Positions 1 through 64,000 of a stretch of DNA of 64,000 nt are shown here, one piece after another (within the stretch, counting starts at the first letter, position 1; each line of letters starts with the position of its first letter). The notes beneath the pieces are model-generated. The model made no database searches. It was given only the letters and a program-made list of their open reading frames with translations, and was not told the DNA's origin. Both the position numbers and the translations under genes were made by a program. Source of the DNA: Okamejei kenojei (taxonomy: Eukaryota). The stretch spans positions 10,230,001-10,294,000 of the forward strand of contig CM069143.1 in assembly GCA_035221665.1 (NCBI GenBank). The letters are read 5' to 3'.

Positions 1-705
1 TATTTGCACTTAGTACACAACCCAAAACTGCATGGTTGTAGGCATTACAGTTACATGCAATGGGCCACTTCATGAGAATAATCAAACATTTTGTCTGGCA
101 ACAATTATCGAGGGAACTCTACCAACATTCTATGTGGTGTGTCATTTTTAAATGATTTTTGGTTTAATTTGTTAGATTAGGAAAAAGTGAATGGAATGTG
201 CCAATACTTCAAGAGCAATTTGTGGTGAATTGTGCATAATTCCTATGAAGTATTATTCTCCGGTGGCACATTCCAGCCAATGCCTCTTTTACGTCTACTC
301 TTGCTGCAAGAGGACCAGTAAATGTGCACTTATTGATGATCAAACTGACATCAAGAGGAGCGATCAGTGACAGTTCACTGTCCCCCAGTGTCCTTGATTC
401 TTGCTCCTTTAGATTAAATGCCCACCATGGTACTCAGATGAAAGGTAAATACATGATGTGTATCGCTGCAGTATCTCTGAATGTCCTATCAGTGGGCTTG
501 GCCATAGCTCTGCCAAGCTCTGATCACAAATTGAAACATTTTTTAGTGTCTATGACATTAATACTGCTGTAATATTAATAATTATTGTCATTGGTGTCGG
601 TCAATTTCCAGGCCTTGAAATGGAGTACAAGTTGATCTAAATCAGGAAAAATATTGTTGACAATGAAATGCTTTGTATGTGTGCACATGTGCAGTGGATA
701 AGTAA

Positions 706-1511
706 AGGGCATGTCCCATTTCGGTGACTTTTTAGGCGAGTGCAGGAGACTCTGCGCTCGCCTCATGATCGCCACATGGTCGCCACATGTTCGCTGGTGG
801 TCTCTGGTGAGTCTCCTTCATGGTCGAGAGGAGTTCCCGCATTCTGGGAACTAGTCAACATGTTGAAAAACTTTCTGCGACCATAAATTAGTCGTCATGG
901 AGAAAATCGATACTTTTGTAGTCGTAGGTGCAGTGGTAGTGGGGTCGCCATGTAGTTATAGGTAGTCGAAGTAGCCGTAGGTAGTTTTAGTTAATCTCCT
1001 TTGCTGACCAGACATTTTCATTGGCCCATTGGGGGAAAAAAAACATAAGCACGAGTTTTCAGAACCAAGGAAAACCGACCGGTAATGTTAAATGCCCACA
1101 AAACTTCACAGCTGTGTATCTCTGGCTGATTAAAGGTTGTCTGGCTTCTTAAAAGTGTCTCCACTCCTTCTCTCCTCCCCCCTTCTCCACCCCCCTTCTC
1201 CACCCCCCCCCCCCTTATCCCCCCTTCTCCCCCCCCCCCCCCCCCCGCTCTTTTAAAGGACTTACCATACACTGTGCTAGCCATCTTAACCTTCCTGTTC
1301 ATCGCGGCGTGTGTCTGTATCACCTTGGCTTTGCACCATGTGAATTTCAGACAGCGCTCCCCCACTTTCCCTGACCCCGCCTTTGCGATGTGTTTGTGTG
1401 TGTGTTCCGCTCTGATGGTCGCCATTCCAGTTCGCGGTTTTTCAGGCGAGTGCCTCGAGCTTGAAGGTCGTAGGCAGTCTGCTGAAAAGTCGCCTAAGTG
1501 GGATAGGCCCT
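706..1511. mobile_element. PIF/Harbinger-type MITE (806 bp)
   Basis: Imperfect terminal inverted repeats (TIRs) AGGGCATGTCCCATTTCGGTGACTTTT / AAAAGTCGCCTAAGTGGGATAGGCCCT, flanked by TAA at 703-705 and 1512-1514 (3-bp TWA TSD typical of PIF/Harbinger). No transposase ORF; internal poly-C tract at about 1170-1250. Confidence 0.85.
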
Positions 1512-3581
1512 TAAGTGCAGTATAACTCAAATTATGCCAAAGTTGTATTTTTGTGCTTAAAAGTTGTTAAACTCTAAGAGGAGACGGCAGTGCAAATGCA
1601 CTCTAATTATATTACATGAGGCTGCTTGTGAGAATAAAAGTAACCTTGACAAGTGCAGGTTTGAGTAGTTGCCACCTTTCTTCAGTGGTGTTAACTTTAT
1701 ATTGGCTCCTGTACATGGGAGTATTTTGGCTATCTCACAAGGCAAATCTTTTTTACTCCATTGGAAAGGAAGACAATTAAGACTTAAAGATGATATGAGG
1801 GCAATTGATGTTGACTCTACTATTTTGAGGTCCCAGGCGGCAGGTGGGAGAAGTTGATATTCAGTCAGCAAAATAATTCTGATCAATTTTTTCAGATCTC
1901 CCCATAGAAAAGCTTTTCTCATGATCGATAAAGCTGTCTAAACATAAATGGTGATTTATTGTGGAATCTATTCTTCTGCAGTAGAGGTGCGATACAAACA
2001 AATCTCTTAGTTACAGATCTGTGACAATTTAACCTTTATTTCAGAGCATACAGTAAGAAAGTAAGAAAGCATACAGGAAGGGATTCCACTAATCCCAGCA
2101 TCTTTCTGACAAAAAGATCTCAAATTAAAATAAGATTACATTTTTAGTTATGTTTATGTTTCATGTATGTCAGTTAAGCCTTCTGGTGTTCCATCTTTTT
2201 TGATTATTTGCTTTCATCGTATGGAAGTAATGAATACCAACCAATCACATCCGACAGCCATTTACTGCGACTTTTAACTCTAAAAGCTAGCTCTAATGTA
2301 CCAACGTGGTAATATCCAACCGGACCAAATGAAAAATGCTCATTTTAACCAGAACTAATGTTCAACAGTTCCTGTTATTTGGAACAGTTTTATTACAAAG
2401 ATTAATGACAACCCTGTGGCTAGTCTGAGCTCACATTCTACACCTTTTTCTTATAAAAAAGAAATTCCATGTTTTAATATTACCAAGCTGCTGAGTAAAC
2501 CTTTGTTTTATGCTCATATGCTCATAAAAAAACTGATGTACTTCAATCAAAGTAAACCGATTCTTTTCTCTTTCAAATGTAAGGGCCCATTACTGATCAC
2601 ACTGTAATGTAAAATGCTTTCAGAATTATGCAGTTTCCAAATTCTTGCATCATATTTATTTACCTTGTCTAGCTATATAAAAAGATGACAGCTTTAGTTT
2701 CAAAAACAAGCCAATCTTCTCAATGATTTGCAATAGCAAGACCTAAAAAATATTATAACGACAATTGCATTGACGTGAAATATCCATTACTGATTTTAGA
2801 ACATCACTTTAATCATTTATTTTGATTAATAAACCACAGCATAGCGAAGATTATATTAAAATATTAAATTAAATGTAATATTTAATGGATATAATTCACA
2901 TTTTTGTTCCGACGAGGAAGTCTGACAGTCAGGAAATAGCTGAACCTCACAAAATGGGATTTGACTGGCTTTGATCCAGCTGAAGGAGCTGCTTTATGCT
3001 ATACAGCACAAAACTGAAAGTTGAAGGAAGATTGGACAGTTGCAATGACTCTCCATCTTTCGAGTTCACAAAAGGAAAATTCATCAGTACAACACAGGAT
3101 GAGAACATAAAGTTAAAGGTTGTTTATCAATTTAAAAGACTTTGCTGGGTGTTTCATGGGCATGGCAAAGTACCGGAGTCGCTCTGGGAACACATACTTT
3201 CTATCTATCACTGTACAGCATGCCCCTCTGTCCATAGGTGTTAGAAAAAAATCCTCTTGAAATTCTAACAATGAATCTCTAATACTTCTATATCTGCCTT
3301 CTTCACATAAACCTTTTGATAAATCTATTCAGATTTAAAGAATTGTTTCTTTTAAGATACAAATAAATATAAGGAAATTTACAGCTTACTGCATCACAAC
3401 AGTTGTCATATATAGTATGTGATGTCATGGAGTCATGCAGAATGGAAACATTCCCCTCAGCCTGACTTGGCCATGCTGACAAAGAAGTCCCAACTACAGT
3501 AGTCCTACCTGCCTCATAGCCCTCTAAACTTTTTCTATCCATGTACTTGTGCAAATGTACTTTCAATGTTGTTACAGTTTC

Positions 3582-4275
3582 ATAGACATAGACATAAAAA
3601 CATAGAAAATAGGTGCAGGAGTAGGCCATTCGGCCCTTCGAGCCTGCACCGCCATTCAATATGATCATGGCTGATCATCCAACTCAGTATCCCGTACCTG
3701 CCTTCTCTCCATACCCCCTGATCCCTTTAGCCACAAGGGCCACATCTAACTCCCTCTTAAATATAGGCAATGAACTGGCCTCAACTACCTTCTGTGGCAA
3801 TGAATTCCAGAGATTCACCACTCTCTGTGTGAAATTTTTTTTTCTCATCTCGTTCCGAAAAGATTTCCCCCTTATCCTTATTCTGTGACCCCTTGTTCTG
3901 GACTTCCCCAACATCGGGAACAATCTTCCTGCATCTAGCCTGTCCAACCCCTTAAGAATTTTGTAACTTTCTATAAGATCCCCCCTCAATCTTCTAAATT
4001 CTAGCGAGTACAAGCCGAGTCTTTCCAGTCTTTCTTCATATGAAAGTCCTGACATTCCAGGAATCAGTCTGGTGAACCTTCTCTGTACTCCCTCTATGGC
4101 AAGAATATCTTTCCTCAGATTAGGAGACCAAAACTATACGCAATACTCCAGGTGTGGTCTCACCAAGACCCTGTACAACTGCAGTAGAACCTCCCTGCTT
4201 TTGTACTCAAATACTTTTGTGATGAAGGTCAACATACCATTCGCTTTCTTCACTGCCTGCTGCACCTGCATGCCT
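3582..4275 (-). mobile_element. Young 5'-truncated CR1 LINE, (CTATGTTT)n-tail subfamily
   Basis: ORFs 3684..4055 and 4134..4382 give the CR1 ORF2 C-terminus (LYRVLVRPHLEYCVQ; LSYEERLERLGLYSLEFRRLRGDLIE; RTRGH); tail seen as catagaaa repeats; nearly identical to 61733-62758. Confidence 0.92.
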
Positions 4276-4307
4276 ACTTTCAATGACTGGTGTACTGCCT
4301 TAACTCC

Positions 4308-4465
4308 AATAGACAATAGACAATAGGTGTAGGAGTAGGCCATTCGACCCTTCGAGCCAGCACCGCCATTCAATGTGATCATGGCTGATCATCCCCAATC
4401 AGTACCCCGTTCCTGCCTTCTCCCCATATCTCCTGACTCTGTTGTTTTTAGGAGCCCCATCTAGC
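4308..4465 (-). mobile_element. CR1 3' end, (CTATTGT)n-tail subfamily
   Basis: caatagacaatagacaatagg tail followed by the conserved CR1 3' hairpin region; same subfamily as 10340-10915 and 34913-35428. Confidence 0.85.
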
Positions 4466-4756
4466 TCTTTGGCAGCTCATTCCATATACCCACCAACCTC
4501 TGTATGAAAAGGTTGCCCTCAGTTTCCTATTAAATCTTTCCCCTCTCAGCTGAATCCTATGTCCCTGGTTCTTGATTCCCCCTACTCTGAGTAAAAGGCT
4601 GTGCATTGACCCTATCCATTCCCCTCATAATTATATGCACCTATATAAGGTCACCCTTCAGCCTCATGCAATCCACAGAATAAAGCCGTAGGCTACCCAT
4701 CCTCTCCCCATTGCTCAGGCCCTCAAATCCCTGCAACATCCTCATAAATCTTCTAC

Positions 4757-4897
4757 GACACGATATGATACAATAGAACTTTATTTATCTCAGGCGGGAA
4801 ATTGATCTCCCATCTGTCATAAAAACACAAAATGCATGAAACATGAAATTAAAGTGACGAGTGAAAGGATTGGGGATGTGCAAAGATTGGGGAGGCT
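4757..4897 (-). mobile_element. 3' tail of a Rex1/Babar-like LINE
   Basis: Reverse complement matches 32680-32830 (ccaatctttgcacatccccaatcc...gataaataaag plus short-repeat tail). Confidence 0.6.
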
Positions 4898-5780
4898 TTC
4901 CAGCTTAATTTTCCCACGACTCTGCTGCTCACACCCCATCCCCCCACTCGTAACAAGGGCAGAGTCCCCCTCGTTCTCACCTTCCACTCTACCAGCCGTC
5001 ACATACAACGAATAATCCTCCGACATTTTCGCCACCTCCAATGTGATACCACCACTTGCCACATCTTCCCATCTCCTCCCCTGTCTGCTCTCCGCAGAGA
5101 CCACTCCCTCCGCAACTCCCTAGTCAATGCGTCCCTTCCCACCCGAACCACCCTCTCTCCGGGCACTTTCCCTTGCAACCGCAGGAAATGCTACACTTGT
5201 CGCTTTACCTCCTATCTTGACTCCATTCAAGGACCCAAGCAGCCTTTTCAGGTGCGGCAGAGGTTCACTTGCACCTCCTCCAACCTCATCTATTGCATCC
5301 GCTGCTTTAGGTGTCAGCTGCTCTACATCGGTGAGACCAAGCGTAGGCTTGGCGATCGCTTTACCTAACACCGCCGCTCAGTTCGCACTAACCAACCTGA
5401 TCTCCCGGTGGCTCAGCACTTCAACTCCCCCTCCCACTCCGAATCTTCTGACCTTTCTGTCCTGGGCCTCCTCCATAGCCAGAGTGAGGACCACCGTAAA
5501 TTGGAGGAGCAGCACCTCATATTTCGCTTGGGCAGTTTGCACCCCAGCAGTATGAACAATGACTTCTCTAATTTCAGGTAGTCCCTACTTTCTTCTCCCC
5601 TTCTCAGCTCTCCCTCAGCCCACTGTCTCCACTTCCTTTGTTCTTCCCGCCATTTCCCCCCCCCCCCCCCCCCCCCCCCACCCTCACATCAGTCTGAAGA
5701 AGGGTCTCGACCCGAACCGTTGCCTATTTCCTTCGGTCCATAGATGCTGCTTCACCCGCTGAGTTTCTCCAGCATTTTCC
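4898..5780 (+). mobile_element. Penelope-like retroelement 3' part (GIY-YIG endonuclease, disrupted)
   Basis: Frame from 5162 reads GTFPCNRRKCYTC...NLIYCIRCFRCQLLYIGETKRRLGDRF*H...PVAQHFNS...LEEQHLIFRLGSLHP..MN, the Cys-rich linker plus GIY-YIG domain of Penelope elements. It is followed by a terminal repeat with a hammerhead-like motif at 5694-5721. Confidence 0.9.
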
Positions 5781-7936
5781 AACTTAACAACATCCATCTT
5801 ATTGGAGGGTGATCAAAACTGAATACAATACTCTAAATCCAGCACACCAACATATTGTATAACTGTAACATTACATCCCAATTTCTATACTCAATACCTT
5901 GACTGATAAAGGCCAGTGTACCAAAAGCCTTCTTGACCACCTGTCTACTTGCGACAATACTTTCAGGGAACTATGAACTTGAACTCCTACATGCCTCTGC
6001 TCTACAACACTCCCCTGGTCACTGCCATTCACTGTGAAGGTCCTGCCCTGAGTTCCCAAAATGCATTAAACTCAATTAACTTTTCCTCAGCCCACTTGCC
6101 CAACTGATCAAGGACCTGCTGTAACTTTTGATAACCAACTTGCCTATCTACGATACTACCCACTTTTGTGTCATCTGCAAACTTACTAATTTTGCCTTCT
6201 ACATTTAATCCAAATCATTGATATAAACCACACACAACAATGGGCCCAGCATCAAAACCTATGGCAAACCGCATAGGCCTCCAATCTGAAAAACAACCTT
6301 TCATCTTTGCCCTTGAATTCAATTCTCTATCCAATTGGCTAGCTCGCTCTGGATCCTATTCGATCTAACATTCCAGAGCAGCATACCATGCGGAATCTTA
6401 TCAAATACCTTTGCTGAAGTCCATATAGACCAAGTCTATGGTTTTGCCCTCATCAACCTTTTGGGTTTCTTCCTCAAATGATCAATGACCCTTTTGTCGC
6501 ATCTGCCTTAACATTTACCCTGTATTCTCAAGCCATGAAATGGGAAGCTTTGAAATTGCCAGCCACCAGTATGACTCTCGCAGTGCAGAATGCAAATGTT
6601 CAAAAATTGTATAGGAAATTATTAATACCACCGCCTTTCATGATGAGCTTGAATCTTTCTAACAAAGCAAATTAAACCATTGCACAATTCTGTTCACCTG
6701 GAGCTAACGCCTAATTGGACAGTTGGTTTCAACAATGGACAACGACATCTGGGACCAAATCCAGCAAAGGCAACTCATTCTGGAATTTCCTGACACCTGG
6801 TGCACAAATGGAGCCAGAAAACCAAATGACTCATGACCATCCCAAACAAAACCCAATAATTATATGTAGCTGATTAGTTTCCACAATCTACCATTGAGCA
6901 AAAATCAACTGGCATATTCCATTAACAAAAGGGAAGGATTTGTTCAACTAATCATCATTTGGAATGCTGGCAAATAGCAAATTCATATTTAGCTGAATAG
7001 TAAGTCAGACCAACCTAACATGATTTAATTGGAAAAACCATTGAAATTGTGAATGAAATAAATGACGAAAATCTATGGTAGATACAGTTTCAGTAGTAGA
7101 TACAGATTCAGTTATTTTAAAAGGGAATTGGATCACTACTTGAAAAAGAGGGTCAAAAATATATTGCTTTGGGAAAAGAGCAGCAGAGTGGAGTTTAGCA
7201 ATTCCCTCAGAGAGGATGTCCAGAAATGATGGCCTGAAATGCTTGTCTATCCTATTTGAATCTATGATCTCTCCCAAGCCATTAATTTAATTGTATCAAT
7301 TAACCAGAAGGTCCCAATTGGGCTGTATTTAGATAACCATTAAAAATGGACAAGAAATTATGATGCATTATTACGCTTTCTGCATATTTTTACTTTCTGA
7401 AGGCAGCTATCCTAGGGTCTGGCCTTTCAAAGGTTATCAATGCACAAGCAATGCTAACCATCCAGTCCACTGACCTTAATTGAAAAGTTTGGTATTTTGT
7501 GCTTAATACATTTAATCCACACTAATTAAAGACAACCTTTGCCTTTCAAGGTTACACTATCTTCAGACAAAATTATAAGACTGTCTTCAGGAGACAGACT
7601 TGTCAAAGTAGTTTAAGTACAGATGGAACAAGGCTTCCTGTCTGCTGAGAAGGCACAGGGCATTTATCTATGTGAAACATTTTGTCACATGTCAAGGTGT
7701 GAATGTGGAATCTCTCTCAGTTGCAGTAGTCACTGAGTTAACCTTTAAAAGTAATATGCATCCGGTCAATGGTATCCTGGACCCAAACACAGCCCACAAC
7801 GTAAGGTGCATGCAGCCAAGACACCAGATTGTACTGGACCAAGTCCACTGCCTACATTCCTTGCATCTACACTTGCTTGGTTGGCTGAAATGGGGAATGT
7901 CCTGTGAAAGCAAGCATGCCTGGAAGCAATTGATTG

Positions 7937-8108
7937 AAACATAGAAACATAGAAACATAGAAATTAGGTGCAGGAGTAGGCCATTCAGCCCTTCGAGCCT
8001 GCACCGCCATTCAATATGATCATGGCTGATCATCCAACTCAGTATCCCGTACCTGCCTTCTCTCCATACCCTCTGATCCCCTTAGCCACAAGGGCCACAT
8101 CCAACTCA
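7937..8108 (-). mobile_element. CR1 3' end, (CTATGTTT)n-tail subfamily
   Basis: (aaacatag)3 tail plus sequence nearly identical to 3600-3752. Confidence 0.9.
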
Positions 8109-9526
8109 CTCATAAGCATGACAATGTTTTTTAGTGCCCTGGAGTTACTTGGAGTCATTTGTAACTTTTAAAGAGATCTAGAAACCACCAAATCCCTGTT
8201 GAATTACAGCACCAGCAGATGGATAACGAGAAGTATCTAACTTGCAAATAACTGGTTGGCTTTTGGAGGTGTGGAGCTCCAATTTAGAAGCACAAATGAC
8301 AAAACTATGTTGTAAGCTGGTTGATGTTAGGATCTGCTTAAAATGCATATTTCCATTGTGCATTGCTGTTGTACATCTTAACATGTATGGTGGTCATGGC
8401 ACAAATGAGCTTTCGTCACAATATTGAAATCAGGTCAGCATTTATATGTCAAGACAGCATACATTTCTGTCATAGAATCATAGATCAGCATGTCCAAATG
8501 TGGTGCATAATGTTTGATTGAGAAGAAACATCTGGAGAATTGGGCATGAACTGTTTGTTGGTGCACTTCATGAACCAGTTCTACATGTAGGGGAAGACGG
8601 CACTTCAAAAACAAATCACCCAAATATACCTATAGCTTATTCAGGAGTTAAAATGATGACAGGATACATTACCACAGACTAATTCATTTTAGTTTGATAG
8701 TAACACAATCGATGGAAGAAATGATTTATTCTACTTTGGTATCTAATTAAATTGTTACCGTGATATTGTATCTGTTTTATATCTAAAACACATAAACTAC
8801 ATTTGTTTTTTATTTTAAATGATTTAGACTATAGGTGCGTGGAAATTCTGCTTGTTTGTTAGTGGTGTTAACTTGAGATGGAATATTCATGCTGTGGATG
8901 ATTTAACTCTGATACCTTGTAAAAATTGTTTAACATTCTATTCTCACAAACCTGACTAATTTCCCCTTTGCTTTCTCATTCTTTGATGCTATACCTTTCG
9001 AGTTCTTTCCTCGCTATTTATTAGTCCAGTTGTTTTGAAATGTACCATAGATGGGAAAATCACAAGGGAGAGATTATCATAAGTAAAACATAAATAATAA
9101 TAATCTTTAAATGTTTAAAAATACAGTAGAAAGAAGATCCAAAATCATAAAAAATCATTAAATTCAGTGCTTCACTGCAAGACAGGGTTAAAACATCATA
9201 AATAGAACGTGCAATCTGGTGGCTTTGATCAGAAACCACCTGGGTATATTGCTGGTTCTGGGCCACCTTATATGTAAATCATTTTAATATTCATCTGTAT
9301 TCGTTATTTATCCATGTGATGCTCAATGTTATTATGGAAGAACATTGTCTTTAAACCTAAACTAAAGGGAGTAACCAGTCTGTGGCATTATTATGCTTTA
9401 GCAGTCTATAGCCTCCTAGCCACTACTATACCACTGCTCAATGAAATCATCTGACAATAGATTTTACTTATATTCAAACAGGCATTTTCTCCAGCTCTGT
9501 CTCTCAAGCCAAGCCGATCTCTCATT

Positions 9527-9742
9527 GTATAGGAAGTAACTGCAGATGTTGGTTTAAAATGAAGATGGACATAAAAAGCTGGAGTAACTGAGCGGGACAG
9601 GTAGCATCTCCAGAGAGAAGGAATGGGTGATGTTTTGGGTCGAGACGTCAGAAGAAGGGTCTCAACCCGAAACGTCACCCATTCATTCTCCCCACAGATG
9701 CTGCCTTTCCCGCTGAGATACTCCAGCTTTTTGTGTCTATCT
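9527..9742. mobile_element. Penelope-derived short element, inverted (fold-back) pair of terminal repeats
   Basis: Left arm aaaagctggagtaactgagcgggacaggtagcatct...gggtgatgttttggg is the reverse complement of the right arm cccgaaacgtcaccc...agatgctgcctttcccgctgagatactccagcttttt; homologous to 5690-5780. Confidence 0.8.
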
Positions 9743-10339
9743 CCCATTTCATTGGTTTGTTACAGTGAACATACTAGCTAATCAACCCTAATTCCATCTC
9801 ACTCTTCACCCCAGTCCAATACAATGTTAAGCACAAGAAAAATGTGACTCCTTCCAGTCAACTTTTGGCCACATGCCTGGGGATAACATTTCTCTAGTTT
9901 GCATATTTGAATATGCACATGCACACAACATGCCAAATAATTTAAAGAGCTGTACCTTTGTAATTAGCATGTTTAGTTTATTTGACTGTACACAGCATTT
10001 CCACCATCACCTAATGGGAGTTTTCTTCTTTCTTGAAATCTGTGTATTTGCAACATTCAAAGCCAGGCTTCAATACATTAACTCCGGACAATTGAGGGTT
10101 CAGGAAGAGTGAGAGAGCCAGATTTCTTGTGCACTTAACATGGATCAGATATAGCATTCAAGTCATATTCAATTTTAGCTTCAGCCAAGATTGCTTTGTT
10201 TGGTTTGATTGTGTCAAGCAATTTTCCATGAATAACTTGCTAATATTATAATTGATGGTCTTTCTTGGTTTGTGTTCACATTCACTGTAGAAATTAGTTA
10301 ATCTTTCTGAACATTGAACAAGGCATACAACCACCAAAC

Positions 10340-10915
10340 AGCACTGCAGTTGTACAGGGCCCTAGTGAGACCACACCTGGAGTATTGTGTGCAGTTTTGG
10401 TCCCCTAATTTGAGGAAGGACATTCTTGCTATTGAAGGAGTGCAACGTAGGTTTACAAGGTTAATTCCCGGGATGACGGGACTGTCATATGCTGAGAGAA
10501 TGGAGCAGCTGGGCTTGTACACTCTGGAGTTTAGAAGGATGAGAGGCAATCTCATTGAAACATATAAGATTGTTAAGGGCTTGGACACACTAGAGGCAAG
10601 AAACATGTTCCCGATGTTGCGGGAGTCCAGAACCAGGGGCCACAGTTTAAGAATAAGGAGTAAGCCATTTAGAACAGAGATTCTCACTTTTTCTCATAGA
10701 GATTGGTGAGTCTGTGGAATTCTCTGCCTCAGTGGAGGCGGGTTCTCTGGATGCTTTCAAGAGAGAGCTAGATAGGGCTCTTAAAAATAGCGGAGTCAGG
10801 GGATATGGGGAGAAGGCAGGTACTGATTGTGGATGATCAGCCATGATCACATTGAATGGCGGTGCTGGCTCGAAGGGCCAAATGGCCTACTCCTGCACCT
10901 ATTGTCTATTGTCTA
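10340..10915 (+). mobile_element. 5'-truncated CR1 LINE, (CTATTGT)n-tail subfamily
   Basis: ORF 10314..10709 gives LQLYRALVRPHLEYCVQFWSP...RTRGH; ends with cctattgtctattgtctat. Confidence 0.92.
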
Positions 10916-11911
10916 TAACTAAAATGCATTCAGCATTTTTACAGGGAAATTGACAAATACCATCAGATTATATTATTCTGAATTTGCAAACAAGACAAAA
11001 CCAGAATGAAATGTAATATCAGGATCTAAATATTTAACTTACTAATGGACAAATAGGATATCCCACAACCACAGGGATAGTGCTTGGAGCTGGAATTTAT
11101 ACCAAATAAAAACAATTAGAAATTTCATGTCTTTGTTTTTGAGGGAGGTGACCAGCTAAATAGTACATCATATGGAAAGGATGATAATAAATAATTAAAT
11201 CCTAACCAATTGCACATGCATATAACTAACTAGCCAGTCTTCCCAAGCACAAAGCCAAACTAACACCTTCATCTACATGCTTGGAGGTGGTGTCAGATTC
11301 AGATTTGCTTCCTGCTTTGCCAAGCTTTTCTTTATTCTTGGTCGAAACAAAATTGCATTTATTTTTGGAAATGGAAATGATTACGTTATATGAACTGAAT
11401 GGTTTTAATTAAGCTAAGAGGGGTCCTAAAATGTATAACATGCATTTTCATTTGGGGAGAATTGGAAGCAACTGTGGAATTACTTAAATTAAGTAATATG
11501 GTATGGATTCCGTACTCCAGAATTTGTCCCAATAACTGTGATTCAATGCATAAATTGTTTATAAGGGATCAATGAAAAAGCTTGATGCTGCATTTCAGCA
11601 TCATAAATTTCAAATTCAAAGAACTAAATTTGCCAGATCATCTAAACATTAACAGATGACCTTAATCCATATTATTGGCTGATTTGAACATCTTTCCTGG
11701 ACGATAGGATCATTCCTGTCTAATTTATAGCTGTAGGTTTTGGATGTATTCAGGCTGAAGAGATCAAGTGGTTCCTAGATGTCTTAAATTTTTCATTTAT
11801 GATGGTCCACAAATTTGCATATTTTTCATTCTGGCTGTTACTGGTCAGTTCTCAGTCAGGCAGGCTCTCAAACAAAATATTATGCAACATGAATCTATGT
11901 TGGAAAACTGC

Positions 11912-12095
11912 AAGCAAAATACAAGGTGCTGGAGAACCTCAGCAGGCCAGGCACCATCTGTGGAGAGAAGAGGATACAGATGCTGCCGTTTCCCGCCACA
12001 GATGCTTCCTTTTCCCTCCATAGATGCCGCCTGTCCCACTGAATTCCTCCAATACGTTGTTTTTTGCTCAAGATTCCAACATCTGCAGCCACTTT
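11912..12095. mobile_element. Degenerate Penelope-derived inverted short element
   Basis: tgctggagaacctcagcaggccaggcaccatct followed by the opposite-orientation arm agatgccgcctgtcccactgaattcctcca...aacatctgcag. Confidence 0.6.
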
Positions 12096-12914
12096 TTCTC
12101 TCCTCTTGGAAATCTGCAATGTGCAATGTCTGCAATAAACCCTGGTAAATTATTACTAATATTAGGTTGGAATGAGGCTGGAAATGTAGTTGGATTTTGG
12201 AAAAGTAGATGGAAATTGACAATATAGAAAAGCTATTTACAAGGACAAGATTGGTTCATCACCCAATACTGGAAAGATTTAGAGGCTGTCCCCTTGAGAC
12301 GCCACACATCATTGCTCCAACTGAAGGAGTACTGTATCTGCTATACCACCTACATCACTACTGGCAACTCCAGACTTTGAGGGCCCTTTTGTTAGTCACT
12401 GACTTCACCTTCATTTATATGAAGTCTAAATCAGAGAGGATCAAAAAATATTTTCTTCATCTGCTCAACTTCTCAAATTGGTTTACTTTAATTATTTTCA
12501 TATTTTTATGTTTTTGGAGGAGCCTCTGGAAAAGACCAGTTCTAACTTTCAAAGTGCACAAATTTTCCAAACTAGTTAGTGAAAAGGAAAATTATTATGC
12601 AGAAGGCCCCAGAAATTCCGAAGTTGCACTCACCTGAAGCTTTGAAAATGTACCCTGGTTTCCCTGCTGATCTTGCTGACGGATATTTCCTGGGAAGTAT
12701 TTTGCCTCTGCAATGACATGAACGTAAATTCCATCAAAGGGATTACCAAGAACTGTTATGTTCTTGCATGGAGTGCCCTTCTCAGCCTTCTCCCTCTATT
12801 GATGCACTTCCATTATTGTGCAATAAAGTGAATGCCCATTCCCCAGCACAGTGAACATTCTGAACTTTCTGAATTTTGTAATCGGCAGGGCAGTACTCTG
12901 CATATCGCCAACTT

Positions 12915-13122
12915 GGACAATTTTACATTTTTAACAAGCCAATTAACCTACAAACCTGTACGTCTTTGGAGTGTGGGAGGAAACCGAAGATCTCTGAGAA
13001 AACCCATGCAGATCATGGGGAGAACGTACAAACTCCGTACAGACAGCACCCATAGTCGGGATCGAACTCGGGTCTCTGGCGCGACATTTTGCTGTAAGGC
13101 AGCAACTCTACCGCTGTGCCAC
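12915..13122 (-). mobile_element. tRNA-derived V-SINE (HE1-like)
   Basis: Reverse strand has ggcacagcggtagagttgctgccttacagc (A box), an altered B-box region and the central gtttgtacgttctcccc...gggttt...cccacactccaaagacgtacaggtttgtagg domain; homologous to 38648-38955. Confidence 0.85.
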
Positions 13123-13715
13123 AGTGTCTGGTGGATGTACTGTATCTCGATACTGGTACATGCTACTATGGGAATATACAAACAACAGCATTTCAATGTT
13201 AATTATAATTTGTTTTGTGCAAACTTTATTGAGGTTTAAGTTTATGTTTAAGTTTTTTATCGCCACATATACTGAGGTACAATTAAATGATTTGTTTTTC
13301 ATGCTTTCCGAACAGATCAGATAATCTGTATTACTAAAAGTCTGATCTTGACCACTTCCTGTTGTTCTGTATATTGATTTTAGAAAAATTATGCCACTTA
13401 CGGCTGTGATTTTTGGCCATCTTACTCAGAGTCCCCCTCCGACGCGCAAGACAAGATGATTTTTCCCATCGATGAAAAATAAAAGAGTTATTAGTGTTTA
13501 AAAAATGTTGAGATTCTCTCTCCTGAAGGCCACGCCCCTTCTGGAGGGACTATAAAACCCGGAAGTGTTGAGCGCCTCAGTCAGTCTCTGCAAGATAGGG
13601 GAGGGAGAGGGTCACGTCTCTCAGTTTGAGCTGTGAATAACACTGAATGCATGTCTACCAAACTGTGAGTGGTTTTACTGACCTGTCAGTGCCCTTAATG
13701 TGGTTTGAAAATATA

Positions 13716-13972
13716 GTTTGGAAATGCTGAAGCTGTGCTGCCTTTGGTTTGGAAATGCTAAAGCTGTGCTGCCTTTGGTTTGGAAATGCTAAAGCTGTGT
13801 TGCCTTTGGTTTGGAAATGCTAAAGCTGTGTTGCCTTTGGTTTGGAAATGCTAAAGCTGCGTTGCCTTTGGTTTGGAAATGCTAAAGCTGTGTTGCCTAA
13901 TTAAAGTTGCCTTGCCTAATTAAAGTTGCCTTGCCTAATTAAAGTTGGTTGCCTAATTAAAGTTGCCTTGCC
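13716..13972. repeat. Two abutting minisatellites inside the Helitron: 31-bp unit x about 6, then 19-bp unit x about 4
   Basis: GTTTGGAAATGCTAAAGCTGTGTTGCCTTTG repeated from 13716; TTGCCTAATTAAAGTTGCC repeated from about 13893. Confidence 0.95.
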
Positions 13973-14306
13973 TTCTATATAAGTAAAAGTCCAATCTTGA
14001 CCACTACCTGGTTGCACTTTAAACTGATTTTAGAAAAAACGCTACCACGTATGGCTGTGATTTTTGGCCATCTTACTCAGAGTCGCCCTCCGCTCATCAG
14101 GTGTCGAGGATTTTTTCCATCGATGAAAAATAAAAGAGTTATTAGTGTTTTAAAAATGTTGAGATTCTCTCTCCTGTCAATCATGCCATGAAGGCCACGC
14201 CCCCTCTGGTGGGAAAGGGGGAGGGACCACTATGAAACCCAGAAGTGTGGGCGAGGCTCAGTTCCTGCAAGATGGAGGAGGGGGAGGTTTGACTCGCTGT
14301 CTTTAG

Positions 14307-14430
14307 TGGCCTTTCACCCTGCTTGAAATGGTATGAAACGGCACTTGAATTTGGTGGCCTTGCACCCTGCTTGAAGTGGTAAGAAACTGCACTTGAATTT
14401 GGTAGCCTTGCACCCTGCTTGAAATGGAAT
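14307..14430. repeat. 48-bp tandem repeat, about 2.6 copies, inside the Helitron
   Basis: tggccttgcaccctgcttgaaatggtaagaaactgcacttgaatttgg unit; also visible as a repeated HFKQGAR peptide in ORF 14181..14522. Confidence 0.9.
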
Positions 14431-14904
14431 TTCAAGGAATAGCCGTGAGTCAACTCCCAGCCCACCAGCCGTGAGTGAGTGAGCTGCCAGAACAAGCTTG
14501 AGTGACTGAGCCGCCAGCCCAAGAATCCATTCGGCCCACAATGTCTATACTATCCCTCTGGAAACCAGTCCCTTCAGACCACAACACCCATACTAGCACT
14601 CCAGAAAGCCCCCCCACTGGCCACCAATATTGGAATTGGTGGAGAGGTGGAATATTGCATTGGAGGATCAGCCCTCCCGTGTGATGCTGGGACCCAACGG
14701 GTCCCACTTAGTCTAGTACTATATATAAATACAATTAACTCAAACTCGAGTACAATAGATCGAGCAAAGGGGAAGACACAGAATGCACAATATGGTTCTC
14801 AGCATTGTAGCGCATCAGTTCCATAGAAAAGTCCATTGTCCGCAATGGGACTGTTCAGAAGCCAGATAACTGAGGGGAAGAAGCTGTTTCTGATTCTGGT
14901 GGTG

Positions 14905-15113
14905 CAGTTCAGCACAGAGGGCAGTGGAGGCCAAATCACTGGATGGATTTAAGAGAGAGTTAGATAGAGTTCTGGGGGCTAGTGGAATTAATGGATATGG
15001 GGAGAAGGCAGGCACGGGTTATTGATTGGGAACGATCGCAATGAATGGCGGTGGTGGCTCGAAGGGCCGAATGGCCTCCTTCTACACCTATTTTCTATGT
15101 TGCTATGTTTCTA
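14905..15113 (+). mobile_element. CR1 3' end
   Basis: gtggaggccaaatcactggatggatttaagagagagttagat...tcgaagggccgaatggcct...ttttctatgttgctatgtttcta tail. Confidence 0.8.
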
Positions 15114-18100
15114 TTTTCAAGCTTATGTACTTTCTGCCAGACAGGTTTAGGGAGAAGAAGGGTGGGACGAGACCTTGATTATGTTGGTGGCTTATCTGAG
15201 ACAGCGTGGAAATGTAGATCGAGTCTGGTCTGTGTGATGGACTGGGCTACATCTACAACTCTCTGCAATTTCGACAGTGCATCTGCAGAATTGTTCATGA
15301 TTCTGTCCAGAGAGGTGTCACATGCAAACTTGTAGATGGAGTTAGAGCTGAAATTGGTCAGACAGTCTAGTGTAGAGGGAACATAATATAGGACTGAGAA
15401 TGTATCTTTTGCAGGGCACCAGTGTTGGCCATTATTGCACAGGAGGTGTTGTCACCTACCCTCACAGTTTATGGTCTGTGGGTCAGAAAGTCTAGGATCC
15501 AATGCCAGAGGAGAGGGCTGATTCCTTGGTTCAAGTCATTGGAGATGAGTTTGGATGGGATTGTGATGTTGAAGGCAGAGCTATAGTCAGTAAATAGGAG
15601 TCTATCGTAGGAATCCTTGCTGTCTTTTCTAGGTTGTCTTGTTGTCTCGGTGTTACAGAGAGGAGTTTGGGGCTACGGAGATGGTGTCTGTTGTGGATCT
15701 GTTGCGATTGGAATCAAAGTGCAATGGATCAAGGCTGGTGTAATGTATGCCATCATCAATCTCTCAAAGCATTTCATGATCATGGATGGCAGAGCATTAA
15801 GACATTAAGTCTTAATGCTCTGACATCTTAGTCATTAAGACACACCATTTTACTTGTTTTTGGTACTGGGGTGATAGTAGTGTTCTTTAAGCAGGTGGGG
15901 CCCTCTGAATGGAGTAATGAGATGTTAAAGATGTCTGTGAATACCTCTGCAGGCTGTTCCTTAAAAGGTCCTGAGGATGAGCCCGGGGACTCCATCCAGA
16001 CCAGTTGCTTTCCATGGATTCGCTCTCAGGAACGCCGATCTTACAAATGCCAAGGTAACTGTTGAGACTGATACTAGCAGAGCAGATGACATCCTTCCAC
16101 TGACCTTCTGCTCAAAATGGGCATAGAAATGTATTGAGTTCATCTGTTGCCAGCGATACTGCCTGTTGTAGCGTGAAAGCCTTGCCACAATCTATGGTTA
16201 TCCGTGTCATTGCCTTCAGGTTGACCCAGAATTCCATCTTGGAATGCTTAATGGCTCTGTGAAGGTCTTAGATAGATTTATTGTGCCGCTTGGATTGTTT
16301 GACTTGAAATCTGCAGACTTGGACTTCGTCTGGGAGTAGACCTGGCGGTTCACCCATGATTTCTGGTTGGCAACACATGTATCATTTTGTTTGGTACACA
16401 AGACCATTAAAAATGCTGCTCCATTCCAGGACTTATTCCAATTAACACAGAGCACCTTAGGGAGTTCTGATGTTGAATATCCAGGACAGAGGATAGATGG
16501 CCATCGTCTGGCATCTCTGTAGCTGGAATATTATTTCCACTTATCAGCCCAAGTCTGAATATCGTTTCAAGAACAGATTGCTTTGTTACCTGGGGAACTA
16601 CTAATAGAATTTAAGTTTGGTTACCGTTTCCCTCATTTGTACTCTCAGTTGGCCATTGTATGCTTCCTTCCAAAACTTTACCCTGTCACCTCACACATTG
16701 CATTCAACAGCCTTTGCAAGATTGTTCTTGTCGATACTGTCATTGCCCTCCTGAGCCTGATTGCTCCTTTTGGTACATGAGCATTCTTTTCCACTTTCAG
16801 TGAAATACTTTGAGGCATTTCTCTGCATGAGATGCGGTAAGAAACCACGTTATTATACTAACCAAATTGAACTTCATAAATTCCTGAAATGTGGGAGCCC
16901 CAGTGGTTAAAGTACTATTTATTTTGTAAAGACTTTGAAGAAGAAATATTTCATGGTTGCGTTCTGATCACTAAGTCTATTATGCAATGTTCATTCACAC
17001 TGAAGTCTAGAAACAAAAGCTGCAAATAGATCAATCACTGATTGAAGTGTGAAATATAGAGATCTCTACATTGATATCGCCTGGGGTTCATTTAAAATAA
17101 AACACATCATCATTTATTAGTTGCACAAAAAGCGCTTTTTCAACGTTCTAGCACTGTTACAGCAGTTTGAGATTTAATCATGTGTGTCTTACTCATTGAA
17201 TATACAGCTTTTTCAATCAAACCATTTGTCTTAAATGTCTGTGTACATTGCAGATTGCAGTTTAGCAACATATTTACCTGTGTAGATTTATCACAAGTGA
17301 TTAAGTTAAAAATTGAATTATTTACAAACACCATAAATCTTCATCTGCAGTATTTTATGTGTTGGCTTAAAACAGACTGGTCAGTAAATATCAAATGTTT
17401 ACCCCAAACTGAATTAATTATCAAATATATGTTCAGTTCAACTGCCTAGTCTTTTAATTGCAACAAGAGAAGGAATGCGCCTTTGAGTCCCAGTCTGACG
17501 AAGGTTGCTGCTCATTCTCTACTGGGGAGGGAGAGGGAGAATGGATTATGTTCTCTGAGATCAATAACAACTGGATGATGACGACACCCTCCTATCAGAT
17601 GACCATTTGCAGTGGTGTTGGTAGCATTTCTGAAGTCTTCATATGAAACTGAATACCATGAATCTAGTCAGCCACATTGGTGAATTCAGAACATTAGTTC
17701 ATTTCATCTGAAATATGTAACTCTGCCTTTGATGGATAGTACCTTCCCACTGTGGATACTTAACCTTAGAAGATCAGTCGTGCAGTGCATGTTTTGTATA
17801 AACTGCTGCTTGATTAATTTGACGTGCAAAATTGTGAAATGTGAGTGGACACTAATAGATCACATTATGCATAGTGAAAACTTTGTCCACGCACTTCAGT
17901 GAACATGACACGCCCACACATGTCGCATAATAAGCAAGTAAAACTGATGTGGATGCCAGTGCAACTCTTAATTGGAGGCTCACCTGTGAAATTAATTCAC
18001 AGATTTGTTATTAACACTGAAAGGTAGGTCTGAATAGCAGGATGGTGCCTTGAACCAATACCGTGTAAAGAAAATCATCAACTTTTTACAGGTGTGTTGG

Positions 18101-19017
18101 AGTCATAGAAGCATAGAGTCATGGAGTCATACAGCATGGAAGCAGGACCACCGTCCCGACTTTCCCACACCGACCAACATGTTCCATCTACATGAGTCCC
18201 ACCTGCTTGCGTTTAGCCTTTATCCCTATAAACCTGTCCTATCCATGTACCTGTCTAATTGTTTCTTAAATGTTGCGATAGACCCTATCGCAACAACATT
18301 CTTCAGCACCTCATTCCATACACCCAGATTCCTCCAAGTTACCACTCAGATTCCTATTAAATTCCTAGTAAATCTTTTCCCCTTCACCTTAAACCCATGT
18401 CTGGAGATTGTATAGGAATGCCAGCAATAGAAGGGTACACCTCCCCCTTGTGCCTTCTTAGAAGAGTGACTGATCTTTTACCTAGGTGCCATTATCCTGT
18501 GTGAACTCTAAACGCCTAGATTTCCTTATATGATGAATACATAACTGAGGCGCAGAACACTGCAGCTCAGAGTCAGGGTGAATGCTGAGATCAAGCTAGC
18601 TATTTACCTGTGAATAATACGCAGTGGTTGCACAGGAGCTGCACCAGGACCACATACACATAGGCAAGAGCCACTTGCCAAATGAACCTCAGTGAGCGGG
18701 ATATTGCTAGGAGAGTCTAACCCTCAAAAGCCTACAGGGTGGCACGCAGTTCTCCAAGGAGCAATGTACCTGGCAACTAAGGTGTTCAATGACAGGTCTA
18801 CTGCTGCTCTCAGGATCCCACACCCTTAACTCCCTTCAGATGGAGAGTTAACCCATCAATGCTTCAAGACCTTGCCACTGTATGGATTGGAATCTCAAGT
18901 GTGAAATGTCCTCACATCAGCAATGGGGAATGTCTCCATCGTGGGATGACCTTAATGCTTTGCCTTGAATCTCTGTTGTATGTGCGTTCCCTACTAGGGA
19001 AACATGGCAGAGATCAA

Positions 19018-19150
19018 ATGTAATAAAAAGGAACTGCAGATGCAGGTTTAGACCAAAGATAAACACAAAATGCTGGAGTAACTGAGCAGGTTCATGCAGC
19101 ATCTCTGGAGAAAATGGATAGGCGACATTTCGGGTCGGGACCTTCTTCAG
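19018..19150 (-). mobile_element. Penelope-derived short unit (133 bp) with 16-bp flanking direct repeat
   Basis: ACATGGCAGAGATCAA at 19002-19017 and 19151-19166; reverse strand begins CTGAAGAAGGTCCCGACCCGAAATGTC. Confidence 0.8.
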
Positions 19151-22100
19151 ACATGGCAGAGATCAATTTTGATCATGGAGTAATATCAACCTGGCAATAA
19201 ACTTCAAAAAACCCACCAATATGTCAGAGCCTGCCAACACATCAGTGATGCTGTGAGCTGCTTATCTTACAAAACTGTCACTCCATCTCTGGGACTTAAA
19301 TCTGGGATGCTGGAAAATCTGCTAAATGTAAAGGGTGTTGACAAAGCCTGTGAACTTGCTGCAGTGAGAGTAGCCCCAATCAGATGGAGTGACACATTCT
19401 ATTTGTCTCTCTGAAATGGGACCGAACCACCAACAATGGTCCACATAATTCTAGATGGTAGCAGCATAGATTCTGGTATTATTAACTTTCCCTGGTTTCT
19501 AGGAACTGGGAAAAGCTTCCAGCCCATCATCAGGGTAAACCCTCAACCTGCTCCACATATAAAGACTGTGAGAGCTGTAAGCTGGGTGTTTAGATCCATG
19601 GAAGGTCCTCATTTCCCTTATTCACACTCCTCTTAAACCTTAATTTGGAGCTGAGCCAGTGACATCAAATGTCCTTGTTCCCTTAGCAAAGAGCTTCAGT
19701 AGTCTCCAAAGAAGCTGCTCAAGATACTTGGTAAAAAATAACCATACATAGCAACTATTGATATCATTGCAACACACAATGTCAACCAGTATTAATTAAT
19801 AAAGATCAGATTCACAACAGGGACAGTTATCATGTCGGTATCCATCTCAGTGCCTCCTTCTGCAAAAAGAACCAAAAATTCAGCATAAACAACAGTATTG
19901 TATATGCACTCAGTGACACAATAACGTCCTCTACTGAAGACCCAGCAGGCCAAATTGAACTACTCTTGTGTGGTCCATGACTGCTAAATAGTTAGAACCA
20001 CCGAGGGCATGCAGTTGATGGATAGTTGGATCTTTGCTGTTGAGAATATGCCAATAAAGGGTGACTGTGTGCGGTACTGGGGCCAGCTTCTGACTACACC
20101 AGCCCACCACAAGTAGGAAGTAGACTGGCCAGCTAGCTCAGGGGCAACTGTGAAGGCTTTATTGGAATGATATGTGGAGCTGGCACGTTAGGAATGAAAG
20201 ATGAGAATGACACGTTAAGAAACAGTTAGACAGGTACATGGATAGGACAAGTTTGGAGGGATATGGGCCAAGCGCAGGCAGGTGGGACAGTATAGCTGGG
20301 TCATGTTGGCCGGTGTGGGCCTGTTTACACATTTGTATCACACTATGACTACGACTCTATGACTGCTAATACTGTCATACTGAGGCAAGATTCATGATCT
20401 ATGGACCCAATGCAATGTATTGGTCGGCAGATTGCACGAGTGCCATCACTTTGGCCCATCTTCTGCTGCAGGGCACAGAAATGGCTGTCAGTCTCTTACA
20501 CATGCATAGAAAGTTGGCTATAATTGTCCCTTGGAGCCCTCATCCTTTTCTTTGCCTGGTCCTGTGCAGTCATTCATTTTAGAATCTGAACAATCACTAT
20601 CACCAGTGATTGCATTGAGTGGTCTCTTTTAATATTGGAGTCCTGAGGTCCATTTGTGTGGATTAATTTCAACACATTTACGTTACCCATGAAATGTGTA
20701 CTTGTGAAAAAAAGTGCAATAACACTATGGTTTAACCAACCCCCCTTCAGATGCAAGTCAGTCAAAACACACGTAGTTGGAAAATACATTTGAAAGTTCA
20801 GACATCTATCATTGTCTGGAGAGTGCAAATTGAAATGCCACATAATTCAGTGATTTGGTTCAAGGGGTCATACTTTTATGCAGGATTGAGATAAATCTCA
20901 TTAAATAGAAATAGCTCTAAATATTTTGTAGCATTAGCCGTCAAAAGTATTTGTGGCATTCATTTAATGTTACTTTACTCCAGATGAGAGATATTATTGT
21001 TGGAGAAAGGAAGTTTTTCCTGTAATTATTATTAAAATCATGCATTTCAGATTAGGTGAAACATGATTAAATATAGAATAAAATTTGCTTTCTCCAGGTC
21101 CACCCAGAGGACCATTCCAACTCAACATAAATGAGAGTGCTTATAACCATCAACCTTGACAAGCAAGTATGGATGGTTCAAGCGCTATCAATTGCTATGG
21201 AGTTCCACGTGGAATTAGGTTCAGACTAGTCAAGGTCCTGCAAATGTCCTCACAGCTAGCACCATGAATAGACTTTCAGTCCAACCATTTAGACTTGGAC
21301 TCAAACGATGAAAGTACATAGGTTGGGTAATGTAATCATATGCTGTACTTTTGTGCTGTGGATAGTTTTGAAGCAGAAAATCGTGATCTATATTTCCATA
21401 TTAGTAATGGTCCACCTATTTGTGATATGCTCACGGGTCAATTAGTATGCAATGCTTGTGTCAATTGCCTGCAACACTGAAGGAAGCCCTGGCCTGGAAA
21501 AGCCAAGTGTCATTTTGGGAGGAAAACCCGATTGAGTGTATAGTAACAATTTCATCCCTAGAAAAATTGCGGTTGAGTGTTCCAATGCAGAAGCCAGCTA
21601 TCAAATCCTTACCGTTGGACCAAATGTTTCAGCAAAGGCCTTCTTCTTCTTTTGGGAGAGTTGAGGGGGTGGGAGGGGGAGGTGGGATGATGGCATTGTT
21701 GTGGTGCTTGGACACCAACCAGTAAAATACCCGTGGTCCACAGAAAACATGGGTCCCTAACTCTAACCCACCACCACTGGTTTGGATATCCCACCTGAGG
21801 CCCAAAACCTTCAAGAAAGGTTCACGTTGGGAGCTGCCACTGTAATTGCTCTAGCCATGTGAGCAATTTGTGGTTTTCAGTTTTTGCACCTTACACGTAA
21901 TTACCCTGAAGCTGTGTGAAATGTGCTGCTTATGTCAATAGCCTCTTGTATGTCACATGTGCAAGATAATCACTCGCTCGCTGCCCTGCATGAAATTGGC
22001 ATAGATCCAATATGTAATGCTATTTTAGTGTGTACTTCCAAGACCCTTACATTTACTACCCCAGTTTCCCTTCATTAGGCGTGGTTTAGTTGTAAGACAG

Positions 22101-25100
22101 AATGAAATGGGTCAGAAATATTCCCAACTTCAGCATACAGGAGGCAACATGTTCCCAATCAGTGTTTGCAGCGCAGTCCTTTTTTAATCAAGTAGCTAAC
22201 ATAAAGCTGAAATTATATTTGTTTTAAATTCTTCTGATCGTGCCGAGTCCTCAAAGGGGTTGAATGTTATGAATTAATGTATTGCTGAAAAACATTAGAT
22301 CAGCATAGAGGCCAGATGAAAACATGTAAATCTCTGGAAATGCGTTTGACAGATTTGCTGCCATTTATTGGCTGCTTTTTAAAAATATTTTCAAACACTT
22401 TCCTTTTTTCAACTGAAAACCGTCATAAAACAATTGAATATGTTTGGACAGATGTACTTTAATTTAAGCTTATAAATCAAATGCAGTTGCTATGCAGTTG
22501 TCTATTAGTAATTAAATAAAGAAAATGGGATGAAATCTTCTGTTGTGAATTACAAACTTAGCTTAGTACTTAGTAAGATGCATAAATTCAAAATGTCTTA
22601 AAATGATCTATGGACTATTTTATATTAGACCCTCTTAGACTATTTCTGACCTTGGTCACATTAGCAACTAAAATACTTGTGGCTGGCAGGGAGTTGTTAG
22701 GTTTGTGGTGTATACAAGCAGAAGCTCTCATATTTTTAAAGACTCTTCCATGGTGACTGCTTATAAATCAATGGATGCTATCTTCATTACAAATACAGTA
22801 GCTACTGGCCATCAAATCATTCTTTCAATGATGCTACACAGAAATTGTGCTTGTAGTGACTCCTCTAATGCCGTGCCATGTGTGGCTTCCCAGTAATATA
22901 CAACTGAATTTCACTCATCTGCCCATCTCTCAATTCTTAAATAAAAATGAATGCAATTGAAGTGGAAAAAATAGCAGGTCATCCATATGTTCTCTGAAAT
23001 TAATCCCAAAATGTGTGTACATAAATTAAACGACTTTAGCAGGCTTTATTGACCCGGGGCAAGAGTCTGAAAAAGCTTCTGAGAAATAAACAAGTCATTA
23101 AAATACTCTGATCATTTTACATCTTGTTTTAATTATGTAGTTCCTGAAAAAAAAGCTTGGTTATTTTTTAGAACCCCACTGTTATCATCAGTGATCAGAC
23201 CAGTAAACTGCTGGAGAAAATTGTGCATTAGGATTAAAAAGTCAAAAGAACACATTACAAAAATGAGGCCACGGCAGTGGCAATACTTGTTAATGATGAA
23301 AATTGTGATTTATGACCCAAAATGATCACAGATGTGTTTCAGAATCTCACCGTTGGGATCTAAACTGCAGACTGCCTCTTTCATCCAAAAGCATTTATGG
23401 AAATGTGACAGCAGATAATTTAATACATGTTTTAAAATTAATTTAAAGATGCAGTGACTCTTTTCCAATGAGATTGGTGTGTTTAAAATAAAATGCTGCA
23501 AATTTCTCAAATAATTATATTAAAAGGATTTGAAAGCAGGTGATGCCCTTGCGAACATCTTCGAAATATATTTCTTGTGGAATAGGAAGCTAATGAACAG
23601 AAGGTAAGAGAGAACAAGAGGTTATCTTATCATTGGAAAATCCTGTTGAAAATCGATGTGACCTCTGCTACTGTCATCCCAATTCCCACCTCCGGTGCAC
23701 TGCCTGTCCTACTTGTCTTCTTCTGGAAGCTCAATCTAGTGTGTGATCTCCTCCGCTCTCCAGGGGCAGGTTATCACAATGAATCACCCAGACTCCTCTC
23801 ACACTTCTATTTATTTCCCTGTGCTGATGGGATGTTGTCTGGGAAAGTTGGAGAGACGGCAGCTGGATGAGTGGTGGGAGGGAGTTGTAAGCAGTGGCTA
23901 CTGGTGGTAGTGGAAATGTCAATTCAGTTCAAATTACAACCTCCCTGCCAAACATACAATGTAGGCTGGGATGTTGATACGGGGAATCCATTACACTGTG
24001 GTGCAAATGTTTAAAAAACTGGCTGAGATCCAGCATTGAAATGTAAAAATAAATACCTTTGGAGTGACAAAAAGCTGCTTCAAAGGTTTTGTGTGCTTTC
24101 ATTTCAACTGTGCAGCTTATAGTTTGTGGCGCTGTGCTGCCTTGTATCAAGGACCTGCTTACATTCAGTTGCTGTACTATGAACACATGTACTGACAAAA
24201 CTATAACAGGAAAGAGATGACCTATTTCACAGCTGAAAATAACACAACATCTCTTTTAAATGCAGAATTAGCCCTGCTCACAGAGGTTTCCAGGTCTGTC
24301 AAGAAAGTGGGCAGAAAATCCCAGTGTCTGACCAGTTGGTACTTTGTGATTGTAAACATGCAAATTATACAAAAAATACCGGAATTAGTAATTAGAGTGA
24401 AACATAAAACAAACATTTTCTTTTGGCAATTTGAATACATATCCAAAAGGTGAATTTGGATCTGGTGTTGGTATAATGTCCTGGAATTCTTCTGATAATG
24501 TTTTCCCATGAAGTTGTGTAAAAATCACATGCCAGTTAGAATGCTACATTCTACACACACCATGGCCAAAATGTTGTGTGTGGTAGAATCAGCATATTCC
24601 TGCCTTGTGTGGCAAAGACCATTCATCTAAAATCTCCCATCTCAGCAGAGATTGAAGAAAGCAGAGAGAATGGGGTGGAGCAGATTGCAGGAATTGGGTA
24701 TGATTGACAACATAGATAACAGTCATATAATTACAGAATTATTCAATGCAGAAACAGGTTCTTCGACTCTGCTTGCTCATGCTGGTCATGATGTTTACCT
24801 GATTTAATCCCATTTGCCTGTGTTTGGGCCATATCCCTCTAAATCCTCTAATGGATTGGAAAGATTGTAGATGGGATCAGGTGTATGTGTGTCATAAACT
24901 AAATATGGTCAAATTATAGTGCGACCTAAAGGGCAGGCGTGAATTGAGTTTTGTTTATAGTTCTGTTATATTTTATATCAAATTATTGTGTGGCATGTTA
25001 ACATTTCTACACTAAGAACATGTGAAATAGGAGCAGGGATAGGCTATTTGGCCCCATGTGTCTCCTCTGCCTTTTTAATAAGATTACAGCTGACTTTTAT

Positions 25101-26480
25101 CTCAGCTTCATTTTCCTCAACAGACCTCTTATCCATTGATTCCTTTAATATCCAAATATCTCTAGTCCTGAATGAATACAGTGACTGAACCTCCACAGCT
25201 CTCCTGGGTAGAATATTTCAAGATTTACCATCTCTGGGTGAATGGATTTCTCCTTAACCCGGCCATGAATGAGCAAATTTTTATGATAATTTCTGAATGC
25301 AGAATTCCAAAATGATTGTTAGCATTGTTTGAACAGCAGAAATACCAACTCCTAAAGAGTAATAAAACCAGACATGCCTTGAAAGGTTCAAAGGGTTATA
25401 GATATGCTGTACCTTAAAGTGTAGCATAATGGGCAGACAGCATGGTTACTGTTAGGATTGCCATCAGGTGTTCCGGTGTAGGTTCATCTTTGTAACCTGT
25501 GCTTATCCTCAATCTCAAATTTAATTACAGGGGAAAGAGCCGTAGGACAAATGGGATCTAATTCTTGATGGAGGATGGAGAAGTAGCTAAAAATACTTTG
25601 ATGACCCGGTAAACCAAGCTGAACATTGAATTATCCAATTTCAGATATCTAACCTACTAATAACCTTCCCCCCTACACCCACCCCTCATCCTTTCCCTGT
25701 GTCCCTTGCCCTTCCCCTGTCCCCTTTCATCCATAATCCTTCCTCTGGCTTTGCAATTATCACCTCTTTTATCCTTATCTCACAATGTTGTCCCTTCATC
25801 CCTGGTTTTTGTCCAGCCATCTGCCTATAAAAAAAGTCCCAACACAAAACACAACATATCCATTTTCTCCAGAGATATTGCCTGACCCACTGGTTTATTC
25901 CAGCACTTTATCTCCTTATTGTAAATCAGCATCTGCAATTCCCTGTGTCTTCAGATAAACCAAGCACGCATACATTCTGAGTAGACCACACAGCTCCTAA
26001 AGTATTTTCCAACATTTGCTTTGTAACCTCAACCCCAAATTCCTGCCCAGCCATGCTAACTTATTATCCTTGGTTTTCAAAGCATCCATTTACCTCTTTA
26101 ATATTTTACTTTCATTTTCCTTCAAGGCAAAAAGTTCTAAAAGCTCTTGGCCCTCTAAGAATTAAGTAATCATCTTAGCTTTATTTCAAATGAGTTACCA
26201 CCTGACCTTAAATAGTGACTACTGCTTCTAGATTCTCCCACGAGGAAACCTATTGATTGCATCATCACGATAACAACCCTCAGAATCATATGTTTCAGTA
26301 CCTCCTCTCAGTCTCCTTAACTTTAACTAATACAAGCCTAATTTCTCCAATCATTCCCCATAAGACAACTTGCTCAGTCCAGGCATTGGTTTGGTAACCC
26401 TTTTCCAAACTGCTTCCAAGTCAGTAAAATCCTTTCTTAAATAAGGAGACCAATACCATACATAGAATTCCAAATTCCAA

Positions 26481-26585
26481 AAACGTCACCCATTCTTTCT
26501 CCCCAGAGATGCTGCCTGTCCTGCTGAGTTACTCCAGCATTTTGTGTCAATCTTCGGTTCAAACCAGCCTCTGCAGTTACTTCCT
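26481..26585 (+). mobile_element. Penelope-derived short unit, next to old CR1 remnants (about 26100-26470, - strand)
   Basis: aaacgtcacccattctttctccccagagatgctgcctgtcctgctgagttactccagcattttgtg...ctgcagttacttcct. Confidence 0.75.
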
Positions 26586-26939
26586 GCCCAATTCACCTTG
26601 GTTCTACCCTATTAAAATGTTCAGCTGGGCATATTCACCGTGTGATGACTGGGGACTTACCATTTTGTGTTTCACTCCTGAAATCCATGAGTACAGTCAG
26701 GAAATTGCCAGTGATGCATGGCCAGTAGGTTTGAGACTTCTCTGTTAGTGCAGGAGACCTAAGTCCTTGGTGGCACTAAGGCAGAGATATTTTCTGCCAA
26801 ACATCGGCCCTTCCTAGCTAGTTACTGATTAATAATACATCCATGTTTAAATTATAAAATGTGACTGGTGTAAGGAAAGATGTCACGTCTGTTTCCATGA
26901 TATTAAAAAATGCACATTTTGGTGATACTACAAGACCAG

Positions 26940-27710
26940 CAGGGTGCCGGGGAGATGGCTGCCCTGCCGGCAGTCTGTTCGTATTTTCTTTCTTTTTGTT
27001 ATTTTTTAGTGCGTTAAAAGTTTGTTTTAATGTTCTTCGGTTTGTTTTATGTGGGGGGAGGGGGGAGGGGGGAGGGGATGGGGGGAAACTTTTTTTCAAG
27101 TTCCTACCTTCCCGCAGATGTGATCAATTTTAGGATCACATTCTCTGGGCTCTGCGGGCTACCATCGCTGGAGCTGGAAGCCTCCTCGGACTGTCGTGAG
27201 CGCCACCGCGGGGCGCGGACTTAACATCGGAGCTGATCCCTTGCCTGGGATCACTCCCACCGCAACCACCGCAGAATCACCATCAAGGGCTCGCAGTCTC
27301 GGGTGAGGCTGGTCCGGAGCTCCAAAGTCGCAGAAGGTTCGACCAGCACCGACGCGAGGTTTGATCGCCCGGCGCGGGGGAGCTGACAACCCCCGATGCA
27401 GGAGCTCATCGCCTCCATGTGGAGGGACCGAACGCCGCCGGCTACGAGAGTCAAGATCATCCCGTCGACGGGTGCTCGAGGCCCACGACCGAGGAAAAAC
27501 AAAAGGAAGAGACTTGAACTTTATTTCGCCTTCCATCACAGTGAGGAATGTGTAGGAGTCACTGTGGTGGATGTTCATGTTAAAATGGGTTTTTTTGTGT
27601 GATCTGTTGCTTTTAATTGTATGACTGACCTGGCCAGTGAAATTCCTCGTATGTTGCAAAACGTACTTGGTGAATAAAGTGTGATTCTGATCCTGATTCT
27701 GATTCTCTGA
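26940..27710 (+). mobile_element. GC/CpG-rich non-LTR element 3' region with (GATTCT)n tail, family unassigned
   Basis: Abrupt GC-rich block in AT-rich intron, ending in aaattcctcgtatgttgcaaaacgtacttggtgAATAAAgtgt(gattct)n. The 5' boundary is approximate. Confidence 0.6.
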
Positions 27711-28475
27711 TTATTATTTAAATATTATCTAAAGATATTTAGAGACAAACTCTTTGAACATATTTTTCCTCCTTCCTCCACAAAACACTTACATCAAAGC
27801 AGTTTAAAATCTTCACTTGGTCTTGGCAGAAACATCAGTAAGTTCCACTGATGTAAAACTACCATTTGATTATTTTTAAAAAGTTAATCAATGTCCTATT
27901 TAAACCTCAGTAGGTTAAAAAAAATACAATTTGAGGTGACTTTTCCTTCCATTCTGCAATTCACACTTACATTTTAATGAAATTGTAAAATTTAGATTCA
28001 AGAGCAGAGTGAAAACTGTATCTCATATTAGGAACATTTGTTTACAGTGACCAAGCTGCATTTCATCTTTATTACATAGGTTTCCCAAGTGTTTTGAGGA
28101 TCACACTCTACAATTAATTTCATTTTAACTCATGAAAACAAGAATCTTGTTCACAAAATATCTCCCTCATAGTCTTATTCACTCCACAATTTCTCTGCAG
28201 AGACTCTGTTATGTTCTTTTCTATTGATTATCTTGATTTACACTTTCAGCCACATAAATACAGTATAAACAAGAGCAGGCTGGAGACTGAGTATCTCAAG
28301 GTGAGTGTCTTACCTCTGACATTTCAAGACCTATTCACCAACTGGAAGGCAAGAGATAGGACCATGACGAAATATTCTTTACTTGCCTGCAACTCCAAAT
28401 CTCAAAAAGCTCAATCCTTTCAAATACAAACCAAACCATCCTCCTTCTGAATTCGCACCTTCTCCACGGCTTAGA

Positions 28476-28790
28476 ATGGCACAGTGGCATAGCGGTAACG
28501 CTGCTGTTTTACAGTGCCAGAGGCCTGGGTTTGATAGTCATTATGGGTGCTGTCTGTACGGAATTTGTATATTCTCCATGCGATGCGTGGGTTTTCTCTG
28601 GGTGCTCCAGATTCCACCCGCAAGACATGCAGGTTTGTAGGTTAATTGGCTTTAGTAAAATTGTAAATTGCCCCAGATGTGTAGGATAGTGTTAATGGAC
28701 GGGGTGATTGCTGGTTGGCACAGACTCATTGGGTTGAAGGGCCTGTTTGCATGCTTTGTCTCTAGTCTAAAAGTCCAAAAGTCTAAAGTT
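28476..28790 (+). mobile_element. tRNA-derived V-SINE (older copy)
   Basis: tggcacagtggcatagcggtaacgctgctg...gggtttgat... head, V-domain-like centre, CR1-like 3' end tgaagggcctgtttgc. Confidence 0.8.
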
Positions 28791-29099
28791 ACTTCAGCAT
28801 GCATTCTGTACACTGGTGGACCATCCACAATATGTATTTCTATCAGTCGTATAAGCCACTCCGATACCACTACCGAGTCCCATGATCTCTACTTCTAAGA
28901 GGGGCAAAAGCAGCAGGAGCATGGGAAATACCATTTGGAGATTCCCCTCCAATTTGCATACTTTCTTGACATGGAAATGTCTGGCTGCTCCTCCACTATC
29001 GTGGGATCCAAATGCTGGAACTTCCCCTACAACAGCATTATGGGAGTACATTCAGCGGAGACACTGCAGAGATTCAAGCCACTCATCTTATTGAAATGT

Positions 29100-29226
29100 T
29101 TAAGAAGGAACTGCAGATGCTGGAACAATCGAAGGTAGATAAAAATGCTGGAGAAACTCCACGGGTGAGGCAGCATCTATGGAGCGAAGGAATAGGTGAT
29201 GTTTCGGGTGGAGACCCTTCTTCAGA
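29100..29226 (-). mobile_element. Penelope-derived short unit
   Basis: Reverse strand reads CTGAAGAAGGGTCTCCACCCGAAACATCACC...agatgctgcc...ccagcatctgcagttccttct. Confidence 0.8.
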
Positions 29227-29606
29227 TGGTAGCCAGAGATGAAAAATAAGTATTAATCTTTTCAACATTGACTTATACCTGAAAATCGTAAGTTCATAAG
29301 TCATAGGAGCATTGAGTCCAGTCAGCCCGTTGAGTCCTCTTCCATCATTCAAAAATGGCTGATCTATCTCTCTCAACCCCATTCTCCTGCTTTCTCCCCA
29401 TAACCCTTGGCACCCAAATGGATAAGAAAATACTGGAGAAAATTGTTCAACAAGGAAGTTATAACCACAGGGGTTGTATTAACTCCCATGCCGGAATTTT
29501 CATTACTTTTGCCCCAGGACAGTGCAAAGATTTGCTTTTCAGTGTAACGGGAAGATTTCCTCTCGTACAAATCTCCAAGAATTACAGTTTCACCAATATG
29601 CTCCAC

Positions 29607-29825
29607 TTGTCTGTGGAATTCTCTGCCTCAGAGGGAGGTGGAGGCAGGTTCTCTGGATGCTTTCAAGAGAGAGCTGGATAGGGCTCTTAAAAATAGCGGT
29701 GTCAGGGGATATGGGGAGAAGGCAGGAACGGGATACTGATTGGGGATGATCAGCCATGATCACATTGAATGGCGGTGCTGGCTTGAAGGGCCAAATGGCC
29801 TGCTCCTGAACCTATTGTCTATTGC
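29607..29825 (+). mobile_element. CR1 3' end, (CTATTGT)n-tail subfamily
   Basis: gtctgtggaattctctgcctcagagg...gggctcttaaaaatagcgg...cctattgtctattg. Confidence 0.88.
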
Positions 29826-31131
29826 CCCCCTACCACCTTGTTCTCCACCTCCAGTTTTACTATAGCTTTGACCAGAGATTTGTAATTTATAAGAAGTTCA
29901 ATCCATACACCGTGTTTTGGATAGGATCAATATTAATAAATGAGTTGAGTTTTTTTTGTATTGTATACTGGCTTAGTAGATACTCCAAACTAATCAAATC
30001 CCTTCAATTTCTGCTTGTTACATTTCTGTTTTATGCATGTTTGAAATGTTGATCTATCAATATTTAGTCAGATGGCTATTTGATCGGCTTCTTAGATAAG
30101 TGGCATTTTGAGCCAGGCATAACTTTGGATGTGACACTTTGATGTTGTGAAGACTTGAGGTGTGAGTTGGGAGGTGCAATGCCCTGAGGCCACACTTTCA
30201 AGTATGATTCCTTTGAACAGTGTGAAATGACAGACCCAACTAGTTGCAGAACTTTCTCATTATCCAATAGCAAGTAATCACTTCAATTATTGCAATAAGA
30301 TGTGCATGGCACTGTTTGTTTACTTGTTTCACCAGTTCAAGTTTTTCTACTCCTTGTTGGACAATTTCATCAATGTTAAAGAATAGATCCACAAGCAATG
30401 AGTTTGGGGTAGCCCTTGTTAGCCCATTTTTGTGGTCTTCCATAAAATTCACACTTGTTTTGAGAGTGTTACTTGATTGAAATAGCCATTATATCTCAAA
30501 GCAAGATTAATTATAGTATTGCCAAACATATGATGAGCTTACCCTATGATTCTTACAACCTTTTTTAAAATCCAAGTTTTATTGAGAGGCTAGTCAAAAA
30601 AATCAGTCATGTCCTAAGTATTACTAAAAAAAATGTGCAGATTTATACAGAATGTTCTTTCTGCCTGGACACCTATTGCATTTAAAAAATAATAATTTTG
30701 GAAAAATAATACATCGTTCTGAAAACTTGACATAATTTTGTGACGGTAACCTTATACATAGCGACTTATTTCAATTGCTGGAGAACACTGAAAGTTAACC
30801 CAATAAGTGTGGACATTGCACTGTGTTACTTCGGAATTTCCACCTGCATTAAAAAGTTCTGACGTAGATCGATGATTGAAGTGTTTGTGCCAGTTGCAAT
30901 CTGGTGTTAGTTTCCAGTGAGGGAATGCAAAATGAAATTGATTTCCTACCATTTACCACAGATGATCTAGTCCTACAACCTGCATCAGGTTTGATCAGCA
31001 CAAGAGCAGCTTAATTTCAATTGAGAATAGTTGCAAGGATCTAAAGCAAGTACTGATATATTAGATGTTTTTTTTAAATTTTGCTTGAATGCCTTGCAAA
31101 AGATTTTAAATATTATTTTTGTATAAATTTG

Positions 31132-31455
31132 AGGCACAGTGGCACAGGTGGTACAGTCACAGCACCGGGGACCTGAGTTCAATCTCACCCTTTGTGGTGT
31201 TCATGTGGTTCTCCTTATGATCACATGAGTTTCCTCTTGGTGCTCCAATTTCCTTTGCTATCCCAAAGACGTGTGTTGGTAGGCTACCTGGTGTGCAAGT
31301 ATGTGGTAGAATCTAAGGAGATAATGGGGAGAGAAGTTGAGATTTACAAAGTATTAAAAAGGGGGGATTAATTTAGGATTACAGGTAGGTGGTTTATGGT
31401 TGGTGTAGACTCAGGGCCTGATAGGTCTGTCTTCATGCTATATCTTTCTAGGACC
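31132..31455 (+). mobile_element. Degenerate tRNA-derived V-SINE
   Basis: ggcacagtggcacaggtggta...cctgagttcaatct (B box)...tcccaaagacgtgtg; strongly diverged. Confidence 0.6.
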
Positions 31456-32436
31456 ACATGACACCAGAAACATTTAGCACTCTTCACTGTTTTGGCAACT
31501 TCCCAGGTTTGGGAACTTTGACAACAGCTGCACTGGAGCATGGCTATTTCAGGCCTTTTAAGCTGTTCTTTTGGTGGGGCTTGGTCTGCTCTCCACCCAT
31601 CCTCCCAACTCTATCTTACCCCATCACAGAATGATTACTTAAAGAATAAGGTTATTACTTCACAGAAGGCCTTTTGCCAAACAGAACTTGATCACAACAG
31701 ATGGAGCTGATTTCTCCCAGCAAGCTGCCCTGGGTGAATGGCACCATGGGCAATCTGTGAGTACAAAGACTCAGCACTGACTACAAATTTGGGGTTATTG
31801 TTTACTTATAAAGCATTAGTGCAGGCAGGCCATAGACTGGGTGAAATTAATAAATATTTTATGACGAGTGTTTGCTTCGCAATTTCAATTTTCAGTTTGC
31901 TTTGCAATAAATAATTTTGATGATGGCAGCTGTTGTTGAATTAAAACTGCCCAGGGTTAGACCTTGAGTGGAGCTGACACTCTAAACACTGATTTCCTGG
32001 TGACTTATCAGATATTTTCTATGACTGCGGCAAAGCATAAAAGTGAACTCTTCAAATGACAGGAATATATTTCATGAAAAATGACAAGCAATTTGTAGGT
32101 ACCAGGACTGACATAAATTACTTTATCTAACTGAGCTATTGGATTGGAGGTGGAGAAACCAAATCAGTTGGCTTATATTAATAAAAATCTTGAAATGGAA
32201 ACAGCTCAAATTTTATCGATCATCTACTTGACACATTGTAACCTAATAACTGTCAACTGTGTGGAGCAGCCCTCAATTCAGCATAGCAATCAGAATACTG
32301 TGAATTTGTCCACATATGGTTGAAAATGCATCTGATTGTTTCCTTCTGTTCGTTCTCCTGTGACCTAGGCTCCAGTCAATGGATCTAAGTCTTAGAACTC
32401 GAGTATCATCTTTCCAGTTTACTGCAAACAACTATA

Positions 32437-33310
32437 GTCATAGAGACATATAGCATGGAAACAGGCCCTTCGGCCCAACTAGCCCATGCCGGCATACATG
32501 TCGTATTTATACTAGTCCTACCTGCCAGTGCATGACCAATAACCCTCTAAACCTATCCTATCCATGAACCTTTCCAAATGTCTCTTTTACCCCGTGGCTA
32601 TCAAACTGTACAACTCGTGTGGTAGACTGACCCCTTCCCCCTCCCCATTCCCCCTCCTCCTCCCCCCCCCTCTCCCCCTCCCCAATCTTTGCACATCCCC
32701 AATCCTGGACTTTCCACTCGTCATTTTAATTTCATGTTTCATGTATCTTGTTGTGTTTTATGACAGTTGGCAGATCAGTTTCCCTCCTGGGATAAATAAA
32801 GCTATATCATATCATACCATAACATAACAATAGTACCTGCCTCAACTAGCTCTATATACCCACCACTCTTTGTGTGAAAAAACTTAACCCCTCAGAATCC
32901 TATTAAATCTTTCTCCCCTTACCTTAAACCCCTGTCCGCTTGTTCTCAATTCCCCTACTCTGGGCAAAAGTCTGTTTATTTACCTGATCTATTCCTCTTA
33001 CGATCTTGTATACCTCTACAAGATCACCCCTCATCTTCCCCTGCTCCAAGGAATAAGGTCCCAGCCTGCTCAACCTCTCCCTATAGCTCAGGCCCTCAAG
33101 TCCTGGCAACATCCTCGTGAATAATTTCTGCACCCTTTCCATCTTGACAACATCTTTCCTATAACATGGTGACCAAAACTGAACACAATACTCTAAATGA
33201 GGCCTCCCCAATGTCTTATGCAACTGTAACATGATGTCCCAACTCAATACTCTGACTGATGAAGCCCAAAGTGCCGAAAGCCTTCTTGACCATCCCATCT
33301 ACCTGTGAAC
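32437..33310 (-). mobile_element. CR1 LINE (older subfamily) with a + strand Rex1-like 3' fragment inserted at about 32580-32830
   Basis: ORF 32924..33298 gives LQLHKTLGRPHLEYCVQFWSPCYRKDV. The insert begins LFYPVAIKLYNS (Rex1-like terminal motif) and ends with AATAAA plus a short-repeat tail. Confidence 0.8.
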
Positions 33311-34316
33311 ACTGCATTTTCCCACCAAAAAATGGAATCCCTGTATGCGTTGGACCAACAGATGTTTCATATGCCAGACTACAATGGTTCAAAGAATGGA
33401 GTTTATTTTTTTGTATCTCTCACTTTCTATATGTGCATCTCCATATTGGATATCAAAACTATTTGTTGATGTTGAAATGTGGAACAAAAGATAAAGTGAT
33501 GGAATAACTCAGTGGGTCAATTAACATCTGAGGAGGTAGAGGTGTGGTTTACATTTCAGGTTGAGACCTTCCTTCAGGACTAGGACTGTTGAGGGAAGAC
33601 AGTCAATATACAGAACTAAAAAGGAAGGGATACTTCTTTCTGAGCATTCCCCTCGCTCTCTCCCCCATCTGGCTCTGTCTGCACATCACCCCCTTCTCCC
33701 CTTCTTTTAGTTCCACTTGTAATCTTTCAGCCTCTGTCTCATTCTTCCCTCTTGTTCTATCCACTTGCTATATTGCCTCTACGCACTTAGACCTGATGCA
33801 AGGTATTCACCCAAACATATCAGTCATTCTTTTGCCTCCATGGATGCTGCATAACCTTCTGAGTTATTCCAGCAGTTTGTCTTTGATTCCATCCTATGCT
33901 CCCCAGATTTGCCTCACTATTTGGATAGAACCAAGAGCAAAGAGTAGAAATGAATGGTAGGAAGATAAGTTAGTGTCTGGCTTAAAAAGTGAGAGATATT
34001 CCATGGATATGTGGGGAAAGTACAATTATTAAAAAATATTTTTAACAGTGAATAATTATTTTTATGAAGCTAGGAATATATGTCTAATTATGAAGTGTTG
34101 ATGAGTCAGTGTGTAGGAGAGAGATGGAACACCTGGTTGAATGATGCTGCAAGAACAACCTCTCATTCAACTTCAGCAAAACCAAGGAACTAATAGGGGG
34201 TTACTCCAGCTTTTTGTGTCTGTCCAAAGAACTAATCATTGATTTCAGAAAGGGAAAGATGGGGGACCACGTATCAATGTCAATTTTTATTGGTGGGTTA
34301 GCGGTGGAGAGAGTTA

Positions 34317-34625
34317 AGGGCCTGTCCCACTATACGAGTTTACCCAAGAACTCTCCTGAGTTAAAAAAAAAAAATCAAACTCGTGGTAAGTACGTAGAAT
34401 GTACGTAGAGGGTATGTTGGAGCTCGGGACGTCTCTTAAGGGCCCGTAACGCTAACGGCAGGTACTCGGGAAATGTTGTAAGCTCGTGAAGTTTTTTCAA
34501 CATGTTGAAAAATGTCCACGAGAGCCCCGAGTACCTACGAGCGGCTGTTACCGTAGTTCTCCGAGTTTGAATCAGGGGAAAATCGGGAGAATTCTGGAAT
34601 TACCTCGTACAGTGGGACAGGCCCT
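34317..34625. mobile_element. PIF/Harbinger-type MITE (309 bp)
   Basis: TIRs AGGGCCTGTCCCACTATACGAG / CTCGTACAGTGGGACAGGCCCT, with TTA TSD at 34314-34316 and 34626-34628. Removing it restores the host reading AVERVTGFKFL. Confidence 0.92.
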
Positions 34626-34912
34626 TTACTGGCTTCAAATTCCTGGATGCTAACATCTTCCTGGGCCCAGCAGAAGGATGTAATCATGAAGAAGGATGCT
34701 ACGCCTCTACTTTCTTAGTTTAAAGTGATTCAGCATGTTACTGGACACTCTAACAAACTTCTTCAGATGCACTGCAGAAAGTATCCTGACTTGGTTGCAT
34801 TACGGTAATTCCAACACACAGGGTTGCAAGAGGCTGCAGATAGTAGTGAAGTCGGCCCAGTCCATCATTGATCCAGTTCTCTCTGCCACCAAATGAATCT
34901 GCATTTTTTTGC

Positions 34913-35428
34913 TATTCTTGCTATTGTGCGAGTGCAGCGTAGTTTCACAAGGTTAATTCCCGGGATGGCGGGACTGTCATATGCTGAGAGAATGGAGCAG
35001 CTGGGCTTGTACACTCTGGAGTTTAGAAGGATGAGAGGGAATCTTATTGAAACATATAAGATTATTAAGGGTTTGGACACACTAGAGGCAGGAAACATGT
35101 TCCCGATGTTGGGGGAGTCCAGAACCAGGGGCCACAGTTTAAGAATAAGGAGTAAGCCATTTAGAACGGAGACTAGGAAACACTTTTTCTCACAGAGAGT
35201 GGTGAGTCTGTGGAATTCTCTGCCGCAGAGGGCGATGGAGGCAGGTTTTCTGGATGCTTTCAAGAGAGAGCTAGATAGGGCTCTTAAAAATAGTGGAGTC
35301 CGGGGATATGGGGAAAAGGCAGGAACGGGGTACTGATTGGGGATGATTAGCCAAGATCACATTGAATGGTGGTGCTGGCTCGAAGGGCCGAATGGCCTAC
35401 TCCTGCACCTATTGTCTATTGTCGATTG
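34913..35428 (+). mobile_element. 5'-truncated CR1 LINE, (CTATTGT)n-tail subfamily
   Basis: ORF 34893..35336 gives the CR1 ORF2 C-terminus to its stop; tail cctattgtctattgtcgattg. Confidence 0.92.
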
Positions 35429-36023
35429 CATGAGACACTGCCTCAAGAGGACAGCATTTATCATTAAGTATCCCGAGCATCTGGGCTGTATCCTCTTTTA
35501 AGTGCTACGATGTGGCAGGTGGTGCAGAAACTTGGGCTCTTACCACCAGGTTCGGGCATAGTTACTTTCCTACAACTATCAGGTTCTTGATTATTTAAGT
35601 TTTTGTGTGTTGCCTGAATATATGTTGCAGTGATGCTGCTGCAAGCAAAATACTTTTTGTACCTGTACCTCCCCATACCTGTGCCAATGATTGTAAGCGC
35701 AACTTAGCTCAACTTAAAACAACACCGTCAATAATTTTGGATCAGCTTGAGGGAAATTGCTCCTTATATAAAAATATCATGTATCGGTTTAACACTTGTA
35801 GGATACTTCTTGGAAGCATGCAGTAGACTTGTGTTTATATTCCTCATGCCAAGCACCTAAGAAAGTGTGGATTTTTTTTTTCCACATCAGTCATTTTGAA
35901 AGAAAAATTCTTGGAATGCACATACTGCCTATTATATTAATGGAATTCCATAAATTCAGTTACAGGGAAGGTGGGCCGAGTTCTGATTGAAATTTATTTA
36001 ATGTACAATTATATCACAGACAT

Positions 36024-36423
36024 TGGCGGTCACTCGAAACGTGTATGACTGTCCTCTCATGGAGGACGCCTGTGCGTGACTTTGTTTAACATGGGGAGAC
36101 TGGTGCACAGACAGCCACCGCATGGTCCTTGACAGATCTGGGTCAGGATCCAGTGGCATGGAGTCCAAGATGGCCGGGGACCCTTTTCTGCTGCAGCCTC
36201 CATGCGCCTTCCCAGCCGTTATGACGCTCCACTAAAGTCAGCCATTGTCCTCCTCTTGATCCACCGTTGAGGCCTTGGTTGGATTGCTCTTTGTCAGAGA
36301 CCTCCCACTCGACCTTACCGCCATGGATGACCCTACTAGGAGCATACCTCCAGACGGCTTCGCTCTCAGGATCTCAGGACCACACAAGCTTCTCCACCAC
36401 GACAAGGTGACAATCCACGGAGA
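36024..36423 (-). mobile_element. 400-bp non-autonomous RTE-type retroelement (5' UTR joined to 3' end) with 11-bp TSD
   Basis: ATCACAGACAT at 36013-36023 and 36424-36434. The reverse-strand 5' part (cacCTTGTCGTGGtggagaagcttg...agggtcatccatggcggtaaggtc...tgacaaag) resembles recalled Rex3/BovB 5' ends, and the 3' end (...tcgagtgaccgccaatg) resembles RTE termini. No RT ORF. Confidence 0.78.
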
Positions 36424-37030
36424 ATCACAGACATAATAACCCCTGTTCAATGTGATAACATCTTCACCTATTCAGTCAGCTCATCAGCCAGAAACAAGGG
36501 GCGAATCACATTTTTTGTACACAATACAACTGGAAAGGTGGTCAGTCTGTATATTTTTTAGATAATTGTAACATTGCATTCAGGACTTTGCAACCATCCC
36601 CTCATTCGCAATCTCATACACACTCAGCGATTGAAAAATTGTTGAAAAATTGATAAACAAGATGTATAAAGGTGATGTCAACCTATTGACTGGTTCTCTA
36701 TCTCATTGTATAAGCACTATAAAAATACTGGAATCACTCAGCAGGTCAGGCCATCACTTCATGAAGAGAGAAACAGAGCCATCACTTCATGTCCGAGATC
36801 CTTTGTTACAACTGAATTGTTGGCAGTGTTTCTCTTTCCACAGGGGCTGCCTGACTGGTTGAGTATTTCCAGTCTGTTCTTTATATTTTTTTGAGATTTC
36901 CAGTATCTGTAGCTTATTTTATTTATTTATTACCGCCATCATTCAACATGGATTGTGCAGGCTGTATTTGACTGTTATGTATTCTAAATGTGATATCTTT
37001 CACTAATTGCCCGTTTTGTGTACCGTGCAG

Positions 37031-37176
37031 ATGAGACTCAGCTTGTGATGCCCACGATCAGAACCAGCATTGAGAAGTTCCACATGGCTGGGCAGGTTCT
37101 GCCCCCAGGGTTTCCTGCACCATTCTTATTTGCTGATGGACTCTCTTCAATAGAAACACTTCTAACCAATATTCAG
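37031..37176 (+). CDS. DACH2: Dachshund homolog coding exon (start of DACHbox-C/DD2): (D)ETQLVMPTIRTSIEKFHMAGQVLPPGFPAPFLFADGLSSIETLLTNIQ
   Basis: Acceptor ccgtgcag| and donor CAG|gtaaca; 146 nt, phase 1 to phase 0. The translation contains the DACH-family motif LPPGFP.PFLF.DGLSSIETLLTNIQ. This exon is not in the supplied ORF track. Confidence 0.93.
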
Positions 37177-37224
37177 GTAACATTTTAGCACAAACAGAAC
37201 AGTGTAAATGGATTAAGGAGAAGT

Positions 37225-37315
37225 TAGACACAAAATGCTGGCGTAACTCAGCGGGACAGGCAGCATTTCTGGAGAGAAGGAATGGGTGCCGTTTCGGGTC
37301 GAGACCCTTCTTCAG
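37225..37315 (-). mobile_element. Penelope-derived short unit about 50 bp downstream of a DACH donor site
   Basis: Reverse strand reads CTGAAGAAGGGTCTCGACCCGAAACGGCACC; flanked by AGGAGAAGT at 37216-37224 and 37314-37322. Confidence 0.8.
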
Positions 37316-38647
37316 GAGAAGTATTAGTCCATGTTCAATGCTTTATTGTACTTTACCAAAAACTAAAGTCTGTATCAACCCCAGAGACCAAAACAAGCAG
37401 ATGCTAGCAACTGGGGAAAGAAAGAAGGATCAGGCATATTACCTTTGTAGCAATATTTTAATTTGAGAGTGAGGATTTCTCATCTTGTAATTACAGCAAA
37501 ATTATTATAACTTGCTAGGTATCGACGAACAACAGCGGCAGTAGTAGCAACATGATTTTGTTTGCTCAACCTAAATGTGTCTAGGTGAGTGGAAAAATCT
37601 AGGAGGAGTTGATGGAAAATGGGGAGAATAAAGTGGGATAATGCAAAGGGGTTATTGATGGCTGGTGAGGACTTGATGCGTCTTTTCTCATGCTGAAAAA
37701 GTCTATGACTGATAAATCCAGGAATTTTAATGTTTTTTGTTGGATTACCTTTTTACCGCAAAATATTATGTTAAATCCTCAGCAAATGAAACTATTTTAT
37801 TTGATTTTGAATCCCCCCAAAAAATAGGATAAATAATTACTTCCTTTTATTCAGGGGATCAATTATTGATATAGACTTTTAAAGCTTCAAATATTCTGGG
37901 CAGTTTCATTTCAAGCAGCTCTATTCTATTTCAAGTCATAGTCCTTTGTGAATTAATTGTCATCTTGCATGCCAATGAACATTGCATTTGCTGTTTTCAA
38001 TTCCCCTTACAACTAATGTACATTACAGATCTCCTAAAAGGTACATTTTCTTCATCTACTCAATCTGTAGTGCGCACAGAAATATGTTTCATTCAAAGTT
38101 ATAGAGCAATCTCCCTCTTTATTGATACACAAATACAAGTTGCTGCCATACAGTATCTACCAGTTCCATGCCAGAGATGACCTTATCCATCTTCTGCTAA
38201 CTGCATATATTTGAAACTCTCCAGTTTATTTTAACTTAATGGTTTTGGTTCCCCATCTCTTTACCTTTTACGTTCATTTTTACAAATCCTTATGTGCAAG
38301 GCATCCCTTTCCTTATTGAGTGCAACAAGTGTATGTGGTTGAGAACTGCTGCATAACTTCACCAGCTTTAGTCCTTGTATATATTGGTATGGTCACCATG
38401 GTCCACAGGGAAATAGATTCTTGTGGTCTGTGAAGTCTGCAACACAAAGTGTAAACAGCTTGTCTCTGGCAGAAGGCTTGTGCATTCAGCTTTTTAGCTA
38501 GGGTGGGGGGGGGAGAGAGATTAACCTTTGGTAGAAAATTAAATCACATTTGGAGTGTACTAGATACTGATACATTAGTCTTGCTGCAGTTAGGTACAAC
38601 TGTAAGTTACCTTTCAATTAATTTAAGATTCAAATAACCGTAGCAGT

Positions 38648-38955
38648 GGCATGGTGGCACAATGGTAGAGTAGCTGCCTTACAGCGCCAGACACCCGGGT
38701 TCAATCCTGACTACGGTTGCTGTCTGTGCAGAGTTTGCACATTCTCCCGGTGACCTGTGTGAGTTTCCTCCGAGAGCTCTGGTTTCCTTCCACACTCCAA
38801 AGACGTGCAGGTTTGTAGGCTAATTGGCTTGGTAAAAATTGTGAATTGTCCTTAGTGTGTGTAGGATAGTGTTAGTGTGCGGGGATTGCTGGTTGGCGTA
38901 GACTCGGTGGGCCGAATGGCCTGTTTCTGCGTTTATCTCTAAACTAAAATAAACA
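38648..38955 (+). mobile_element. Full-length tRNA-derived V-SINE (HE1-like)
   Basis: A box tggcacaatggtagag, B box gggttcaatcct, central conserved domain, CR1-like 3' end gggccgaatggcctgtttct and ctaaa tail. Confidence 0.9.
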
Positions 38956-40596
38956 ACACTGATACTTTGTGAGATATACGTAGGGATTTGATTACATTTG
39001 ACAGCATCACCCTGGCCTCAAATTTTTGGATGTTGGATCGGAAACACTTCCTCAATTATCCCATTGCATTTCTGCTTCTGATATCGAGTGAGAGCCTCAG
39101 AGTCTGATGGGAACTCAGTAGCAGTGCAAGGCATGAGCATAATTTCCTCCCACCAAAAAAAAATGCAGATCTAATCACGGGAAGCAGTGATGCAACAAAT
39201 ATGGAAAATTGTAGTTAATAATGATTAATTATATCATTAGCCATTCAACATCTTATGTGTTGCATAATAAATAACATTGACATGAACCAAGTCTAATGAA
39301 ACTCTACTTTGGTGATTTAAAATTACAAAATTCATTGGAATAACATTTTCAAACACCAGCCTATTTTTAGTTGGAAAGCCTAATTTAAAAAATGATGTTA
39401 AAGGGTATATATTTCCAAGGTTAAAGTGTTAATTTTATAGTTTGACTTGTTTTGTAATAATTTATGTAGTTTTTTTTTTAATTGTCTCATGTTAATGCAA
39501 TGTTCTCTTGCTGGCACAATATTCAGTTTCATTACTTTTCATAGCCCTTCTCCACAAAATGCAATTTACTCAAAATCCCTTGGCCTACATTTCCTTGGAA
39601 GTGGAGAGAGAGATACTCCTTTCTTTGCAAAATTGCTCTACCTCCCAACTATTTGATTTACAAGCAATGGTCTTCATTGGAAATTATTTTGCTCATGCAG
39701 TTTTATCCCGGCTCCATCTCCCTTCCCCTGTTAACAGTGAAGGATCTTAACTCATCTGTATCAGATTATACATTACCTGCCCTTGCGCTTCTGTAGATGT
39801 TAACTGCTTATTCACTAAATCATCCCGTTTTGATACTTCTCTTGCTTTCAAGTGCCTGTGACTGTGCCATTAGACTTCCATAAACTCTCTCACAATTTAT
39901 TCACCATTTCCTGCTTTGCCTATCCCTGTCATGTTACAAGAATACTGCAAGACAACTAGGATCACTAAGCTAATGAATTTTACACTTTGGAAATACAAGG
40001 GGCCAAAGTGTGCAGTAAATTTATAAGAAGCAAAAGATCTGCAAAAAAATGCTTTACACTTAACACTTATTTTCCATGACATTTATAAGCAGGTTACTTT
40101 TGAAAATCGTATGGTAATCTTATGGAAAACCATACTTTTGAAAATCGTATGGTAATTTGTAAATAAAGATCTAATATCACCATATAAACTTGTGAAAATT
40201 CCAAACGCTAACCCAAACCCTATTATTTGTTGTGATCAATTGAGTCCAATATATCCTAAACGGTAGAGAATCTTTGAAAACCACATATTCTTCCAAAACA
40301 TATGATGTATTTTACACATTTGTAATAATAATTAGATCAACAGTTGTGTATAGAGCAACTGTTATGATAAGGTAAAAAATACCAGAAAATGGCAAAATAT
40401 TCTGCTATTTCCAGTTGGTTATCAAACAGTATTGGATTGAGCTGTTAATGTTCATAATTTAGGCATGAATGAATGTAAGAAAATAGAAATTATGCTGAAT
40501 AAACATTCACCAGCTTCTACATATATTGAGGACTTTCGTGGATTGCATATTAACTGGGTCAGTGGCTCATTGTGAAACTGTTCAATGATTATACAG

Positions 40597-40744
40597 GGCC
40601 TGCTGAAGGTGGCTGTTGACAATGCTCGTGTGCAGGAGAAGCAGATACAACAGGAGAAGAAAGAACTGAAGCTGGAGCTGTTCAGGGAGAGAGAAATGAG
40701 AGAAACCTTAGAGAGACAACTCACAACAGAACAGCACAATAGAG
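40597..40744 (+). CDS. DACH2: Dachshund homolog coding exon: GLLKVAVDNARVQEKQIQQEKKELKLELFREREMRETLERQLTTEQHNR
   Basis: Acceptor atacag| and donor G|gttggt; 148 nt, phase 0 to 1, in frame with both neighbours. QEKQIQQEKKEL.LEL matches DACH2 rather than DACH1 (QEKQVQLEKTELKMDF) as recalled. Confidence 0.93.
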
Positions 40745-43711
40745 GTTGGTCTCAAATGGTAATCAAATGGAATGTAAGCAACAGTGTCAGGACTAAACAT
40801 AGTGCTTTCTCTAAGTCTGAATTGCCTTATTAGACTTGGTCTTGATACGGGGCAATGATAATTGCAAAAGCTGGCAGGAAAACTTTGCCACTGTGGTAAA
40901 TGCTGATGTCCTTCAGGGCAAAGGCATCGTAGTACAAGATTCTAATGAACGATTTTACAATATAATTATGCCATCTTTTCTCAGCAATACCACAGCTACA
41001 AATGACTTCTGAGCAGTTTTTTGGTTGAGCTGATAACATAACCCAGGCTGCTTTAAGGAAGAAATGTTGGCTGATTTTAGTTATTTCATGTGTTACGAAC
41101 ATTATTGAAATGGCCAGCATTGTGTATCCCCTGTAGTTTTGGGGAATTGTGTGTCACATTGGAAATCTGTGTAACTGCAACCATTTTGAGAAGTCGTACC
41201 TGGATATTGATGTTCAGTATATAACATGAAAATTATGCTGGGGAGCAAGATAGACAGCAGAAGATTGACATTATTGTGAACATTTTGAAGTGTAATGTAC
41301 TGTATATGGATGGTGCACTATTGTTGATGAGTTGATTATCCAAGCCAGTCCAGCTCCTCATAGTTATGGAAATTATACAGACATGAGTTGATCAATAATA
41401 TGTAGAGGTAACTCTAGACAATTTTCAGTAGACAAAACTGTTTTCTATCATATTAATTATATAAGATACTTGAATTTTAAATAGATATTTTAATCAGATA
41501 TGTTTATGTGATATTGTCTGGTTCGCAACTACTTTATGAGATTAGAGACAAATTTAGTTTCCCATTGATGCCCCCTGATGTGAAATACTACAGTTAAATT
41601 AAGAAAGTAGCCAGCTTGTCTGTTATCCTAAGCCTCTATTGATACTAGGCAAAGCATTACAAGATGGAAAATTCAGACTCTCACCCCATCTTGCATCCTC
41701 TGAATTGGCACTACCCTAAACACGTTGCTGAGATGATGGACCTGCAGTATGGCAAATCGCTGTTGAAAGCCTATCTGTAGATTACTTCACCAGCTTACTG
41801 CATCCAGAATATCAAATACAGTTTGATGTTGAGCATACTAAATGAAATCAAACTGCTGCCCACTTCACAGAGTTTCAGCGGTATAATCATTTCCATATCA
41901 AATTCAGATTTTTGCTTAGATGAAATTATCGATTACATACAAACTGTGGCACTAGTGATTTACAAATTTACTATCTGTTTCTCATACAAATTTGCATCTA
42001 AATTCCTCAGTAAATTTATTTATATGGCTCAGTGGCATTTTATTCTCCGGTGCATATAATTTTGAGAGGCAATAGTTTACAACCAGTTGGTGAGACTGAA
42101 ACTGCTTCGATACCCTGAGACTGTTGCTCCATAGCACCATTAAACATTTATACATTGGGGTGAGATCACTCTTCAGCCTTATATAGACACATTCTACATT
42201 ACTTCTCCCCACTGAGCACCTCAGAAGTCAACAGGTAAACCCTTTCCCATCTCATCTGAAGCAAATGGATTTGCTGGGAAATTCCAGGACATTGGTTAGG
42301 GTGTACTAGAAAGGTGCAGATGCAAGGTGGCCACTGTGCACTCTGGCCAATGGCCCATTACCTTAAACTAAAGTTGTGACTGAGATTCAAGGCATTACCA
42401 GCTGGCTAAGTACACGTTTTCACAAGCGTAGATAAACCAACCGGTTAAGTGGTTGCAATAAGGATGGGGTGGGCGGGAGGAAGAGAATGAAAGCAGGGAT
42501 CATTGGTCAAAAGATACAAGCTGGAGTCAATATAATGTAAAAATATACTTAGATCTAAAGAATCAAAATGCTTTTGAGAAACAATGAAAGTCAATCAAAC
42601 AGCTTACCTCTGATTGTATTGACCTTACTTGATGAGATCTGTTGTGTGCATTTGTAACAAACAATATAACAGGGCTCAATTGATAATATGTTAAATCTTG
42701 AAACTTCAGATTTAACTGTTGGGTGATATGAAAAGGAACTCATTTGATTCCCCCTTTAGTCAAGATGAATCAGCATGAGTTTCAGAATTACAGATTTATT
42801 ACAGGTTTATTCTGGAAGCTAGGAGTGGCACCTGGACTTTGTTTAGAAGAAAGGTCTAGAGCTGAGGCGAGAAGATGACCAGCAATCAAATGATTTAATC
42901 ATGCCATTTGATGCTGATGAGATATTTGTTGTGTCTTCACCAGAGCTTCTCTAACACAGTAGGAATTAACAAACTGTGAAGGAAGACATAATCAACTCTG
43001 TTACTCCAGTCACGTTTGCTGGCCTTTTTGATTCACTAGCTAGATTTACTAATATTTGTACCATAAGAAAGTACCCCACTGTGCATAAAGCCTCTTCAAT
43101 ATGTGCATAAAGAACTGTGCTCGAGTCACTAATGGATACAGGCAGATAATTAGAGGCATTCTTCCATGCAAATGTTGTAATTCTATCTAAGTAATGGATA
43201 TTAATTAAAGGCATAGCAATTATTAGCACTAGACAATACATGTTGCTGTATAGAAGATAAGTCATGTAACCTGTCGTGCTTGTGGGTATGCCTTGGTTAA
43301 TATATAGAAGGTGAGATTTGCTGTAATTGTATGATCAATTAGGTCTTATCAAAAAATATTAACATTGGTATTTGGGTTTCAGAATGAGATTGTATGCTGT
43401 AATGGTATGGCCTGTCTTGTTGGGCAATGAAACATCTACAATTCAGGTGCACTTTGGCAGCAGATTTCAGCAGTTCTGTGCTGTTGTGTGGGTCCTGTGT
43501 GCACCAGTCAGTTTCCTGGATGAATCAGATACATGCTTGTGGATTTTTGTTGAGCTAGTCCCACTGACTGCACTTAAAAACAGTGGCAACAAATTCTCTC
43601 ATTACCACAGTGAACTCCACTGAAATTTTCCCATCTTGCTAACCTCATTTGGAGGAACTTAAGTTTGACTCCGCTGCTCTTTGCCATGTCACCTAATTTT
43701 AGGCAAGAAGG

Positions 43712-44100
43712 TAGTTTCAGTTTAGTTTACTGTTACGTGTACCGAGGTACAGTGAAAAGGTTTTGTTGCGTGCTAACCAGTCAGCATAAAGACAATGCAT
43801 GATTATACTCGAGCCATTTACATTATATAGATAAATGATAAGGGAATCATGTTTAGTGCAAGGTAAAGCCAGTAAAGTCCGATCAATGATAGTCCAAGGG
43901 TCATCAATGGGTTAGATAGTAGTTCAAGACTGCTTTCTACCTGGGGTAGGATGATTTAGTTGCCTGATAACAGCTGGGAAGAAACTGTTCCTGAATCTGG
44001 TAGTGTGCATTTTCACACTTCTATACCTTATACCTTTGGGACAGGGGAGAAGAAGGAGTGGCCAGGTTTTTGAATCCTTGAATATGCTGCTGGCAATGGA
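43712..44100 (-). mobile_element. Rex1/Babar-like LINE 3' end
   Basis: ORF 43924..44142 ends GIRYRSVKMHTTRFRNSFFPAVIRQLN (Rex1 C-terminal motif); tail seen as gtttcagtttagttt. Confidence 0.8.
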
Positions 44101-46659
44101 AGTGTCTTTGCTGAAAGATATATATTTGGCATATATAATCATGCATTGGCTGATGTATCATATATGTGTGCACATGTGGGGCATGATGTTTGAATGGGGG
44201 GAAATGAGCAAGAGGTAGTGATTTAATGGCTACAATTAAATAATCCTGTACTCCTGCACTTACAGTTGAAACTTGCACATGATTACAGACAGAAATTGCC
44301 AATCTATTGAACTGTAACCTGCCTTTTGAAACTCAGCATTTGGTTTCCAGGGGGTATTGTATCAGTTGTCAGTGCTGAATCTTTTAATGAGATGTTTTTA
44401 TTAAAAAAATTAATATAGCAATGAATGAGATTTCATAGCAATGTTGATATGATCATCCTGCTGTCGCTGTCCTCAATTACTTTTGAGAAAAGGATTATTT
44501 GATAAATCAATTTATATGCTCACACTTATTTTTAAATCCCTCAATGCCTTGCCCTTCAGTAACTCAGTAAGCTTTTCCAACCTTAAAAATATTTTAATTC
44601 CTTACTCTGTCTTCTTGCTTCTCCCCAAAGTTAACCAAACTCATATTAATGGCTTTCATTGTTCCAGTAGGGTTTCACATGAATAATATGGAGGCTCCCA
44701 CTCTCTGGATGTCCAGCTGGTCATGGAGCACAAGAAATTAGGTCAACAAACGTCATGTTTTCTGACTTCTTATCCTTATTGAATCCACATTGCCTCATGT
44801 TTGCAGTGGCCAGTGCCACTCTGTGGAATGTATTCTGGGGTGTTAGGGCTGCCTTCTACTGCTATGCTTTCTCACTGCTGTTTGCAATACAACTATACCA
44901 GCTGAGTATTGACACACATCAGAGCGGGAGTGGGGAATCTCATTGGTGTCCTGGAGATGAGATTCCGCTGCCTTCGTCAGTCTAGGTGTGCACTGTAGCA
45001 GATGCTCTGCAGGAATGGAGAATTCCTTGCAATACCAGCAATAGAGGTTATGTAGCCTGGATCACACTGCTATCAAGAGCTAGATGAAGAGCAGGAAGTG
45101 GCCTCATCCCTCGGGACCAGGAGGCAGATACAAAAGGCCAGAGGAGTAGAAGGACACAGGTGAGGGCATTGCCTGAGAAGCTGTGATGGGGGCTGAGTTG
45201 CTATTGCTTTGAAGGGGAACATCAAGATCCTGAACCAACATAGCGGGCAAATTCTCAGGGGATCAGATGGACAATGTTACAACAATTTGTTAGTGCTCAG
45301 AACCTCATTTCCAGCATTCCAGTCTCCAAACCAGAGAACAACTCAGCTGACAGACCCCACGTCACCGGTGCCTCCACTCTTCCTCCTCTGTGCAACCTGC
45401 TCAGGAGAAGGACAAGTGAGGGCCATTCCGCTTGTCTCACAAAGACAAAACAAGGAAGTTGCGCATAAAAGCTGTATCCAAGACACCTTAATGATGATGC
45501 AGCAACACACATGGTAGTTAAGATGTTTAAAGTCGACCCATACAAAAGGGATATAGTAATCACTCTGTTAATAATTATACCTGGTTGGGTTCATTTAAAA
45601 AGAGACAACAGATATTGGAATCATGAAAAGGGGCACCTGGTTTCAACAGAATTGAGCCACATATAAAATGGAAGAAATGCACCTCATATTCCATCACTAC
45701 CCAATAGTATGAACGTGAATTCTCTAATTTCACGTAATTCTCCAAATCATCCCCCCTCCCCCTCTTTTTCTTCTGAACGAGGGCCCTTTCCCATAGTGGT
45801 GACCCCTCTCCTATTCCTTTACTATTTTGGGTGTAATGCAGGGCATTGAATAATCTCTTTATTAGTGTACAGTTGGAGGTTTGGAATTGTGGGAGTAGGC
45901 AAGAAGTGGCAGGGTGAGGTGTGGACACTGTTCTTGTGAACAGTGTGGGTGTAATAGCAGTCTGTGAGGTTAACAGTTTGGATTTGTATCTCTCTCGTGA
46001 TGAATGCATAAGACAGAAATGTGACTAGATTTTTTGCCGCTTACATTGGCATATTGTATCCCATCATGAAATGTCTCTGACACAGCTTCATTGTGATGGG
46101 ATTCTTACTCTTGGAAGAGACACCTCTTGGTAGGTACCAGCCCTGGTGGGCCACCTTTCCCCTGGCACACACGATTTCCCACATGAGGTGAACTCATTGA
46201 CCCTTCAATACTCCTTTCGGAAAATTGTAGAGCACTCTCCCTCTCCTCTGGAGCCTCTTTCCCCTCCATGTTAGCCCACGCCATGCATTAGATGGCATAT
46301 GACATGAACCTTTAGTGACTGATATCCCTCCATGTTTGTAAAGTAAAGTGATATCAGCTGTGCCAGATTTAATCTGGTCTCATTCTCAACCATGCATATC
46401 ACGTTAGTGTTTAAGTAGAATTTATTTCATAGAAATGTAAGGAAATGCTCTAGAATGTGCTCAGGGTGTAGAACTTGCATTCTCAAAGGGTGCTAGAGGC
46501 AGAAAGCTTCATGCCATTGAAACTAATCAGATATGCACTGAAGAAGTCATGTCCTGCAAGGCTTTGGACTAAGTCTTGAGTTTAGGCTGGAGAGTTATTT
46601 CTTGACCTACAAACTCTGTTAGAGGAGGAGATTACCAAGAGGATCACTGAAGAGATTTA

Positions 46660-46992
46660 AAGGTATGCTTGAAGTGTACTTGAAGAAATGCAAAATCTCA
46701 GCTGACTCCTGAGAGCCACTGGCCATGACACCCGAGTCCCGCACTTCCCCTCCCACCCCCAAGGTGTAGAGGTGCGTTCAGGATGGCCTTGAGAACCTCG
46801 TCCATGCATTGGAGACACAGACAGACGACATCAAGGGCAGAAGGAGTGCACAGACTACAGACCCACCCACCCCGTCAGCTGCCACTAACCTTGACTGCGG
46901 AAGTCTGTGATTCCCACTTAGAATTTTGCTGTCTCCTGACTGGAATGGAGGCAAGTGATCATAAATCATGGGAGAGTAAGAAGAAGAAGAAA
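46660..46992 (+). mobile_element. Degenerate RTE-like LINE 3' end
   Basis: ttgaagaaatgcaaaatctcagctgactcctgagag... and ggaatggaggcaagt...(aag)4 tail; heavily diverged. Confidence 0.45.
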
Positions 46993-47444
46993 ACACACCA
47001 ATGTGGTGTAGACTTGCGTTAACCAATTTTTGCAATTTTCTTGCAGGGAGCCTCATTTGTTGTCAGCACTAATTGCAACAATGCAGTGGAGTTCCAAAAA
47101 CTAATGCAGTCTACTTTAAAAATATGAGTGTGTACAGAATTACATCTTGAATATATTGATAAGGTTGTACAATTTTGCAAATGATGGGATTATCTAATAT
47201 AAATTTATGGGGAAAATAGTTTAAACAAAATGAGCTGAAATTTGCAAACGTTATAAACCTCTTCTAAAAAAGGGCTCTGCTGTATTCAACAAAAATGGAA
47301 AGGGATGTGTTCAGTTAAAAGTTTTATAATGCAAGATTATGTAGAGCAATAAACCACATGGGAATTGATGTCACCCAGGTGGATTTTCTGAATGAAACAA
47401 AGACACTAATCCAATTATTATGTATGTGAATTTCACATTTCCAG

Positions 47445-47588
47445 CAACAATCCAGAAACGACTGAAGAAAGAGAAAAAGGCAAAGAGGAAATTACAGGAA
47501 GCACTGGAATTTGAGTCAAAGCGACGAGAGCAAGTGGAACAAGCTTTACAACAGGCCACATCCACAGAAAGTCTCAGGGTGCTTAATG
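47445..47588 (+). CDS. DACH2: Dachshund homolog coding exon: (A)TIQKRLKKEKKAKRKLQEALEFESKRREQVEQALQQATSTESLRVLN
   Basis: Acceptor catttccag| and donor G|gtatgc; 144 nt, phase 1 to 1. Coiled-coil KRLKKEKKAKRKLQEALEFE motif; FESKRREQVEQAL is DACH2-like. Confidence 0.94.
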
Positions 47589-49062
47589 GTATGCTGATCA
47601 TTACTTTCTAGTTAACATTGCCCTTGTTAGTGGAAATGCAGGAAATGTGCAGCAGACCCAACAGAAATTGTGCAGAAAGATGAAAGGTAAAATAACTAAT
47701 CCAGTTTACAGTCTGAACTGATGAAGAATTGATTTAAAACATCATTACAGATATACAACGAGAGCGTAAAAAGAAAGTTCATGTGAATATTACTGGTTAA
47801 TGCACCGATTAAAGTGAGCTTCCAATATTAAGTAACACGAATGTGAACATACTCTTTATAGAAAAGTACTGAATGTCTTACTCCAAACCTTGCTCAATTC
47901 CATGGGAATTTACCAAAAGCCAAAGGGAACACTTTTTTCTAACACAATCCATCATGTAGAAACATGGGGTGGCTACCACAAATGCAAATCATTCTTTGAA
48001 AGGTGAATCAATGTCTTCCTTTCGCATTGTAGAGGTTTTTATTTCCCTTTGTGGTAATGCAAATAGAGGGCAGATCAAGCTCAGATAACAGAATGTAACT
48101 ATTAATATACTAGCCATGTGGAGTTGTTTATTTGGCAAATTAGGTCTAATGTTTAACTGAACCATGACACTGCGCTTTCTGAAGTTTATTAGTTAATATA
48201 AATTCAAGGTCATTGATTTTCTGTTGCTGTGGGGGAAATGGGGAGAGATCTTTGCATAGCCTTACATAAGGGGCTGCATCATGATTGATTACTCAGTTAT
48301 GGATGGTAGATTTGTACAAACAGCTGACACAAGGCAGTATAATATGCTGATTTGTTCCCCTGATAATTTTGTCAGCTCCAAATAAACATAGAATTTCTTT
48401 TAATTAAATATTATAGCTCAAAAATCCAGAAAGTGCAAATTATACAAAGGGTCGATGAACAACATTGGTGAAGGTTATGTGCATGGAAACTAATCATCAG
48501 GCTTTGAGGCTTCCTTAAACAAAAATATGTTAGTATTGCTCTGGTTTAAGTGCTGACCAAGATTCTAAACGTTTTATTTTGGGTTTAATCGTGGCCAAAA
48601 CATTTAGTTCACTCAGGATCCTCCAGGATTGAATGTCGGAACATATTCCGGTCCCATCATCCAAAGTGCGGTCATACCGGAAACTACACAGTGTGAGGAT
48701 AACAAATGAATTAAATGATTTTTACACTTGGCTTGGACTCATTTCCAAATTGTGTTATGGCTTTTCATTATGCATAATGAACACATTTTAATTATAGTCA
48801 CACACATTCTGATGTGTGTAAAAAATTAGCCAAGGAACATTATGCACATTGTGGATTTGATGGGATCGGAGGTTAATAGAGTTACTGAACTGTTGGAACT
48901 AAACCCTTTTACTCATTAGTGATCACATGATAAAATGGCTTACAACTTAGAGCTCACTCGGTTTTGAGTCGACTCATTGCATTACTTCATATAGATAACT
49001 GTCACTGTTTAATAATGTCTAAAAGCTGATTGAAACAAGACAACCGATTTTCCTGTTTTTAG

Positions 49063-49131
49063 ATGCAGTAATTCCTGAGATGGAAGCTGAACACTGTGGG
49101 ACTCAGCTTGACACAACACCAACAGTACAAG
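49063..49131 (+). CDS. DACH2: Dachshund homolog penultimate coding exon: (D)AVIPEMEAEHCGTQLDTTPTVQ
   Basis: Acceptor ttttcctgtttttag| and donor AAG|gtaggc; 69 nt, phase 1 to 1. Length and the D..IPE.E.E..G pattern match the penultimate exon of vertebrate DACH genes. Confidence 0.88.
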
Positions 49132-50699
49132 GTAGGCTTAGTTTTTATTCAAAATAAGTGATATTCAGGGCTTCAGGTGGGATTCAGGTGAGGGATGTAC
49201 AATAGGGACTGGATGATTGTTTGCATTTTGACTAAAATCATAATATAATTTCAGATTTCTGCTTTTCTGATTATGATACAAATTGAGGGAGGAGTTTTAA
49301 GTTAGCCTCCTGAACGCATGCTCTCTTCCACATGGAGCGAAGGAACCTGTCTAACTATGGAGTGTTCCCACAGCAGGCACAATATTCAAAGGTAGAGCTA
49401 CTGCCCAGAGTAATTTTACCTTCTCAGCATCAGTTTAACTTCAACGATCTTCAACAATTTAGCAAAAATCTGGAAATCTGATGACGTGCACAATGTGAAA
49501 GGCAGAAAACCGCAAGACTGGAATTTGGAAGCCAAATAATGTTTTGCTAACATTCCTGAGTCAATAGGACAGTATTATTTTGTGAGCATGTGTTGCCATT
49601 TTTAGAAAAAAAAATGCATGTTTAACTTCCTTCTTTGACATTTAGTAATTTGCCAAAATATAATCTGAATTAAAATATTAAAATAAATGAAAGGTAAATT
49701 CATAGAAGACAGAAAACATAGAGCGGTAAAAATACCATTATGCACAGATTGACACAAAAGTGCTTCACAGTCAATATCCACAGTTCCCGTACAGATATGA
49801 TTTGAAATCTACATATACAGAGTAAAGACGTTGAATGAGGGAACTTTCTCTGTTTGCTTGTTTGTACTTTCCCACAGGAAAGATCTTTTGCACATGTTGA
49901 ACCCAGATTTGTGTCTCATTACAACTGATATGTAATAAACACAAGCATTGATTGTGGGCTGCTTCTTCCTTTCCTCCACTTCCTTTGTTTGTTTGTTTGC
50001 TTCTCTTTTTTTTTGTTGCTCGGCTCCTTTTCCACCCATAAATTTACTCTTAAAACTTAAAGGGAAACTTCAAATGAAGAAAACGAACAAAGGGACCCTG
50101 GGTTTCCTCAATCACCCACCACCCTAACTTAATTTTTTTTTAAATTGCTGATGTTAAGCCAAATAATGAACTTTGGGAGATATATAATAAATCAGCTATT
50201 ATGTTTTAATATTTCTGAATCTCTTACGTAAGATTTTTTTGGCAATGGTGTCCGATAATTTTGTATAATTGGCAACATTGGTAGAGATCCCTACTAACAA
50301 ATATTTAATTACACAGCTTAAGTAAACTACTTGAAATGTCACTGTACTGGGAGGCAGACTAACCTCTTCATTGACCTAATGTCTTTATGTAAAGGCTCTC
50401 ACCAGTCTATTGGAAAGTTTGTGCTTGCATTTTTATCTTTGTTTATTTATCATTCTGTGATAATATTTGTTGGATGGAATGCTATGGACTTTCAAACATG
50501 AAGAACCAACGGGTAATGATCACTGATACCTTTAATTGTCCTTACTGAGATGGAGATCCATTTACAGTATCAAGAATAAGCCTGGTTATATCTACCCTCT
50601 GAACAATTCACTCTCAGGTGGAATGTGCACACCTGAACTCACGGAAGCATGGCATAGCTCATTCTTGATTCATGTTTGCCTCCTTGAGATTCTGGCAAT

Positions 50700-52050
50700 T
50701 AGAGTCACAGAGACATGGATTTACACTTACAGAAACAGACCCTTCGGCTCAAGTTGTCCAAGTTGTCCGCCTACTGGTCCCAATGCCCATGTTTGACGCA
50801 CATCCCTCTAAACCTTCCATTTACTTGTCTGTGTCTTAACTATTGCAATTGTGTCTGTTTTTGCAACTTTTCTGCCAGCGTTCCATATACCCACAGCCAT
50901 CTGTGTGAAAAACCTACCACTCAGCTCACTTTTAAATCTTTCCCCTCTCACCTTAAAACATTGCTTTCTTATTTTAAACTCCTCTATAAGGACTATGACC
51001 ATTTACTCTATCTATGTGCCACTATGTGCCTCCTCGACCTACTATGCTCCTGGAAAACCAATCTTCACCCATCCAGCCTTTCCTTATAGCTCAAACACTG
51101 CAGTCCCAGAAACATCGTTGTGAATTATTTTTGCTTCTTTTCTAGCTTAATGGTATACTTCTTGTAGCTGAGCAAACATAATTGCATACAATACTCTGAG
51201 TGTGGTCTCACCAACTATTGGTACAGTTATAACATGACATCCCAACTTCTGTATCCAATGCCCTGACTAATGAAGGCATGCATGCCATACACCTTCTTCA
51301 CCATCTTGTCTACCCAGTGTCTCTATTTTCAGGGAACCATTTATCACTATCCCAAGGTCTCTATGTTCTACAACACTCTCCAGAGCTCCGACCCTTGTTT
51401 GTCTTGAGTGCAACACCTCCCCCTTGTCCAAGAAACGTTCCACCTGCATTCTTTGGTCCACTTCCCCAGTTGATCTAGATTCTGTTGTAATCTTTGATAA
51501 CCTTCTTCGCTGTCTACTATTCCATCAATTTTGATGTTATCCACAAACTTACAAACCATGCAAACAATTGCCAACCTCAATCTACGCACACTCCTTCATG
51601 ACTATTTAGAGAAAGGTGATGTCATACAACACAGCAATAGGCCCTTCCGTCCAACTCGTCAATGCCGACCAAGATGCCCCATCTAAGCTAGTCCCATTGA
51701 AGGAGCCAATGTGCTGGAGTAACTCAGTGGGTTAGACAGCATCTCTGGAGAACATGAATAGGTGTTGTTTTGGGTTGGGACCCTTCTTCAGACTTAACAA
51801 TTCCATGCTCTCCAGAGATGCTGCCTGATCCACTGAGTTACTCCAGTACTTTTGTGCAAACTAGCATCTGCAGTTCCTTTAGAATGCAGTTTAGGCTAGT
51901 TCCATGTTTGGCCCACATCCCTCTAAACCCTTCCTATTCATGTGCACAAATGCCAATGCCATTTAAATGCTGTTATAATACCTGCCTCAACACCTTCCAA
52001 TGGCAGATCATCACCACCCTCTGTGTGAAACAGTTGCCCTTCAGGTTATT
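50700..52050 (-). mobile_element. Old CR1 fragments with a Penelope-derived inverted element at about 51700-51880
   Basis: ORFs 51368..51589 (KFVDNIKI..IVDSEEGYQRLQQNLDQL) and 50808..51002 (FKVRGERFK...FFTQ). The insert contains reverse CTGAAGAAGGGTCCCAACCC and an opposite arm. Confidence 0.7.
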
Positions 52051-55000
52051 TGGCCTTTCTTCCTTGATAGTTACGTCTTTTTGCTAATTAAGCTCTTGGC
52101 AGAAACAAATTCTCCAATCAATTCCAGCAACCTGACAGTAGAATGTTCTTAACCTCAGACAAAGCAGAGGTAGATTTACAGCACAAAAGCAATTACTTGA
52201 CTTTGCTTGAGGTATCACTTCTTTGCCACAACCTTTCATATTAAAGTCACATCCTGGTAATTGAGGTAAATTCTGTAAGTTACATTGTGATTACCCATGT
52301 ATGATTTTGTTCTAACACATGGTAGGCACATGTTCATCATAAAACTTATAAGACTCAGGCATGGAATAATTATTGTAGGCAGGCATGACCTGAGGACTAG
52401 GTATGAAATTGAACTGAATGCTATTGCACCTAGCTGATTTATAGGCCCTGCTGAGGCTGTGAGCATTGGTGTGGTGGCACTTTGTGTATACGTAAAGGAT
52501 GTGTTTTGATGTAAATTGTGCAGGTACTGTTAAGAGATCCTGGTATCTAAAATCCATCTAGCAAGGGTTAAAATCTATATGTGATATATTTGATGCATAT
52601 CCCCTTGGGGAAAAGGTGCAAGGTAGCATCTTCTTTCCAGGTGTTGTGAAAGAACAAAAAAGACTACAAATGATGATTCTATTTTTATATGTTGCTAGTT
52701 ATTTCCAAAGATGCTACTGGCCCCAAGGTCATATTCTTTGTGGAATATATTTACTTATTGGAAGGTGTATGGGTGGATGTGCTCCACATTATAAAAAAAT
52801 TATGTTAGGCAGCCGAGAAACAAAGTATGTTTTCTTGGTCTCTCTACTTTTCCTGTAAAGTGTGTCCATTGGAAATGAGAACACAGGCTGTCGCTTGGTG
52901 CTGATAAGTTCTCAGGCAAATCTGAAGTTGTCAGGTTTGCTATTTCACGATATGGAAGTTAAAAAAAAATATTTTATTGCCAAGTTTCTATTTTGCTTTG
53001 GAAAATAACGAAAATTCTCAGGCCCTGATTTAGCATCACACATCCTGGACTTCACTCCCTTCTATGGGAAAAATTAACATTTACAGGAATCTGAGCAATG
53101 CAGGGAACTTTATCAGAGTTCAAGAGATGCGGCAATTTTTGCACAGTGTTCATCGGATGTAACTTTAATCACTTAAATTAACTTGTCACAGGCAGGATGA
53201 AAGAGACCATGGAGACAATAGTCAAAAAAATCTCTCAACAATTAGCCACAAAATTGTAAGCATCCATTTTGCAATTTTTCCCACTCTTTGCATTTGGGGT
53301 TCTCATAATTATTTATTCTTGCTAACAAATACACTTATTGTTTAATTCTAAAAAAATGCTCTCAGATAAACTTGCAAGCTTATAGGGAGAGGCCAGCAGG
53401 GGGTAGACTACACAGAATGTGGCAATAAGAGCTTATAAATATTTACATTTGTTATGAGAAAAGTGAGCAATACGGAAAGTTTCACCACCCATTCAGTTCT
53501 GGGACCTTTTATAATTGCTGCTATAGAATCTGCAATATATAGGTACAGAATGTTCTAAAGCTGTGTGTCACAAACCCCATTAACTTTTAATGGATATTAG
53601 ATAGTAGAAAAAATGTGGAGTATGAATACAAAAATCTTAATTTGAATTATGGATATCATTGTCTAATAATAGCTAACACTGCTTTAGAGGAATATTCAAA
53701 AGGGGAAAGAGCATTATCATTTTTAGTCTTTATATCATCATTATATAAAGATAGCAGAATCTGACTGGGAAATACTGTGATTTAGTTGAATGGCTAATCT
53801 ATACAACATAGAAGTACTTACAAGTATGTTAAACATGAGTGGAAGTGGTCATTGTTTGTGAGCAAGTCTTGGTCTGGATATTGAAATTCCCTGAATTGTA
53901 ATAAAGCATTTGCACATTCAAACTGTTCCTTTCAGATTCCCATAGCAACCCTGTTAGTGTCTATAGTGGGATATAGAGGGCATAACACTAGCAGAGATGA
54001 ATTACATACAGGGCTCTTTCATGAGCGTGAAATGGCCTTTTGTCACTCATGAGCCAAGAGGTCTTTCCCAACAGTTAGCTTGCATTTCAAAGTCCATTTC
54101 AAATGCAGTCTAATTCTCTGAATGCAAAATGGAAGATTGAACAATATAGGTAAATTTGACTATTGTATGCAAAATCAAGTCTGGGGACTTTGGTTTAAGG
54201 CAACAAAATGTGCAATTGGGTGCTGAGTTTTTAAATGCTGCGTTATCACATGATATGTGCAACAGCAGTTGGTGTAGTAGTTCCAAATGTTTAATACAAT
54301 GGTTCAGCCGTCATTTGGGTTTTTAACCTATTTTGAATAAATTTGGGGAAACTGAGACCTTCAAATTACATTTTCATTTGCATCAACTCATCTGTAAACA
54401 CTATTCAGTACATACACAACCTAGGGCACTATTGTATTCAAATGGCTGGAGAAAATAAGATGGGACACTTATTAAATAACTTAATCATGATTTTTTTTAT
54501 TAATCTGCAAACTTGTCTTTTTAAATCAATGCTTCATTATGCTTATGGTTCACAGCACCCTTAGTTTTCTGGAGCAAGAATGACAGATTATGTGTATTTT
54601 ACGGTCTCCCTCTAATTCTTGTAGAATTTATTCTGTAATTTCCGCCTAGTTACGATGTAAATGATAAAAACAGTAAGAACAGGAGTACAAGCAAAAGTAG
54701 GCTACACAGCCCTTTAGCCCTGCTCTGCCATTCGAAAAGATTAAGGCAGTGCCTGTGCCTTGTGTCTCATCACCATATTCCTGATTCAGCATTCAAAAAT
54801 CTTTCAGTCTCAGCTTTGAATATTCTCAATGACTGGGTATCCACATTCCCACAATGTCAAAGACATACACCTTCTGCATAAACATATTAATCTTCACCTC
54901 AGTCCTAAATATACAACACTATCTTCGGTTTAAACCAGCATCTGCAGTTCCTTCCTACATTCTTTATTCTGAGATTTTGTTCCCATGTTCCCTGTGAGAC

Positions 55001-56212
55001 TATTTTTCACTACCAGAGTAGTTTTGGGGATAAAACCAAGTCATTGCAGGTAATATTACTTTCAGAGCCACTTTGTAGAAATCATGTTCTGTATTATTTC
55101 TACGTCTTTACCCCATGGACACACATCCACACAACCCTCTCTGTTAGTGCACAATCATAGAAGATCTAGGAGTGTGATGCAGACGTGAAAGAACGGATTG
55201 AAGTCTGGTGACATACAATCATGACAGAACAGCAAATTGAAACTTACATCTGAATGCACACAAAAAAATGTGCACAGCTCATATCACCTTTCCACACCCA
55301 CAGATGAGCATTGAAGAGAAGATGTAACCAGACAGCTACTAGCCCAAATTTAATCGTATTGGACAGGGATGCCACTATAAAGGCCATGAATGCCCTTGTG
55401 ATTGCTTTCCCCTGCCTTCTGGGCTTTTCCTAGGGGGAGTAAAAATCAACCAGAGATTTTTCCTCTTCACAACATGCTAATTAACACAATGCTCAATGAT
55501 TTTATTAAATAGGTTTTTTTTTAAATCTGCAATTTGATTCTTCAGTGGTTGGATACAGCAACCATGGGAAACAGTCATTCAAGTGTGCCAAAGTGCACTT
55601 CTGCAAATGGAGAAATGTACAATAAAATACCATAGGAGACTGAAAAATAGGCAATCGTCCTGTTTCAGAAACAATAGCTAAAGAATCCTAGAAAACCTAT
55701 TAAAGACCCTGAACTATTTCACCATAATGAAGGCCACCAATTATGTAGCAGTATTCAAGTTTGTCAGATATCCACAATTTCAATGTATAAATCATCATAA
55801 CCATCATGACCAGTGAGCTGCAGGACTCTCCATTAACGATTAGGTTGAATTTGAAAATTAGATTGAATACAACAACTGTAAGCAACATAAAGAGATAATG
55901 CTTTATTTTCATAAATCATTCATTGTTCTTTGATTAGAATGATATGATCAATTTGTTTTTGGTATATTGGTATGTCTCATCTGTCAATTCTAAATGATAT
56001 GTTGTGAAATGTAACAAGAAGGCTGACAATAAACCAGAATACCGAACTCGCTTATTGAAATGGTGGAACAGGCCAATTTCCGTTTGTGCTCTATACTATA
56101 TGTAAGTTAAATCATGTGTGTTTTTAATAGTCACATTTATGATATATTTTAATATAAAAAGGATAATATGAAGCATACCATTTTCTCTTGTTCATGCCGA
56201 CCTTTTCGGGAC

Positions 56213-57190
56213 TAAGGTGGCAGAACACAGAGTGGCAATCAAGGGGGCTTTTTCTGGTTGGCTGCCAGGGGCTTGTGGAGTTCCGCAGGGGTCAGTACTG
56301 GGGCCGCCACTCTTCACCTTGTATATTCATGATTTGGATGAGGGGATTGAAGACTTTGTGCCAAAGTTTGCGGATGATACGAAAATAGGTGGAGGTGTAG
56401 GTAGTGCAGAGAAAGCAGGGACTCTGCAGAAGGACAGGTTGGGAGAGTGGGCAAAGAAGTGGCAGATGGAATATAGTGTAGCAAAGTGTGGAGTCATGCA
56501 TTTTGGTAGGAGGAATAAAACTATTTTCCAAAAAGTTAATCAGCAAGTTGAATCAGTAGTAAAGAAAGCAATCTCAATGCTAGCATTTTTTCAAGAGGTC
56601 TTATATGCAAAAATGGGGATATAATGTTGAGGCTCTATAGGGCCACATTTAGAATATTGTGAGCAATTTTGGGCTCCATATCTGAGGAAGGAATGTACTG
56701 AGTCTGGAGAGGGTCCAGAGGAGGTTTATAAGAATTATCCCAGGAGTGAGTAGGTTAACCTATGATGAGCATTTGTCGGCACTGTGCCAGTGCTCACTGG
56801 AGTTTAGGATGGGGGGGGGGGGGGGGGGGGGGGACCTCATTGAAACATACAAAATAGTGAAAAGCTTGGATAGAGTGGATGTGGAGAGGATGTTTCCACT
56901 AGTGGAAGAGTCTAGGGCCAGAGGTCATAGCCTCAGAATTAAAAGACTTTCTTTTAGGAAGGAGATGAGGACAAATTTCTTTAAACAGAGGGTGGTGAGT
57001 CTGTGGAATTGTTTGAAACAGACCAAGTCAGTCATTTTTAAGGCAGAGATTCTTGATTAGTACAGGTGGAAAAGGTTACGGGGAGAAGGCAGGAGAATGG
57101 GGTTAGGAGGGAGAGATAGATCAGCCATGATTGAATGGCGGAGTAGACCTGATGGGCCAAATGGACTAATTCTACTCCTATCCCTTACGA
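56213..57190 (+). mobile_element. CR1 LINE fragment, frameshifted
   Basis: GVPQGSVLGPPLFTLYIHDLDEG...KFADDTKIGG RT motifs, ORF2 C-terminus and 3' hairpin region. Confidence 0.9.
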
Positions 57191-57589
57191 CATTAAGATG
57201 TACTTGTGCATGTCTCCCAACAGAGGCAAAAGGACTGCAACAATACTTTGTAAAATAATGATACTCTGAGGCTCTGTGCCAGATAAAAATCAGAAAAAGT
57301 GATGATGCAAGGATGGTCGGACATGTTACCAACATAAGTGAGCAGTTTTTTAACGGAATATTGTCACACAGGGGAAAACTCAAAAGGGGTAAAAGCAAGG
57401 TGGGTCCTTCTCCTGATGTATAACTGGTATTACGTGGCATTTCATTTGGGATTTCATATTTTGGTTGTTGTCTTTAGATTTTCAGATACTGCTTAAAGGA
57501 AATCAAGGTTAGCGATTGCTGCTAATGAAATAGTTGAAACAGGGTTGAATTTCCGTGGGGGAGATTTCCCAATTTTCTGCTTGATTATG

Positions 57590-57825
57590 CTTGTCGAGGC
57601 AGCCTGAGGTATAAATGGAGTCAGTGGAAGGGAGTTTGGTTTTTCTGATGGTGATGGTCTGGGCTGTGTCCACAATTCTTTGCAATTTTTTGCGGTTGTA
57701 GCTGAAGCTGTTCCAAACAATGCTGTGATAAATGCTTTCTATGGCACATCTATAGAAGTTGTTGAGAGTTGTTGGGGACATGCTGAATTTCCTAAGCCTT
57801 CTAAAGAAGTAGAGTAGCCATCGTT
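57590..57825 (-). mobile_element. Rex1/Babar-like LINE fragment
   Basis: ORF 57509..57781 gives TLNNFYRCAIESI...RKKLQRIVDTAQTIT...LPSTDSIYTSGCL. Confidence 0.75.
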
Positions 57826-60800
57826 TTGATTATGTTAAAATCAAATTTATATCAGTTCAATATTGATGCAAAATTTGCAATATATATAAATATTGAAAAG
57901 CTTTCAAGTGCAAAGATGTTGCTATTTCTGTACCCATTTACAATCCTCAAATCTTTCTTAAATCAGCCAGAAACTTTGCAACGTAGATCATGGTCTTCGT
58001 ACCCTCGGGGTGCTGCGATCTATACCACATGTACTCCATAAATCTGTCTGACTTGAAACCAATTTTTGGAGCAAATAGCACAACTACCTGGAAGAAATAA
58101 CGTTGAGTTATATGAATCACAATTAATGTGAAGTCTGCAGAAACATTCAAATGTTATGTCCAACAAAAGTCCTCTGGCAGGCTGCTAAACTCCATTTCCT
58201 TTTGCCAAGGAAAAAAATGGCTTTTTAGTCAGATGCACAATGGTAATTAAATCTCACTGGCATTTCGAGACCTTTATTCTGCAACCCTGCCCATTGTGTC
58301 TGTTGCCAGCTCCATAGCATATTTCACTTTTGCTTTACGCCCAAAAAGCAGCGCAGCTCAGCTTACAGTATGTGGGTGGTGTTGTTGTGTCTACTTGGAA
58401 TACTCATGCTTAGCCTTGTGGAGATAAACAGAAAACTGTTTATCTGTTCCATGTCATGTTCCAATTATATCTTATTGCATTTCAATACATTTATGATTTC
58501 CATGCGAATGAATATTGTGTATTTTAATGCAGGATCAAATTTAATTCCTGATGTCACAACTTTGGCATTTTTATAGACAATCAAACCTGGATTGAATGTA
58601 ATATCATGATATGAATAAATCTGACAGTGTTCCAAAATTCCTACGATCTCCGTGGGAGACCAAATTCATATAATAGTATGAAATATGGAACACGTGAAGA
58701 GTCCAAAGAGTGCAATGTTCGGTATCTCCATGAGGAGTAAGCATTAAATCAGGCTCTTAGTTTCTGTAATGGAGGTAAAAGTGAGAATATAATGGGGACA
58801 AGGAGTTGAGCAAAAGAAAAAAAAAAGATATATGTTAAAGAAGAAAATCAATGTGGGGAAAGCATTCCTCACGTACACACTTGTGGTAGAACAGAGAATC
58901 AAGAACAAGCTGGAAGGAGAAAAGGAATAATATATTGTATTGTGGCATTGCATTGGACACCGAATGTAATGGATTGCGCTATGAGGCAAAGCATCTTCCT
59001 GCAGTCAGAGCACAGCTCCCTACATCGTGGAGTCATGGAGATCCCTCAAGTTAAACAGAATATCAGGGATGTAAGGGTGGTAAAATTTATGATGTGGACT
59101 CCACCAGCTTGGATGACAAAATATAACATTGGTAACTGCCCTGGGAAATTAAATGTGCCACATAAACTAAGCAGAAAAAGTGTGAGAAATGCGATTTCCA
59201 TCTATTTGGCAAGATAACACTCTTGGTGACATAGTTCTTGAAGAATTTGAACTCTAGTAATATAAAAAATATATATATTTAGATTCATATCGTATCTGTT
59301 CCAATTCCAAAGTAGCATCTAAAATATAGATGTAATTGCATCCTATTTGGACATGTGCAAATGTCTGCAAGTAACATTGGGTTGGAGTAAGCATTAGTAA
59401 GCATTGTATATGGGTCGGGAGGGCAGCAAGGTGGGAAGGTTAGGGCATGACCCATGGCAGCATCTGCTACGACAATCAGTTCATTAATTAACAAAGCATT
59501 GCCAGTGGTGAGAGAGCAACAGCCTAGTCTGTGCTGCGCTGCTGGCTGTAGATGAATACCCAACAAGGGAAAGGTGGGGACAAAAATAAATAAACAAGTG
59601 TTTCCCCCAAACAAGAGTTAAGAAAAAAAAAGGCTGAGATTTAATGACATTTCAGGGACCTCCAGCGAAAAAGTGCTTAATCTGATGTGATGGGCCTGGA
59701 AGAATTATCGTGCATGGGAAAAAACAAAGTCATTTCAAATTATCAGTCCCACACTTTAATTCTGCTGAGTGATGCAGGATCTGTGTACAAGCTCGGTGGC
59801 AGCTTTTTTTTTAGGCTGTATATAACAGTACTGACAGTGGCTGACCACAGAATGTTTTCCCCTTAACGGCCTCCTACTATTTATCCATTATACCAGTGAA
59901 ATCTAATTATTCCTCTTTACTCTGTGTCAAACTTCAGAATTCTGCTGGGCTGGCACTGACGACTGATTTCATTAATTTTGATTACCTTTGTTGGGACTGA
60001 CTCCATTTCACAAACGGAGCTAAAAGCTGTTTCAAAATCCCCAGCCACACATTATATCAACACAGTTTCCTAAATTAATTTGTACACGGAGTAGCAAATA
60101 AAAAGTGCTGACCATTATTTTATTGACTAAGTACAGATGCTGAAAGAATGGTGTTCAGCTGATTGAAGCTCTTAACGTTATTTGTACTCAAGCGTCAATA
60201 GGTTATATTTTCAGCCAACTGTGTAGCAAAGGAAGTCAGACCTGCCTCCGTGCCAAAATAAGCAGTTTCTAGTCCCAAATAAGGATAGGTGAATGAATTT
60301 GTACCAACCTATGACAATATTTTCCCAGATATAAAACATTGCCTAAGTGAAAAAAGAAATTGTCCTTGTGATTAATCTTAAGGAATAGCATTTCTACTGC
60401 AGGCATATTTAATTCCCACTCTTCTTGAAACCTTCCTAATTCTTATGTCTAATTTCAAAAGTAAGGCTAATCTCTACCATGTCACCAGCCATTATTTAGA
60501 TTTGAGCCTTTACTCCATGACTGTCAGCATATATTAGACTATGGGAACATTACTTTCAAGTGTGACTTTGTTCCCCACAGTGCCATTAGATACAAAAGTT
60601 GCTGATTATAATGTTCAGGAACAAGAATCTTGGCAAGTTTTTTTTCTCCCTAATCTTCCAAACCTATTTATATTTCTTCAGTTATTGTCCCAATATTAGC
60701 AATGACTGCAAATCCAAGCCACTTTGAACTGCATCACACAACCTTTCACTGGATAAACTGGGGACCTATAGGCATGTAAATTTCAGAATAATGGTCATAC

Positions 60801-60829
60801 AAATCATTACACGAGGAACAGCAGATGTA

Positions 60830-61080
60830 TTTTTCGCTCTCAATCCCATCCTCCTGCCTTCTCCCTGTAACCTTTGATGCCCTTATTAATCAATCTCTGC
60901 TGCAAAAATACCCAATGACGGCCATCTGCAGCACTGAATTCTACAGATTCACCACCCACCCTCTGGCTAAAGAAATTCCTCCTGATCTCCATTCTGAAAG
61001 TATGTTCTTTTACTTTGAGGCTGTGCCCTCTGGTTTTAGACTCTCCCATTACATCCTTTGCATGCTCACTCCATCTAGAT
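60830..61080 (-). mobile_element. CR1 fragment
   Basis: ORF 60840..61049 gives GESKTRGHSLKV...FRMEIRRNFFSQRV. Confidence 0.75.
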
Positions 61081-61732
61081 TTGAATTCTTATATATTACA
61101 TGCTAGAATAATGTGAACACTATGATGAACATAGTGTTTGTATAGCACTGGATTATAGCAATTCCATACTCTAAATTTTATGTGCACCTCAAAGGAATCT
61201 TGGTGTTTCACATGCAGGGCTTCAAAGTCATATTTTTAGCTGATCAATCACAATCTTCTATGTCACTCAGCAAATATATAACTATCATCAATATGGCAAA
61301 TGGTGAGTCATGGTGCACATAGGCTCATTACGCATACAATCATCACCACCAATGCTGCAAGAACCAGTGCCACTGAGTAAAATTTCATGGCCTGATGTTC
61401 TTGAATTAAAATCAAAAATAGTAGAAATATACAAAATGCCACGTTGCGCCTGTGGAGCAAACATTTTCCATTGATCTGTTCTTGTTAGAGCTGAAAGTTA
61501 AAGATTTAATCATTTGCACACAAACATAGTGACAGGAAAGAAAATAGGAAACCCTAAAATTGAAGCTTCATGATGTAATGAAGAGATTAAAAGGCAAAAA
61601 GAAACTGGTGCAAAAAACAAGTGGCTAAGGAGGGGTAAAAAAGGAATGGGAAATGAAAACAGCAGAGTAAATTCCAGCATTGACGTGGTCAAAATTACAT
61701 GTTAGGTGTAGTTATTTCCATTTTTCTAATTT

Positions 61733-62758
61733 CATGTGGGGTACCGCAAGGCTCAGTGCTGGGACCACAGCTATTTACAATATATATTAATGATCTGGAT
61801 GAGGGAATTGAATGCAACATCTCCAAGTTTGCAGATGACACGAAGCTGGGGGGCAGTGTTAGCTGTGAGGAGGATGCTAGGAGGCTGCAAGGTGACTTGG
61901 ATAGGTTAGGTGAGTGGGCAAATGCATGGCAGATGCAGTATAATGTGGATAAATGTGAGGTTATCCACTTTGGTGGCAAAAACAGGAAAGTAGACTATTA
62001 TCTGAATGGTGGCCGATTAGGAAAAGGGGAGATGCAACGAGACCTGGGTGTCATGATACACCAGTCATTGAAAGTAGGCATGCAGGTGCAGCAGGCAGTG
62101 AAGAAAGCAAATGGTATGTTGGCATTCATAGCAAAAGGATTTGAGTACAATAGCAGGGAGGTTCTACTGCAGTTGTACAGGGTCTTGGTGAGGCCATACC
62201 TGGAGTATTGCGTACAGTTTTGGTCTCCTAATCTGAGGAAAGACATTCTTGCCATAGAGGGAGTACAGGGAAGGTTCACCAGACTGATTCCTGGGATGGC
62301 AGGTCTTGCATATGATGAAAGACTGGATAGACTCGGCTTGTACTCGCTGGAATTTAGAAGATTGAGGGGGGATCTAATAGAGACTTACAAAATTCTTAAG
62401 GGGTTGGACAGGCTAGATGCAGGAAGATTGTTCCCGATGTTGGGGAAGTCCAGAAGAAGGGGTCACAGTTTAAGGATAAGAGGGAAGTCTTTTAGGACCG
62501 AGATGAGAAAATCATTTTTCACACAGAGTGGTGAATCTGTGGAATTCTCTGCCACAGAATGTCGTTGAGGCCAGTTCATTGGCTATATTTAAGAGTTAGA
62601 TGTGGCCCTTGTGGCTAAAGGGATCAGGGGGTTGGAGAGAAGGCAGGTACAGGATACTGAGTTGGAGGATCAGCCATGATCATATTGAATGGCAGTGCAG
62701 GCTCGAAGGGCTGAATGGCCTACTCCTGCACCTATTTTCTATGTTTCTATGTTTCTAT
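61733..62758 (+). mobile_element. Young 5'-truncated CR1 LINE with about 270 uninterrupted ORF2 codons
   Basis: ORF 61699..62568 gives GVPQGSVLGPQLFTIYINDLDEG..KFADDTKLGG..; (ctatgttt)n tail. Confidence 0.95.
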
Positions 62759-62771
62759 ATTTCCTCACAAC

Positions 62772-63100
62772 ATCATGTTCCCGATGTTGGGGGAGTCCAT
62801 AACCAGGGGCCACAGTTTAAGAATAAGGAGTAAGCCATTTAGAATGGAGACAGGGAAACACATTTTCTCACAGAGAGTGGTGAGTCTGTGGAATTCTCTG
62901 CTTCAGAGGGTGGTGGAGGCAGGTTCTCTGGATGCTTTCAAGAGAGAGCTAGGTAGGGCTCTTAAAAATAGCGGAGTCAGAGGATATGGGGAGAAGGCAG
63001 GAATGGGGTATTGATTGGAGATGATCAGCCATGATCACATTGAATGGCGGTGCTGGCTTGAAGGGCCAAATGGCCTACTCCTGCACCTATTGTCTATTGT
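62772..63100 (+). mobile_element. CR1 3' end, (CTATTGT)n-tail subfamily
   Basis: catgttcccgatgttgggggagtcc...cctattgtctattgtc, immediately after the previous CR1. Confidence 0.9.
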
Positions 63101-64000
63101 CATTGAGGGATTCCATTTTTGGTCCATCAGAATCCCATTCCAAAGTAATTTTCCCTGTATTATTTATTCATCATGCTTCCACCAACTCCCCTCCAGATTC
63201 TTCCACTCACCTAGATATTTGTTGGTGCCCACTTAACGGACCAACCTGCCTTGCTTTGGGATGTCGGAAACAACTGGAGCATCCAGTAGAAACTCACATG
63301 GTGTGTAAACTCTACACAGGCAGCACAGAGTTTGGAATTGTTCCCATCTAGCACCCGTTGAGTTGCCTATCTCCTTCGCTCCATAGATGCTGCTGCACCC
63401 GCTGAGTTTCTCCAGCACTTTGTGTAGGCCATTGTGTCATCCTTTATCTAAAAATGTGGAAGTGGATCCAGAGATAGGAAGGTTGTAAAATGTCTCTTTT
63501 AAAAATATTGTTTTCAACTGAGTTTCACTGGAATATTGTCAGAGGTCAGTGTAAGGGTGGGCCACATAATTAAATTAGCAAGGGAAGAGTTTAGGGTCAT
63601 TCTGGTGTGCAGGGCAGAAATATTCAGAAAAATTATGCCTCATCAGTACTTGGGTTCTCAAGCATTTAGGAGACTGTGCTATGAGTAGCAAATGTAGTAT
63701 TTTCAATGTGAATAGGTAGGTACAAGTAAATCTGTAAAGAGCATTTGGTCCATGTACAATGGGGAATGGAGATGCTAGGGATGTTGAAAAGCTGGTGCGG
63801 AGGGTTTCGTGGAAAGAGAATCGGCCCCTGAGTGTGACACCACAGAAGGAATAGATCCTTTAGAGTTCTGAAGGAGATGGGGAAGATGCATTCAGTCATA
63901 GAATTGTGCTGGGAATGTGAGGAAACTATCCATTAGAGGCAGGTGGGGGTTATAGATGAGGAAAAAGAGGTAAAGGTAAAAATGCAGGACATGGCATACA

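Follow-up and report, generated by a model that had tools for sequence, protein, structure and literature searches.

In the canonical HDV and CPEB3 ribozymes, P1.1 is formed by a C in L3 that pairs to a G in J1/4, and in a variant of the fold from fungi part of P4 is replaced by an E-loop with strands AGUA and GAA. The fungal HDV variant paper, PMC5640933, we take to be Li and Breaker 2017. In the excerpted text of that paper (PMC5640933), the fungal variants have a C-G pair at the cleavage site and an additional nucleotide, usually C, that separates P2 from P3, and cleave in vitro. A review of HDV ribozymes lists G1 as invariant (PMC8495972, excerpt), and a ribozyme that has C1 and a P1.1 of a single pair was reported in 2026 to cleave at 9.3 per min (PMC13635239, excerpt); within that excerpt the cellular examples of C1-type ribozymes are given no function. 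HDV-like ribozymes are also known from the 5′ ends of non-LTR elements, RTE among them (Ruminski et al. 2011; PMC6765202, PMC5786205 and PMC3774820, excerpts), R2 SIDEs, along with R2/R1 hybrid SIDEs, bear ribozymes (Eickbush 2012; PMC3414825, excerpt), and bipartite non-autonomous RTEs include Bov-A, RTESINE and WALLSI3 (PMC5786205). Each of three components has been published before: RTE 5′-end ribozymes, C-G-type HDV variants (fungi and a nematode) and ribozyme-headed elements with internal deletions.

Here we describe a 400-bp element of Okamejei kenojei, lying on the minus strand of a 64,000-nucleotide stretch of contig CM069143.1 (the window) in which the first 365 bp of an RTE-type LINE are joined to its last 35 bp. 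It belongs to a family of internally deleted, non-coding copies of that LINE, whose predicted HDV-like head very probably serves to cut before C1 and free the element RNA. The predicted ribozyme belongs to a known class rather than a new one, and the combination is apparently unreported: a literature search found no report of the flipped-core motif in RTE elements, although it may be among the sequences of Ruminski 2011 and Weinberg 2015, of the fungal alignment or of PMC13635239.

A short element built from the two ends of an RTE-type LINE

The element and its flanks comprise the following parts.

36059..36423, minus strand: part derived from the LINE 5′ UTR (element nt 1-365), of which nt 6-365 match L081:604-967 at 88.5%
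36024..36058, minus strand: element nt 366-400, which come from the LINE 3′ end and match L081:4437-4471 (its last 35 bp) at 97%
36424..36434, unstranded: 5′ target-site duplication, whose last base overlaps P1 position 2
36013..36023, unstranded: 3′ target-site duplication, whose first bases, ATG, overlap the GAT tail

The locus had been proposed to be an RTE-derived mini-element with target-site duplications, and this is borne out: both ends match one LINE, L081, and the 11-bp direct repeat ATGTCTGTGAT lies on both sides (36424-36434 and 36013-36023), with the T at 36424 common to the duplication and the element. L081, a broken LINE of 3.9 kb, has endonuclease (EN) and reverse-transcriptase (RT) frames; it carries the core motif described below and ends in a (GAT)n tail, and (GAT)n is also the tail of the 400-bp family. 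Its protein relatives are single EN+RT products of ~1,050 aa, the closest named ones, from teleost fish, sharing 73–77% identity. Identity reaches 77–79% with proteins from teleost fish and other assemblies, and horizontal transfer is possible. Several of the homologues bear the name craniofacial development protein 2, a label that we take to be typical of RTE endonucleases. LINEs of the RTE clade have a single EN+RT reading frame, a length of about 3–4 kb and a short tandem-repeat tail. L081 agrees in EN+RT, length and tandem-repeat tail, and the parent LINE is classed from its sequence as RTE-type, a label that rests on the EN+RT architecture and these general criteria, not on a tree. Like short internally deleted or bipartite LINEs, the element joins the 5′ and 3′ ends of one LINE, lacks an ORF and exists as copies flanked by target-site duplications.

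A search of its own genome (2.76 Gb) with the element returned 2,445 candidates, and the 40 that were scored included 39 other near-full-length copies at 92–94% identity. The core motif pattern has 1,265 exact matches in the genome and its reversed control none, and target-site duplications were detected in 26 of 54 copies of the family (family 1) as opposed to 0 of 54 for shifted controls. The 29 best-matching copies differ from one another by 3.1% on average (mean pairwise), and the window copy differs from them by 7.1%. The joining of a ribozyme-bearing 5′ end to the LINE 3′ end, with a hybrid tail also represented, resembles R2 SIDEs (PMC3414825) and bipartite RTEs (PMC5786205). Unlike R2 SIDEs (PMC3414825), the present elements are dispersed, number over a thousand heads and have an APE-type RTE parent instead of the rDNA-specific R2.

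Other repeats were observed alongside this family. Longer internally deleted derivatives of the same head, about 0.9 kb in length, and a third tail type also occur (L038/L039, L051, L055). Many copies of hybrid mini-elements (type B, e.g. L040 and L507) carry the same ribozyme-bearing head on a 3′ end that comes from another LINE family, the third and more distant one, with about 40% amino acid identity in the endonuclease, much as R2/R1 SIDEs are hybrids; the tail source is represented by L134, L135, L137 and L138, and the tail has 240 exact matches. A descriptor scan upstream of this third LINE family found no fold of its own, only a short element inserted in L138. The window also contains other dispersed repeat families (3592-4468, 10343-10916, 34913-35428, 62057-63105 and others), in which the ribozyme core pattern was not found.

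Predicted fold of the element head

The 5′ 146 nt of the element fit an HDV-like nested double pseudoknot (P1-P2-P3-P1.1-P4), with the following parts.

36419..36425, minus strand: P1 5′ strand, CUUCUCC in the family and AUUCUCC in the window copy; predicted cleavage directly 5′ of 36425
36418, minus strand: J1/2, 1 nt between the P1 and P2 5′ strands
36410..36417, minus strand: P2 5′ strand, UGGAUUGU
36409, minus strand: extra C between P2 and P3, as in the fungal C-G-type variant (PMC5640933)
36396..36408, minus strand: P3 (ACC/GGU) with the 7-nt L3 UUGUCGU; U20 is 36405, U21 36404, G22 36403 and G25 36400
36389..36395, minus strand: P1 3′ strand, GGAGAAG; G37 is 36389
36387..36388, minus strand: J1/4, C-U, the 3′ side of P1.1 (a G22-C38 pair plus U·U)
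36294..36386, minus strand: P4 domain, 93 nt, alignable across RTE-type elements
36288..36293, minus strand: J4/2, CAAAGA, with the putative catalytic C at 36293
36280..36287, minus strand: P2 3′ strand, GCAAUCCA

All segments of the original prediction are present on the minus strand, with P2, P3/L3, the P1 3′ strand and J4/2 as written, and its suggestion of a variant fold is borne out. Several details change. The proposed P1 pairing UCUCC/GGAGA stands, but the helix has 7 bp (CUUCUCC/GGAGAAG) and begins 2 nt upstream of the start that had been assigned to it. P1.1, thought to be missing, is present in reversed polarity: the purine at L3 position 3 (G, 36403) is paired to C 36388, with which J1/4 begins, beside a U·U, and this pair covaries to A-U. 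An insert of about 95 nt had been noted between P1 and J4/2; it is there, and its 93 nt make up a conserved P4 with several stems. L3 does read UUGUCGU, as stated when it was described as deviant, but it keeps U20 and G25 of the named U20:G25 pair, and in J4/2 the C is followed by an A three bases on (position names from PMC13635239).

The J4/2 cytosine column is invariant in all 12 aligned heads, and within the family the base is C in 75 of 77 alignable copies, with 14 of 91 copies unmatched by the regular expression. RNAalifold on 12 RTE-type heads recovered P2, P3 and the multi-stem P4, 24 of 34 pairs having changed on both sides. Because the search patterns fixed P3 and most of L3, the invariance of these parts is not independent evidence; P3 never varies.

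The core resembles the fungal variant (PMC5640933) in its C-G cleavage-site pair, the extra C between P2 and P3 and the HDV architecture, the window copy itself having A1, and differs from it in its 93-nt P4 and in its place at retrotransposon 5′ ends in animals. A further difference from the fungal variant is that a strict E-loop (AGUA + GAA) at the base of P4 is found in 0 of 12 examples tested, a degenerate loop being possible. With the ribozymes in the excerpt of PMC13635239 it shares C1, C18:G28, U20:G25, a catalytic C with an A three bases on, and a P1.1 in which one Watson-Crick pair is accompanied by a pyrimidine mismatch; that pair is written there as U:A, with A23 in C. briggsae, whereas here it is G-C or A-U, L3 supplying the purine, and U stands at position 23. 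Canonical HDV and CPEB3 ribozymes differ from it on both counts, having a purine-pyrimidine G1 pair in place of C1-G37 and no purine on the L3 side of P1.1.

Rfam gave no ribozyme match for the window or for the motif of 15 related loci, a null result that is uninformative because the canonical CPEB3-like L301 was likewise missed. Among 493 polyA reads from another organism there was no pile-up of ends; 98 reads cross the 5′ boundary, mostly from one locus that has two substitutions in the P1 3′ strand and is probably read in antisense, and the three contig sets may be DNA.

Covariation and the position of the element start

Covariation, the place of the 5′ ends in four independent repeat families and the parent LINE all support the HDV-like ribozyme fold that the original prediction put at the element 5′ end. 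A P1/P2 filter was passed by 17 of 25 representatives chosen by hand and failed by 8. In all 17 the first pair is C-G (C1-G37, with G37 fixed by the pattern), and P1 pairs 2–7 each occur as 3–5 pair types; changes in P1 and P2 are compensated. The two P1 strands form 6.8 of 7 pairs within a family, a value inflated by selection, vs 3.6 across families. P1.1 is G-C in 17 and A-U in 4 of 21 aligned rows, a score reached by 1 of 500 shuffles, with related rows inflating the contrast.

Two further families in the same genome permit comparison. A second RTE family (family 2), about 50% identical to the first in amino acids, has 44 exact core matches, a P1 of CCUCUUC/GAAGAGG, a compensated 9-bp P2 and a J4/2 of CUAA. 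An unrelated short element of ~140 bp, with 2,135 exact core matches, has a canonical CPEB3-like minimal HDV fold with G1·U, L3 UUCACGU, a 5-nt P4 and an (AAG)n tail (L138:5250-5351 on the minus strand, L289-L308), and its P1.1 shows the canonical polarity (C in L3, G in J1/4).

Conservation starts at P1 position 1. In family 1 the base there is C in 13 of 30 copies selected by pattern and in 12 of 16 that are linked to the LINE; it is C in 25 of 30 copies of family 2 and in 58 of the 61 listed copies with flank of a metagenome family, and G in 15 of 20 copies of the canonical-type family. At −1 the commonest letter accounts for 13 of 30 pattern-selected and 9 of 16 LINE-linked copies of family 1, 11 of 30 copies of family 2, 23 of the 61 listed metagenome copies and 7 of 20 canonical-type copies. 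The left ends of the target-site duplications of family 1 range from −3 to +7 around C1, with the mode at 0 and 11 of 26 at −1 or 0. The family begins at the first base of P1 and not inside the helix as had been thought; the window copy alone is shortened, by 1 nt. A longer P1 of 8 bp that would draw on a host G at −1 was considered and ruled out, as G is not enriched there (4 of 30 and 1 of 16). In 16 LINE copies conservation of the core exceeds that of the remaining UTR only slightly (non-CpG 0.043 vs 0.053), which is expected for dead LINE copies.

The same core in metagenomes and phages

A metagenome scan listed at least 116 core matches, of which 3 were too short, 21 lacked P1 and 92 had P1; one family contributed 68 of the 116. 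The pattern left L3 position 3 free as A, C or G and admitted only C or T at J1/4 position 1, so that C-G lay outside the search. Among the 92 listed P1-positive matches, P1.1 is G-C in 70, A-U in 18 and something else in 4, G/U and A/C having been allowed, and C1 is present in 86. An RTE-like endonuclease lies downstream at three or more of the metagenome loci.

Viral contigs contain the same core with a short P4 or none. Of 40 distinct sites 16 were structure-positive, 13 of them from one phage family, and when G31 was excluded from the pattern, 2 of 19 were strict positives and a further 4 came near, all with a compensating A7-U31. Judged from its recurrence with compensatory changes, and from the control pattern excluding G37, which yielded 0 of 40 structure-positive sites, the HDV-like fold lies far beyond chance. 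The extra C between P2 and P3 is present in family 1 and absent from family 2 and several of the phage examples. The loci L114-L117 and L156 were set aside as chance motif matches.

The phage copies sit in places typical of ribozymes. In L482:283-339 a minimal C1-type core follows a phage tRNA-Ile, starting 2 nt beyond its CCA end, a context like that of theta ribozymes, which likewise adjoin tRNA CCA ends (PMC10879173, excerpt), with the L482 core inverted. The L150 copy has two twister ribozymes as same-strand neighbours, at distances of about 0.7 and 1.6 kb. A large phage family (L139 and relatives) was also observed to have the C1-G37 core with a P4 of ~35 nt, following a U-rich stretch.

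Proposed mechanism and alternative explanations

In the mechanism that we propose, the first 146 bases would fold into an HDV-like ribozyme, and the J4/2 cytosine, acting as general acid with Mg2+, would cut before C1, as in the established HDV chemistry (PMC13635239). The cut would release the element RNA from read-through host transcripts. As in the ribozymes of RTE and other non-LTR elements (PMC6765202, PMC5786205, PMC3774820), the fold occupies the exact 5′ end and release of the element is the proposed outcome. The LINE protein would recognise and copy the released RNA in trans by target-primed reverse transcription, because this RNA would carry the LINE 3′ end and a (GAT)n tail, and new copies would begin at C1 between short duplications.

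An unlikely alternative is that the pseudoknot is real and serves only as a structural 5′ module, in protein binding, exonuclease protection or translation initiation, with the 5′ end set by transcription start from an internal promoter. The large, conserved P4 domain does suggest a second role, and IRES-like and protein-binding roles have been described for R2 HDV folds (PMC6765202); cleavage is nevertheless the reading favoured by the invariant C at the catalytic position in the 12 aligned heads, by unrelated P1 sequences that all set the element boundary at P1 position 1, and by the same core adjoining a phage tRNA end.

We regard it as still less probable, indeed as a slim chance, that the family-1 fold is decayed or trapped, P3/L3 being paired to a P4 segment, and that the family spread without cleavage, its starts inherited from the end of the parent LINE. 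Such a trap is what the minimum-energy folds of the window copy and L004 depict, since they sequester P3/L3, and C1 is lacking from 17 of 30 pattern-selected copies of family 1. Pseudoknot-free folding of family-1 heads likewise favours other structures, with a P3 pair probability of 0.003–0.01 as compared with 0.70 in family 2, and the pseudoknot is estimated to be better by only about 4 kcal/mol in a crude sum that omits loop penalties. The folding program, however, cannot form pseudoknots, the young copies keep the core, and new copies would need some means of defining their 5′ end. That L3 (UUGUC) instead pairs with the GACAA around the putative catalytic C, as part of a different structured RNA class, is almost certainly wrong: the perfect 5-bp complementarity seen in family 1 is complete in only 2 of 17 representatives, one of which depends on a misplaced J4/2, and A-type L3 (UUAUC) faces GACAA or UACUA without compensation.

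The window copy has A in place of C1 (36425), giving A1·G37, and shows 24 departures from the other copies within 400 bp, 7 of them in P4; comparison with the 29 best copies found none in P2, P3, L3, the P1 3′ strand, J1/4 or J4/2. With A1·G37 and the P4 substitutions, this copy is, on balance, likely to be weak or dead as a ribozyme.

A wider reading, to which we give an even chance, is that the head represents a distinct HDV subtype in which C1-G37 and purine22-pyrimidine38 are inverted together, and that this is the standard 5′ module of a broad animal RTE lineage, with a conserved 93-nt P4, shared with phages, swapped as a head onto the tails of other LINEs and so far overlooked in large animal genomes that contain thousands of copies. 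The coupled inversion of the two pairs can be compared with the canonical G1-type family from this genome and makes a structural rule directly testable, and a 5′ ribozyme could matter where RTE UTRs are used in gene-writing templates (PMC13708176, excerpt). C-G-type HDV ribozymes, described in fungi and a nematode, would also occur in high-copy animal retrotransposons and in phages, and would gain a biological role of the kind that the excerpt of PMC13635239 describes as lacking for cellular examples. A ribozyme at the head would also account for the precise 5′ ends in this RTE lineage and for the readiness with which it spawns two-part mini-elements.
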